Source: Monocercomonoides exilis PA203
Lineage: Eukaryota > Protista > Preaxostyla
Direction: 5' to 3'
NCBI GenBank assembly: GCA_001643675.2
Contig: LSRY02000014.1
Location: 1,054,001-1,118,000 of the forward strand
Length of the DNA stretch: 64,000 nucleotides
The notes below the pieces were generated by a model that did no database searches, was not told the DNA's origin, and saw nothing but the letters and a program-made list of their open reading frames with translations. The position numbers and the translations under genes are program-made. Numbering within the stretch: the stretch's first letter is position 1; each line of letters opens with the position of its first letter. Below are positions 1 through 64,000 of the stretch, piece by piece.

Positions 1-2
1 CT

Positions 3-2588
3 AATGATGTTGATGATACATTTGCAGATATTGACGAGATGGTTAGAAAGGCACAGAAGGCTCTGTTGGAGTTACAAAAAATTGAAAGTCAAGAATTAAT
101 TGACTCAATTGTGCACGCCATGGCACTTGCAGGATTGGATGCACATGAGAAATTGGCCCGTATGGCAGTGGAAGAAACAGGACGTGGAGTTTATGAAGAT
201 AAAGTTATCAAAAACATGTTTGCAACTGAATATATTTGGCATGATATTAAGAAACAGAAAACCGTGGGAGTTCTTTCTGAGAATGACATGGAAGGAACCG
301 TTGTTATGGCAGAACCAATTGGTGTTGTCTGTGGAGTGACACCAACCACAAACCCAACTTCAACAACTCTGTTCAAGTGCTTGATTTGCATGAAGACTCG
401 CAATCCAGTTATTTTCGGATTCCATCCATCAGCTCAGGCTTGTAGCGCTGAAGCAGCAAGAATTGTCATGGAGGCAGCAATGAAGGCTGGAGCTCCAGCG
501 GATTGCATCCAATGGATAAAGAAACCATCAATTGCAGCTACAAACTATTTGATGAATCACGATGGAGTGGCAACAATTTTGGCAACAGGAGGAGCAGGAA
601 TGGTTAAATCTGCATATTCGACAGGAAAGCCAGCATTGGGTGTTGGTCCAGGAAATGTTCCTTGCTACATTGAAAAGACCGCAAACTTGTCACAGGCATG
701 CACAGATTTGATCATGAGCAAAACATTCGATAATGGAATGATTTGTGCTTCAGAACAAGCGGTGATTGTGGATGAGGAGATCCACAAGGAGTTTGAGGCT
801 TTTATGGTTGAGAACAATTGCCACTTGTTAACAGAAGAAGAGACAGCTATTCTGACCAAATACATGTTTCCAACTCCTGGAAAAGGTGTGCTGAACCATG
901 TTGTTGGAAAGACAGCAGAGTGGATCGCACAACAAGCCGGAATCAAAGTTGCACCAAAAACAAAAATATTATTGGCAAAACTTGAGGGCGGACCAGATGA
1001 ATCAAAACCTTTGAGCAAAGAAAAACTTAGTCCAGTTCTTGCATACTTCGTGAGCCGAAACACAACTGAAGGTTTTGCATATGCAAATAAAATGTTGGAA
1101 CTTGGAGGTCTTGGACACAGCGCTGTCATCCACACTTCAAACATGCCATTAGCGAAACAATATGGAGAAGAAATGAGGGTCGGTCGTATCATTGTGAATA
1201 GCCCATCATCACAAGGAGCAATTGGAGATATTTATAATGGTATTCGTCCTTCATTGACAATTGGATGCGGAAGCTATGGAGGAAACAGCGTATCTTCGAA
1301 TGTTTCAATTTCAAATCTCATCAACACAAAAACAGTTGCTAAAAGAAGAGTGAATATGCAGTGGTTCAAGATTCCACCAAAGATTTACTTTGAACGTGAT
1401 TCAATCCAATATTTGGAGAAGATGCCTAATATCACAAGAGCATTTATTGTGAGCGATGCAATTATGGTAAAGTTGGGAAATGTTGACAAATTGCTGTATT
1501 ATTTGAGAAAACGGACTCAATACGTTCATAGTGAAATATATTCCGATGTGGAACCAGATCCAGATGTTGAATGTATCATGCGTGGTGTTGAAGCAATGAA
1601 CAGATTTCATCCTGATGTGATTATTGCATTGGGAGGTGGTTCTGCAATTGATGCAGCAAAAGGAATGTGGCTGTTTTATGAACACCCTGATACATCATTC
1701 GATGGACTCAGACAGAGATTCTTGGATATTAGAAAGCGATCATTCGCTTTCCCACAGTTAGGAAAGAAAGCACAATTTGTTGCAATCCCAACAACAAGTG
1801 GAACAGGTAGCGAAGTCACAAGCTTTTCTGTTATCACAGACAGAAAGAAAGGAAACATTAAATATCCACTTGCAGATTATGAGCTTACACCTGATGTTGC
1901 AATCATTGATCCACAGTTCACAGTTACTCAACCAAAATCTATTGTGGCCGATTGTGGAATGGATGTTCTAACACATTGCATTGAAGCATATGTATCTGTG
2001 ATGGCTTCAGATTACACAGATGGTCTTGCGCTTCAAGGAGCAGAGATGGTTCTTGAATATCTTGAGAGAAGCTACATGGTTGGAGATGAACTTTCAAGAG
2101 AGAAAATGCACAACGCATCATGCATTGCTGGTATGGCATTCACAAATGCATTTTTGGGTCTTAATCACAGTATGGCACACAAGCTTGGAGGAGAATTCCA
2201 CATTCCCCACGGAAGAGCCAATTCAATTCTTCTTCCCTATGTGATTCGCTATAATGCACAAAAACCAACAAAGTTTGCATTGTTCCCGAAATATGCTAGA
2301 TTCCAAGCCGATGAGCGATATGCTAAATTCGCAAGACGTCTTGGACTTCCAGCATCAACAACAGAGGAAGGTGTAGAGAGTCTGATAAATGAGGTTAAAT
2401 TGTTGGCAAAGAAGTTGAATCTTCCAAGTTCCATAAAGGAATATGGAATTGACGAGAAAGTGTTCTTTGCTGTTGTTGAAGAGTTGAGCTATAAAGCATT
2501 TGAAGATCAGTGCACAACTGCTAATCCAAGGTATCCACTTGTCAGTGAAATTAAAGAATTGTTCAGACAAGCATATTATGGAGAATAA
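3..2588 (+). CDS. adhE: Bifunctional acetaldehyde-CoA/alcohol dehydrogenase (AdhE); probably 5'-truncated by the window edge
   Basis: 849-aa ORF from ATG 39, and the frame is also open from position 3 ([13 protein letters not shown]). ALDH motifs [33 protein letters not shown]. Fe-ADH motifs [32 protein letters not shown]. No intron in the visible part. Confidence 0.96.
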
Positions 2589-3434
2589 AAACAAGACGAG
2601 CCAATTTGGAGGGAGAAGGGCTTAAGTACAAGAAAGAGGATGAATGAATTATATAAACGAAAACGATATGATTGAATTCATTGAACAATAAGATTATTTT
2701 TCAATCTGTGGTATTCTGATAGGAATATGAACAGAATTGGGTTTGAATGGTTAGGATTAGAGAGATCATTATTTCTGATAAGCAGACAGATAAAACATTT
2801 TTCTCTTTCATGAATTAAATTTGGATCATCATTGTACAAAGCAAAATATCTTTGGGGTTGCAAATGTGAAGATCTTTCTGAATCATGTTTAGTGTTTGTG
2901 TAAAATGAATATTATTTGTTTGACGATTGATGAGTACATTTTCTTTGAAACATATTTTGTTAATATTGGACAATTATGAGAATATTTGTTCCAAAATTCA
3001 TTAACTTTTAAGAGAAATAATCATTTGAAAATTATTTTTGTATTTGCAATAATTTTTAGTTTGCGAATTGAACTTTTTTTATTTGCAGAAAGGTAAGTTG
3101 TGAAAGAATATAATTATCTTTCAATTATCTTTTTTGATTTCATTTTGTTGTGCAGTTCTATTTGCAATCTTTTCACTAATATACATTCAGTTTTATTTCT
3201 TTATACATTTATTGAATTATCATTTTTTTTTTTTTTTTCGATTTTACGTGTTGATGATAAAAGTTGACGCAACACGAAAGTAGTTATTATAAAATGTATT
3301 TTTTTTTTCCCTAATTTATTTTATGAAAGATATGAAAAGTGGAATTGAAATGTTTCATGAAGTGACTTTGCTTCATTTACCAAATCAAAAAATGAAGAAG
3401 AATGAAACAGATTCACAGATCAAATTCACCGTTG

Positions 3435-4221
3435 TCACGACCTCCTTTCCTTTCCTCGTCTGTAATCTTCCCATCTATCCGGAGCAATCTTTACAACAGT
3501 CTCTTCTTGCCCGGTGAGTTTTGAATAAGCTTCAGCGATCTTGATAAACTTTTGAGAGCAATCCTTGCAGTTTGGATTACGATCGGGATGACTAAGTCAG
3601 AGATAAGATAGAACGAGCGACATTCAAAATAAACACAATTTTGTTGAGTTTAAGGATCATAAAAATATGAATAAAACATATAAAATATAAATTTTCAATA
3701 AATCCATTCTGTATTAAAATATGTTTGAACAAAATAAAGTCACACAATTTTAATGCAAGCTTTTTATATTGATCACGTATTTCCTTTGAAGTTGCAGTCG
3801 GCTCAAGTCCAAGTACTGAATAATAGTTTGTTTCTTCAGGAACATAACTCCAGTGAAAATACCCCTTGCCCCCAAAAAGAAAAATGGCTCCAAGAGAAAC
3901 TATTACAAAAGCTGCTACAATACTGCAAAATTGTGCACATAATCTCTTTATTGGTATTGCATCAAGCGTTCTTTCAACTCTATCTTTTCGTTTAACAATA
4001 ATGTCCTCTTCATCATTGTCCTCATCGCTAAATGCATATTCATTCGGATTTTTGGTGTATATATTCTGTTCTTTAACAGTATAATTATTCTTTATTTTAT
4101 TATTTGGTTTTTGCTTAATGAAGAGATTTCTTTTATCAACAGATTCAGTGTTTTCTTCCTTTTCGATAGTTAAATAATCTGTAGAAGGAATTCTGTTTCT
4201 TCTTTGAATTTTTTTTGGCAT
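3435..4221 (-). CDS. Membrane-anchored DnaJ (J-domain) protein, 2 exons (4221-3746, 3591-3435)
   Basis: TM segment followed by NYYSVLGLEPTATSKEIRDQYKKLALK. Removing GT..AG intron 3745-3592 restores F-HPD-RNPNCKDCSQKFIKIAEAYSKL in frame, with TGA at 3437-3435. Confidence 0.88.
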
Positions 4222-4752
4222 GTGCTTATATGGTTTAGTGTAACTCTTCCTTTGTCCAAAAAATTAAGAATGAAAAATTTAACAAAAAAATATGGTTATC
4301 CAAAAATGATTTGTTCTCTCCCTGATTAAAAAAACTCCAAGAAAATATTATTACAAAGAATCCTTAACTTTTCCATAATTCATTCAAAAAAACTTTCATT
4401 CATTCGTATTCATCAGTCGAATTATTATTTCTTATATTTTTTTTCGACGAATGGATAGAGAAATATCTTATTTGAATATTTCATGATTGATAAATGAGAT
4501 TAGTTGTAAGAGAAACAAGTAAGTTGTGAAATTTATATTTTCTCATAAAAAATGTATCAACACAAAATGAGAAATTAATTACAAAAACGAAGAAATTCAA
4601 TGACAAATATCTTAGTCAGCAATTCATTTGATTATTTAATCAATATACAATTTCAGTACAATTATTATTCAGACACATTAATGACAAATGGAATTATCTA
4701 ATTTTTAATTTCTATTTATAAACATCTTTTATAGAAAAACAGAAAAAGAAAT

Positions 4753-4826
4753 CGCCCGCTGAGGGGGTCGAACCCTCGACCGTTAGATTAAGAGTCTAAC
4801 GCTCTACCGTACTGAGCTAAGCGGGC
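4753..4826 (-). tRNA. tRNA-Lys (CTT)
   Basis: Reverse complement GCCCGCTTAGCTCAGTACGGTAGAGCG-TTAGA-CTCTTAA-TCTAA-CGGTCGAGGGTTCGACCCCCTCAGCGGGCG folds as a cloverleaf with A/B boxes, and a T-run follows. Confidence 0.96.
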
Positions 4827-4957
4827 TTGTTGAAGAGGAAAATTTTTTATTTTCTTATACTGTTTTTTATAATTGTTTGTGATTATAAACACTTATTGAA
4901 AAATGACTGGAATTTTTCAATATTTTTAATCCTTAAGCTTTGATATTTTTATTTAAA

Positions 4958-5210
4958 GTGGTGATTATTTTTGAAATAGTATTCTTTCAATCATAAATTT
5001 TGGTTCGTAATTTAGCATTAATGTGAGAAAATGAACGATGAAAAGTGAACAGGCTTATTCAAAAAGTGTTACTTTTTTCTCAGCTTTAAATTATGTTTTT
5101 GAAGCAGAAATCGTTTTTTTCCTTTGAATTCAAATTCTATTCTCAATGGTAAACAACCTTTGAAAAATCAACACTCGGAAAAAAGTTATGATTTCAAAAA
5201 TAATCACCCA
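4958..5210. mobile_element. MITE family 'TGGGTGATTA' (~250 bp), copy 1
   Basis: Ends GTGGTGATTATTTTTGAAAT ... ATTTCAAAAATAATCACCCA. Internal GAAAAGTGAACAGGCTTATT matches the copies at ~37.0 kb and ~38.15 kb. Confidence 0.7.
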
Positions 5211-5977
5211 TGTTTTCAAAAATATCCATTTATTTTCATAATGATGATTTGGGACGAAATTTTAGCAATAATAAAAAAAACTAAGGTTTGTTCCAAACTG
5301 TTTTTGCAATTATTTCATTTCAAAATTTTCATTTCAATGCAAAAAAATACAGAAAATTAAAAAATAGAGAAATATTTTGGAAAGTGAAGTATGGAACAAA
5401 ATTCATAAAACCAAAAATTTTGTCCCGTTTTATCTTTCAAAGTCGATTTTTTCATGTTCATTCATATTAAATTAAAAATAAAAAAATGTGAGATAAAAGT
5501 TTGTCACCATTTCTATTTCGAGAGTTTCAATGAAATATAATGTTTTGAGAACTTTCTGGCACTCAGGCAAACAAGTTTGTCTCAAAAAATATTTTATTCA
5601 AAAACATTCAAAATGATTAATTTCGAAAAAAGTTTCAATTTCAAATGAAAAATTTACCAAATTTGAATAATAATTGGCGAATGCACTATGAAAATGAAAA
5701 TGCAAATAGAAATTAAAAATTGATAAAGTTATCTCAAAGACAATTCTATGAAAATAGATAAAAAAGTTGAAAAAAATTTAAATATTGAGCATGAACAACA
5801 TTTTGAAATAAAAAACATCAAAAACATATTAAAAACAAACAGAAGTTTTGAATTTTTTCTCTGTTTCTTCAAAGCAATTAAGAAATTAATAGAAAAAAAG
5901 CAAAATAGCTTCTCATCAAATGAATTACATTCAAAAAAATAATCAACTCAAAATCTCAAATAGAACATTCATTTTGC

Positions 5978-7562
5978 TCACAAATACACAAAATAATCTG
6001 CTGAGTGCAAATTCAAAAAGTGTCTAAAACTTCCGTTACGAGATTTACCAACTTCTTGATAGCTTGTGATGGTATCTTTAAACCCTTCTTCTTCTATCTT
6101 TTCATGAACTTTTCTCTTCTCAGCCTTTCTTTCCAATTCTTCAGCTTCATCATCATCTTCTTCAGTCAATCTCCATGAAAGCGATTCAAATAGATCCATG
6201 CATCTATGAATTGATTTGTCTTTCAATGTGGGCTGCAGAAGCTCCTCGGAAATGAGATCAAAAGCGCCACCTCTCAGTAAGTAATCAATGTATATAATCC
6301 TATCACATGCCATATCTTTAAAAATTTCATTGCAATTTTCATACACTTTGTAATAGTTTTCTTTTGATGCTTTCCACAGCCTGGTGAGGCAACGAGTCAT
6401 TTCAACATATTCCTCTTTATTTAATCCGTTGCAACTTATATAGTATTTAAATAGTTCAACCCATCTCAAAATTAAAGAATTGTTGTTAGCCTCTTCTTTG
6501 CTTCTTCCTTTTTGCTTCTTCCTCCAATTAACTTCTTTCATCAGCTCTTCCAGCGCTCTGCCTGCTTCTCTAGCAAAATGCAGATCATGCAGAACCGTTT
6601 CTTTCAATTCGCTATCGAAGATCAATCTGTTTCTCAAAAACTGAAAAGCCGACTGATGGGCAAGCTTAGTTAGATTGTGAAATGTCTGATGATATTGGAT
6701 GATTTCTGTAATCTCAGCCAAATACAATTCTTTATCCATTTTCTAATTAAAAATCAGAAAAAAAATTTTTTTTCACAATATCAAAAAGAAAAGAATAAAC
6801 GTTCAAACATTATACTCGTCAATATTACTCAAAGCCAGCAAAGCCATTTCCACTTCTTTCTGAGTCTCCTCGTTTTCTTCTTTCTTCAAGGCAGCTTTCA
6901 GCACGCAACGAAAACAAATTTCTTTCATTTCTTCAGTCAATTTTCTCTGACAGGAATTGAGCAAAAGATAGCATTCACAAAGATCAACAAGAAGTTTTTC
7001 GTTCTTTTCTTCCGTTTTCTTATTTTCTTCAATTATCATCTTTTCAAATCTTTCGTTTAAAAAAGATCCTTCAAAGCTATAAGCCCGCGGAGATTTCAAT
7101 GACCTGTTATATCCAATGCGTTTCAACAACAGAACGGCATTCCCCATTGACAATTTCTTTTTAATAATCATTTCATTGATTTCATTTAACAATTCTCCTT
7201 TGAAAACGGAATTGAACTCATATTTTTCCATTTCATCAATTGCTAAGTTCATTTCTTCAATTTCCTGTTTTTGTTCAACTTCAGTGCAGACACGAAATCC
7301 AGAAAATAACCCTATAAAGTTTCAAAATTTTGTATCAAACATTTTGAAAAATAAATTCAAACAAACTTTTAAACTTTTCAGTAAGCACTGTTTGATAATT
7401 ATTATCGTCATCATCATACAGAAATGTTTCATTAATATGTCTTTCCACATAACCCATATCATATTTAAATTCAAAACTTGAATCGTCAGTATAATCATCA
7501 TCGTAATCATCATCGTAATCATCATCGTAATCATCATCGTAATCATCATCATTTGCATTCAT
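5978..7562 (-). CDS. Hypothetical protein of an expanded oxymonad-type family, 3 exons (7562-7367, 7311-6809, 6742-5978)
   Basis: GT-AG introns 7366-7312 and 6808-6743 join three ORFs in frame (TEKFK-R-LFSGF..EIEEMN; DEYN-KMDKELYLAEI). Family-like motifs EKMIIEE, LLVDLCECYLLL, EVEMALLALSNI, EEEGFKD. Confidence 0.75.
7492..7550 (-). repeat. 12-bp tandem repeat (TAATCATCATCG)x~5 encoding (DDDY)n
   Basis: Directly visible, and in frame at the N-terminus of the 7562 gene. Confidence 0.9.
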
Positions 7563-7836
7563 TCTGCTGTGTATGTCCTGCCAATTGAAATTCAAAAATT
7601 CCAATCAATAAATGAGATTATTGGTAAATACAAATATAATTGTTTATCAAGAAAGTATTGAGAAAAAAATTACAAACCAAATATAATCACTGTTAAAAGA
7701 TGTGCAGTTGCAAAAAATGCTCAGATAAAGCTTGTTCGATGAGTTTTGCCCAAAGACCAAGCAAATCCTTTTTTCTCTTTGTGATCAATCCTATTAAAAA
7801 ATCTTTAAAATTGAGCAAAATATTTGAGTATGATAT

Positions 7837-9170
7837 TTGAGGAAACAACACCAGATTTTACATTTTTTTAAATCGAATTCTTGCATTTTTTTTGTTGATA
7901 ATAGTTTTAAACTTGTAAGATGGATTCGCCAAACAGTTTCTGATGAACAATTTTTCCATTATATTGAAGAAGGTCCAGCTATTTTTGTGGACAAGATATT
8001 TGAAGGTTTGACTATTTTGCGCATTTCTGTTGTTTTGATTGTATTTGAGGATGCTTTTGTTTTATTCTTAATGATAAAAGAGACAGACATCGAAAAAATG
8101 ATAGAAATGAAAGAGAAATCTGATTCTTTTGCTGCTTCAAAGGATGACCTCAAAAAAAGAAAGACAAATTAATCATGTCAACGTGGAATGGTTAATTTTT
8201 TTTCAAAAGTCTGATTGCAGGGTTTGGGAGAACAACTGCCGATGAGCACATTCAAATTATTGCTAGAATTGCATGACAAAAGGAAGAATTTGCGGATTTC
8301 GGAAAATGGATGGACAGCCGGGCAGGAAAGCATTGCAGCCATTTCTCAAATGCAGAAGTGAAATAACAATGAGGTGAATTTGCGAAGATATGAAAAAGAA
8401 AAATGGGCAGAAAGCGATAAATGGAGAGGCGATGGGAAAAGGGGATTTTCTGAGTGGAACTGAACAGACGGAATTATTGGATGGGCAATCATTCTCGCGA
8501 CGATTTTCAGAATTCGAAGTTCATTGATAAATGGTAAAAACTTTTTGGTTGATGTGTTGCTTGAGTCTTGATGCTGAGGGGAAAAGGAAAAGAAAAGAAA
8601 GGAAAGTAAGCAAAAGTCAGACAAAGTCAGACAAAAGCAGTCGTCCAAGGTATGAATCAGCATGAAATGACAGAAAGTCGATCGAAGTGGTACAATTGCT
8701 GGACATTGGTTGAGGGTTCATCGTGATTGGAAGAAGAATCTGAAAGGGGAAACAAGTACATCTGACGAAGGAGAATTGAATTGGTTGGAAGACAAACAAG
8801 GTCATTTGATATCTTTGACAACGAAGGGGAAGATGAAAATGAAGGAAGAGCAAAATGGAGATTATTGAGGAAAAAGAAACATCAAACGAGAAGTCAGATT
8901 AGATAACTTCAAATTGGATATTTGGATTTGATAAACGAACAAGAAAGAATATGGAACAAATTCTTTTTCAAGTTGCAATATTTATTCTATTTTGTTTTAT
9001 CAAAAAAATCGACCAATTTTATTGATTGATGTTATTATTCACGAAGCGTGAAGGATAAGGTACCAGATAATGATTCCATTCAAGGAGCACACACGTGGAG
9101 CTGTTAAGCTAATGAAAACGAAGATCGCTATGTCTTGCTGTTCGTTGAGCAATTGAGAGAGAAAGAAAGC
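7837..9170 (+). pseudogene. Possible degenerate coding remnant, unidentified
   Basis: Purine-rich, coding-like composition with short open segments (e.g. FKLVRWIRQTVSDEQFFHYIEEGPAIFVDKIFE) but many stops and no recognisable motif. Confidence 0.25.
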
Positions 9171-9656
9171 AAAAGAAAAAACTATTGTCAATATTCAAAC
9201 GATGCGGAAAGGAATACACTTTCAATTGTGAGCTTTGCAAAACTTTGTTTATGCTTTCTTTTTTATTTCCTCCGAATGAATTTTGGATTGTGAAATGAAA
9301 TTACGCGAGTGACTGTTGAATTCATGAAAAATGCTTTTTGCAGTTTGCTTGTTTTTTCTTTTCTTTTCTTTTCTTTTCTTTTCTTTTCTTTTCTTTTTAT
9401 CAAAACCACTAATTTCTTGTTTCATTTTTGGACCTGTAATGCCAATCTCAATGAAATGGATATATTATGAATTAGACAGAATCAGAAAATCTATAAACTT
9501 TTTTCGATACTCTTTATCAATTTCATACAAGGATGAACTAAATTGAACTTATATTAATCTAATTTCAATCTATCACAATCAATTTCGAATTGATTCAGTA
9601 AATTAACATTGAAAAATGTTGGGAAATTGATCCAAAAATTGAAATAACAAGATGGA

Positions 9657-9913
9657 ATTGTGATTATTTTACAATCAAAAATTTTCTTCCACAAAATTCG
9701 GTTTGAGAATTCTTGCTCAATATTGATGAATTAACACAGATAAGTTATTGCACCATTAATTGATATTTTTTCACAAATATCATCTCAAATATCTTCATTT
9801 AAAATAATTATCATAATTTTTATTGAAGAACAAAAAATTGCTCTCCAAAGAAAATAAACGTTTTTTCAAAACAACACACCGAAAAAAGTTATTTTTTCAA
9901 AAATAATCACTCA
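9657..9913. mobile_element. MITE family 'TGGGTGATTA', degenerate copy 2
   Basis: Left TTGTGATTATTTTACAATC. Right CAACACACCGAAAAAAGTTATTTTTTCAAAAATAATCACTCA is nearly identical to 42542-42583. Confidence 0.6.
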
Positions 9914-10172
9914 TATATATTTCATTCTGTGATTTCATATGATGGATAATGAATTAAAAACAGGTAAACAAGTTCATGAAAAGAAAAATGTGATTTTAAC
10001 CGAAACTGATAAAAATCAAATCATTTATATTCGGTTTTCATTCAGTTTAAAAACTCTGTGAATTTGAAGTCACAAGCTCAACTTAGAAAAGACTCCGTTT
10101 CTAGTCGGGGAGGAAACTCGGGCCAGGGAGGAAACCCGGGCCTCACCCATAGTTTGATTTTTGTGATCTCTA

Positions 10173-11544
10173 ATGAAAAAAACAATAAATTCTGCATCAA
10201 GACTTTGCGCAACTGCTGAAATTCGTGAGTTGGAAGATGCACACTTGAAGGCAATTTACTTACACAACATCCTGAACATTCCAACGAGAGAAATTGCCCG
10301 AAGCCAGGAACTTTCTCGCTCTTCAGTGCAAAGAGCTCTCGCCGCAGAAAAAAAAAGGAATACACCTGGAAAATCTGGAAGACCAACTCAATTTGACAAT
10401 TCGGACGAACAGTATTTAACAACAGTGATAATTCATGATGCAGAGCATGGAACGTTTCATTCAAAAATGGAAATTACACAAATGGTTTGTATTTCGCTAA
10501 TTATTATTTGTTTAATTTTTTTTTATAATTCAGGCTAATGATTTGCTAAAAACAAAGAGAAAAGAAGGAGATGAAGTCAAAACGGTTGACAAACATTGGG
10601 TGAAGCGATTTTTGAAAAGGCATATTGAAATTAGTCTTGCGAAACCAATTGCTTTGCCTTTAGGGAGAGCAGCCCACACTTCGAAATATACAATCGTCCC
10701 CTTCTTTGACGAAGTGAAGAAATTGTTTGAAAGTGTCAATCCAATTCCACAGCTATTGTTTAACTTAGATGAAACTTCCACTTTTTCATCCAAACAACAA
10801 CCTGAACTTGTTGCTTCTTCATCCTCAACGCCTTCTGCAGTTGTTCCTGAAGTTCACTTGCCAACTTCGACTTCAATAATCTTCATGACAAGTGCAGACG
10901 GGTGTCGATATTTGACACCCATATTAATTCCATTTTCAACGCTTCCAGAAGAATACAAGCTAGGAACAACTTCGCACGAAGTGTTCATTCCTTCTTTATC
11001 TGGTCATGTGACATCAGCAATTTTTTTGGACTTGTTCAAAAAGTGCGTAATCACAGAAATTAGAAATAAAAGAATTGCAGTGGGAAAGAGAGAAAAGCAT
11101 GCCGTCCTCATTATGGACGGTGGAGTGGGACATTTTCAGACGGAAATTCTTCAATTATGCAAGGATAATTTAATTGATCTTGTAAAACTTCCATCACATA
11201 CTTCACACATTTTGCAGCCTAATGATCAATACATCTTCGCAAGTGTGAAAAGGGTGTTCGGAAAAGCCAAAGAAAGCGGAACAACAACCTCAGCATCATC
11301 AAAGAGAGAAATATTTATTGAAATCCTAAGAAATGGACTTGCCGCCGCTTCGTATCCAGAAACTATAAAATCTTCTTGGAAAAGCACAGGGTTATGGCCA
11401 TTTAACCCGGAGAAGATTTTTTCAAATCTTCCTGATAATCCTCCAGAATGGGCATCACCTGGAGTTGAACCCAAATCTGCACCAATGGGATCTTCATTTG
11501 GAGCTGTTTATTATTCTTCTGATGATTTATCTGATTTGTTCTGA
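10173..11544 (+). CDS. DDE_1 (pogo/Fot1/CENP-B-like) transposase, DD35D, 2 exons (10173-10484, 10534-11544), ~440 aa
   Basis: N-terminal HTH (TREIARSQELSRSSVQRAL..GRP), WVKRFLKRH, and triad FNLDETS / LIMDG / LQPND with 35 residues between the last two Asp. Intron GTTTGT..TTCAG at 10485-10533 is phase 0. Confidence 0.9.
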
Positions 11545-11628
11545 AGACATTTTATTTTTTATTCCATATCATTGCAGCTTTTTTGGAATGCACAGCTTTT
11601 ATATATAAGTTAAATATCTTTATCTTTA

Positions 11629-12078
11629 CAGTCTAAACCGGATATAATCACGTCGAATATAAGCACATTCGTATATTATCACATTTTTGAGTGCAAGAAC
11701 ATTTTTGTCCAATTTTTCATTCATTTTTCATCACATATAATCACAGGCCTGAAAATATATAATCACATTTTGTTTCATAATGGGTAAATTTTTCATTGAA
11801 AAATCGATTTTTTGATCAAAATTTTCAATTTTTCGCTTTTTCAAAAACATGCTCAAATAAGTTTAAATAATGTGTATTTATGAAAAAAATTGATTTCGCA
11901 AATGAAAAAAGTGTATTTGGATAGAATTTCCAAAAATAAAAAAATCGACTCTAAATTAATTCGTTTGATAACTAATTTTTATTTTTTTCTGTGGAAAGCA
12001 TCATCGTGTATAATCACAATCGGATATAGTCACAAAAAGTTGTGCAAAAACCGATGTGATTATATCCGGTTTGGACTG
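11629..12078. mobile_element. 450-bp Tc1/mariner-type MITE nested in the 3' end of the pogo element
   Basis: TA|CAGTCTAAACCGGATATAATCACGTCG ... CGATGTGATTATATCCGGTTTGGACTG|TA, with subterminal TATAATCAC repeats. Confidence 0.88.
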
Positions 12079-12203
12079 TACTGTTTTTCTTTGTTTCAGT
12101 TCATGAAATGAAATACAAACACTAAAAAAGGAAAAATAAAAAAATTCCCATTTTAATATCAATGGCCCGGGTTTCCTCCCCGGCCCGGGTTTAGTCCCCC
12201 ACT

Positions 12204-13169
12204 AGAACTTGATTGAATTGACTGCGTCAAGTGGCATTAGATCGGTCAACATCCAATAAGATCGATCTAATGCCATTAAGAGTCAGTCAAATTGGATGTG
12301 ACTCAGTCTCATCCGATCATTTCCATTCTGGGCGTCATGATCAAAATATTTATGAAAAAATTTGTAATAAAAATTAATAATTAACATCTCATTTTATATC
12401 ATTTTAATTGAATATAATGATTTTTCATTTAAAATAGTTTTTTATTTAGTAAGTTTCTTTTAATAATTGACATTTCACGGAAAAACCTGGAAATTCTAAT
12501 TGTTTTTGTTTGATAATGATTATTGGTGAATTATAAAAATGATATAAGTAAATTTCATTTCATTTTTCAATATTAAGAACAAGTTTCATTTGTTTTTTTC
12601 ATTTCATTAAAATTTTCAGAAAAAGAAAAAATACAAAAAAAGAAGCTTTAGAATCATAACTTCTTTTTATTTTTTATTCGAAATGAAAAAATATCAAATA
12701 ATGATTGATTATTAAACACATAACAGTTAAGAAAACACAAAAAAGTATAATTGTTTATAAATATTGAAAATCAACAAAAAAATGATATAAAAATGTTTGT
12801 TGTTCAAAACATAAACAAATTTGGTTCAATTTCAACATTAAAAGTTAACAACAAAGTCACAATTGCGAAATTTGAAAGTTTCAAAAAACCAGAATCAAAA
12901 TAAGAAAACAACAAAAACATAGTTAATTTCGAAATATTCATATAAAAAATAAAAACATTTAAAAAGTTCAACGTTCATGAGCTTTCAATAGTAAAAATAT
13001 AAACAAAACAAAAAAATGTTCGATCACAATTCGTGATCATAAAAATTATAATTTCGCCCTTGGTGAGATTGAGGGAAATTCGATTAAAAATAGAGAAATT
13101 CGAGAAACCAGACATAAATCGATTTGACTGAGTCACATTTTCGCGACTCAGTCAAATCAATAAAGTTCT
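12204..13169 (+). mobile_element. Non-autonomous PHIS-type element, unit A (966 bp)
   Basis: TIRs AGAACTTGATTGAATTGACTGCGTC / GACTCAGTCAAATCAATAAAGTTCT, with ACT on both sides. Repeated GACTNAGTC motifs and an AT-rich interior without an ORF. Confidence 0.85.
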
Positions 13170-13172
13170 ACT

Positions 13173-15511
13173 AGAACCTTTTGTATTTTATTTGATGCAT
13201 CCGCAAAAGATATATAAACACTTTATAATATCGATTGAAAACCGAATAGAATCAAACTTATTTGATTTGATTCAATAACATTCATATTCACAAATGTTGG
13301 TTTCGTGATCATTAATAACAAAATTTCAATATTTGGTTTTGATCAAACGAAAGTTGTTCTAATTTTTTTCTGATGTCACATTCAAATTTTTTGGACGTTT
13401 TGAAGAGTGTGGAGAGGAGAAATATTATTCCACAACGGAATGAATCACTTCAAAAGGAAGAAAAAATTTCCATCATCAAAAAAGCTTGTGACTTTTTTGA
13501 TGATCCTGTTTCTTCTTTTTTTCGACTTACTGGATTCACAAAAGAAGAATTTGATTTTCTCATTCACATTCTTCAAATGGAAGTTCCTCATCGTCGAGGG
13601 AAACTGAAAGCAATCAACAATTTTGATGAACAGTTATTCTTGTTACTCACTTTTCTTCATCACGGTTCAACAACACTCACACTTTTATTATCCACACCTT
13701 TCTATGAAACTCAAAACGCTCTTGTCAGACTTCTTCACAGTATTGTTTCTCATATCAGAGCTCCATTAGCAGATTTGTTTTTGACATTTCGCCCTGACAG
13801 GATTGAAGTGATGAAGGAGGTTGGAATTGTTTTGGACTGTACAATCATTCCCATCAACAGACCTGGAGGTCGATTAGACTTTGGGAAAAAGTTTTTTAGT
13901 GGGAAACATCACACATATTGTGTGAAAGCTGAGGTTGGATTCAATCCCATAGTTGGGACAGCAAGTACTATCAGTGCAATTCATTCTGGCTCCACTCATG
14001 ACTTTACAGTCTTTAAAGATCATTATCCTCAATTTTTGGATCGTTTGGGAGGGGCAAAAATATTGGCTGATTCGGCTTACATAGGAGCGAGACCTGATTT
14101 GGCTGCAATTATCACCAAACCAGTGGGAACACCAGAGCTAGCAACTCATCGAGTTATCGTGGAACGGTTTTTCGGTCGTCTGAAGACCCTCTTTTCAGTT
14201 TTTAGAAGACAGTGGCCATTTGAAGTTGAAAGGGTTGCTGATTATTTCTGTGTGGCTTGTTGTTTGACCAATTTTCATATATTACGAAATCCATTGACAA
14301 GAGCAGATGGGGAAGCAAATCAGCGTATTTTGGACAACTTGTGGACGGAGCATTTACAAAAACAAAAAGCAAGACAAATAGCGAATGAGAGATATCGAAT
14401 AAAATTGAAAAATAGATTGAATCCGAGCTTGTCAATTACACCCACAATAACTTCTTTAAAGGCACAAATAGACAGTTTATTATTCATTACTTTACCCATA
14501 TTTATATTCTTTATCATTTATTTGATTTTTTTTGATAACTCTTTCAACCATTATATTTTCTCTTTTTTTTTTATTCAGATATTTCACAGAATGAAAAGGA
14601 AGGCGCACTGAAAAAGAAATGTGAAGAAGAAAAGAAAGAAAAGCGAAAAATCGAAGAAAAAGAAGAAAAAGAAGAAAAAGAAGAAAAAGATAGAAATGAA
14701 ACGAAAAGGATTGATTTGGAAGAAAATGATAGTGACGAAGATGATAATTCTATGGCCTGGTGTTTTCCAGGTCAGTGGAAATCAATCCAACATTCTTCTG
14801 CATCTTCTTCATCTCCTTTTCCTTCAACTCCACGTTCATCAGAAGCAGAAAAGGCGAAAAGAATTACGCCAAGTCCTTTAAGGCTTCTTTTGGAACAAAG
14901 AAATTAGTTTTTTCTTTTATTATTTCTATTTTTCAATCATTCACCTTTTTTTAAAAAAAAAAATAAAAGAGAATAAAAAATATAACTTATTGTATGTATG
15001 TCATAAAATATTTATGAAAAATATTGAAATGAAACAAAAATCGTTGTTTCCCCTTGAGTTTTATATGAAATAAACGTTGAAAAAGTATTATTAATGATCC
15101 TGATTTAAAATAAAACGTCACAGCTGTTAATAGCTTAAAACATATGAAAATAATCATAAGAATTAATAAAAATGCTCAATCGCAAGGATATCATGTGAAA
15201 GAATTAAAAATAAATGCAAACCTTTTGAACTATAAAAAAACTCAAAATTTGCTGAAAACAGATCAAAACACCGTGGATTTTATATAGATGCATAAAATAT
15301 AAAAGTTTTGTGAATAATCGAAACGAAGGAATCACATAAAATAAGAAACAAAAAAATAATAAGATCAGTTTTTCAAACATTTCGTAATTCCTATTTTGGA
15401 CCAAGTGAGATTGAGACAGTTCCAATATGATTGAATCAATTCCAAAAAAAGAGGTTGACATCTATGTTATAAAATCAAATTTATTTTTTGCTCAAGATTC
15501 GAAAAACGTCT
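13173..15511 (+). mobile_element. Autonomous PHIS (PIF/Harbinger-like) element, unit B (2339 bp)
   Basis: AGA...TCT ends flanked by ACT and ATT. Shares TGATCA 133 nt from the left end and AGATTGAG 103 nt from the right end with units A and C. Contains the transposase. Confidence 0.8.
13373..14907 (+). CDS. DDE_Tnp_4 (Harbinger/ISL2EU/IS5-like) transposase, 2 exons (13373-14474, 14579-14907), ~476 aa
   Basis: Motifs FRLTG, IVLDCTIIPINRP, FSGKHHTYCVK, GSTHDFTVF, ILADSAYIG, RVIVERFFGRLK. Intron GTTTAT..TTCAG at 14475-14578 joins in frame to the K/E-rich tail of ORF 14716-14907. Confidence 0.9.
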
Positions 15512-15514
15512 ATT

Positions 15515-16506
15515 AGAACTAAAACGAAATGACTCAGTAATGCGGTATTCGATTTGACTAATACCAATAAGTGAAATATAAAACCAAAAAGTGAGACTCA
15601 AAACCGTTTTGATTGAGTCAAGACCAATTGATTCAATTCTGGGTGCATGATCAATAGAAAGTTTCACAAATTAAGTTGTTCATATCTTTCAATATTTAAA
15701 GAATAAATGAATTATATTATATATATATTAAAATGTGAACGTTTTTTAATTAAAAAAACGAAAGATTCTATGTTTTGATTTTTTCAAAATTCTTTATTCA
15801 ATATTAATTTTTTGTTTTAACAAATTTTTCATTAAAAACATTTTGTTTTTTATATTTTGTTAAATTTTGATTGATTTGAAGAAAAAAATTCAATGATCAA
15901 AAAAGAATTGGAAACATACAACGAAATTTAAAAAAACAGAAAAAACAATGATAGAAATTCGAATTGAAAAATTTTTCAACCACTTATCATTTAATCAATT
16001 CTTTTCTTTATAAAAAATAAAAAAGATAGATTATAAAGTTCATAATTCAGACAAAGTTTTATGAAAAAACAATAGTTCAATAAATAACATCCTTTCAAAA
16101 TAAAACTGAAACAAAACCAACGAAATAATAAATACTAACTTCATAATTAAAACAATAAATAACAGTTTGAACATAAGAAACTTATTATTAAATCAAAAAT
16201 AACTTAAAAAACTTGTTTCAAAAATTTCGATGAATTTTTCATGATCTTAAAAAAACTTAACGCAAATATATTAAGAATACATTAATGATACACATATCAA
16301 AAAATTAATAAAAGCAAACTGCTCTGTGACAGAAAACACAAAAAACTTCAAATAATTATGATCAAAATTGATACATAACTTTTGTATTTTTGATCACAAA
16401 AAAGATTGAGGGAAAACCGAATTGATTGAGTCAAAACCATTAAAAAAGACACAAAACGTTTAGACTTAATCAATTCGAATTGACCCGCTCAATTCGTTTA
16501 AGGTCT
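15515..16506 (+). mobile_element. Non-autonomous PHIS-type element, unit C (992 bp)
   Basis: Imperfect TIRs AGAACTAAAACGAAATGACTCAGT / ACCCGCTCAATTCGTTTAAGGTCT, with ATT on both sides. Same positional motifs as A and B, plus TTGATTGAGTCAA repeats. Confidence 0.82.
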
Positions 16507-16509
16507 ATT

Positions 16510-16517
16510 TTCAACAA
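16510..16517 (+). promoter_or_regulatory. TTCAACAA 5' leader of tRNA-Asp, putative Pol III initiation element
   Basis: The identical 8-mer lies immediately 5' of tRNA-Lys (4827-4834, minus strand). Confidence 0.55.
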
Positions 16518-16589
16518 GTCCGCTTAGTATAGTCGGTAGAATATGAGACTGTCACTCTCATGGCCCGGGTTCAATTCCCGGAGTGGACG
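16518..16589 (+). tRNA. tRNA-Asp (GTC)
   Basis: Acceptor stem GTCCGCT/AGTGGAC+G, anticodon arm TGAGA-CTGTCAC-TCTCA, T arm CCGGG-TTCAATT-CCCGG, and a T6 terminator directly downstream. Confidence 0.95.
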
Positions 16590-16846
16590 AATTTTTTGTT
16601 GTTTTTTGAAGTTGATTTATCTTTTTTTTATCATTTTCAGATAATTGAAGAATAACAATTGAAGTCTATAAAAAGATGATATGGCTATATATATATATTT
16701 TAATTGGCTATGAACATTTCTTCAAAATATCGAGAAAGATTTATGTATTTATTTGATTCATATTTATTCAAGAAAAGTTATTTTATTTTAAAAACTTCAA
16801 ATTTCCGTTCTGTTTGTTATGCTTTCTATGCTCATCGTTGTGGATT

Positions 16847-18141
16847 CTATGACGCAGGTGGGGTGGGTGAAAATAATCTTTGAATTTCTTCCATTGTCTT
16901 TTCTGATGAAGGATGAGGAGGAGCTGGATGCAAGTTTAGCCAAGTTTGAATTTGTCTTGAGTTCTCTGCTCCTCTTTCAAGGGCTTTTTGAAAAAGAGCA
17001 CGAGCACCTGCAATATCAGCATGGTACTTATAGCGCAAAAATGCCAAATTTGAATATGGAACCCAATAAGATGGCTGAACGTTCATTGCTTTTATGTAAC
17101 AATCTTCCGCCTCTTTTACACGATGCCGTGAATTCTGCAACAATGCTCCAAGATTGCAAAGAGACACTGAATCTGTATTATTCAAAACAAGAGCAGTACG
17201 AAATAACCCCTCTGCACTATGACTATCACCAAATAGATGATCGCTCAGCGCTCCAAGATTGCAAAGAATTTTTGCCCGAATTGTTGGACTCTCAGAATCA
17301 AAAATCCCTCTTTGTTCAAGAGCAGACGCCAAGCATACAAGAGATGCACTTTCAGTTGGAAATACTTTTGGTAGATGTTTTTGAACAAGTTTTATAATCA
17401 TTTTCAATCCATCACACAAGTTATCACGAAGTGTTGCATCTGTTGTGTGGAAAATATTCAACAAAAGATGAACAATATTTTTATAAATGAGTTATCCAAA
17501 CCACTTTCAACTTTTTTAGCACGTTGATACGTTGAAAAAAGAAGTCTCCAATTATGGCGATATAATAATTGAACGTCCTTTTCCAGAATCCCTATTTCTT
17601 GAGGATGCATGTGATATAAAACATCACGCCATATCATCTGATCATCTAAAATGCGCTTCCATCGTTTGCATACACGAGGAAGGACAGACAAAGTTTCTGG
17701 ATCAGCGTGAGAAAACACTATTCGTAAAATATCATCTCCAAGTCCAATCTCTGATGGATCATCTGTTTTCTCGCAATGAACAGATGAATAGGCCTGTACG
17801 TTTTCAAGATGTGCATTATTTAAATTGAAAATAAAAATAAATAAATGATAAAAAAAAAACAGAATAAATAAAAGTCAATACCCTTGAATGAAAATCAGAT
17901 AATAATTTAGCTTCAACACTTTGCGAGGTTTCAGAAGAAGTCAAACAACCTTTCTTATCTAAAAATGAAAGAGTGCAACATAATGGAGATAAAAAGAACG
18001 ATGTTTCAAACCTTGACACCGAACAATTCGCCCGTCAAAAAATAAAGAATGAGAATCAAGCTGAATTTTAATTTGTTCTTTTAAAGAATTGGGGCTATAT
18101 TCCTCAGGGTTTTTTTCAAAAGGTATTTCTATTTTAAGCAT
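16847..18141 (-). CDS. F-box + TPR repeat protein, multi-exon (start approximate)
   Basis: F-box-like FSHADPETLSVLPRVCKRWKRILDDQMIW. TPR-like LCNLGALL..EAEDCYIKAM..PYSNLAFL..ARALFQKALE. Exons separated by AT-rich gaps. Confidence 0.75.
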
Positions 18142-18918
18142 AGAAAACAACCAAACAATTACTGTTCCTGCATTTAAAAATTTCCTGTATTGATAAATTT
18201 TTAATTAAAGGGATGGAAAAAAAAAAAAAAAAAACACCATTCATTCAATTTCCATTTATTATGAATAATTGATTAAAAAAGTCTATATTTTCAATATTAA
18301 TAATATCCCGGTGAACAAATGTGTCTGAAGGCGTCAATGATAAAAAATGAATGATTTCTTTTCATTATCTGATTTGAAAAGCTTTCATCGTTATTTTTGA
18401 GGGGCGAGCGTTGCTGAATTTTTCATTGACTTTCTCCAAAATATAAATAAAGAAAATTTAAAGCGAAAACTTAATTGCATATTCTTGAATATTTTTTTTA
18501 TATTAAAACTGAAAACTCAGACAGCGAACAATTAAAATGTTGAAATAATAATAAAAATAAAATTCAATGGCATATAAGCTAATTCCGCAAACAATGTGAC
18601 AAAGCACCAACTGAAACAATACAAAACACAATGTAGATAGAAGACCAATCAAACTATTAACACAAAGAAGAAGTCTTCAATTTTTAATTTACAACAACTT
18701 CAAAAAAAAGAATAAAATTTGAAATGGAAACAAGAAAGAGACACTCAAAAAACAAAAAAATCAAAAAATAATATGTGAAGATTTCTGAAGAAACATTAAC
18801 TTCAATAAAATAAATAAATAAAAGAAAATTAATAACTTAAAATATAAAAATTAAAATTTAGAACTAAAAAGAAAAGTCAAACAATTACGCAAAATTCAAA
18901 TCAAATCACAACAAATCT

Positions 18919-18952
<34 letters not shown>

Positions 18953-19124
18953 CAAACAGAAAAAATAATCAACACGAATCCACAATTTACACATGTTTTA
19001 ACAAAAAGGTGTTCTATTAATAATAACAATAATAATAACTAAAGAATATCTTAAAATATTCATAAGCGTTCTTCATGGTCATCATCATCTTTATTATTAT
19101 TATTATTATTAATTGTATCTATTG

Positions 19125-21783
19125 CTAACAATGCGATGCAAAAAACGCTGTGCGTGCCAATCCAACCAGATCAGCATCGCAGCTGCACAGAAAGCACACA
19201 AACGTGTCAAACATCCCTTCCTCCTCCAGCTGCTCCATCAGCACATTCAGCGCCACTCTTCCCCTAACTCTGTTTTGATGCCTGTTTTTGCCCCTGCTCT
19301 CCTCTGCTTCTTCTCTTTGAGACACTCCTTCGCCTTGCAGCTGCTCAATCCTAAACAATCTCCTTTCTCTTCCTTTTGGATCTTTATTCACTTCCTTATC
19401 TCCTCCTCTTCCTCTCCCTTCCCCTATCCATCTTCCTCTTCCTCTTACTCTTTCTCCTCCGCTCTTTTCTTTCTTTGCCTTCTCTGCCCTTTCGTCACTT
19501 ATCTTCTCTTTTCCTTCCTTCGCATCTGCCGCTGCTATTTGCATCAGCTTCCTGTATGCGTGGTGCAGCGAAGCAACCGAATAATACCGCACATTTTCGT
19601 CACAATCGTCCAAAGCGCTTCTGATCAGGCATTCCACTCCTCCACCAAACACACTGCCATTCCTGCGCTTCCTCACTGGCGCAGTGCTGTTGGAACACCC
19701 GCTGCGCGCAGAAAGCTCCAAGCTGGGCTTCTTCACCGAAGGAACAGGAGAATACGAGGAATACGACAACGCCTCTGAGTAAGCATTGTTGCAGTTTGAC
19801 TGAGAACTTTTAACATTTTGTGAGTTTTGTTCTGAATCTGCCTTGAACTGTTGTGGTGCAGCCAACGGCATTGTGTGATATGACGAGGTAGGGACAGCAG
19901 CTAGATTGGCAATCGGTAGGACATGTGCAGAATGAAAGAAAGGATGGGCATGCAAAGAAGATAACGGATCGTAAGAAGAAGAAGAAGAAGAAGAAGCTGC
20001 TTCCAATGTGGTTTGTTCTTCCGATGACTTTGACGACAAAGCTGCTTCATTGTCTGATATCTGAGCCACATTGCTCGAACTGTCCGATTCTGAATGATGA
20101 ATGGTTCTATCGTTGTCACTGCTCGATCCACGCTCGTTGCTGTCTTCTTTTTCAAACGCCATTTTCCGCCCAACAAGAACCGTCACATGGCTTTTGCTGT
20201 ATCCGATGTTTTTATCTCTTTTCTTGTTCTTGTTCTTCTCTTCTTTCTCCGCTTCCATCCACCTTTCTCTTTTCTGCCTTCTCTCTTTTTCCTCCTCCTC
20301 TTCTTCTCTCTCCTCCTCCATTTCCTCCTCTCGTCTTCGTTCTCTCAACCAGGCCGCTTCTTTCTCGTCCACCACTCGTTCTATTGCACCCTCGCAGCTC
20401 TTGCTTCTCCTTTGCCCTGTCATCAACAGCAACACAATCTGCTCAGCTGTTCCGTTTGACAGCACAGATGCTATGAAGATGATCGCCGTCACTCGTGGTG
20501 GGGTGCTTGGGGAATACAGCAACGTGTCAAATATTCCTGGCAAAGAACAAACATTTGATAAAATTATAAAAGGAGAAGTTTTTTTGAAAAAAAATGAATG
20601 ATAAAAATAATAAAATGAACATAAGTGTTAAGAAGGGGGAGGCAAAAACAGCGACAATTATGATGAACAATTTTAAAAAGCATTATTCAAAGAAAAGAAG
20701 TTAAAAGAAAAGAAAAGAAAAGAAAAAAATAAAAATTATGAATTTTTATTTTTTTTCCACACTTAAAAAGAGACAAGGCGTCTGAACAGCGGATTCTAGC
20801 ACGGGATTATGAAACGTGCTAAGCGTGTGCAGCAAAGAAATGCTCGCCTCATTCAGCTGCGCTGCTTCGCCTGTTGTGTGCATTGTGTTATACGACGAGA
20901 TAGCATTTGTGCAACTTGGGCTATGGTCATCTACAGAATTTGTTAATGAATCATCAATTGATGAAATGCAAGGAATGGATAGCGGTTGCATCAACTGAGG
21001 CGATGGAATTGCTGGAATCGTAGACAGAAGTATCGAGCATATCATTGGTACAATTCCATGATCAAGAAGCTTTGGAGCTAAATCTTTTGTAACGATAGAA
21101 AATAGATTCAACGCAGAAATCGTTTCCAGAGAGATACCCGTACATGGGTGATGCATATAAGGAATTAGTCTAATGGGTATTTCCAGTGGTTCCAAAAGAT
21201 TACAGTTGTCTTAAACAATAATAAAAAGCAATCACATGAATATAAATAATTAACAAAATTTTATAAAAAGAAACAGTAATTTTAATAAACTATGATTTTG
21301 TGTTGCGCACGAAAGAGCAAAGATAATATCCCGTGCAATGGGCCACAGATGAGGACTAGATGTTGCGATTGTAAGTTGATCAAGCAAATGAATTGCAATT
21401 GAAAATAAAAGCTGTTTTTCAATTTGTCTGTATTTTTCAATAAAATAAATTGTCAATGCTATGTTTAGACGCGAATGGTGAGTCATGTTTTTTTTCACAA
21501 AAAGTTTAATTAGAAATGATGTTGGAATATTCTCACCAAATAGCGGAAAAAACAAATTCATGTGGAAATTTTTGCTTTCCTTTGCTCCGCGCTTTGCTAA
21601 TTCCATAACAACTTCCGTAGCTTTTTCACTTCTACGTGAATTAATATCCCCCATTAGTTTTTTCAATTCTGAAAAATTATTGGATGAAAATGAGGAAAGA
21701 AGATCTTGAAACGAAGAAATAGTTATTCGTTCAATTTGCTCGTTGAGGAAATCAATAAAATTATTTTCTGACAATTCTTGCAT
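19125..21783 (-). CDS. Hypothetical ARM/HEAT-repeat-like protein with low-complexity inserts, at least 3 exons
   Basis: Three collinear minus-strand ORFs separated by AT-rich intron-like gaps. Helical segments LLDHGIVPMICSIL, LDDCDENVRYYSVASL, EQLEEEGMFD. Boundaries approximate. Confidence 0.55.
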
Positions 21784-22583
21784 GCTTTGCTTCGAACTTA
21801 TTGGAAAAAAAAATATCAAAACAAATAATCAGGATCTTAACCCTCAATTAAATTATAAATATGTTGTCTCATCTCCGAATAATTTGCTGATTAATCAATA
21901 AAAAAATTATCAATTCATAAAAATTTTCATTCGATTATTTAGATTTAAAACAATTTCAATTAAAAAAATAAACGAATAATGAATCCCAAAAAAAAATATA
22001 ATTGTTGTTTTCATAAGTTATTTCAATCCTCCTGAAACTTTTTTTTTGAAAAAAGATTGTTGATAATAATCTTATATTTGATTTATATATTTGATGCAAA
22101 AATGTTTTTGTTTGCTTTATTTTTTTATAAGTTGACGTGAAAATAAAATTTGTTGAGGTGTGTGCTAAGTTTTTTTTAATTTTAAAAGAAAATTTGATAC
22201 AGACCCAAAATTTTGCAATCAGAAATCAATTGATTTTTTCCAAATTTGTCAACAAAATAATAAAACGAACAAAACCGTCAGTTGCTCATATCTCCTCAAA
22301 CAATTGTTTCCAATATTTCGATTTCAAATAACGGCAACAATCATCCTTTGACCTGTGAGCAGCTGATTGTGATCATCAAATCACTCCCATCCCAAATAAA
22401 ACAAGCTCCTTTTTTCAACAGATTATTAATATCCACTTATTCTTTGAAAAAGAAAAAACCACCACCAAATTACAGAACACATCTCACAAACTCTTTCACA
22501 AATTCTTCGATGCAAAGAAATATCACATTCTCCTTTGATCTCTCTCCTTTTTTTTGTTTCACATTCTCCTTTTCCACTCACTT

Positions 22584-25500
22584 TCACTGCTCTTTCATCT
22601 CCTGCTTTTCTGTCTTCTTTGTTGCCTCTGATGTGATCTCAAAAACTGTCGAATAGCCTTCTTCCCCACTCGCAAGACTGCCTTCCCCCTCTCTCGTGCT
22701 CCCCCCATCCCTTTCACAGATCGCGTCAGACATCGTCACAATCACAGCCCCTGCAGGGAAATGCCCATAAAACTCCCGCTTCATCTCGTTCAGTGTCGGA
22801 CGATCATTCCAGTCCTTTCCCATCGATGACCAAACAAGCTCATACAGTTCACTCCCTCGGATCTTCTCAACATTCGGCCTCTCTCCTTTCGATATCTTGT
22901 CTCCTGCCACCTCTGACTCATACTCCCCAAATGGGATATCCAGTGTCAGACACTCCCACACCATCATTCCAATCGAGAATGAAACTGACTCCTTTGTTGC
23001 TCCCATCTTCTTGTTCATCTGCAGCTCGGGTGCCTTCCACCTCAAACACTCCTTCCTGTTGTCTTCACAATCCTCAAACGCTGATGAAGGTGGTGGTGAG
23101 TCGGTGAATCTCTCGCTCATCACTGAAACATTCGATGAGGATGAAGAAACAATGGACATCGAACAGATGGATGATGAATCGGAATCATCTGAAGATGAGC
23201 AGTCAGAGTGGAGGGCAACGCAGATCACCATGTGCTCTGAGAACAGCACAATGTGAGGACTCAGATTGGCCAGCGATGGCAATTCCTTTTCTTCATCAAA
23301 TGAGTGGAGCGCTCCATTCGCCACCCAGAACAGGATCTGTGCAGCTGTCTGCTCCCTCTCCTTCAAACTCCCAATCGCCATCTCCTTCTTCGCATTCTTT
23401 CCGTGCAGCAGCATGAACAGCGAATCCCTCAGATCAACAATCAGCTTCTCATGAGGCGATGAGCAGGCCATTGCATCCAGCAGATTCGACATCGATGAGG
23501 TGGTTGGACACAGATCCTCCCCTCGAACAAATGATGAATCTGAATCATTAGAAGTTGTTGAAGTGGATGAAATTGATGGTGATGGAGTCTGCTTTCTTAT
23601 TTCCTCTTCTTCAACCTTCTCCAGAGCCCATTCTGGAATCTTGTCTGAGTCTCTCCCCAGAATATATTCTGTGGAACCACTCTCACTCAATAAATGCTCT
23701 GATGACTCCGAGTGTCCCAAGCTTTTCTCATACACCCTCTTCTTTATCCTCTCCTCATTCTTCTTCTCTGCCTCCCTCTCGGCTCTCCTCCACTGCGCCT
23801 CAGGTGACATCTCCATCGTCACCATCTCAAATGCCTTTGGATCTTTTCTGATGTTATCATTCACAATCTCTCTCAGATCTTCTGCTTCATTCTTCACCTT
23901 CTTCCACCGGACAATGAATATAATGGATATAATTAACAGTATTACTACAATCGCAATGCATACAATTAATGCCCATGAGAATTTTCCTTCTTTCCCTCCT
24001 TCAACAATTCTGTCATCTCCTTTTCCTTGGGTTTCGCTTCTGTTCTTCAGAATAAATGAGTCAGTCGATGAAGGAGAATCATCTTTTCCAAACAAAATGC
24101 ACACAGATATTTCTGTCTCTGCTCCCGCTGCTTCCATCTGAACCGATGAAACAACTGCAACAATTTCATTCTCTGACACACTTTCCTTTTCACTAATCCC
24201 ATAGTTCTCGATCACCTCTTCCATTCCATTTCTGAAGCTCAACTTCAACGAAACATTGCAGGGGAGAAGAAGTCTCCCACTCAGCGTGATGATTGTTCTT
24301 CCCTCAGATTCCGTCTCATTCCTCGCCTCTTCCACAACTGGGATGAACAGTGGTGATGCTCTCTCCTCAATCATCCCGCTCAATTCACATCCTTCATCCA
24401 GAATCCACAAGGATGTGTTTCTTTCCCATCCGTCTCCTCCTTTCAAACTCATCACATTCAACACTCCAGAATCTGAACAGAGAATATTTCTTCTGATTGA
24501 AGGATATTTTTCTATTGATGGGTTGTTGTTCATAAATTCTCCTTTCTCAACAGTCACAGATCCTCCACAAATAGAAAGACTTCCATCAAAGCTGTTCACA
24601 AAACTCGTATCCTTTATCTCCGCTGTGCTCTCCTTTGCCTCAGCAACTGACCCATTCCATTTGCACACATCCAACTCCTCATTCAATTCCTTTTTTCTTT
24701 CTTCCTTTCCATCAAACAAGCACTGCTTCATCTGAATATTATTGCACATCAAAAGAGATATCATCTTCCCTTTCTTTCTTCTCGATGAACACCCACCAAA
24801 CGAACAGTTCGAAAACTCCACATTTCCTTCCATCCCCTCAACATCAACCACACCTGTACTCTCATCTTCACATGTGATGTTGTCAAACGAAGACGACAAA
24901 ATGGAAAACGAAAACTCACTTTTTTCTCTGTTGCTCATATCAACTTCATCTCCATTCACCTTAACCAACCATCCTTTTCCCATCCTCACATCTCTTGCTT
25001 CCATTTTTTCTATCTTCACATTCTCAGCTCCACTGATCTTCATGAAGTCTTTGTTTGCCTCAATATTTCTGAGTGTCAATCCATTCACTTCAGTATCCTC
25101 TTCCATTATCATGGCAGCTTCTCTCAAAAATGAAATCCACATAACACTCACATTCCCCACTAAGCATTTTCCCCTTTCCACAAATATCAAGCAAAATGGC
25201 ACTTCCACCATTTCCCTCTCAGCCAAGCTCACTCCCTCAAACGAACACATGCTGATCGATGTCTTTCCCGAACTTATCTTCATGAATGATGAATGTGCGA
25301 CTGGTTTTTGATTTGTTTCAACTTCTTCAAAAGCAAATTGAATCCATCGAACATATACCTGCCCATTTGTCTCCACAATCATCTCTTTGCTGCAGTTCAT
25401 TCTCCCTTTCACAACCACTCGACTCTGCACTTCATGCATCCCGCTCAGTGTGAGTGTCTCCAATCCAATTTCCTCATCAATCACTGACTCTTCATCAACA

Positions 25501-28500
25501 AACACCTGGCTGAAGAAATCGTATGTCAGGTGCCTCAGCCCAAACCCAATCGTAGCACATGGCAACAAGGGCTTCCCACACTGCTGCTCATTGCTTCCCC
25601 CTTTCCCTTCTTTGCTCGACACCACAATCGTGTCTGACTGGTATTTCACAATCAGACTCATCAAGTCCATCGCCTCCTCCTTGTGCTCTCCTGCATCCAT
25701 CCCATAGATCGCATTCTGCCTGATGAACTCCACATCACGGAAGTCGATGTTGAACTGTGTTTCGTTGATCTGCCTCTCGATGCAGTCACACACAATGAAC
25801 ATATCATTCCCGATGAATGCTGTGTTCCTTCGGAATATCACCTTATCAAACACATAATCCAACTCTCCCTTCAGTTCGGTCTTCAGATACACCCCGCCTC
25901 CTTTGCCTTCGCTCACTGAGCATCCACACTGCTTCACACTCGTGTTCACAACATGGAACAATCCTCCTTCATTCAACTCAAACAGCATCGCCCCTCCCTT
26001 TGTGCTTCTCCCACAACTGCACCCTTCAACCAGTGAATCTTCAACAACAAGCGTCACTCCACTTCCACTCTTGCTCGAAATAACACTCGGATCAACTCCT
26101 TCCCCTTCAACTGCTCCAATACTGCAATTCTTCATCCTCATCTCACCTCCTCCATTTGTTCCCTCTCCTTCAATTTCAAACAGACTCCCACTTTCCAATG
26201 TAGCTTTTGTGACTGTGAATTCGTCAATCACACTCACAACTTCTCCACTCTCCACAAACACACTTCTCTTCCCAAAATATGAAAGCACTTTGAACATCAT
26301 CATCGCCAACTCCCCTTTCTTCACAACACAAAATGCAACATCCCCCATCCCTTCTCTCTTTCCTTTCCATGAGATTGAACAATCTTCCCATTCAACTTTC
26401 CCTCCCTCACTCACAATCATCCCTGATTCTCCATTTCCCAAAACATTCATCACACACATCTCCAGTGCTCTCAGAGTGACTGCTCCACTGTTGCGAAGAC
26501 ACACATTTGCTCCACTTTCTCCATCACTCCCAAACACAACTGTTCCATATTCCATCTCTTCGTATCCTGCTCCCACTGATTCCACTTCAAACCCACTCAA
26601 ATCATGTTTCCCCTCCACTCTTATCTTTTCTTTCACTCTCACCACTTTTCTCTCTCCTCCTCTCTCAATGTGCTTCAATCCCATCTCCAATGTCTCACAT
26701 GGATCCTCTTCACTCCCACATCGAACGACATCATCTCCCTTTTCCCACACCACAATCCTCTCGCTCCTGTATTCAATCACAAATCGCAACAGATCCGTGT
26801 TTGTCCGCTTCTCATCACTTCCAACAAACAGATTCTGATCATCTTCCATCCCTTCAACATCAATCGCAAATATCTCGCTCCTCACTGTCACATTCAGATC
26901 TGAATCCAAAATGAACATGTTCTTCCCCATAAATGCCTCATTCTCAGCAAACTTCACTCCCTCAAACTTGAATGGTATTCCTCCCCTCCTTTCGCTGCAA
27001 TTCACATTCAGCCATCCTCCTTTCCCGCTTTTCACCTTCTCTGCTGAGCATCTTTCCATCATCCCTTCTTTCACATAAATCATCCCTGAATCAAGGATAT
27101 TCACCCTCACTGCCCCTCCACTCATGCTCTCTCCTCCTGTGATGCCACTCATGTTGCTCTGTTCTATCTTCATCACTTTCCTCACCTCTTCACATATCAC
27201 AGCTGACTCATCTCCACCAACAACATACAAACTTCCAAATGAGCAGTTGCTAATGCTCACAATTTCACCCTCTGCTCCATTCTGTTCCATCCCAAGAAGT
27301 GCAAGATCCATCAGACTCTTTTTTATCTTGATATTATTTATTGATATCCACTCCATCCTCACAGCTTGTCCACTGCTCCTGATGATTCTATATTCAATCG
27401 CCTCTTCTTCCCCTTCCTGCATCTCAAACGAACACAATTCCATCTCCAAAACACCATTTGCTGTTGATGAGCTTATCACCACATCCTTCCTCTGTTCAAA
27501 GGATCCAGGCAATTCAAATCCAACATTCACAAACACACTCAATCCCTTCGAATCAAGAACACTTCCTCCTCCTCCTTCAATTCCTTTCTCCACAACAACT
27601 TTCTTTTTCTTGTTGTCTTTCCCTTCAATCCAAATACCATTCACATCTCCCACCTTCTCAACACTCGTGCTCCCACTTATCACTATTTTCTTTTCTCCCT
27701 CTCCACCAAGCCTTCCAATTCCATAATCCACACTCCTGCACGGACAATTCTCCATCCCACACCAGATTCCATTGTCTCCATTCTCACTCTCCACCTCAAT
27801 GATCGACGAGCTGTATCCATCAATGAATATGAACAGATCAACCTCACTCACAAACTTCTGTCTATCCATCCCCATCAGAGAATTCTCTCTCTCACTTATC
27901 CTTTCACTGAAAGAGAAACTGCTTCCATTCACAACCCTCCTCAAATCATCACACACAACATACACATCCTTCCCACACCTTGCTCTGTTCTCTTCAAACC
28001 TCACTCCTCTCATATCAAACCCATATCTCTCTCCTTCAATCCCTACCCACATCCCTCCTCCACATCCTCCTCCATTCGTTGTCCCTTCCAGTCCAGCCAA
28101 ACATTTCTTCATCAACGTCACTTCTTCTTCACTCCTGATCTTCAGTTGTGCATCCCCTTTCAATTCCACTTTCATCCCTCCTCCATTCCCTTTCTCTGCC
28201 ACACAACCATCAACACTCGTGTTCCACACATCCACCATGCCTCCTTCTCCAATCACTCCGCTCATTATCCCTCCATCACCTTCACTCACTCGAACATTGC
28301 TCCCATTGCATCCCCAAATGGATATCTCCTTTGCTTCACTCCCTTTTATCGCCCTTGAATCAACAAAATTACACGAACTCCACTTGCATTCACTCATCCG
28401 AACAATACAATTGCTCCCTGCCAAAATCAAACTGTTTCTTCCCACTTCGCACCCACTGACAATCACACCTTCTCCTGTGAGTGTGCTTCCTTCCTCACAA

Positions 28501-31500
28501 ACAACAAATCCTGTTTCTCCTTCAAAGGTCATATCATTCAGCTCCACATTCTTCAACGAGACAGATGATAATCCTCCATTCGCTTTTATCACAGGCTTCC
28601 CGAACCTCATTGAATCCAATCTCAGTGAGGTCACATTCGCTTCTCCCTTTTCCACAACAATCAAATTGTATTCCACAAAATTCTCTCCAACTCCAAATCC
28701 AACAATGCATTCGCTCAAGTTCAGTGTTTCTCCTTTCAACTGGAATATTGCTTCATGATGTCCAAGAACAGATGGCATCATCAGCCCAATCTTCCTCATC
28801 CTTGTTTCCTTCAGCACCACAAATACTCCAACGCATCCTTCCTCATCACCTTTGCAACTTGCCTCACCTTCAACAACAAACGATCCATCATCTCCTGTTC
28901 CTTCAATCACCCTTGCCATTTTCGAAAACGCCACTGTTGAGCTGACCTCAACTCCATTCCCAATTTTGATTGTTGCTGTTGTTGTTCCATCTGCTGGTGT
29001 GCTTTCTTCCCTCTCAATCGGACAGTTCAGTGTTCGGCACTCGAAAAATGTGTGTCCGCACATTGGATGATCTGCCCCTGAAGCCGAAACATAGATCTCA
29101 CTCCTTGGAACATCCAGAAGATAGCACACAATCGGAATCACCAGTGTCACATTGTTTGTGTCTCCCTCTCCCTCCACTTCATGAACATCTTCACTCAAAT
29201 GTGAAACAAATCCATATCTCCCTTTCGGAATTAACTCCAGCTGATTCGAGGCAATAAACACATTCACTCCATGAACAGCTAGATTATTTTCAAATCCCAC
29301 ATTCACAATCTCAAACACAACTGATGGAGATAACAGCTCCAAATATATCCCTCCTCCTCTTCCCTTCTCCTCTCCATTTCCCTTCTCTGCCACACATTCT
29401 CCAATCTCTGTTGCAACATTTCCTCTGCCAATCTTGAATATCCCGCTTTGACCAACCTTCCATGCAATAACACCCCCATTCCCCTCCTTACACACACAGT
29501 TTCTGAATGTGGTGTTCTCCAGCTCCCATGAATCGCTTCTCTCACTTTCAGTGCTGAATATCACCCCATCCCCTCTCATCCGACAGATCCTTTGGATTGT
29601 CACATTTCCCAGCATCCCTCTCCCAACTCCACTATCCTCCTCTTCCTCCAACAAAGAGCAATCTCCAAGACCAATATCCTCAATCAAACAGTTTTCCATC
29701 TTCACTTTCTCAAATATCACTTTGAACGGTGAAACATCAAATGTGTGACTCTGCCCATCTTCTGCCCCTGATATGATCACATTTTTTAGTGTCAGTTTCT
29801 GTGCTCCTGTTTGGATCGCAAACAATGAACACGATGATTCTTCACTGTTGTGATGAATCGTCACCAAAGACAATCCCATCGATCCCGAATCCAATGTGAA
29901 CAAACACTCATGAGAATCCAACAATTTTGTGGAAATGACACACTCGCTCTCGCTTTCGCCTTTGAACGAAATATCTCCCCCTCCAATGAATAAGGCAGTT
30001 GAAGAATATATCGATCGAAGAATGTTCACAGTTCCCTCTGCTCCTTTCTCAATCATGTTGTATGCCTGCTCAATCGTGTTGCATGGGCTGGTCTGTGTTG
30101 CCCCACAGACTGGCCCTGTAATTCCATCTATTCTGGCATATGTTATTTTGATTGTTGGAAGCCATGCATCGTAATCTGTCTGACTGTTATTGTAAAATAC
30201 TCTCTTTGAGGGGGTTGTTGAGAACGACGACTCAAATGGCGAACCTTTCAAAAAATAGTTTTTGATTTTAACATCATGGCCTTCTTCATTTTCAGCCTTG
30301 TTTCCGGTGAAAAAGCAAAATGATATCAATTTTGGAGGTGGTTCAGTTTCCATCCAACTTGTTGTTCTCAAGAAAATACCCCCACCTCCTCCTTCATAAT
30401 CAGATGTTCCAGTTCCATTTGCCAAATTTCCATCAAATTCACATTCAGAGATTAAATATAAATTCGGATGGTATTCCATATATAATCCTCCACAAAATGA
30501 TCCTGCTTCATTACAAATAAATTTACAATTTCTAATTGTCCCATTTTCTTTTCCAGAAAGCTGATGAATACGTAATCCTCCTGCGTAGTTTACTCTAGCT
30601 TTGCATTCGCAAAAAATGCATTCGGAAAAAAAATAATCTCCGTTTAGCATATAAATTATCATTCCACCTGTGTTATCATCTGCCATGCAATTTGTGAAAT
30701 TGCTGCCAGATATTATCACACCTGCTGCTGATTGAACATCAACAGCTCCATCGTGATGATGACTCATATTCATGAATGAGCATCTTTCACATTCAAGAGT
30801 TGTATTTCCATACAAAAAAATAGCGCTTCCAACTCCAACATATCCCGTTTGATACCATTCGCAATCTGTGAAAGAATGTGTTTCATTTGCTCCCAGTTCC
30901 TGCCTTGTCATATTGCGTCCGCCTGATTCATCCACATTCATCGTTCGAAAGCAGCACTCAAATGAGGAGTTTGTTGCTCTCAACGAAGCACATGGGCTGT
31001 TCACCGATCTCAAAATACCCCCATCAATAACATCCCAAACTCTGAAAAAAGAGCAGCCCTCAATCGTTGTTTCTGTTCTCGCTCTCAAATCCATTTCTCT
31101 TTGTGCTCCCGTAACAACAGAAATGTTTGCCATCATCAGATGAGATGCTTTCACATTGCAACTAACATTCGGCGCTAAAAATATTACTGATATCAGTTCA
31201 AATGATGAAAACGAAGAATCGGAAAGGAAGATTTCTCCAATTCTATTGTTGAAGTTCTTTGGCAAGGACGAGCAAAAAAGTCTGGGAATACGAGCAAATG
31301 GCCTGAATGTGAAGGTAGAAAGATTCACAGAATAGATGCTTCCTTCATCAAGAGCAAATGGGCTATTTTTTGATGAAAATGAAATCGTATATTCTTTGAT
31401 GTTCAAATGTCCTCTCTTGCAAACAAAAAAACATGGTTTTCTTTCGAAATGCCACTGCAAAATATTTGAGGCACTCAGAGATGAATTCATCACTTGAAAT

Positions 31501-31670
31501 TTCGAGAGAATTGAACTGTATTGAAGAATTTGCTGCGCTCTGAAATTATTGTTGAACTGTTGTAATTGCAGCATAACTGTTGCGTCCAATTGGTTTATTT
31601 CTTTGCCCAACAATTCTTTTGAGCTAAAAATCGCAAAGACGCTTGCAATAATCGAAAATATCAGATTCAT
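22584..31670 (-). CDS. 3028-aa receptor-like surface protein: signal peptide, pectin-lyase-like beta-helix repeats, TM helix, degenerate TKL-like kinase domain
   Basis: Single ORF with a hydrophobic N-terminus, repeated C-x-A-x-x-x-GG(G)-hydrophobic and CG-x4-PC-x-T/S modules, TM WALIVCIAIVVILLIISIIFIVRWKK, and kinase remnants LRWKAPEL, SFSIGMMVWECLT..PF, RPTL. Confidence 0.85.
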   Translation of the reverse strand: MNLIFSIIASVFAIFSSKELLGKEINQLDATVMLQLQQFNNNFRAQQILQYSSILSKFQVMNSSLSASNILQWHFERKPCFFVCKRGHLNIKEYTISFSSKNSPFALDEGSIYSVNLSTFTFRPFARIPRLFCSSLPKNFNNRIGEIFLSDSSFSSFELISVIFLAPNVSCNVKASHLMMANISVVTGAQREMDLRARTETTIEGCSFFRVWDVIDGGILRSVNSPCASLRATNSSFECCFRTMNVDESGGRNMTRQELGANETHSFTDCEWYQTGYVGVGSAIFLYGNTTLECERCSFMNMSHHHDGAVDVQSAAGVIISGSNFTNCMADDNTGGMIIYMLNGDYFFSECIFCECKARVNYAGGLRIHQLSGKENGTIRNCKFICNEAGSFCGGLYMEYHPNLYLISECEFDGNLANGTGTSDYEGGGGGIFLRTTSWMETEPPPKLISFCFFTGNKAENEEGHDVKIKNYFLKGSPFESSFSTTPSKRVFYNNSQTDYDAWLPTIKITYARIDGITGPVCGATQTSPCNTIEQAYNMIEKGAEGTVNILRSIYSSTALFIGGGDISFKGESESECVISTKLLDSHECLFTLDSGSMGLSLVTIHHNSEESSCSLFAIQTGAQKLTLKNVIISGAEDGQSHTFDVSPFKVIFEKVKMENCLIEDIGLGDCSLLEEEEDSGVGRGMLGNVTIQRICRMRGDGVIFSTESERSDSWELENTTFRNCVCKEGNGGVIAWKVGQSGIFKIGRGNVATEIGECVAEKGNGEEKGRGGGIYLELLSPSVVFEIVNVGFENNLAVHGVNVFIASNQLELIPKGRYGFVSHLSEDVHEVEGEGDTNNVTLVIPIVCYLLDVPRSEIYVSASGADHPMCGHTFFECRTLNCPIEREESTPADGTTTATIKIGNGVEVSSTVAFSKMARVIEGTGDDGSFVVEGEASCKGDEEGCVGVFVVLKETRMRKIGLMMPSVLGHHEAIFQLKGETLNLSECIVGFGVGENFVEYNLIVVEKGEANVTSLRLDSMRFGKPVIKANGGLSSVSLKNVELNDMTFEGETGFVVCEEGSTLTGEGVIVSGCEVGRNSLILAGSNCIVRMSECKWSSCNFVDSRAIKGSEAKEISIWGCNGSNVRVSEGDGGIMSGVIGEGGMVDVWNTSVDGCVAEKGNGGGMKVELKGDAQLKIRSEEEVTLMKKCLAGLEGTTNGGGCGGGMWVGIEGERYGFDMRGVRFEENRARCGKDVYVVCDDLRRVVNGSSFSFSERISERENSLMGMDRQKFVSEVDLFIFIDGYSSSIIEVESENGDNGIWCGMENCPCRSVDYGIGRLGGEGEKKIVISGSTSVEKVGDVNGIWIEGKDNKKKKVVVEKGIEGGGGSVLDSKGLSVFVNVGFELPGSFEQRKDVVISSSTANGVLEMELCSFEMQEGEEEAIEYRIIRSSGQAVRMEWISINNIKIKKSLMDLALLGMEQNGAEGEIVSISNCSFGSLYVVGGDESAVICEEVRKVMKIEQSNMSGITGGESMSGGAVRVNILDSGMIYVKEGMMERCSAEKVKSGKGGWLNVNCSERRGGIPFKFEGVKFAENEAFMGKNMFILDSDLNVTVRSEIFAIDVEGMEDDQNLFVGSDEKRTNTDLLRFVIEYRSERIVVWEKGDDVVRCGSEEDPCETLEMGLKHIERGGERKVVRVKEKIRVEGKHDLSGFEVESVGAGYEEMEYGTVVFGSDGESGANVCLRNSGAVTLRALEMCVMNVLGNGESGMIVSEGGKVEWEDCSISWKGKREGMGDVAFCVVKKGELAMMMFKVLSYFGKRSVFVESGEVVSVIDEFTVTKATLESGSLFEIEGEGTNGGGEMRMKNCSIGAVEGEGVDPSVISSKSGSGVTLVVEDSLVEGCSCGRSTKGGAMLFELNEGGLFHVVNTSVKQCGCSVSEGKGGGVYLKTELKGELDYVFDKVIFRRNTAFIGNDMFIVCDCIERQINETQFNIDFRDVEFIRQNAIYGMDAGEHKEEAMDLMSLIVKYQSDTIVVSSKEGKGGSNEQQCGKPLLPCATIGFGLRHLTYDFFSQVFVDEESVIDEEIGLETLTLSGMHEVQSRVVVKGRMNCSKEMIVETNGQVYVRWIQFAFEEVETNQKPVAHSSFMKISSGKTSISMCSFEGVSLAEREMVEVPFCLIFVERGKCLVGNVSVMWISFLREAAMIMEEDTEVNGLTLRNIEANKDFMKISGAENVKIEKMEARDVRMGKGWLVKVNGDEVDMSNREKSEFSFSILSSSFDNITCEDESTGVVDVEGMEGNVEFSNCSFGGCSSRRKKGKMISLLMCNNIQMKQCLFDGKEERKKELNEELDVCKWNGSVAEAKESTAEIKDTSFVNSFDGSLSICGGSVTVEKGEFMNNNPSIEKYPSIRRNILCSDSGVLNVMSLKGGDGWERNTSLWILDEGCELSGMIEERASPLFIPVVEEARNETESEGRTIITLSGRLLLPCNVSLKLSFRNGMEEVIENYGISEKESVSENEIVAVVSSVQMEAAGAETEISVCILFGKDDSPSSTDSFILKNRSETQGKGDDRIVEGGKEGKFSWALIVCIAIVVILLIISIIFIVRWKKVKNEAEDLREIVNDNIRKDPKAFEMVTMEMSPEAQWRRAEREAEKKNEERIKKRVYEKSLGHSESSEHLLSESGSTEYILGRDSDKIPEWALEKVEEEEIRKQTPSPSISSTSTTSNDSDSSFVRGEDLCPTTSSMSNLLDAMACSSPHEKLIVDLRDSLFMLLHGKNAKKEMAIGSLKEREQTAAQILFWVANGALHSFDEEKELPSLANLSPHIVLFSEHMVICVALHSDCSSSDDSDSSSICSMSIVSSSSSNVSVMSERFTDSPPPSSAFEDCEDNRKECLRWKAPELQMNKKMGATKESVSFSIGMMVWECLTLDIPFGEYESEVAGDKISKGERPNVEKIRGSELYELVWSSMGKDWNDRPTLNEMKREFYGHFPAGAVIVTMSDAICERDGGSTREGEGSLASGEEGYSTVFEITSEATKKTEKQEMKEQ

Positions 31671-32735
31671 TGCAACGCTGTGATGCGATTGGCTTTTTTT
31701 GAAGAAAATGACGATGCGCAGGAATATTTATATTTTCTGGATTACCCATATTATTCCTTGGAACTTTTAATCAATAAAAATAATGCATCAATTTTTTCTT
31801 CGAAAACCACAGTTGGCTGCCACAATTCCTAATTAAATTTGTGTATTCGCTTTTGTTGTGGTTGTTGAATATTTTATTTTACTCATTCTTTTTCTCTCAT
31901 TTTTTTTTCAGCGTTTGCTTTCAAAATATCAATATGATTTGGGAAATGGAATATTTTCGCTTCTCAAAAAATGCTTTTCTGCTATTCAAGGAAATGTTGG
32001 ACGCATTTAATTCTTCATTTTCTGAACAATCTCTTATTGACTCAGGAATTCTGCTCTGTTGAATTCTATTCAACATTGTTTTCTTTCCAAAACACCTCAT
32101 ATTTGCTAATCTCCTGAAGATATAAATCCATATTCATGCATTTCGTCGCTAAAGCAAAGATCTTTGCGACTGCCTGATTATCAGTGAAAGCACCAATAAT
32201 TAAACAATCTTTTATTCTTCCACGCATGTAGCAACGTTTCGCAAATATCCAAACAACTTCAAATCTGAAAATAAATGTTTAAAGTTGTGAACCACAAAAT
32301 TGCTTTAGAAAGCCAATGAAGGATACTCAACAGCCAAACAGATGATTTAACCTTTTTTACAAATTTCTCCATAAAGAAAGGCAGAAAACAGAAATTTTAA
32401 TAGAATCTTGATGACAATTAAAAATGCTTGCATGTAACTATTTTCTAAATTAGATTGCAACCTCTAAATACGAAGGAATACAAAATAACAAATAATATTT
32501 CAAACTGTGCAGAAAGCCATTAAAAATTTAATACTTGTAAATTTTTAAAATTTTAATAAAAGTTTTGTAAGATATCACATTTTTCTTTTCGATTAAAGTT
32601 TGCTACATGGATTTAAATGCTGAACAATAAGATCATAACCCATCAATGCTTATGAAAAGAAATTAATTATCACAAAGTTGTAAGAAAATGATGAAAACAT
32701 GCTGAAAGAAGGTTTAGAGATTGACGATATGTTCC

Positions 32736-32876
<141 letters not shown>

Positions 32877-33759
32877 TTGAGAGCTATTTTGTTGTCACAA
32901 TTTGATATATCATCTGGGAGATTATTTTTGAAATCATATGGCATAAGTGTAAAAAAATACCTCCTTCAGTTTTATGATTTTTTTCATTTCAACAAATTAG
33001 AAATAAATAACATAAAAAAGCAACACTTTTGGGTGGAGCAGTTTTTTGATTCTTTGACTAAAATAACTTCAAAAAATTTTTGTGATCAATCCCATAACTG
33101 AATTTTCATAATCATCTTTTTAACTTTTAATGTTTATTTGCGATAATTGAGAATCAATCTTAACATCAAGTGAAACTGTTTATTTTAAGAAACAAGTTGA
33201 GTGTGTAATTTATCATTATTTATTTTATTTTAATCTGTAATTCTTTTGATATTTAACTTTCACTTATTTATCAATAATAATTCATAATATTTCGTTGAAA
33301 GTATTTTTTATTTACCAAATGCAAATCTATTTATTGTTTATAATTCGTGAGATGCAGATATCTGAAAATCCAATTTCGCAAGTTACTCGTATTTATATGG
33401 AAAATCTATTTGTTTAGGTTATCCACAGTCAAATTCTGTTAGGACATTCTAAGAAAACAAAGTGGAAAGTTTGAAATTTGTTGATGAGTGTGGAACTGGA
33501 TGGCATTTTTGAATCGGCAGTTTTCTGTCAAACTGACAGTTTCTGTTAACAAAAAGCAAATGCTTTTCAAATATTGGTGTGTTTCCGCTGGTTTTTCATT
33601 TCATAATCTTTCCTCTACAAAGCTAATTCAGTTTTCAATCAATTAATGCCAGTTCATCAATAACAAACTGACAATTTATGCGAATTATGGAGGTGCAACC
33701 ATTTTCTTTTATTCGACTTATTCCTGGATGAATGGAGAAAAATCCATAACATTCCGTTT

Positions 33760-34140
33760 CTTTGATGGAAATACTGCAACTAATGGAAGATGAAACGATG
33801 TGTTCTTCAGTGGAAATGCCATCACTCAATCTCCATTCGAGAATTGTGGTTCAACAACACCAACAAAAAGAGTGTATAATAATGGACAAGCAGACAACGC
33901 TGAATATAATGGCTGGCTCCCCCTCATTGCACAGAACAAAATCGTTTCTAACAGCGGAACTGATGCTGATGCCTGTGGAAAAACACATCTTAGGCCATGC
34001 GCCACAATCGAGTATGCTTTTGAATGTGTGACAGATACGTAAGATGACTCCCTCATTCTACTCACCCAAATATCTGTTCATTCTCAAACACTTCCCTTCA
34101 GAAAAGCTGATACGAAAATCACTGTAAATTGTGCATCAAC
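33760..34140 (+). pseudogene. Fragment of the beta-helix surface-protein family
   Basis: SPFENCGSTTPTKRVYNN..YNGWLP..CGKTHLRPCATIEYA aligns with SPFESSFSTTPSKRVFYNN..YDAWLP..CGATQTSPCNTIEQA in the 3028-aa protein. In-frame stops and no start. Confidence 0.8.
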
Positions 34141-34917
34141 TTTATCGAAAGATTGTTCACGTTGTGGATATTATGAAAATTCATTTGGTTCATCTTTTTT
34201 TTTCAATTCTCCACAACTTTTTCCTATTCTTTTCATCGTTCCTTATTGAATGATTTTCATCATCAAAGCGGAGCAATACATCAACGCATTCTCTTGCCAT
34301 CAACATGTTTTTTTCCACATCATATAGAAGTTGATTCTTCGTTCGCTTCTTTTTTGTTGATCATCTTTCCTCTAATCAGCACACTCAGCATATCGCGTTA
34401 TCTGGCTTTTTTTCAACAGACAAAATTTTCTTTTCCCATTTCTCATCTTCAATATCATCCTCCAATCAATCATCTTCTTTTCATTCATTTTCTTCTTTAT
34501 CAAAGATGTCAACCATACACATTGAGTTTGATGTATTTGATGCTCTTCATCAGCCATCCAATTTGACTGATGCATTGGAACAGGAAGGTGTCTATTTCGA
34601 GGCCTGCACAGAACTCGATTGAAACTTCTACCAGATGAAGAGATACAAACTGTTGAAACTGCAAATCTTATTAACAAGGTTTATGAATGGAAAGAAGAAG
34701 GAGAGTGCTTTGAGAGAAATAACAAAGAAAGAAGAAACAAGGAAAAAAAAACAGATGAGCATATTCAAATGTGGGATAAGCGGAGGATTAAACACGAGAA
34801 CATTTGTGTTTGTAATAATCATCTCATTCACCACACAACGTTCTTCTTTCTCAACCTTCTTCTTCTTCATCACTTCCATCTTCGGCAGGTTCTTCTCAGC
34901 TGGCAAAGCTTTCAGAG

Positions 34918-36027
34918 ATGTTGCATGTTCCTCCACAGTCACGTATTTCTGGCTCTTTGATATGTGAAGTGGTTGTTTGGGCTCCTTCACTCAGCGATTC
35001 ACAGATTATCAAGACGACTACAGGAGATGTGTTAGATGCTCTTCTGTATTCAACATCTGCTCAATCATCATCAGCAGCAACATCGGTTTCTTCTTCTTCT
35101 TTTTTTTCTTCTTCTTCTTCTTCCTCTTCCTCCTCCTCCTCCTCCTCCTCCTCCTCCTCTTTCACTTCTTCTTCAATTGTGAATTCTTCTCTCCTTCCAT
35201 CCACTCACCACCAAACCCACAACAACCCCTTCAGATCTTCCACCTCCCTTTTTGTTGTTCTCCACATAGCTCTTGTTCTTGCCCGTGTTTTTGTGGTTGT
35301 TCTATTCACATTCAAAACAGCTGTCAATCAGACAAGCCAGGCGATGATAACGATGCAACATGCACAGGAGGTGATGGGGCAATCATCGGTGTCTCAAAAG
35401 GCCGGTGATGGGGAGAAGAAGAAGGAGAAGAAAAAGAAGAATAGGAAGAAGAATAGGAAGAAGAATAGGAAGAAGAAGAAGAAGAAGAAGAAGAAGAAGG
35501 AAGAAGTGGTGGAGGAGGATGAGGATGTGAGGCAAAGGAAACAGAACCAAATGCAGACACTTGAATGCTCTGAAGCGCGTATAGAATGGACTGGGAAGCC
35601 AACTGCTGTAACTTCAACTGCAACACCTGTGCATCCAACATGTCAGGCATTTTTCTCGCGCTTTATGGGTTCTTTGATGTGTCCTTCAACAACATTATCG
35701 CCATCATCATCATCATCTTCTTCTTCTTCTTCTTCTTCAGTTCATAATGCTTCCATTCCCTTTTCTAAGCTTCCTTCTTCTCGTCCTGTTATTCCCGTCA
35801 AAGCAGCGCACACACAAACTCCCTTGTCTTTTGACTCGATGCTTGCCAATGCAAATCTCCCAGTTCAATCACAGCTCTCTGAAAAAACAGAAGCTGACAA
35901 TTCTTCCCTCTTCTTCTTCCTCTTCTGCTGCTCCAATTGCTCCTTCTTCTTCTTCCACTTCATCTTCATCTTCTTTAATTTCATGCATTATTCAGAAATC
36001 ATTGGTAATTTAAAAAGAAAAAAATGA
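34918..36027 (+). pseudogene. Low-complexity (Ser/Lys-rich) coding-like fragment inside the long-TIR element
   Basis: 369-aa ORF with a TTG start and poly-S/poly-K tracts resembling host Ser-rich genes. No recognisable domain. Confidence 0.4.
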
Positions 36028-37266
36028 AAACTTCTATTGAGCCGATTCAAAATTTGGCTTTTTATCCATAGAATTTAATATTTTGTGGAATTGGGAACGC
36101 ATCGGGATTGTTGGAGCATTTCAAGTGTATTTCGAGCAGCTTGGTTAACAATGGAAAAATATGTATCGTTTGTATTTATTCCTTTTGAAGTTTTTTGTTC
36201 TTTTCATTTTTTTACGAAACGAACACACAAAAAACAGATCACGTTAGCATTGCACATTTTTTTATAGATTTTCATTCACAGTTTTTATTATTTGAGGCAA
36301 TTCGACAAAAGAAAAATGAACAATAATCGTTATCTTACAATAATATCTCATTAAACAAAATTAATAAAAAAACAAGAACGACAGCCTTCATTTTTTATGG
36401 AAAGCATTTCAATTCAAAAAAATAAAAAAACTCATAAATAAAAGAATTCTCCATGATGAATGATAATATGTATCTATTGAAATAATAGAACATTCTATAG
36501 CAAATGTTTTCATTGAGAAAAACATATTTCAACGAAATATTATGAATTATTATTGATAAGTAAGTGAAAGTTAAATATCAAAAGAATTACAGATTAAAAT
36601 AAAATAAATAATGATAAATTACACACTCAACTTGTTTCTTAAAATAAACAGTTTCACTTGATGTTAAGATTGATTCTCAATTATCGCAAATAAACATTAA
36701 AAGTTAAAAAGATGATTATGAAAATTCAGTTATGGGATTGATCACAAAAATTTTTTGAAGTTATTTTAGTCAAAGAATCAAAAAACTGCTCCACCCAAAA
36801 GTGTTGCTTTTTTATGTTATTTATTTCTAATTTGTTGAAATGAAAAAAATCATAAAACTGAAGGAGGTATTTTTTTACACTTATGCCAATCATATCTTTT
36901 TTCGGGAAGTTTATTTTCAAAGATTTTTTGTCATTGGGAAGAGATTTTGTGTTTGAATTGTTGAATTATCATCACTGCAATAAAAACAAATGTTTTCACC
37001 TTTTGAAAGATGAGAATGTCTTCAATAAGCCTTTTCACTTTTCAACGTTCATATGAAAATATTCATGTAAGTTTTTGAACAGAAAATTATGAAAGAAAAA
37101 TTTTGATTTCAATGATAATCACACATCTGTTCACAATAAAAATTTTTTGCAAAAGAAGAATTGGGCTGCAGGCGGATGTGCAACGAATCAAATCCAATTC
37201 AATTGAAGATTATTGGGCGAAATCAATTGTTTCTTCTGTATTTTGAATCTATCGAAATGAATTATT

Positions 37267-37643
37267 CAGTTTGTGCAAAAAATACCGGACAAGATAGATA
37301 TCTCAATAACAGCAAGAGGAATAATTATGGCAATTTTCCTCAAAATATATCTCATCAACACAAACTCATTTGATAAACGATACTTTCAGGACAGCTTCAT
37401 TTGTGCTCAGAAAAAATCATAATTAAAAACTCGGAAAAACTCAAAATCCTTTTTCTCCGAGAATCCAAATATCATTTTTTCTGAGAACAAATGAAGCTGC
37501 TTTGAAAGATTTGTATATGAAATGAGTTTGCATTGATGAAATATATTTTGAGGAAAATTGTCAGAAAAATTCCTCTTGTGGTTATTGAGAAATCGATCTT
37601 GTCCGGTTTTTTGTGCGATGTCCGGTATTTTTTGCACAAACCG
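37267..37643. mobile_element. Foldback-type MITE (~377 bp) with ~150-bp diverged inverted arms
   Basis: CAGTTTGTGCAAAAAATACCGGACA... mirrored by ...TGTCCGGTATTTTTTGCACAAACCG|TA. Internal mirrors include TTTTCCTCAAAATAT and CAGCTTCATTTGT. Confidence 0.75.
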
Positions 37644-39249
37644 TATATGGGACAAAATGTTTCACTTCATGCATTTTCATTGAAAAATTATGCACTTTTC
37701 ATTGACTTTTCGAAATCAAAGAACACAAAGAAAATGGACCCATTTTTAGACATTCTTGAAATGTTGGAAAACTTTATGTTTTGATTTCAATGATGCCTGT
37801 TAACGGATAATAAAATCAAATCAATTTCGAAATCTGAGAAAGCGAAATAAAGTTATGAGTGAAGCAAGTTTTTTGTGCTTTGTGCAAAAAAAGCTTGAAA
37901 GTCCGTATTTTCACCCTAAATGGATTCGTTTTTATTTTTTCGTGAACAAATATAAAGAATGTTATTAATAAGGATATTTTGATTTTAATTTCTAAAAAGA
38001 TAATCAAACTCACCTCAAACTTTGTAAAATTATGTGTCTATAATCCAAGAAGAATATGAAACAAAATATGGGTGATTATTTTTGAAATCACATTTTTTCA
38101 TACAAAAATTTCGGTTCAAAAACTTTACTTGAAAAACAACAAAAGAATCCTGAAAAGTGAAAAGGCTTATTTGAAAAAAATCTGTATCTTTATTTGAGAA
38201 AAACTATACCTCTGTGACATGACAAAAGAAAATTGAAACAATGACAAAATGACAGACATGGCTTTCTCAATTTGTCATTTTTTCGAATCAGATAAAATTT
38301 CCAATTTATAACGCAGTTTTTGAAAGGATAGAAATATTTTTAATTTTAATATTTTAAAATTGTTATTGTGGTCAACATTATTTAATAATCGATAGAAAAT
38401 TGTGTTCTTTCTCACAACTTTTTTTCTTGTGACAAATAGATCAAAATTAACTATTGTGGTTGGTCATTCGTCTGATCTATCACTGACAAGTCAGGTCAGT
38501 CATTTTGTCATTTTTTAAAACTTTCCTAAATTCAAGCTGAAATTGAATAGCTTTTGCATTTTGCATATTTCTGAGAAAAATACTCATTTGTCACAAAATG
38601 ATCTGAATAAATGAAATTTTTTTATTTGATTGTTGAATTGGGTTTTTATTGTTTTTTAAGCGTTTTCAGAAAAGCATTCATGTTTTTTCTGTTGAAACTT
38701 CAGTTTATATTTTGCAATATTTGTAAAAATAATGGAATTTGCTTTGCTATTCGGAGCTTTCATTAATCAAATCACAATTATTGTTTTTCTAAAGCCTTTG
38801 TGGAATAGAACACTAAAATAAATAAATTTTTATATATGATTGTTTTTATTTTCATATCAAACACTATTCAACGTTCGTTTCTTTCAATATAAACACAACT
38901 GTGATGTTTTTTTCCAATTAATGGAAAGCTTTGCTTTATAAACATTTTTTTCCCCAGTTATTAACGTTAAATGAACGACGAAATTATATTAAATTTATTT
39001 AAAAGTGCCTTCCTTTTGGTTGTTCGTGCGTAAAAAAATAAAATTTCATGAATGGATGATAAAATGCATCGTTATCATCTTAAATACAAACCATTTCTTG
39101 TTCCTAAAAATATTGATGAACATTCAATCTTCCAAAATCCTTATCTTTTCCTCTGTTTTCTTCCTTCTATGAAGCAGCATGAACAACGAATCCCTCGGAT
39201 CCATATAAAGCTTCTCAAGAGGCGAAAAGCTTGCCGTGCTATCCACCAG

Positions 39250-40860
39250 ATTCGATACTGACGAAGTGGTCAAAAACAGATCCTCTTTATTTCTTCATTC
39301 TTTTTTTATCCCTTCCTCTCAGCTCTTCAGAACCACTCCTCGAAAGACATCTTCATCATCACCAAATGAATAAGTTTCGGTTCCTTCTGCTGTGCCATCC
39401 ACATTCTGCTTCAGTCCCTTGTTCATGTTCTTCTCCTTCCTCCACCGCTCAGCCAGAATAGTCGATACATCCAGGAACAGCAGGATGAAGACAAAGATGA
39501 GAAGCAACAGTCAGAATATGTATATTCTTAGCTGCTTTAGCTGGATGGGCAGCACTGGCAGGCTTTGACATGTTTTTGAAAATGAGTGGCTATGCTTCAC
39601 ACAGAACGCCAAAGGCTTTGCAAAATCGAACAGCAATAATAATTTCGGAAGTGTGGTGCTCCGAAGCAAAGGTGGCAAGCTGTACGCTCCCCTGGGTTTA
39701 GCTTTCCGACACATACCCTTTATCTGCGTTCTCGTGGCTGTAGGCCACAAACACGCCATCCATGCTTATGATGAGGCGGAAAGTGAGGTCGCTGTGCACG
39801 AGGGGCAACCTGAAGAGTTAAGTTCCATGAGGCTTCCGGACTCCTTAACCTCAATAAATGACAGCACGTGGACGAATAATGGGAAGTAGATGATGGAGAT
39901 GAATCCGGGCAGGAGACGCTCCTCGGTTCGCATCTGTAAAGAGGTGTATTCAAAAGTGCCTTCAATTCCTTTCAAGCTCACCAGATTCAGCGATTCGAGA
40001 TCCGAGAAGGCGATTTTTGGACTAGAAGAAGGATAGCTGCTTTCCGAAGGGCCGTTTCCACCAGAGGGGCTATAACCCAAACGTTGTATCTTCATATGGG
40101 GAACACATCCAGAGATAGACAATGCTCCATCATTTTAATTTGGCACCGTGAGATAGCTGATGGCTGCCGTTGCGTTGCACGGATGTACCAGTTATCCATT
40201 CAACGAGCAGATGCTGTCTTATCCATTTCCGTTTCCGACTCTATTTGTTATTGCATTGCATTTTATGTGAGCTCTCTAAATAAATCGCACTACAAGCTAG
40301 AGTTCGGGTGAATACCTTACGCTCTCAACGCTCCCTTGCAGCGTCTGTTCATCTGCTTCTTTCTCAGAGGATAGGGCACGTTGTGAGCAATTGCAGTTGG
40401 ACAATGCAAAGAGAACAGAGGGGAAAGATACAGATGGCATAGACGAGCTGAAGGAGTCGCAGGTGATTTTGTTTGTGAGGGAGAAGTGTTCAAAATTGGA
40501 AAGGAGGAAAAGCAGAAGAGCTAACGTGAGGTGTGGGACGGAGAAGAAGTTGACACTCAAGAAGCAATCCTCGAAGGCGAGTAGGAAGAAGTTGAGGAGC
40601 ACCGAGTGTTAAAGCAGGCGAGAAGCATGGTGAGGTTGTTGAAGATATAAACGAAACAAAGGAATACGAGAGGTGGAATTGACGAGAGACACGACAGAAC
40701 TTCGAGAGAGAATTTTTGGCCTAACGAAGAGGAATTCAAAACACTCGATCTGGACTTTTGCATAGGTTACTAGGATGGTGGGGCAGTGTTGGATTGTGGC
40801 GTCGAGATGGAGCGCAAAGGACTGGGACTCGAACGAGCAGATGCTCACTCTGGCTGCGTT
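39250..40860. pseudogene. Unidentified GC-richer degenerate coding-like cargo
   Basis: Clearly higher GC than the flanks, many short ORFs, and a TM-like segment LLIFVFILLFLDV on the minus strand. Confidence 0.35.
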
Positions 40861-42100
40861 GAACATTTTTTGTTGTGTTCTGGAAAACTTCTTCGAATAA
40901 GCTCCATTCAATAACTATAATTTTATCTGCTTCATAGATTCCTTCAATCCTTTCAGCTGTTCTCTTTGATATCCTCAATCCACTTTTTCCATCCACTTGA
41001 ATATTCTTCGTCATCAGATTTTTGATGTTCAAAATTGTTGTTGATAACATCGAAATAACATCCTTTGAAAAGCAAAGTGATTGCATCGAAACAAATTCAA
41101 ATTTGACTGTCCCTCTATCTGCCTTGATAAGCCCAAACATAATCGTTTCTTCTTCACTTTCTTCATTTTTTGTGAACGAGCAGTCTTTCAGAGTCAATAA
41201 TCCATCGCTTGCGCCAACATGCATCAAATAATTGACTCCACTCATGAATGAAGAAGGAATCACAAAGTTAATTAATTCAAATTTTGTGATACCCTGAATC
41301 TTCATTGCTGCTTCTTCTGCTGCTTCAAGTGATGAGAGGCACTCCAAAGCGCACATGTCTGTATTATTTGAGCATATTGAAATTCCACCGAGATCAACAC
41401 TTTTTTGGAGAACTCCTTTTTCAATAATGTTAATATTCTTTTCATTTCCCTCAGGCAATCGATCCAATGAATACTCGATTGACAGACAAGGATAATCTGA
41501 GAATCCACATGCACCCATATTTTTTCCTTCACCTCCAACAAATATCTCTGAGCCAATTGCTCTCCAGAAATTGACCAGCGGAATGGCATTCGTTGTGTTA
41601 CTCCCATCAAAGCCTCTCAGAGAATTTTAAGAAATATCATTCAGATTCTTACATACAAACGGAAGGGATGCATTTGTGATGCTCTTTGTCAAGTTTGATG
41701 CTTCAACAAACAGGTCATTTCCATATTTTGCAATATTTGGTTTTTCAAAATCAAAAACAGGTGATGAGATCACAAATGAAGAATAATGATCAATCAACTT
41801 CAGTGCCATCCCTCCCCCAAACCCTGTCTTGCCTTCTTCAGCTGGTGCTGTACATCCTGTTATTGTGCATGAAATAATATTCAACTGAATATTCCGTTTC
41901 AACTGAGCACATATTGCAGCTCCTTTGCTTTCATCAGCAAGCACAGAGCATCCATCAAAATCGCATCCTTCAATATTTAATTCTGCATTTAAATCTTCAT
42001 TTTCATCATTGCTGTTATCGATGCTCACACAGCCTCCACTTTAAGCAGATCGAGTGAAAAATATTGCTTCACATTTAGTCATGTTCAAACACTTTGGATT
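40860..42100 (-). pseudogene. Frameshifted fragment of the beta-helix surface-protein family
   Basis: CTAPAEEGKTGFGGGMALKL..AKYGNDLFV and CGFSDYPCLSIEYSLDRL match the repeat modules of the 3028-aa protein. Broken into ORFs 41627-42028 and 40736-41518. Confidence 0.8.
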
Positions 42101-43339
42101 CATGCTTTTTGTTGGACATTTGTTTCAAAAGTGGTAATTTCAAAAGAGTCTTTCCATAAATTCTATATAAATTATTCAATTATTTTTTCAATTAAATTTA
42201 TCAAATTTGTTTTCAAACTGTTTAATTCACAAAAAGAATGAGTAACAAATCATCATCTCATTTGATTGCTGTTAAGGAAATAGTCTAAATAATTTTCATA
42301 AGTTAATCTTTTTTTTAAAGGCAATTATCTTTTATTAATCACGAAATTTCCACATAAATAAAATAAATTATTCAATCCAAAATAAATTGTGGGTTAGTTT
42401 GATCAGATTTGACTGACGAGACATTTTTTTTGTTGTCATGTCACAGAGGTATAAGAAAAACATTTGCTTTGATAGCAGTTGTGATAATTCAACAATTCAA
42501 ATACAAAGTCTCTTCCCAATGACAAACAACGTTTGAAAAATCAACACACCGAAAAAAGTTATGATTTCAAAAATTATCACCCATATGGAACTTCAAGCTT
42601 TATCATTTAAAATTTAACATACCGGAAGAACAATTTGTAATCAAGAAATTCGAAAAAACTGAGTTCATTTTTGTGAATATCAAAAAGGCAACCAACCATT
42701 ATATCGTCCTTTCAATAGTGTTTTTCATTTCATTTCTTTTCACTGAAATTTTTATTTTTTAATTACAGTTTCTTTCTTTCTTTATTTTTATTTTTATCTT
42801 TATCTTTATCTTTATCTTTTCTTTTCTTTTTTTTTATAATCAAATTTCAAGAAGTTGTAATTGTCAATACAGGATTTGTCTCTCTGTTGTTGAAAATGAA
42901 GATATCTTTGGAGCACAACCACAAAGAAATAAACATAATTATTTTATCATTGAAATTTTGATAAAAGTCATGCTACTTGACAAAACAGTGAAAAGATATA
43001 AAATGAAAGAAAAAAAATTCACAAGCAACTAATTAGTGTGAAAAACATAATTCGACGCAAAAAAATTGTTAATGCCCTTTCAGCTTAAAACTAAAAATTT
43101 TGAATTTTTAATGCTGAATTGAATATTTGTTGGTGTAATTCAACGTTGTCTAAATTTTAAGGAATAAATAAGACTTTCAAAATCATTTGAAGGTGATTTC
43201 ATGCTTGTTTAATAAATAATATAGAATAATGCATGAGAAAAAAAAATGTACAAAATTAAGGATCAATTAAGACAAAATGAATCTACGCTTTATGATTCAA
43301 GTTTAAAAAATTTGAATTTGCTCATTATCTTCGAATAGT

Positions 43340-43966
43340 TTAATTCACTTCAATCATTTTACTTGCAGGTGCTTTACAAACGGGACATTGTTGTGGATCA
43401 GTGCCAATTTCAATATATCCACAAATTGGGCACAAAAATACTTTCAGTCCTGTGTCTCCGAGATCAACTCCCTTCTTCAATTCCTCCAAGGCTGCTTTAT
43501 ATCGCTGTGAGTGGCACTCTTCAACTGGAGCGGTATTTGCAAAAATCGCCGCTTCGGACTTACGACCTTCTGCCTCTGCCTTTGCTTTAAAGGTGGGATA
43601 CATATCAGTATATTCATAAGTCTCCCCATCGATTGCATCTTGTAAGCAATCTTCCAATGTTTTTCCCTTCAACATAATGTTAAACAATCTTCTAGCGTGA
43701 ATCTCTACAAAAAAATTCGAGAAATGCGCATTTGTAGTTTGTAATTTTAAGTTCATCCAAACCTTCAGCTTGTGCTGCAGCTTTGAAAAGAGCTGCAATT
43801 CTTGGACGTCCCTGTTTTTCTGCCAATTCAGCGTAAAAAGTATACTTGTTTCTGGCTTTTGATTCACCCTTTAATATTGTAAATTTGAACAGAGTGAAAG
43901 TTCATATAAAATACCTAGTTTTCATACAGTAAAAGCATCCATAACGCATTTATCTGTTTCAGACAT
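43340..43966 (-). CDS. rbr: Rubrerythrin, 3 exons (43966-43928, 43868-43763, 43704-43340), 169 aa
   Basis: Spliced product MSETDKCVMDAFTGESKARNKYTFYA..AEEIHA..GETYEYTDMYP..EECHS..CPICGY..CPVC has diiron ExxH motifs and a rubredoxin-like CxxC pair. Introns 43927-43869 and 43762-43705 are GT-AG and keep frame. Confidence 0.93.
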
Positions 43967-44155
43967 GTTAACTTTTTTTATTGTTCAACACTGATCAAAC
44001 CCTATTTTCGTGAATCATAAAAAAGTTTGAAAATATATTTTGATCGAAACATAAAGCAAAAAATAAAAAAAGACTTTATCTTCAGTTTTGTTATATCATC
44101 CAAAATAAAAACAAATTGTTGAACAAAATTTTATAATACATTGGATTTTCATTCA

Positions 44156-47100
44156 TTAAAGAGTTATACTTTCTTGGCTTTGAGCTGTTGGAATGAGAAA
44201 TGAAAGAACTGTGCGGGCTTCTTCACTAAGGAAATGTGACGTTTTTATTTTCGTTTGAAGAATGACAGGGTGCAGAACATTTATAATTTTCTGTCTAATA
44301 TCGTCACCAACATTGTTTAAAAGAAGTGCAATCGTATTCAACGAAGCATTTTGTTGTTGTGTTGATCCATCTCTAAAAAAATTATAATCATCAAAATACA
44401 TGCAAGGAAATAAAATAAAATAAATAAATAAATAAAATTATTTATTTTTTTAAATGATTGAAAAATTTCACACATAAATTGTGATTCCAACTTCTGAAAG
44501 AGCCCAGATGCAATTAGAAGCTCCAAATTTCCTAAAGTTACAACACACACACACACACATATATATATAGAAATGAATGAAAATAATCATATTTATAAAA
44601 TGATTTGAACATTCAAAGTTTAAGCAGAAAAGAAAGGGAAAAAATAAAAAATAAAAAATAAAAAATTAACATACTTGTATTATTCATCAAGGCGATGCAG
44701 TCATCAAGTGTAAGCGGAGACGCCTTCTCAGAAAGCAAAGCAATGGCATCTGATGCAAATGCAAGCAAAGCAGTGACAGACAATTGAATGCTATCAACAA
44801 CAGAGAGTTCGCCATAACGCTTCCTTGCAGACACAATTTTTGTTCCAGAATTTTTTGACACAGAAGATACTTTGATGCCTTCTTCATCTGCTTCCTCCTC
44901 CTCCCTCTCTTCCTCCTCATCCTCCTCTTCTTCCTCCACATCGATGCCTTCTTCCCGTGCCAGCTGCTTATGCAACGCAGCGTTTGCAGCAAAGAGATCC
45001 ATCGTGGGGCGGCAGATGCACGTGCTCCCGCAGAACGCAATGATCGCCGTCGCAGCCATCGAGCGCGTCGCCGCACTCAGCCGCGACTTGTGGAACACAC
45101 TCAGCAGCGCATACATCCCGTCTTCCTTCTCCAGTGCCTCCAGATAGAGATTCGACCCGGGCTCATACACCAGGTTCTTCGGCGTCGTGTTGTAGTCCCC
45201 CTTCGCAATGAGGGCGTAGGCAGTGTTCCACCAGGAGCTGTCAGGTCGGACGATGCTGGCTGTTGGAGTGACGACAATGCTCTGCCTGATCTTTCCTGTA
45301 TACTCATTCCAATCGTCTTTGTGCTGCTTCCCTTTTAATCTTCCATCGCAGGCAATTGAATACAGCGAGCTTGCAGCGTCATTCACAACAGCCTCGTCTG
45401 GATGGGAGAGCAGACGCAGAAGCAAAGGAAGAATTCCACTCATGACATGGTGCAAGCTGAACATTTCCCACCCGTTTTGGTTGGACTGCTGATAAAAAGG
45501 AAGAGATGCTTCAGGTTCAGACAGAGAAGAAGAAGAAGATGATGACGAAGCTGAAGATTTCTTTGCGCTTTGATTTTCAGCTGTCTTTTGCGTTGTATTT
45601 GCAACTGCCGATGGGGATTCTGAAGAAATCTGATGATTCAATGACTCTGAAGAACTTAAACTTTTCTTTGATTTCTCATCAATGAAGACAGAATCTGGCA
45701 GAGCAGGAGGAGTGCACAATGCCCTAATAACAGATGAAATTGAGTGATTCATCAGAGAATTTGGCAAAAAGCAGCAAAATTGAATGACCGGCGGAACAAC
45801 ATTTTGCTCAAAGAAAGAAAACACTGCCATCGGATTGACAAAGCACACCACACGAACAAGCTGAATGATTGCCATTGAAGCACCCAGAATCACATCGCGC
45901 TTCATCACCACCCGATAAAACAGATCTTGTTCCAGCAGCTCTTTCTTCTTTGACCCACAGTCGCTCTCCTCTGCCTCAGAATTCGAATCGTCCTCTGCCT
46001 CGCTGTATTCCCACGAGTCATTGTGAAGAGCTATTAACTGCCTCAAATGCTTCGAACACACATTGCCTAGCCCTCTCTGAAGCAGCTTGTTTGTCAGTGC
46101 AATGCTGTCTGGGTAGTTTGATGGAAATGTATTGGCTGTGCTTTCGATGAACGATCCTTCTGAAGAAGAAGAAAGATTCGATGCTTTGTCATCTTTGCCA
46201 CTCTGTAACGAAGAAGCCATGAATCTTGTGTGTGCCGCAACAATCACACTGATCAAAACACTCGCCACCTCAACAATTACCTCTTCTGACGCTGCCTCCT
46301 GTAGAGCCAACACAGCTTGCAGCGGATCAAAAGAGCGATAGTCGAAGTCTTCGATGTGGGCCAGCAGCTGGATCCATTCGAGATCAGAAAATATCTCGTC
46401 GAACCGGCTGGCATTGCGCTGCTGCAGCATCTGCCGTGTGAGCGTGGACGAAAACAATGACGTGGAAGAAGGCGAATCCGAAGAGAGGTTCATCTGCTCA
46501 GCCGGAATTTGTGTTGATTGAGGTGATAAAAAAGGCTGGCTCTTTGTTGATTCGCTATTAGCCCGGGGTTGTGATGAAAGAGAAAGATTGTTGTCGATCG
46601 AATCGATGTTAGTTTGCTCATATGGAGGTTGAATGAAATCTTGACCATCCAATCCGTCAAGCGGCTTTTGAGAAGAGGAGCCAGCCGCTTTTTCAAGGCG
46701 GGCACGCTTCATACGCTCAGTGGCCAATGCCAAAAGATGCACTGCTTTCAGCTCATCTGCTTCTCGTGAGCGCTTCTTCCCATCTGAACGGGACGTGCTG
46801 CTTTTTGTGCCTTCAGCCAAAGAAGACAAGCGCGTTTTCATTTCCTGCAGAGACTGACTTTGGGAGGATGCTGCAAATGGCGATCCAAGACTTGATGCAC
46901 CACTTGCAGCTCCTGATGCATTTTGAGGTTGAGTTGAAGACAAAGAAGGATCAGAAGCAAGTGATGTGCCTTTGATATTTGGCAATTGCATATTTTTGCT
47001 CAGTTTTGAAAGCAGCTCTTGATTCACTTTGGAATCAGATGATAATTTTGCCGCTGTTTCATTGACTGCGCGGAAACCAACATCTGCCTGGGCATTTGAG

Positions 47101-48870
47101 GCGCCCAGGCAAAGCGATGCAGTTGCTGGTGTTATGTCTAAGTCAGAAATAGATCCGACAGATGACATCAATGCAGAAGCGGAGAAACTGAAAGGAGACG
47201 GAGAAACACCTGACATAAACAGCGTTTGATCGTCGCCATTCGTCACAGGCGAATTAAGCTGGCACAGTTCCTGTAGAGCTTCCAAGTCCACTTCTTCTTT
47301 GGCCTCCTGTAATTGCTTATCTTTCTGTGCAAAGAGGGACAAAGGAGGCGGTGGAGGCGGTGGAGGAAGGGTTATCCCACTTGGCAGTGTAACAGAAGAT
47401 GCAGGAAAAGAAGGCTGCAGTTGCTCTTCCGAGTCTTCAGATGAATCAGAGGAAACAGACGAATCGGAAGCAAACAACCGCTCACTGGAATCTTGAAAGG
47501 GGAAGTACACAACAGGTTCTTTGAACTGCGGTGTTGAGAACTGGAAGAGGTGGCGATAGAACCGATGAAGCATCTCACATCTTTCGGGCACAGTAAACCC
47601 GCCGCAAAGCTGTGTGCTCCACGACCACCAATGGCGCTGCTCCACAGGAACATGCCCCGCCTGCCACCACCACAGAAGCTTCAGACCGTCGTCCTCGCTG
47701 CTCACATTGCTCCTCAAAAGCTCCTCTTCTTCGTCAATGTCCTCGCTCTTCTCTTCTCTCAGCCCGCTATTGCTCGCTCTCCTCATCCCCTTTGCTTCCT
47801 TTTCAGAACTGTTCATCGTGCTATCTCTGCCATTTTTATCCCAATTTGTGGAACAGGTCATCAGAACCCTGCAATCAGGGTTCATTTTCGGCACACTCAC
47901 TCTTCCCATCTCAGTTATATTCTCATGTATCTCGCGAATGTCATTCAAAAGAGGCGACTCCGCTGTGCCAGCATGCATTTTCCACCTGCGGAAGAGCGGC
48001 TCCAGTGTTATCAGCCCAGCTTTGTCCTGCTCCATCCTCCACATCAGCATCCACTGCAGCTTCTCTGCGTCTGTTTCTTGCTGCATGGCTTTTGTGGGAT
48101 AATAAATGCCTTCCAGCTGTTTTCTTCTTCTTTCCTCTTCCTTCTGAATTGTTGCATTTACCCGGACTTTGTGACGTTGCATAGCGTATTTCAGCAGAGT
48201 CATCATAGACTTCAGCTCAGATGCCTGAGACTTAATGAGATCGCTAACATCCATGTTGTAATATCGCTGGATAAAATAGTTCTCCAGATGCGTATAAAAT
48301 CCCATCTCACACAGAAGATTCTCTGCATAAAACGAGATTTCCATCAACGCACAAAGAGATTCCCAAGCACAAGTGCATATCGTACTGTCCAAAGACTGAA
48401 TGTTTCGAAAAAATTTTCAATATCAAAACAAATTTTCACAAGAAGAATTTTTGAAAAAATTAAACGTAAAAAAGAAACATTAACACACTGTAGTATTCTT
48501 CAGAAGAACAGACAAAAGCAAGCTCGCTCTTGATCGATCAAAATCAGGATCACTCGTAACTACATTACATAAACAAAAGCACAAAGAAGAAGCTTCAGCC
48601 TAATAAAGTCAAAAATCAGAAAAAATAGAAAAAAGAATGAATAATAACAATGAATAGAAACATACATGAGCAGATGTGATATTGTCCTCTTGAAAAAGCG
48701 CAATGAGAAGATCAATTACTCCTTCATTTAACATCTGCAAAGCAGAGCGTGAGTCTGAGAAAAAACAACAATATCAAACAGCTAACAGTCAAATAAATTG
48801 CCTTTAACCTTTTTCTGCCAATGAAATAAGATCTTTGATTATGCTTGTTCTTTGTAAAGGATTTCCATGA
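44156..48870 (-). CDS. Large hypothetical ARM-like protein with Ser-rich insertions, multi-exon (ends approximate)
   Basis: 1259-aa central exon (44613-48392) with LPLLLRLLSHPDEAVVNDAASSLYSI, and small flanking exons separated by AT-rich introns. Confidence 0.65.
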
Positions 48871-49212
48871 TGAATCATTCGAAACAAAAAATGGAAGATT
48901 CCATTCTACAACACATTTCCATTTTGAACGGCAACACAAAATATCGATTTTCAGTTGCAACAATTAAAATGATATTAATATTGAAAAACAGATGAAAATA
49001 AAACATTTAAAATATTATATTTTTATTTTTTTCGTAAGTATAGATTATAAAAAGATAAAATGTTGCTATACCGGAAATGCAATAACATCTTTTGAATTGT
49101 TATCAGAAAATTGAAGCATTTTATCCTTAGCTTTTTGCACAAGAGACGATTGCATTTTGATCAAAAAAGTAATTCAAAACTTTGATTTTTGGAATCATCT
49201 TCTTGTTGTTGT

Positions 49213-50301
49213 ATGAATGCTGTGCGAATTGGATGGCTCATTATATTGATATTAAATTTTATCACAATTTTTGGATTTATAATTTGCGTTGATATGCTTC
49301 CTTCAACAGCAGGAATAATTCATTGCGTTATTTATGTAATTTTTTACGCTTTATTAATTGTCTCATACATTAAAACTGCTTTTTCTAACCCTGGATATAT
49401 TCCTAAAAACTGGAAACCATCACAACAACTTTCACTAACAACAACTTTGAGGCATTGCGGGCCATGCAAATGCACAAAAGTTCCACGAGCTCATCATTGC
49501 AGTAGATGTAATCGATGCATCATGAGGATGGATCATCATTGCCCTTGGGTTGGGAATTGTATTGGAGCGAGGAATCACAAAAGTTTTTTCCTGACACTTG
49601 TCTATGCTCCTTTAATTGGTGCATATTCATTTTTTCTTGGTATTTATTGGTTTGTCATTTACTTCGTAATGGCCGACATAACTGAATTATCGGCAGGGGT
49701 TCTCGTTTTTCTCTTTATCCGAATGATGTTCGTAATTTTTCTTTGGATATATTCTTCAGTAGCATTTGTGATGGCGATTATTGTTCTTCCTTCCCAATTC
49801 GAAGTTCTCGCAACAAACATAACAACAGTCGAATCAAGAAATCTACCATTGTATGAGAAAAAGGATCCATTAAACCAAGGTAAACATGTTCACATGTATG
49901 ATGAAGGATCTACATTTCGAAATCTCAAATCTTTTCTTGGAAAGAATATTCTTTTGTGGCCAATTCCTTTCTTTGAATCACAAAAGATTCACCCAGAAGA
50001 TTGGATTGACGATTCTTTTAAGCTTGATGAGGAGAGCTTGAAGCAAAGCTTTGACCATTCATCTGAAGATGTATCTGAAACCAAAGAAATGGTTGAAAAT
50101 CATTCGACCGTTCGAGCAAAAGGCTTGAAAAAAAAGAAAAAAGAACGACCACCAACCCAGGAAGAGATGCAAAAGATGTTGGCAGAGGCTGTATTCGAAG
50201 AAGAATGCTTAAGTGATGGAGAAGAAGAAGAGAGGATAAAGAGAGAGAAATATCAAAAAGAAATGGGAATTTCATTTGGAGAAGAAGAAATCGTTGATTA
50301 A
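49213..50301 (+). CDS. DHHC-type protein S-palmitoyltransferase
   Basis: PG, CxxCxxxKxPRAHHCSRCNRCIMRMDHHCPWVGNCIG.RNHK.F, TTVE motif, four TM segments. First in-frame ATG is at 49213 (the ORF caller used TTG 49189). Confidence 0.93.
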   Translation: MNAVRIGWLIILILNFITIFGFIICVDMLPSTAGIIHCVIYVIFYALLIVSYIKTAFSNPGYIPKNWKPSQQLSLTTTLRHCGPCKCTKVPRAHHCSRCNRCIMRMDHHCPWVGNCIGARNHKSFFLTLVYAPLIGAYSFFLGIYWFVIYFVMADITELSAGVLVFLFIRMMFVIFLWIYSSVAFVMAIIVLPSQFEVLATNITTVESRNLPLYEKKDPLNQGKHVHMYDEGSTFRNLKSFLGKNILLWPIPFFESQKIHPEDWIDDSFKLDEESLKQSFDHSSEDVSETKEMVENHSTVRAKGLKKKKKERPPTQEEMQKMLAEAVFEEECLSDGEEEERIKREKYQKEMGISFGEEEIVD

Positions 50302-50420
50302 TTGTGTCTTTAAAGTCATGGTTATTTTTTTAAGTTTATTAGTTTATTTTTTGTTTTCAAAAATTGTAAAGTTAATAATGGCTAAGTGATCAACCACTTT
50401 TTTTTCATATTTTATTTTCT

Positions 50421-53400
50421 ATGAAAGCAGCTTTATCTGCTTATTCATACCACATTTTAAATGAAAAAAAGGAAAGTAAATTGAATGAAGCTTTTGAAAA
50501 GCTTGCAATATCTGTTTACGAAGCAGCAAATTCGATTTTGTCAAAAAATGGTTTGCTTTTTTTTTCTTGGTGACATTAACGCAATGTTCGTTCTCTTGCT
50601 ACTAAAAATATGCGCAATGTATATTAAAGGCGATATTACATCATTTTTTGAATTTTTCCTCACGTCTATGCAACAACAACGATTTTCACATCAAGTCCTT
50701 TGCTGCAGAGTAATATCAAGGTATTGAACAAATATTATAGATTTCCTGCCTTTCATCATAGTCTCATTTATTGTTTAATAAGATTGATGATGATACAGTC
50801 TATTACGGAGAATGACTCTCTTTCTCGTCGAATTCTTCACATTCTTCTAAGACTTTCTTCTTCTTCCATTTTAGTAACCCCAGAGTATTTTATATTGATA
50901 GAAAGATGCATAGAGATATTGGGATCAAAAAAAACCAAAGAACTGATAATATCACAATCGAAAGATGCTTTTGTTAATCCATTTTTGACATCAGAGGAGA
51001 TTGAGAGAATTATTGTTCAGGTGATGCAATGGACACAAGGAAAGCGATGGAATTTAGTAACAACAATTGTGGGTAGACCACTGACTCCTGAAAGCATGGT
51101 ATGCACACCTTTTCCCTCCACAAAAATATTTAATTTTTAAATATAGGCTACTCTTCTAATGCGTCCAGTTGAAACACTGTATACTCTTTCAATTGTTGCA
51201 CTTAGCTGTGAAGATCCAGATGCATTATCTGATTTAACAAATCAAGCAGTTTGAATTTTAGTCATATATTCATATAACATTAATATTTCTTTTTTTCAAT
51301 CAGCCCGTTGTAATCGAAATTTTAAAAGCTCATAGACAAGCAACTTCATCATCTTCTGCATCTTTACGAGATTTGAAGCAACTGTGTGACATTACAACCG
51401 ATATCTATGAGCACATTCAAGAGAGAGATTATTCATTTACACCTCCTCAATTGTCATATTCCACCCCACACTCACCGCTCGTCTTGCACGTCGAGTACAC
51501 TCAACCTATTCCATCTCCTTCTGCTTCCACGTCATCCTCACAACCTTCGTCTTTTCCTGTCGATCCTGTTTCTTCGTTCTCTGCCTCGTCAGTTTCGCTG
51601 CCTCCATCTCTTTTGTCTGCCACCCAGCGCCTTTCTCGTCCTCGTTCTCCGCTTCCCCTTCGCGTCACAATACGCAAATCTGAGACTTTGGAAGAGTCTC
51701 TTCGCATCTTCTCCACGTCAACAACTCCTCGTCTTTTGGAGCGCAGCGTTGGGGAGGTTCGGAACTTGCTTGTCTCAACAGCATTGTCTCAGACTAATGC
51801 TTCATCAGAAGGTTCTGATCAAGAAAGCGAGGAGAACATAATGAGAGATTCAAGGCGTGCTTCCTCGGCTCTTCCAGCAGAAAGGGCAATTATGGGCTCT
51901 GGTCCGCCGAGAGAGTTCAAGCAAGGCTCGAGTGCTCATTCCACGCCAAAGAAACAAAGAAATGGAATTGTTCGTTCACAAAAATTTGAAATTGGAAGTG
52001 AAATGGAGAATGAAGAAGATGAAGGCTTCAAGGATGATGATCACGCTTATCTGCATTACCCACAGCATGCAACAGCAGTTAAGAGACTTCCAATAAATCG
52101 AGTTTTATCGTCATCGTCCAGTTCAGAAGTCCTGTCTCGCCAATCAGCACGTTCTTCCGCTTCTTTCAGAGCAACGCCTTCTGCGAGAAGGTTTGGCCCA
52201 TCGTCGCAGCGCTCCACGTTTGGGTTGCGCAAAAGTGGACCATCAGCACAGAACACACAGCGAGACGAAGCTGCGCGAGCGAAAGAGCTGGGCGAGATGA
52301 AACGGAAGAAGAGGACGGAGATTCTACAGCAGCGGATGAGCACCGGCGGCACAGAAGCGTCATATCAGGTGGAGGTGTTTGTGCCAGGCAAGAAGAACCC
52401 TCTCACGTACGAACACAGAGAGACACAGGAAGCAACAGAGGAAGAGCTTCGCGAGGAAGAAAGAGAGAAGATGAGACAAAGAGCAGCGAAGCGTGCAAAG
52501 GAGTATAAATACAACAAGTCAGACAGCGACCGTTCGTCAGATGATTCTTCACAAGATGATGATTCTGATGAAAGGAGTGGTGATTCGTCTTCAAATCAGG
52601 ACTCGCACAGTTCTAGTGATGAGTCAGCAAGCTCTTCAGACGATTCTTTGGAAAGCGATAAAAATTCAACTGAAGAAGATGATTCGTCAGACGCTGCAGA
52701 AGATGCTCCTACAACACACAGAAGCTCTTCCCCTTCTGCTGACTCGTCTGATTCGTCTTCAAACAATTCGTCATCATCGTCTGAAACAGCAACTTCAAAC
52801 AGACGAAAACAGCATCGGCACAAAGACGCGAGACATCGAAGGAGACGCTACAGAAGAAGAAAGCACAGAAAACACAGTTCTGATTCGTCTTCAGAAAGCA
52901 GCACAGACTCAGAAGAGAAGACAAGTAAAAAGCGTTCTTCTTCTTCTTCTTCCTCTGGATCTTCTTCTGCTTCATCTTCAGCCAAGCCTTCACCCAAATC
53001 TACGCCTTCCTTCAGATCGAAGCAGCTGACAATTGACATTCCATCTGCAACTCCTTCAGCAACACTCCAAACATCCACGACGTCCACCGCACAAACAGCT
53101 GGCTCGTCGCAGCCGCTTCTTTCTGCACATCAGGCGCCCATTTATCTTGTCACACCGTCTGGACAGCAGAACCAGCAGCAGCAGCAACAGCAACAGCAGT
53201 CTTTCCTTCAGATCCCTCTCACTCCCCAGTCGCTGATGGCTCCTGTTCTGTGGCAGGCGCCGCACGCGCCTCAAGTCACACAAATGCCTCAGATGCAGCA
53301 AATGGCACAGATGTCACAGATGTCACAAATGCCGCAAATGTCGCCAATGTCGCAAATGCCTCAGATGCCACAATCTCAGCCACTGCAGCATCAGTCTGAT

Positions 53401-56400
53401 GAATCGCTTTCTTCGATTCTGGGCGACAACCAGCAGATGCGCAATTACTACAGACAGGACTCTGGTTATTCACCGCAGATGAACAGACGGGCGGGCAATT
53501 CGCTCATTCTTCATCCGTCTGTCCCTCCGTCTGCTACTGCTTCTTCATCCTCTTCTCCTCTTCTACGGCGCGGTAGCTATTCTCATTCACAGTCACCAAA
53601 ACGCCAATCGGCTGATGCTCCCACGCCGTCTCTGAATCTTCCTTCGAATTCCTTCGAATTTGCTCCGCTAGTCTCCGAAAGGACACCGCGCAAGTCGAAT
53701 TCCACACTCGACTCGAAGCCGCTCGTCAACCAGTCGTTCACTTTGAACGAGATCATCGCCTCAAAACGGTCTCCCATCAAGCCGAAGGACCATACCGATG
53801 CCTTTCCTTGGGCTGTTTCCTCAGCCAGCTCGTCGCAGCCTGCCTCGCCAAAGACAACAGAAAGCACGCCAATTGCTGATCGCTTCCGGTTTGAAGACAA
53901 GCGCTTCAGAGGCAGAGAAGGAGACGAGTTCGGGCAGACACCCAGGCGCCCTTCGGACGATCCACCGCTTGAGCTTCCCAACTGGATTCGGCAGAACACA
54001 GACAGCGCTGGCTTCTCTGCACCAGCGGCGCTCGACGGAAACCCGTTTCGCCGCGAGATGCTGTCGCCGATTTCTGAGCGGCCTGCTCAGATCACTCCGA
54101 TGATTTTCACGCCGCTGTCTCCGCAGATCGGAGCAGTTCAAAGGGAATTTTCGATTGTCGAAGAAGAAAAGAGGGAAGAAGAGCAGATCCCGGCTGAAAA
54201 AGAATCGCAAACAGAAAATAATTCTCGTTCTCCTAAAAAAGCATCAAAGCAATCGAAATCTCCGAAGCGCAAAAGCAGGAACAAGGAAAAGAAGGAGCAC
54301 AAAAGCAAGCATCACCACCATCGACATCGCGGGCGCACACGAAATGTGTCTCATTCAAAAGGAAAGCGCAAACAATCTAATTCTGTTAGACGCAAAGAAA
54401 AAGTGGAAGATGAAGAAATAGACGAAGAATTCGACGAAGCACAGCCCACAACCAATGCTGCATCGAGCGCATTTGTCCCCATCGACACGATGAAAGAGCT
54501 CCGCGAGTCTGTTTCTCTTCTGCACAACTCTTTGTCTCCTTCTCCTGAACGATCATCTCCTTTCCGGTCGCGCTCCCTCTCTCTTTCACGCTCTCGCTCG
54601 CCTTCAGCCCATCCAGCACATTCGTCACATTCACCTTCATTTCGCTCTCCTTTGAATTCTTCAGGGTTAGCTTCTGCTTCTTCTTCTGCTTCTTCATCGC
54701 GTTCTGGATCCCCTTTGTCACAATCATCGCGTTCTGTTGGTGTTCTTGATGGAACAGTCGACAGGCAGACAGGGCAGATCCGATCGTCTCCATCTTTGTC
54801 TCATTCTGTGTCTCCATCCCCACTTCATCGCACACACTCGCCACTTCGTCATTCTTCTTCTGCCTCCTCCCTCATTTCTCACCACTCTGCAAGCCGCTCT
54901 CCTTCAAAGCTACGCCAAAAAAGCAGAAGTCCCGCCAAATCGCACCATCACAAGTCAAAACAAAGCCACAGCCGCAGCCGCAACCAAAGCTCAAGTCACA
55001 GTCCGAATCATAAACACACTCACACACCCAGTCGCAGTCGCAGTCGCAGTCATGCCAAGCGCCAATCAAAATCTCCTTCCAGTTCGCCGAAAAGGAGCCA
55101 TAGCCGAAGCGTTTCACGTGCAGAACCGCAAAGGCGCGGAAGAAAGCTCGATCGCTCCTTTGAAGAAATTGACTCCATTAAATCAAGTGATGAGTCGCAA
55201 GAAGACGAATATCGGGAACGACTTTCACAGAAAACGTCTTCTTTTGCTGGGAATTCCACAAGCCCGAACAAATTCGACAGAAGATCTCCAACACATTCAC
55301 CGAATTCTCGCCTCTATTCTCGGTCTCAGTCTCCATCTACACAACCGCAGCAGACAATTGTGGTTGGCGTGGACACTCTTCCTCTTCCTCGCTCACCGCC
55401 GCGCTCAGCAAGCCCGCCCAGGTCGCGGCAGCCGTCTCCGATCGAAGCAAAAGTGCAGAGGAAGAAGGATGTGCAGACAGCGCTGGAGGAGAAAGAGAGA
55501 GAAATCCTGTCGATGCTGCGCGAGCTGAAGCAGAACACAGAGCAAAGAAAAGCAGCACGTTCGTCTGACGATTCGCCAGAAGGTTACCCAGGTGATGAGT
55601 CAGAGCAGAACGCGTCCTTCAGCAAACAGCAGTATTCACGAATCCGTTCTTCGCCTTCTCCTGATCGGGCGAACAGAACTACAGGAAGCCCAGTGATGTC
55701 ACAGCAGTCATATCATCCTTCTTCCTTTTCATTTCCAATTAACACATCTTCCTCCTCTCCAGCTTCTTATCCATATTCACAGCTCGGCTCGTCTCCTTCG
55801 ATGACACCTGCAGGATTCTCTCCTCATTCCCAACCTCCTCAGGCTTCTTCATTCACACGTTCACCTTCTGGCCCATCTCCTCCAAGAACTTTGCCTACAT
55901 TTACGAACTCCTCAATGAGCTCAGCTTCTTCTTCTCCTCTTTCTTCGTTTTCTTCGAGCGTTTCTCGCATTCCAGCACGCTCGTCTCCAATGAGATCTCC
56001 TGTTAATCAATCAGCTCAGAACTTCTCCAATCCTCATCAAAGCTATTACGATGCACAAAGGATGCCTCTTTCTTCTCCTCTCCAAACTGATCCATACAGC
56101 ACTCCATCGCAATACAATGCCACTTCACAAGCATACAATCGTTTTCAATCTTCTTCTTCTTCTTCTTCTTCTTCATTTCCTTCCTCTTTCTCTTCCAATG
56201 GCCAGAACGTCCACGTCATCCTTGCGCCGGACCCTACTCCTCCCTCGCCAATCTCTTCTGCCTCTCTCTCTTCTTATGGTGTCCCCTTGTCTGCCCCTGC
56301 GCTCCGTGGCGTGTCGCCCACTCGTCCACTCCGCTCTTTAAGGAGGAATGCTCCATCTCCGCCGAACATCAACCGCGCGGTGCCTTCTGTCGCTGCTCCG

Positions 56401-56796
56401 TTCAGCTCGCTCGAGTCTTCGCTCCTGCAGCTGAAGAAGAAAGCAGGCCAGTCTTGGACAGCTGACAGACACCACAACACAGGCATCAGCACTTCTTCAG
56501 GGGGGAGCCCTTCTTCTGAGGTTAGCCCTTACTCCATCCCGGACTATCTCCAAGGTATTCCACCACCGCCCATCCCACCTCCAAACTTCCGTGCTTCGCC
56601 AGTGAATCGCACTCGCCAGGTGTCATCTCCTCCACGCCAGCCTTCGACTTCTGCTTCTGCTTTCCCTTTTCCTTCACCTTCGCAGCCAGCCACGAATCCG
56701 CTCTCGCCTCGAACTACGCCCACGATGAATGACCGCTTTGTATCTCCACCTGGAATAACCCCATCGCCGTTTCTGTCTCATCATTCATTTCATTAA
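50421..56796 (+). CDS. Very large Ser/Pro/Arg-rich, largely disordered protein with a helical N-terminal region, multi-exon
   Basis: 1807-aa terminal exon with RS/SP tracts and MxQ repeats. Upstream exons at ~50421-51250 are separated by GT-AG introns. The start is tentative. Confidence 0.7.
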
Positions 56797-57003
56797 AAAC
56801 TTTAATTTTTTGCTTTTGTTCGTTTCTTTTTATTAATGTTTCAGTTTTCACTGATGTTTGATGTTTGATGAAAAACAAAACAAACAAATAAATATGAAAC
56901 AATAAGAATATCTAATAAAGAATAGTGTTACAACTTCATTTAAATACTTCGCAATGGATTCTGGCTTGAGTAAAAGAAAACAAACGAACCTATTTCTGCA
57001 TTT

Positions 57004-57438
57004 TCAACTGTCAGCTCTTATCACATCTTCAATGTCCATTAAGTTGTCGTCTGATTTCATCTTTCTTTTTGACGTGCTGCTTTTCTTCTTTCTTTTCTTT
57101 TCTGCTCCCAAACTAACATCATCATCGTCATCGTCTTCCTGTTCACTTTCATCATCATCATCATCATCAGAGTCATAAGTCTCACTTCCTTCGCTTGCTT
57201 CACTCTCTTCCGATTCAGTTTCCGAATATTTGCTCTTTCTCTTCTTTTTATTCGATTTTTTTGAAGTTTTGATACCACGGAAAGCAGGGCATAGCTTGTG
57301 AATGGTGCACATTTCACATTTCGGCTTTGCAGCACAAATTTGCTGGCCGAATCCAACAAACAGCACGTTCACTTCCTGCCAATATTCTCGCGGAAGCCAA
57401 GATTCAAGTTGCTAATCCGATAGATAATATCAAAATAT

Positions 57439-57485
<47 letters not shown>

Positions 57486-58357
57486 TATTTCAAAAATTAT
57501 TCTATTTCAAACTCTTCTTGTTCCCTCTGGATTTGTGCTATTTGCCCAACCCAATCGATTAGAAATACGATGTACATGAATATCGACTCCAATTCCTTCA
57601 GTTCTTCATATTGTTAATTGTAATTGTTCAAAAAATTTTAAAACAAAATTACTCTTTATGGCAAACCGACCCAATGCAATTTGAAGATACAAATGGGACA
57701 TTTTTGGTCCAATGCCCGGTAATTGAAGTAATTCTTCTAATGTTGAAGGAACATCATCATGATATTTGTCATGAAGTATTTGGGTGACTTTTTTTATATT
57801 TCTGCAAATAATGAAAAAAAAATTTCAAAAACAAAAGAATGAAAGGAAAAAAAAAAACAAAGAACAAGATCATGTTTCAAACTTAGCTTTTGTTTTATGG
57901 AATCCCACAACGTTGATTTGTTTATCAATTTCTTCTTCACTTCTTTTTAAAATTGATTGAACATTTAATCCATCCTTTTTTAAATTAGATATTGCTTGAT
58001 TGGTTTGCTGATCTTTTGTCATGCTGGAAAGCAAAAGTCCTATTAAAGTCTGAAAGCGTCTGTCTTCAGGCGGATCAGATGCTGTGGCAGAAGCTTCAGC
58101 TCCGACTTCATCTACTGGAGCATTTCTTTCTTTCCTCATTTCAACAATCGCATCATACACGTTTCTACAAATTATCATTCAAATAAATTTGCACAAATAT
58201 ATTTGTTTACTAACTTCCAATTTTTTGGTGCTTTGAAAATAGGCTCTGATATATTTCTCTATATTTATTTGAAAGAAAATTAGTAACACAAGCCTTGGGT
58301 CAAAGATTTTTCTTCAGTACTTTTCTTGCTCCTTTTATTTATTTGTATTTTTGGCAT
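57004..58357 (-). CDS. NTH1: Endonuclease III homolog (HhH-GPD DNA glycosylase/AP lyase), multi-exon
   Basis: [86 protein letters not shown]. First exon and start are tentative. Confidence 0.9.
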
Positions 58358-58472
58358 TTTTATTTCCAAAAATTAAAGTTTATATCCCAACAAAACAACG
58401 TTTTTTGCTTTTTTGGCGATTTTAAATTAAGTTATGGAATCTTCATTCAAACAAACAAATTTAATAAAAAAA

Positions 58473-58538
58473 AATACAATACAATACAATACAATACAAT
58501 ACAATACAATACAATACAATACAATACAATACAATACA
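58473..58538. repeat. (AATAC)n pentanucleotide microsatellite, ~13 units
   Basis: Directly visible. Confidence 0.92.
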
Positions 58539-59271
58539 GTAAAAACAATACAGTAAAAACAATCATATTTCTTTGAACATGCAATTTCCGATCATCATCA
58601 ACAAAATAATTTTTCATATCCTTATTCAAATTATTGAATCTTGGTTTTTGTTCGGTATTTGATTGTATATGGATTTCTTTTCTTCAATAACATGACTATA
58701 AGCAGCCCTAGAGCATTTATCATTCATCAATTTCTATTATTGCAAATATATAGATTAGAGCAAATTACAGTTTTGTTTTAAAGTTTTGATGTTGAGTGCA
58801 TTTTGCAAAAATTGAATAATTTTTTTAGATGATTTGTAAAAGTGGAATAAGTATAAAATAAGAAGTAATCAACACAAATGTGAAAAAAAAAATTATTAAC
58901 TTGTAATGTTAAGAGCAAGGTAAAAAATAATGGATTAAGAAAATTACAATCATGTTACAAAAATAGAACCGAAAAATTTTCAAGAAAAATGATAAAAAAA
59001 GAACCAAAAGAACTATCATTCACATTTTTCAATAACAATAAGCAATTGTTAACTTCACTCTTAACTTTGAAAGCAAAAAACAGTTAACAGAAAGATACCA
59101 TTCAACTTATGAAAAAATTTTTGTTAAAAAAAAATAAACAAATTCACAAATAGACAAATAGACAAACAATCTTTAAATCAAATTATCAAATAATTTATTA
59201 ATCAAATAATCAAATAATCAAATAAAACATTACGCAAAACCATTTGAAAATATTTCGAATGCGAATAATTA

Positions 59272-62200
59272 TTACATTTGAAGCTTTGGGCCCCTTTGTA
59301 ACATCTCATTAACTAAATAATTGTACATTCTTTCATTTACATATTTCGCCTTTGTTGGTATTGTTCCCTTCATCAGCCAGAAAGGTTCAATATTTCTGTC
59401 CTGAGGGAATGTTTCCAGAAGATCTCTTATTCCTGTCTCTTCCAAATCATCTTCAAGTCTGCAATAGAGCAGCGTTCCCGTGTCATCTTTCTTTTCAACT
59501 TCCTCTTCATCTTCTGCAAAATCCAGCAACTCCAATGTTGTATCATCTTGTGAAACAATCGAAGCGTAAGATTTTGGAAGGCACGTATCTACTTCCAAAG
59601 CAGAGATCCCTTCCCACTTTCTGCCAAATTCAAATTTGAATAAGAACTTTTCATAATTTTCTCTATTTTTCTTTTCTTGTATTGCTTCGTTAGCAGTCAC
59701 CGCCAACTCAAGGCGAAGCTTGCGCGATGGTAAGGAGAAGAGGACGGCAGCTTCGCGAATTCGAATAATTCCGTGAATGAGCAGCCACGGAGAACAAGGC
59801 GACAAGTTCACCATCCACTTCAGCAAGCTCGTCACGTAGCCCATCTCAAACGCATACGGAAGCTCTTTGACAACGTTTAAAAGAACCAATGTCACAACCA
59901 TATATATTGCAATTGGCACAGACTCCAAAGAAGATGGATAGAAATGTTTGTTCTCTGAATAGCCAACTGAATCAGCGGCGCACACTGGAAAGCGGAATGA
60001 GAATTTGGACATAAGAAATCCGAAAACTGGACGGAGGATAATTTCATCTGCGTAATTCTTGTGTGAAGCGATTGCAGACAGAAGACAACTCACGTTGTGT
60101 CTGAAGCGATAAGCTATAAACGAATAATGAAGTTGCTGAGAACGCTGATTGATTTCTTCACAGTTACGTTTGGTGAACTGCGATAAGCAATACCTACTGT
60201 TAAAAGTTGGAAAGAAGAAAGTTGTCGAAGCTTCTATTAGCAAGAGAGCATCCATGTAATTTTCATACGCAATAGTGAAATCGCTTCCTGCCAGGCAATT
60301 GTTAAGTGAAGGTTTCAAAGCAGTCAAACAAAAATCGTTTGGAAATGCTATGTATTTTTCATTTAAGCTGAACTCGTCTTTTTCTGAATTGCACGATAAT
60401 TCTGTTGATGATTGTGCAAGTAATGAATCATTAGATTTAACTCCAGTCATCTCCTTCTCGATCAAGTGGAGATCAGATGCAATCTGCTCTTCAACAGAAG
60501 GCAAACAACGAAAGAACAGTGAATCTGGCATCATCGCAAATATCAGTTCAATGCAGCTGCCAGCCAAAGTGTAAAAACGTTTAAATGGAAAACTACAAAT
60601 GAACATAACATGGCAATTAAACGTGTAGCATGTTCAAAGAAAGAATAAGTAGAAAAATAAATGAGAATCTATTTTCTTTCGAAATTGAAAAAAGCACACT
60701 TCATTAGACGATTCAAGCGATCAAATAGCGTTGCAAATATAAGTTCTGGAATTAATTGTAAGTTAATAATATATTTCTCGGTATCTGAGAAGAAAAGAAG
60801 CAAAATATATACACACAAAAATTTAAAGTTTTAATAAAATTATAAAATTAACAAAGTCAAATTTAAAAAAAAAAACATGACATTCAAAGAGATATTGCTT
60901 CGCATTGAAAAAGAAAAACAGCAAATAAAACATTAGTTTTGGTTATAAATGTCACACATATTTTTTTCAAGAAATGTGCAGTCATCAAAAGAGTTTCCTG
61001 AACCTGCTCTATGGTTTCAGTTGTATCACATGCAGTCAAAGGGATGCTCCTCTTGCAAGCATCATAACCTTCAATATTTGTTATTGCATCAGCGTCGGAG
61101 CAGTCTTGATCTTCGTCTCCGGCTTTCTCCTTTCCATCTTCTGTTTTATCATTTATTTTGTCTGATGAAATTTCAGCCTTTGTTTTGCTTTTCTTCTTTG
61201 CCATTTCCTTTTCCAGTTCTTCTTTGTTCTTTTCTTCTTCTATTTCCAAACTTGCTTTGCCTTTAAGTTCTTTTGTTTTCTGATGCAGATACTCATCTTC
61301 AGCTCCATCTGGCAGCTTCAACCCTTCTGACAGCAATGTCAGTAGTCTCTTTGGAACATAAAGCAGCAATGAGCCATTGTCGAAAGAAATACTCACACGG
61401 ACTGCTTCAAGTCGAATCTTCAGAGGGAGGCGAACGTGTTCCTCATTGCCGATGTCTCCATAACACTGTTCTGTAGCTGACAATGGATCAGAAGCGGAAA
61501 ACGATGAGATATTCGATTTATCATCTTCAATAGTTATAAATTCTTCTTGTTCATCAGATATCTCCATTTTTTGATTCTTCTGCTTTCGTTTTGAGTCTTT
61601 GTTTTTTTTGCTGTTGTTCTTTGTTTGAGTTGCTGTCTTCTTCTTTGATTGTGTTTCCCTTGTCTTCTTTCTTCGAGTCATTTCGCTTCCGTCGTCATTT
61701 GAAAAGTATTTTGAAATAAATTCTTCCTCGTCGTGCGTCCTGCAATAACAGAAAAAGTCTTGATATTCTTTTTTGTTCTTCTCGTAAAGCAGACCTCTTG
61801 TTCGTAATCCCAAAGCAATTTCAAGAAGTTCAATTTCAAAATCGCAGTCTCTTAGTTTCACCATTACGTGCAAATTAAGTTTCGTCTCTAAATGATTGAC
61901 TTTCGTAATGCTGTGCAATACTGCCTCAAGTGCGAAATGTAGCCCTTCAAACGAATTACATCGAGCTAAAATTCTTCTAACACCGTCAAACAATCCATGA
62001 TCAGCAATTGATTTAAATTCCCCCTTTTCTGCTAATCTAACTAAGTGAAATAGTATTTCCCCCAAAACGCTCAAAGTTTCATCGCTTTCAGAAGAACGAA
62101 TTTGGTTTATAACTGAAGAAATCAGCATTCCATCTTTTATCATATTATGAAGCAAAGGTGACGTGGAATAATGCGAAACTCCAGTAATCCTTTCCGAAGC

Positions 62201-62485
62201 AAACTTGTAATGAAGCAAGGATCGCTCTCTCATGTTCGTTGATACGATTTTTTGTTTCAAAGCGTTAAAGTTGTCTGAATATGATTTTGGATTAAAAATA
62301 ATCTCTAAAATCGATGCAAAAACTCTCGTCTCTTCTTCGTTATTTGTAGAATTAAAAACTCTGATGCAAGCTTTTATCAAAGAGTGCAAAATGCCCGCAG
62401 GAACCACATCCATTTTCCCTTTGTATTTCACGATGATGTCATGAATTTCATTTGAACTTTTAAGCAAATTCTGATGCTTAGTCAT
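59272..62485 (-). CDS. Hypothetical protein, multi-exon (main exons ~62485-60930 and ~60600-59272)
   Basis: Two long collinear ORFs (545 and 444 aa) separated by an AT-rich gap. C-terminal LEDDLEETGIRDLLE resembles the EEEG motif of other ARM-like proteins here. Confidence 0.6.
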
Positions 62486-63249
62486 TGTTGTTATGCTGCT
62501 AAAGAATAAAATCAATTTCAATTGGGAAAGCGCGCAAACGTCAATTTATTTGTCAATTCCTCCAATCTTTCAATAGCTGTTGAAAAACAAGAAAAAATGG
62601 AAATCAATGTAAGAAAGACAATAATTGCCAACATTTGCTTTTCTCTTCATTCATTTTTTTGTTCTGTCGCATTCAAATTCAAACAGCATGAAAAAAAGCA
62701 ATTTTTGAAAAAAATAAAAAATGAAGGCAAATTGCGAATTTCTCGCATGAAAATATATATTAATGAAATAAAAATTAATTATTGAAATTGCCATAAACCC
62801 CTGCAACCAATTTTATAACTTTTCCTTTGCTTAATCTTGACGCTATAATTTTCATTTTCTTCAAATATTTTGTTTATGGGATGCAGATTCTTTTAAATAT
62901 TTTGAGTTTGACTTTTTTAAGAGTTGTTTTCTCAAAAAAAGTTATTTTCTTTTTTTGAATTTTATCCAGCCAGAACCGTTTCAGTGAATTATTTTTTTTC
63001 TTCAATGGATAATGAAAGAATCAGAATTGTTTTGAAATAATAAACTTCTGAATTGTTAAAATGAATCTCATTTTGTAGATTGTCCTTTAAATATGCATCT
63101 TGTTATTCTTCAAAATAGCGATTGAACGGCGAAGGATTCTCACCTAAAAAAAATCAATTTTTGAAACATACTTAAACTTTGAACAATTCAATAAAACAAA
63201 AATTTGCATATACATAACATAAAAGGCTCTAATATTTCGAAAAAAAAAA

Positions 63250-63299
<50 letters not shown>

Positions 63300-63768
63300 T
63301 TTAAAAAAAATCATCTTCGCTAGAAAATAATTGTCACACTAAAATTGAAAGATGTTAAATAATTCATGAATCGAAAAAATGAAAAGCGACAAAAATTTGT
63401 GAAATTGAAATTTTTGATTCCTTGAAGAATATGATCAACGGGGCAGGATTTGCAGTTTCATCAATTATTTTCGATCAAATAAAAATCATAATTAAATTTT
63501 AATAACATAATTAATCCACAAGTGTTTTCGAAAAAAACATTATTTTTTATGACAATACATATACAACAATCATATATAGACATATGCATACACACGAAAT
63601 TAAAAAATGAGCACTATTATTATTAATTGAAGAGCAATGAATAAACACAACAAAATTTCCAAAAAATAAATTGATAAATACTTGAACTTTGTTCAACAAA
63701 AGATTAAACATTCTTTCTTTTTCATTCATCACAGAAATTACTGTAGTTGTATTTGTATCTTCCCCTTC

Positions 63769-64000
63769 CTATTCACCTTCATCGCCATTCTTAACATCAT
63801 TGCCATTATTATTATCATCAACCATGCTTCTTTCCTCTCTCCCCCTGTGTCCATTTCTGGTATCCGCCTCTTTCAGGTCAATCGCATCTGACACTGTGAG
63901 AATCTTCGCCTCTGCTGGGAAATGCTCAAAAAACTCCTTTTTCAGCTCGCTCAGCATAGGCCTCCCCTCCCGCCCAGGCGAAAGGCATACTCTAATCAGG
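63769..64000 (-). CDS. 3' end of another receptor-like pseudokinase family member (truncated by the window)
   Basis: RPMLSELKKEFFEHFPAEAKILTVSDAI aligns with RPTLNEMKREFYGHFPAGAVIVTMSDAI at the end of the 3028-aa protein. Confidence 0.8.
   Translation of the reverse strand, partial: LIRVCLSPGREGRPMLSELKKEFFEHFPAEAKILTVSDAIDLKEADTRNGHRGREERSMVDDNNNGNDVKNGDEGE

Follow-up and report, generated by a model that had tools for sequence, protein, structure and literature searches.

A Pangu-like DNA transposon family beside tRNA genes in Monocercomonoides exilis, stacked in arrays at sites so far known from retrotransposons

What places three transposon units head to tail, with a single triplet between neighbours, immediately in front of an intact tRNA gene? 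The question is raised by a locus of Monocercomonoides exilis PA203 located in contig LSRY02000014.1 (by ‘the window’ we refer to the whole stretch of 64,000 nucleotides that was analysed), where such an array stops just short of tRNA-Asp. Integration at specific positions upstream of tRNA genes is, in eukaryotes, known for retrotransposons, and counts as a textbook example of a safe-harbour strategy. Our preferred reading, to which we assign a probability of roughly 0.75, is that a Pangu-like PHIS family of DNA transposons integrates upstream of tRNA genes and stacks head to tail through reuse of its target triplet. As we describe below, the family is found almost exclusively a few bases upstream of tRNA genes, stacked in arrays; such behaviour has so far been described for retrotransposons, yeast Ty3 among them.

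Layout of the array upstream of tRNA-Asp

The array and its borders comprise the following features, all on the + strand and, unless specified otherwise, read from the sequence:

~10104-12202, +: pogo-like element X, with terminal inverted repeats (TIRs) GTCGGGGAGGAAAC... / ...GGGTTTAGTCCCCCAC and TA flanks (TIR matches at 10103 and 12187-12203)
10543-11544, +: ORF of the X transposase, DDE_1 (PF03184), E 2.5e-11, by Pfam
12201-12203, +: ACT triplet, left copy of the target duplication
12204-13169, +: unit A, 966-bp non-autonomous element (sequence and end comparison)
13170-13172, +: ACT junction triplet between A and B
13173-15511, +: unit B, 2339-bp autonomous element of a young subfamily (sequence and end comparison)
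15512-15514, +: ATT junction triplet between B and C
15515-16506, +: unit C, 992-bp non-autonomous element (sequence and end comparison)
16507-16509, +: ATT triplet, tRNA-proximal copy of the target duplication
16510-16517, +: native 8-nt leader TTCAACAA, fitting the M. exilis tRNA upstream consensus TTCAASAA
16518-16589, +: tRNA-Asp(gtc) gene, called by ARAGORN
16593-16598, +: T-run terminator 3′ of tRNA-Asp

The first-pass annotation had read this region as ACT-A-ACT-B-ATT-C-ATT-leader-tRNA-Asp, and we confirm the layout to the base, as well as the 11 bp that, in the window, separate the array end (16506) from the 5′ end of tRNA-Asp (16518). The 4.3-kb array is built of units that, as was also claimed, share one orientation, start with AGA and end with TCT: all three starts are AGAAC, and the 3′ termini of A, B and C (GTTCT, CGTCT and GGTCT, respectively) carry TCT after either G or T. 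The two subterminal motifs that had been placed at +133 and -103 are found where expected, with TGATCA located 133-134 nt from the 5′ ends of A, B and C (at 12338, 13306 and 15648) and AGATTGAG located exactly 103 nt ahead of all three 3′ ends (at 13066, 15408 and 16403).

The units had been described as strongly diverged from each other. Indeed, the ends of A, B and C are only ~60-65% alike, and the array is, therefore, not a recent tandem duplication. Unit A has ~25 full-length genomic copies of 69-92% identity, and an autonomous subfamily has a 5′ end that matches the first 140 nt of A at 91-93% identity. The subfamily of unit B has five further copies (protein identity 96-97%), and the ends of unit C match autonomous copies with transposases 66-72% identical to that of B.

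Element X constitutes the tRNA-distal border of the array. The ACT to the left of A, the left copy of the duplication, is made up of the last two bases of X (AC) and the T of X’s TA duplication. The last ATT of the array (16507-16509) is followed by T, as compared to the A expected from X’s TA duplication.

Termini, transposase and class assignment

The TIRs of the family are AGAAC... and ...GTTCT; the 5′ ends are nearly all AGAAC or AGACC, with few, degenerate exceptions. The 3′ end is followed by A-N-T at 40 out of 45 distinct junctions (ACT 26, AAT 6, ATT 4 and AGT 4). Clean target duplications are present at L066 (AAT/AAT, a solo unit whose distal flank is unique), L027 (AAT/AAT) and L021 (AGT/AGT).

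Unit B had been proposed to encode a transposase, and its ORF at 13373-14611 matches DDE_Tnp_4 (PF13359) in Pfam with an E of 1e-19 and 71 bits (cut-off 24.8); an alignment of 12 relatives shows D155, D233 and E264 to be conserved. As judged from the sequence, the B transposase is probably encoded by two spliced exons:

13373-14474, +: exon 1, DDE_Tnp_4 catalytic domain (D155, D233, E264), its end placed by the GT at 14475
14475-14578, +: putative 104-nt intron, GT...AG
14579-14907, +: exon 2, charged tail with the motif [SA]W.LP.QW[KR]S, placed by motif conservation

The frame break of the B copy sits inside the putative intron, and other copies read through the equivalent of 14475-14578; in the annotated M. 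exilis protein P0005 the tail motif is C-terminal of the catalytic domain. Intact copies have a single ORF of ~476-533 aa that includes the tail, and no second same-strand ORF of at least 70 aa was found in them, bar one overlapping ORF of 92 aa (L006). The tail motif is kept between subfamilies that are only ~60% identical, and the charged tail may serve as a tether, in localisation or in regulation. Sequence search returned no relative of the transposase with a solved structure.

Given an IS5/Harbinger-type DDE transposase, AGAAC...GTTCT TIRs and a 3-bp A-N-T duplication, we class A, B and C as one PHIS cut-and-paste family that is Pangu-like by its duplication and TIR composition. The DDE_Tnp_4-type domain is alignable over the catalytic region and, together with TIRs and a short (2-3 bp) duplication, it places the family within PHIS. 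The Pangu group is defined by its 5′-ANT-3′ duplication, with TIRs that usually start with AG or GG (Mob DNA 2015, PMC4482050), which bears out the link between ANT and Pangu that the first-pass annotation had drawn; the M. exilis family shares with it the type of transposase, the ANT duplication and short TIRs beginning with AG. While autonomous Pangu elements mostly have two ORFs, a usual but not a defining trait, and average ~3.5 kb, the M. exilis elements are ~2.3 kb long with one putatively spliced ORF; and while no preference beyond ANT was reported for Pangu, the M. exilis family is confined to a ~9-nt window upstream of tRNAs and is orientation-biased (PMC4482050 for Pangu). With PIF/Harbinger and Tourist MITEs the family has in common the transposase superfamily, a 3-bp duplication and autonomous elements that mobilise MITE-like derivatives; however, the canonical TWA duplication and the second, Myb/SANT ORF (PMC4482050) are both absent, and the family thus lies outside PIF/Harbinger sensu stricto. 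Among named relatives outside oxymonads, DDE_Tnp_4 proteins of Phytophthora come closest. As one Phytophthora ‘Harbinger’ family falls in the Pangu clade (PMC4482050), this affinity gives no more than a hint in the direction of that clade.

Adjacency to tRNA genes across the genome

Our search covered 82.3 Mb in 101 contigs (one strain, one assembly) and scored at least 101 transposase copies among 255 candidates; tRNAs were represented by a sample of 63 scored by Rfam among ~3339 candidates, and 70 loci were cut out. The association with tRNA genes recurs, supporting the interpretation that the first-pass annotation had put forward for the window. In the loci centred on transposases, 13 array ends are visible, and each of them adjoins either a tRNA-type gene (10 ends) or the pogo-like X (3 ends, one of them with a tRNA directly behind X); none of the 13 lies in unique DNA. 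The tRNA-type neighbours comprise Asp, Val, Ser, Asn, Thr, Leu and Phe, two genes of the Lys type that contain introns, and a single degenerate tRNA-like gene. The tRNA-like genes beside L015, L017 and L022 were missed by Rfam at the gathering threshold; ARAGORN, with introns allowed, calls a tRNA at L017 and L022 and none at L015.

Nine transposase matches have one of the 63 sampled tRNAs 0-11 kb downstream, in all nine cases on the same strand, as compared to ~0.43 expected (P about 1e-9). As a control, distant pogo-like transposases of up to 28% identity are never near the array islands (0 of 41). Seen from the tRNA side, four independent loci among 40 sampled tRNAs have a family end no more than 12 nt upstream, and none of the 40 has a family end directly downstream. 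Insertion had been predicted to take place at one fixed position. While the triplet is indeed reused within a locus, the gap between element end and tRNA is 5-12 nt rather than a constant 11, and the triplet, therefore, falls between -3 and -11, i.e. in a window. As with tRNA-gene-targeted elements, the distance is short, the position is upstream and the frequency is far above chance.

In 13 out of 14 cases it is the 3′ end of the element that is turned to the tRNA; neighbouring transposase ORFs share one strand in 29 out of 32 pairs, and the junctions are head-to-tail in ~30 cases versus tail-to-tail in one. The end models used for the window find ~30 further junctions of the type 3′ end/3 nt/5′ end at other loci, a recurrence that excludes a chance layout; with ~85% of junctions being exactly 3 nt, head-to-tail stacking with single-triplet spacers holds beyond tRNA-Asp. 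Arrays combine diverged subfamilies, autonomous as well as MITE-like. In short-read contigs (four public runs of one sample; the contigs are short, their junction types come from paralogous loci and none spans the window array) varied partners meet over one 3-nt junction, namely X-B, A-C and B-B, and the array-free arrangement X-ACT-ATATG-CAA-tRNA-Asp is seen as well. Counted from the tRNA, young B copies hold ranks 1-3 and an 88%-identical B-like copy holds rank 6 of 7, a faint hint that the unit nearest to the tRNA may be the newest.

Comparable site choice is known from Ty3, which integrates 0-20 bp upstream of tRNA genes and needs promoter competence (PMC7175516). Like Ty3, Dictyostelium DGLT-A and TRE5-A and S. 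japonicus Tj1, the M. exilis family is position-specific, lies a few nucleotides upstream of tRNAs near the Pol III start and leaves the gene intact, and the safe-harbour logic suits a gene-dense genome. However, those are retroelements that use an integrase or target-primed reverse transcription, whereas the M. exilis family has a cut-and-paste DDE transposase, TIRs, MITE-like derivatives, a 3-bp duplication and exact head-to-tail arrays that share a triplet; in its case contact with TFIIIB or TFIIIC is hypothetical. The reviews and literature searched yielded no cut-and-paste DNA transposon with tRNA-upstream integration. The only tRNA-specific DNA transposons in that literature are Dada, which insert into the genes. 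Dada elements, too, are DNA transposons, and their specificity is for small RNA genes of the multicopy, Pol III type, tRNA genes among them; they are reported to insert inside the RNA genes and to constitute a separate superfamily (PLoS One 2013, PMC3706591; PMC8869645). Membership of Dada is ruled out by upstream insertion, intact tRNA genes and the DDE_Tnp_4 transposase. A ~480-aa DDE transposase, a 9-nt window and a preferred orientation turn tethering of a transposase to a transcription complex into a tractable question, with one niche reached convergently by different transposition chemistries. The ‘unclassified’ repeat islands of M. exilis are accounted for in part by the family, which is also a possible starting point for site-directed integration tools.

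As for relatives elsewhere, a 34%-identical transposase on a contig of another organism (L076) belongs to an element with an AGACC... end 5 nt from a tRNA-Asp. Three relatives in Blattamonas nauphoetae (~32% identity) have no adjoining tRNA and no clear TIRs, and in a GC-rich relative of metagenomic origin (L075) the TIRs are long and a tRNA is absent.

Site choice and array growth

According to our preferred reading, an element would integrate into an A-N-T triplet about 2-8 nt upstream of the mature tRNA 5′ end, at or beside the expected Pol III start site, nearly always with its 3′ end oriented to the tRNA and with the internal promoter and leader of the tRNA preserved. Each insertion would restore the same triplet beside the tRNA, to be reused by whichever subfamily inserts next, whether autonomous or MITE-like, and older copies would be displaced outward; regeneration of the triplet would explain why arrays are head to tail with exactly one triplet between units. 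We infer that arrays grow solely at the tRNA-proximal end. By analogy with Ty3, the transposase would choose its site through contact with the Pol III pre-initiation complex, perhaps via the conserved C-terminal tail.

The transposase could instead integrate beside an existing terminus, of its own family or of X, with the link to tRNAs inherited from X or from rare seeding and with growth at any junction. Such targeting would fit with the distribution of X, whose end type borders 12 of 18 arrays on the distal side as compared to only 2 of 40 sampled tRNAs without arrays, and whose family has 38 of its 58 transposases within 10 kb of arrays; the exact 3-nt spacing of most junctions and the descent of ACT from X’s terminal AC and TA duplication also speak in its favour. 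We nevertheless consider it unlikely. Solo or first insertions are found at tRNAs with unique or non-X distal flanks (L066, L015, which lies behind a third repeat family, Y, and the distal-most unit of L007), the insertion at L027 used an AAT one triplet past the end of X and nearer to the tRNA, and the L076 relative adjoins its tRNA directly. Furthermore, every proximal border is formed by a tRNA or by X, the latter backed by a tRNA where this was checked, and no distal border is a tRNA. In a lesser role, resident element ends may help to define the target, since X ends lie distal to 12 of 18 arrays and ACT, the most frequent triplet, stems from the terminus of X.

Far less probable still is that there is no active targeting at all, with random insertion into ANT, selection sparing the harmless copies upstream of tRNAs, and arrays arising through unequal crossing-over or segmental duplication. 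Duplication does occur, as evidenced by inverted-pair duplicates of tRNA-plus-element units (L050/L051 and L057/L058) and by the A-B pair found again at L003, and TE islands of this genome coincide with low gene density (PMC8767320), as this explanation would have it. Selection, however, cannot yield placement within 5-12 nt or a 13/14 orientation bias, and the lack of array ends in unique intergenic DNA (0 of 13) is at odds with it in a genome of which 46% is repeats. Nor does duplication agree with adjacent units from subfamilies only ~60% identical and with freely shuffled junction partners.

Collapse or mis-joining of dispersed repeats in the Nanopore assembly is very improbable, for while the contigs of the public runs do not reach across the array, the junction grammar is found again on more than 20 contigs, at dozens of loci that each have their own tRNAs and flanks, the junction types are present in independent short-read contigs, and 4.3 kb is well inside the length of Nanopore reads.

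The X family, which the first-pass annotation does not mention, likewise terminates just upstream of tRNAs, as does repeat family Y, in the ORFs of which no Pfam domains were detected. A broader proposal, the chances of which we regard as evenly balanced, is that a guild of unrelated families (Pangu-like, pogo-like X and Y) has converged on integration where Pol III starts at tRNA genes. Within the guild, the Pangu-like member would be orientation-specific through a transposase segment docking on TFIIIB or TFIIIC. It would then be the first element of cut-and-paste type to parallel Ty3, with conservation in at least one further oxymonad-like organism.

As a side observation, element 3′ ends read GAAAAACGTCT in some subfamilies only, a sequence that belongs to the TIR; we have considered that such ends might imitate the A-rich box which is native at -21 to -17.

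Organisation of the array upstream of tRNA-Asp

The three Harbinger-like units A, B and C lie head to tail upstream of the tRNA-Asp gene, and the order of units, triplets, leader and tRNA proposed in the first-pass annotation agrees exactly with the window sequence.

Features of the array in the window
~10104-12202: pogo-like element X; DDE_1 ORF at 10543-11544; TA duplication
12201-12203: ACT triplet, distal to unit A
12204-13169: unit A, followed by ACT
13173-15511: unit B, between ACT and ATT
15515-16506: unit C, followed by ATT and then TTCAACAA
16518-16589: tRNA-Asp(gtc), called by ARAGORN; T-run after the gene

All three units start with AGAAC and end with TCT, the base before which is G or T. 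TGATCA lies 133-134 nt from the 5' end of each, and the distance of AGATTGAG from the 3' end is exactly 103 nt; the mutual identity of their ends is only ~60-65%. Unit A has ~25 full-length copies (69-92% identity), and over its first 140 nt it shares 91-93% identity with the 5' end of an autonomous subfamily; the ends of unit C match autonomous copies with transposases 66-72% identical to that of B. A and C are both MITE-like derivatives.

The B ORF (13373-14611) matches Pfam DDE_Tnp_4 (E 1e-19), with D155, D233 and E264 kept among relatives; the nearest database proteins are annotated as M. exilis 'putative DDE superfamily endonuclease'. The ORF terminates within an apparent 104-nt GT...AG intron (14475-14578), and a putative second exon (14579-14907) restores the reading frame and codes for a charged tail, also present in other copies and in one annotated M. 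exilis protein; we infer that the two exons are spliced. The tail motif [SA]W.LP.QW[KR]S, common to the subfamilies and set amid low-complexity sequence, is a candidate tether. FP, and P..L..LL near the C-terminus, are likewise kept across subfamilies, and the surroundings of these motifs are acidic and serine-rich.

Unit A is bordered on its left by the 3' TIR of X, a 2.1-kb element. The distal ACT had been read as a plain target triplet; while the triplet is indeed present, it consists of the last two bases of X, which had gone unseen, and the T of X's TA duplication.

Placement beside tRNA genes

We searched one assembly of one strain (82,301,135 bases, 101 contigs); the paper on the PA203 Nanopore assembly reports 46% repeats, mostly unclassified, and leaves tRNA genes unmentioned (PMC8767320). 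The transposase search gave 255 candidates, of which at least 101 were scored; many of these copies follow one another on the same strand at intervals of ~2.3 kb (e.g. contigs C62, C22, C1 and C11), and of 32 pairs of neighbouring copies, 29 have both members on one strand (two-sided binomial 3e-6). Among the copies and tRNAs sampled, 13 tRNA-proximal array borders are visible.

Visible tRNA-proximal array borders
Window: tRNA-Asp
L003: tRNA-Val
L006: tRNA-Ser
L011: tRNA-Asn
L013: tRNA-Thr
L027: tRNA-Leu
L017, L022: Lys-type genes with an 8-nt intron
L015: degenerate tRNA-like gene (A and B boxes and terminator present)
L021: tRNA-Phe; unit inverted, with its 5' end towards the tRNA
L002, L024, L026: pogo-like X after 5-9 nt; at L002 a tRNA lies directly behind X

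The proposed association with tRNA upstream regions holds: all 13 borders are tRNA-type genes or X, and none is unique DNA. The insertion position, put at a fixed 11 bp upstream, does lie just upstream of the tRNA but is not fixed, as the gap between element end and tRNA is 5-12 nt, placing the triplet between -3 and -11. Among 63 scored tRNAs, nine transposase matches have a tRNA 0-11 kb downstream, on the same strand in all nine cases (~0.43 expected, P ~1e-9); upstream tRNA neighbours follow no strand rule. For 40 high-scoring tRNA genes we examined the 3 kb of upstream sequence and found family ends 5-7 nt upstream of tRNA-Gln (L050/L051), tRNA-Arg (L057/L058) and tRNA-Thr (L066), an old end ~12 nt upstream of tRNA-Lys (L041), and none downstream of a tRNA in this sample. 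Placement beside tRNA genes of many isoacceptor types is precise and orientation-biased, and involves no common leader sequence. That selection merely retained the copies lying at these positions is unlikely.

Sampled tRNAs without a family end have a native upstream consensus of roughly AAAAATTTYYTTTTTCAASAA directly before the tRNA (27 non-redundant regions from L031-L070), in which AAAAA occupies -21 to -17, positions -16 to -7 are T-rich and CAASAA makes up -6 to -1; by this comparison, the window leader TTCAACAA is native tRNA upstream sequence. Upstream CAA and A/T-rich elements are described for plant tRNA genes, of which the consensus is reminiscent. Some element 3' ends (GAAAAACGTCT) would put an A-run near the position of the native one.

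Other repeats occupy the same position. Of 18 arrays, 12 have an X-type end as their distal border, and two tRNA-Thr genes (L047, L068) have a solo X end 8-9 nt upstream; such X ends occur beside tRNA genes irrespective of the orientation of the X ORF. Of 58 X-family transposases, 38 have a Harbinger-like copy within 10 kb, compared with 0 of 41 for distant pogo-like families (<=28% identity), our internal control. Repeat family Y (~2 kb of common sequence, 85% identity, no Pfam match to its ORFs) ends in ...GGGAATTATTCCCGGGTATTTGACACGC, then TA, 8-10 nt upstream of tRNA-Lys (L043/L044) and tRNA-Arg (L056), and borders one array (L015:2909-2940). Thus, at least three families use the tRNA-upstream niche. 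X occurs in the window and at L047, L068, L002, L024 and L026; its TIRs consist of two tandem motifs (e.g. GGCCCGGGTTTCCTCCCCGG) similar to the T-arm or B box of a tRNA (compare GGCCCGGGTTCAATTCCCGG of the neighbouring tRNA-Asp), and X co-clusters with Harbinger-like arrays.

Target triplets and array growth

Profile models of both ends, applied to the 30 best loci with 1.5-kb flanks, yielded ~30 junctions in which 3 nt separate a 3' end from the next 5' end. A few have a 6-nt gap comprising two adjacent triplets, and one junction is tail-to-tail. An A-N-T triplet follows the 3' end at 40 of 45 distinct junctions; the frequent ACT is made up of the final two bases of X and the T of its TA, and arrays without X mostly have AAT. 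The main rival explanation is that the ends of resident elements are themselves the target. The solo A-type unit at L066 is cleanly flanked by AAT/AAT, with unique DNA on its distal side. The L027 unit has an AAT/AAT duplication, and the inverted L021 unit has AGT/AGT, i.e. ACT in tRNA orientation, suggesting that triplet polarity is a property of the site and not of the element.

Within the PHIS superfamily, the Pangu group is marked by ANT duplications, as the first-pass annotation had it, and by TIRs starting with AG (PMC4482050); the M. exilis elements share both. Unlike canonical Harbinger elements, they lack the TWA duplication (at the junctions examined) and the Myb/SANT second ORF (in the copies examined). 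By duplication and TIR features we class them as Pangu-like.

Arrays combine subfamilies that are ~60% identical, and short-read contigs contain many pairings over the same 3-nt junction (X-B, A-C, B-B), as well as X-ACT-ATATG-CAA-tRNA-Asp without the array; assembly error is an unlikely source of the arrays. Given the mixed subfamilies and varied pairings, tandem duplication cannot explain them, in line with the earlier view that the window array is no recent tandem duplication. Repeated integration into a regenerated triplet would produce the exact 3-nt spacing, and use of the adjoining triplet the 6-nt junctions. Young copies of B, with 96-97% protein identity to the one in the window, hold ranks 1-3 counted from the tRNA; on C1, a B-like copy of 88% identity holds rank 6 of 7. 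This is only suggestive of growth exclusively at the tRNA-proximal end. An A-B pair recurs at L003, and composite movement or recombination may contribute.

Site recognition, relatives and neighbouring genes

By analogy with Ty3, the transposase might recognise the pre-initiation complex of Pol III, or the DNA that this complex distorts close to the start site; the gap differs by 7 nt between genes, and Pol III start sites vary likewise. Our literature search, whose incomplete coverage makes an earlier description possible, found tRNA-upstream targeting for retrotransposons only, and Dada as the sole tRNA-specific DNA transposon group; Dada integrates into tRNA genes, whereas the M. exilis elements integrate upstream.

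An exhaustive protein search returned 608 relatives (E 0.001 or better). On a Logan contig of another organism (L076; transposase 34% identical), an AGACC... end lies, in inverted orientation, 5 nt from the 5' end of a tRNA-Asp nearly identical to that of M. exilis. No tRNA adjoins any of three Blattamonas nauphoetae copies (~32%). A 36% relative of 681 aa on a metagenome contig (L074; ENA, 2834 bp) has termini AGAAC...GGTCT; an X-like TIR (CCGCCCCGGGTTAACCCCGG) lies ~100 nt past its 3' end, and the two families may travel together in that organism.

The intron-containing Lys-type genes lie at L017:3645-3725 and L022:487-567; the L017 copy has anticodon TTA (ARAGORN call 'Stop') and is either a mutated copy or a possible ochre-suppressor-like gene. 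Many tRNA genes are paired with identical upstream sequence (L050/L051, L057/L058, L043/L044, L048/L049, L062/L063, L038/L039), several pairs being inverted (divergent) and <1 to ~20 kb apart, upstream elements included, a sign that units of tRNA plus element have undergone segmental inverted duplication. Elsewhere in the window lie a bifunctional aldehyde/alcohol dehydrogenase (ADHE-type) ORF (39-2588) and a 3028-aa intronless ORF (22584-31670) with a C-terminal protein kinase domain, the latter in keeping with the reported expansion of tyrosine-kinase families in M. exilis.
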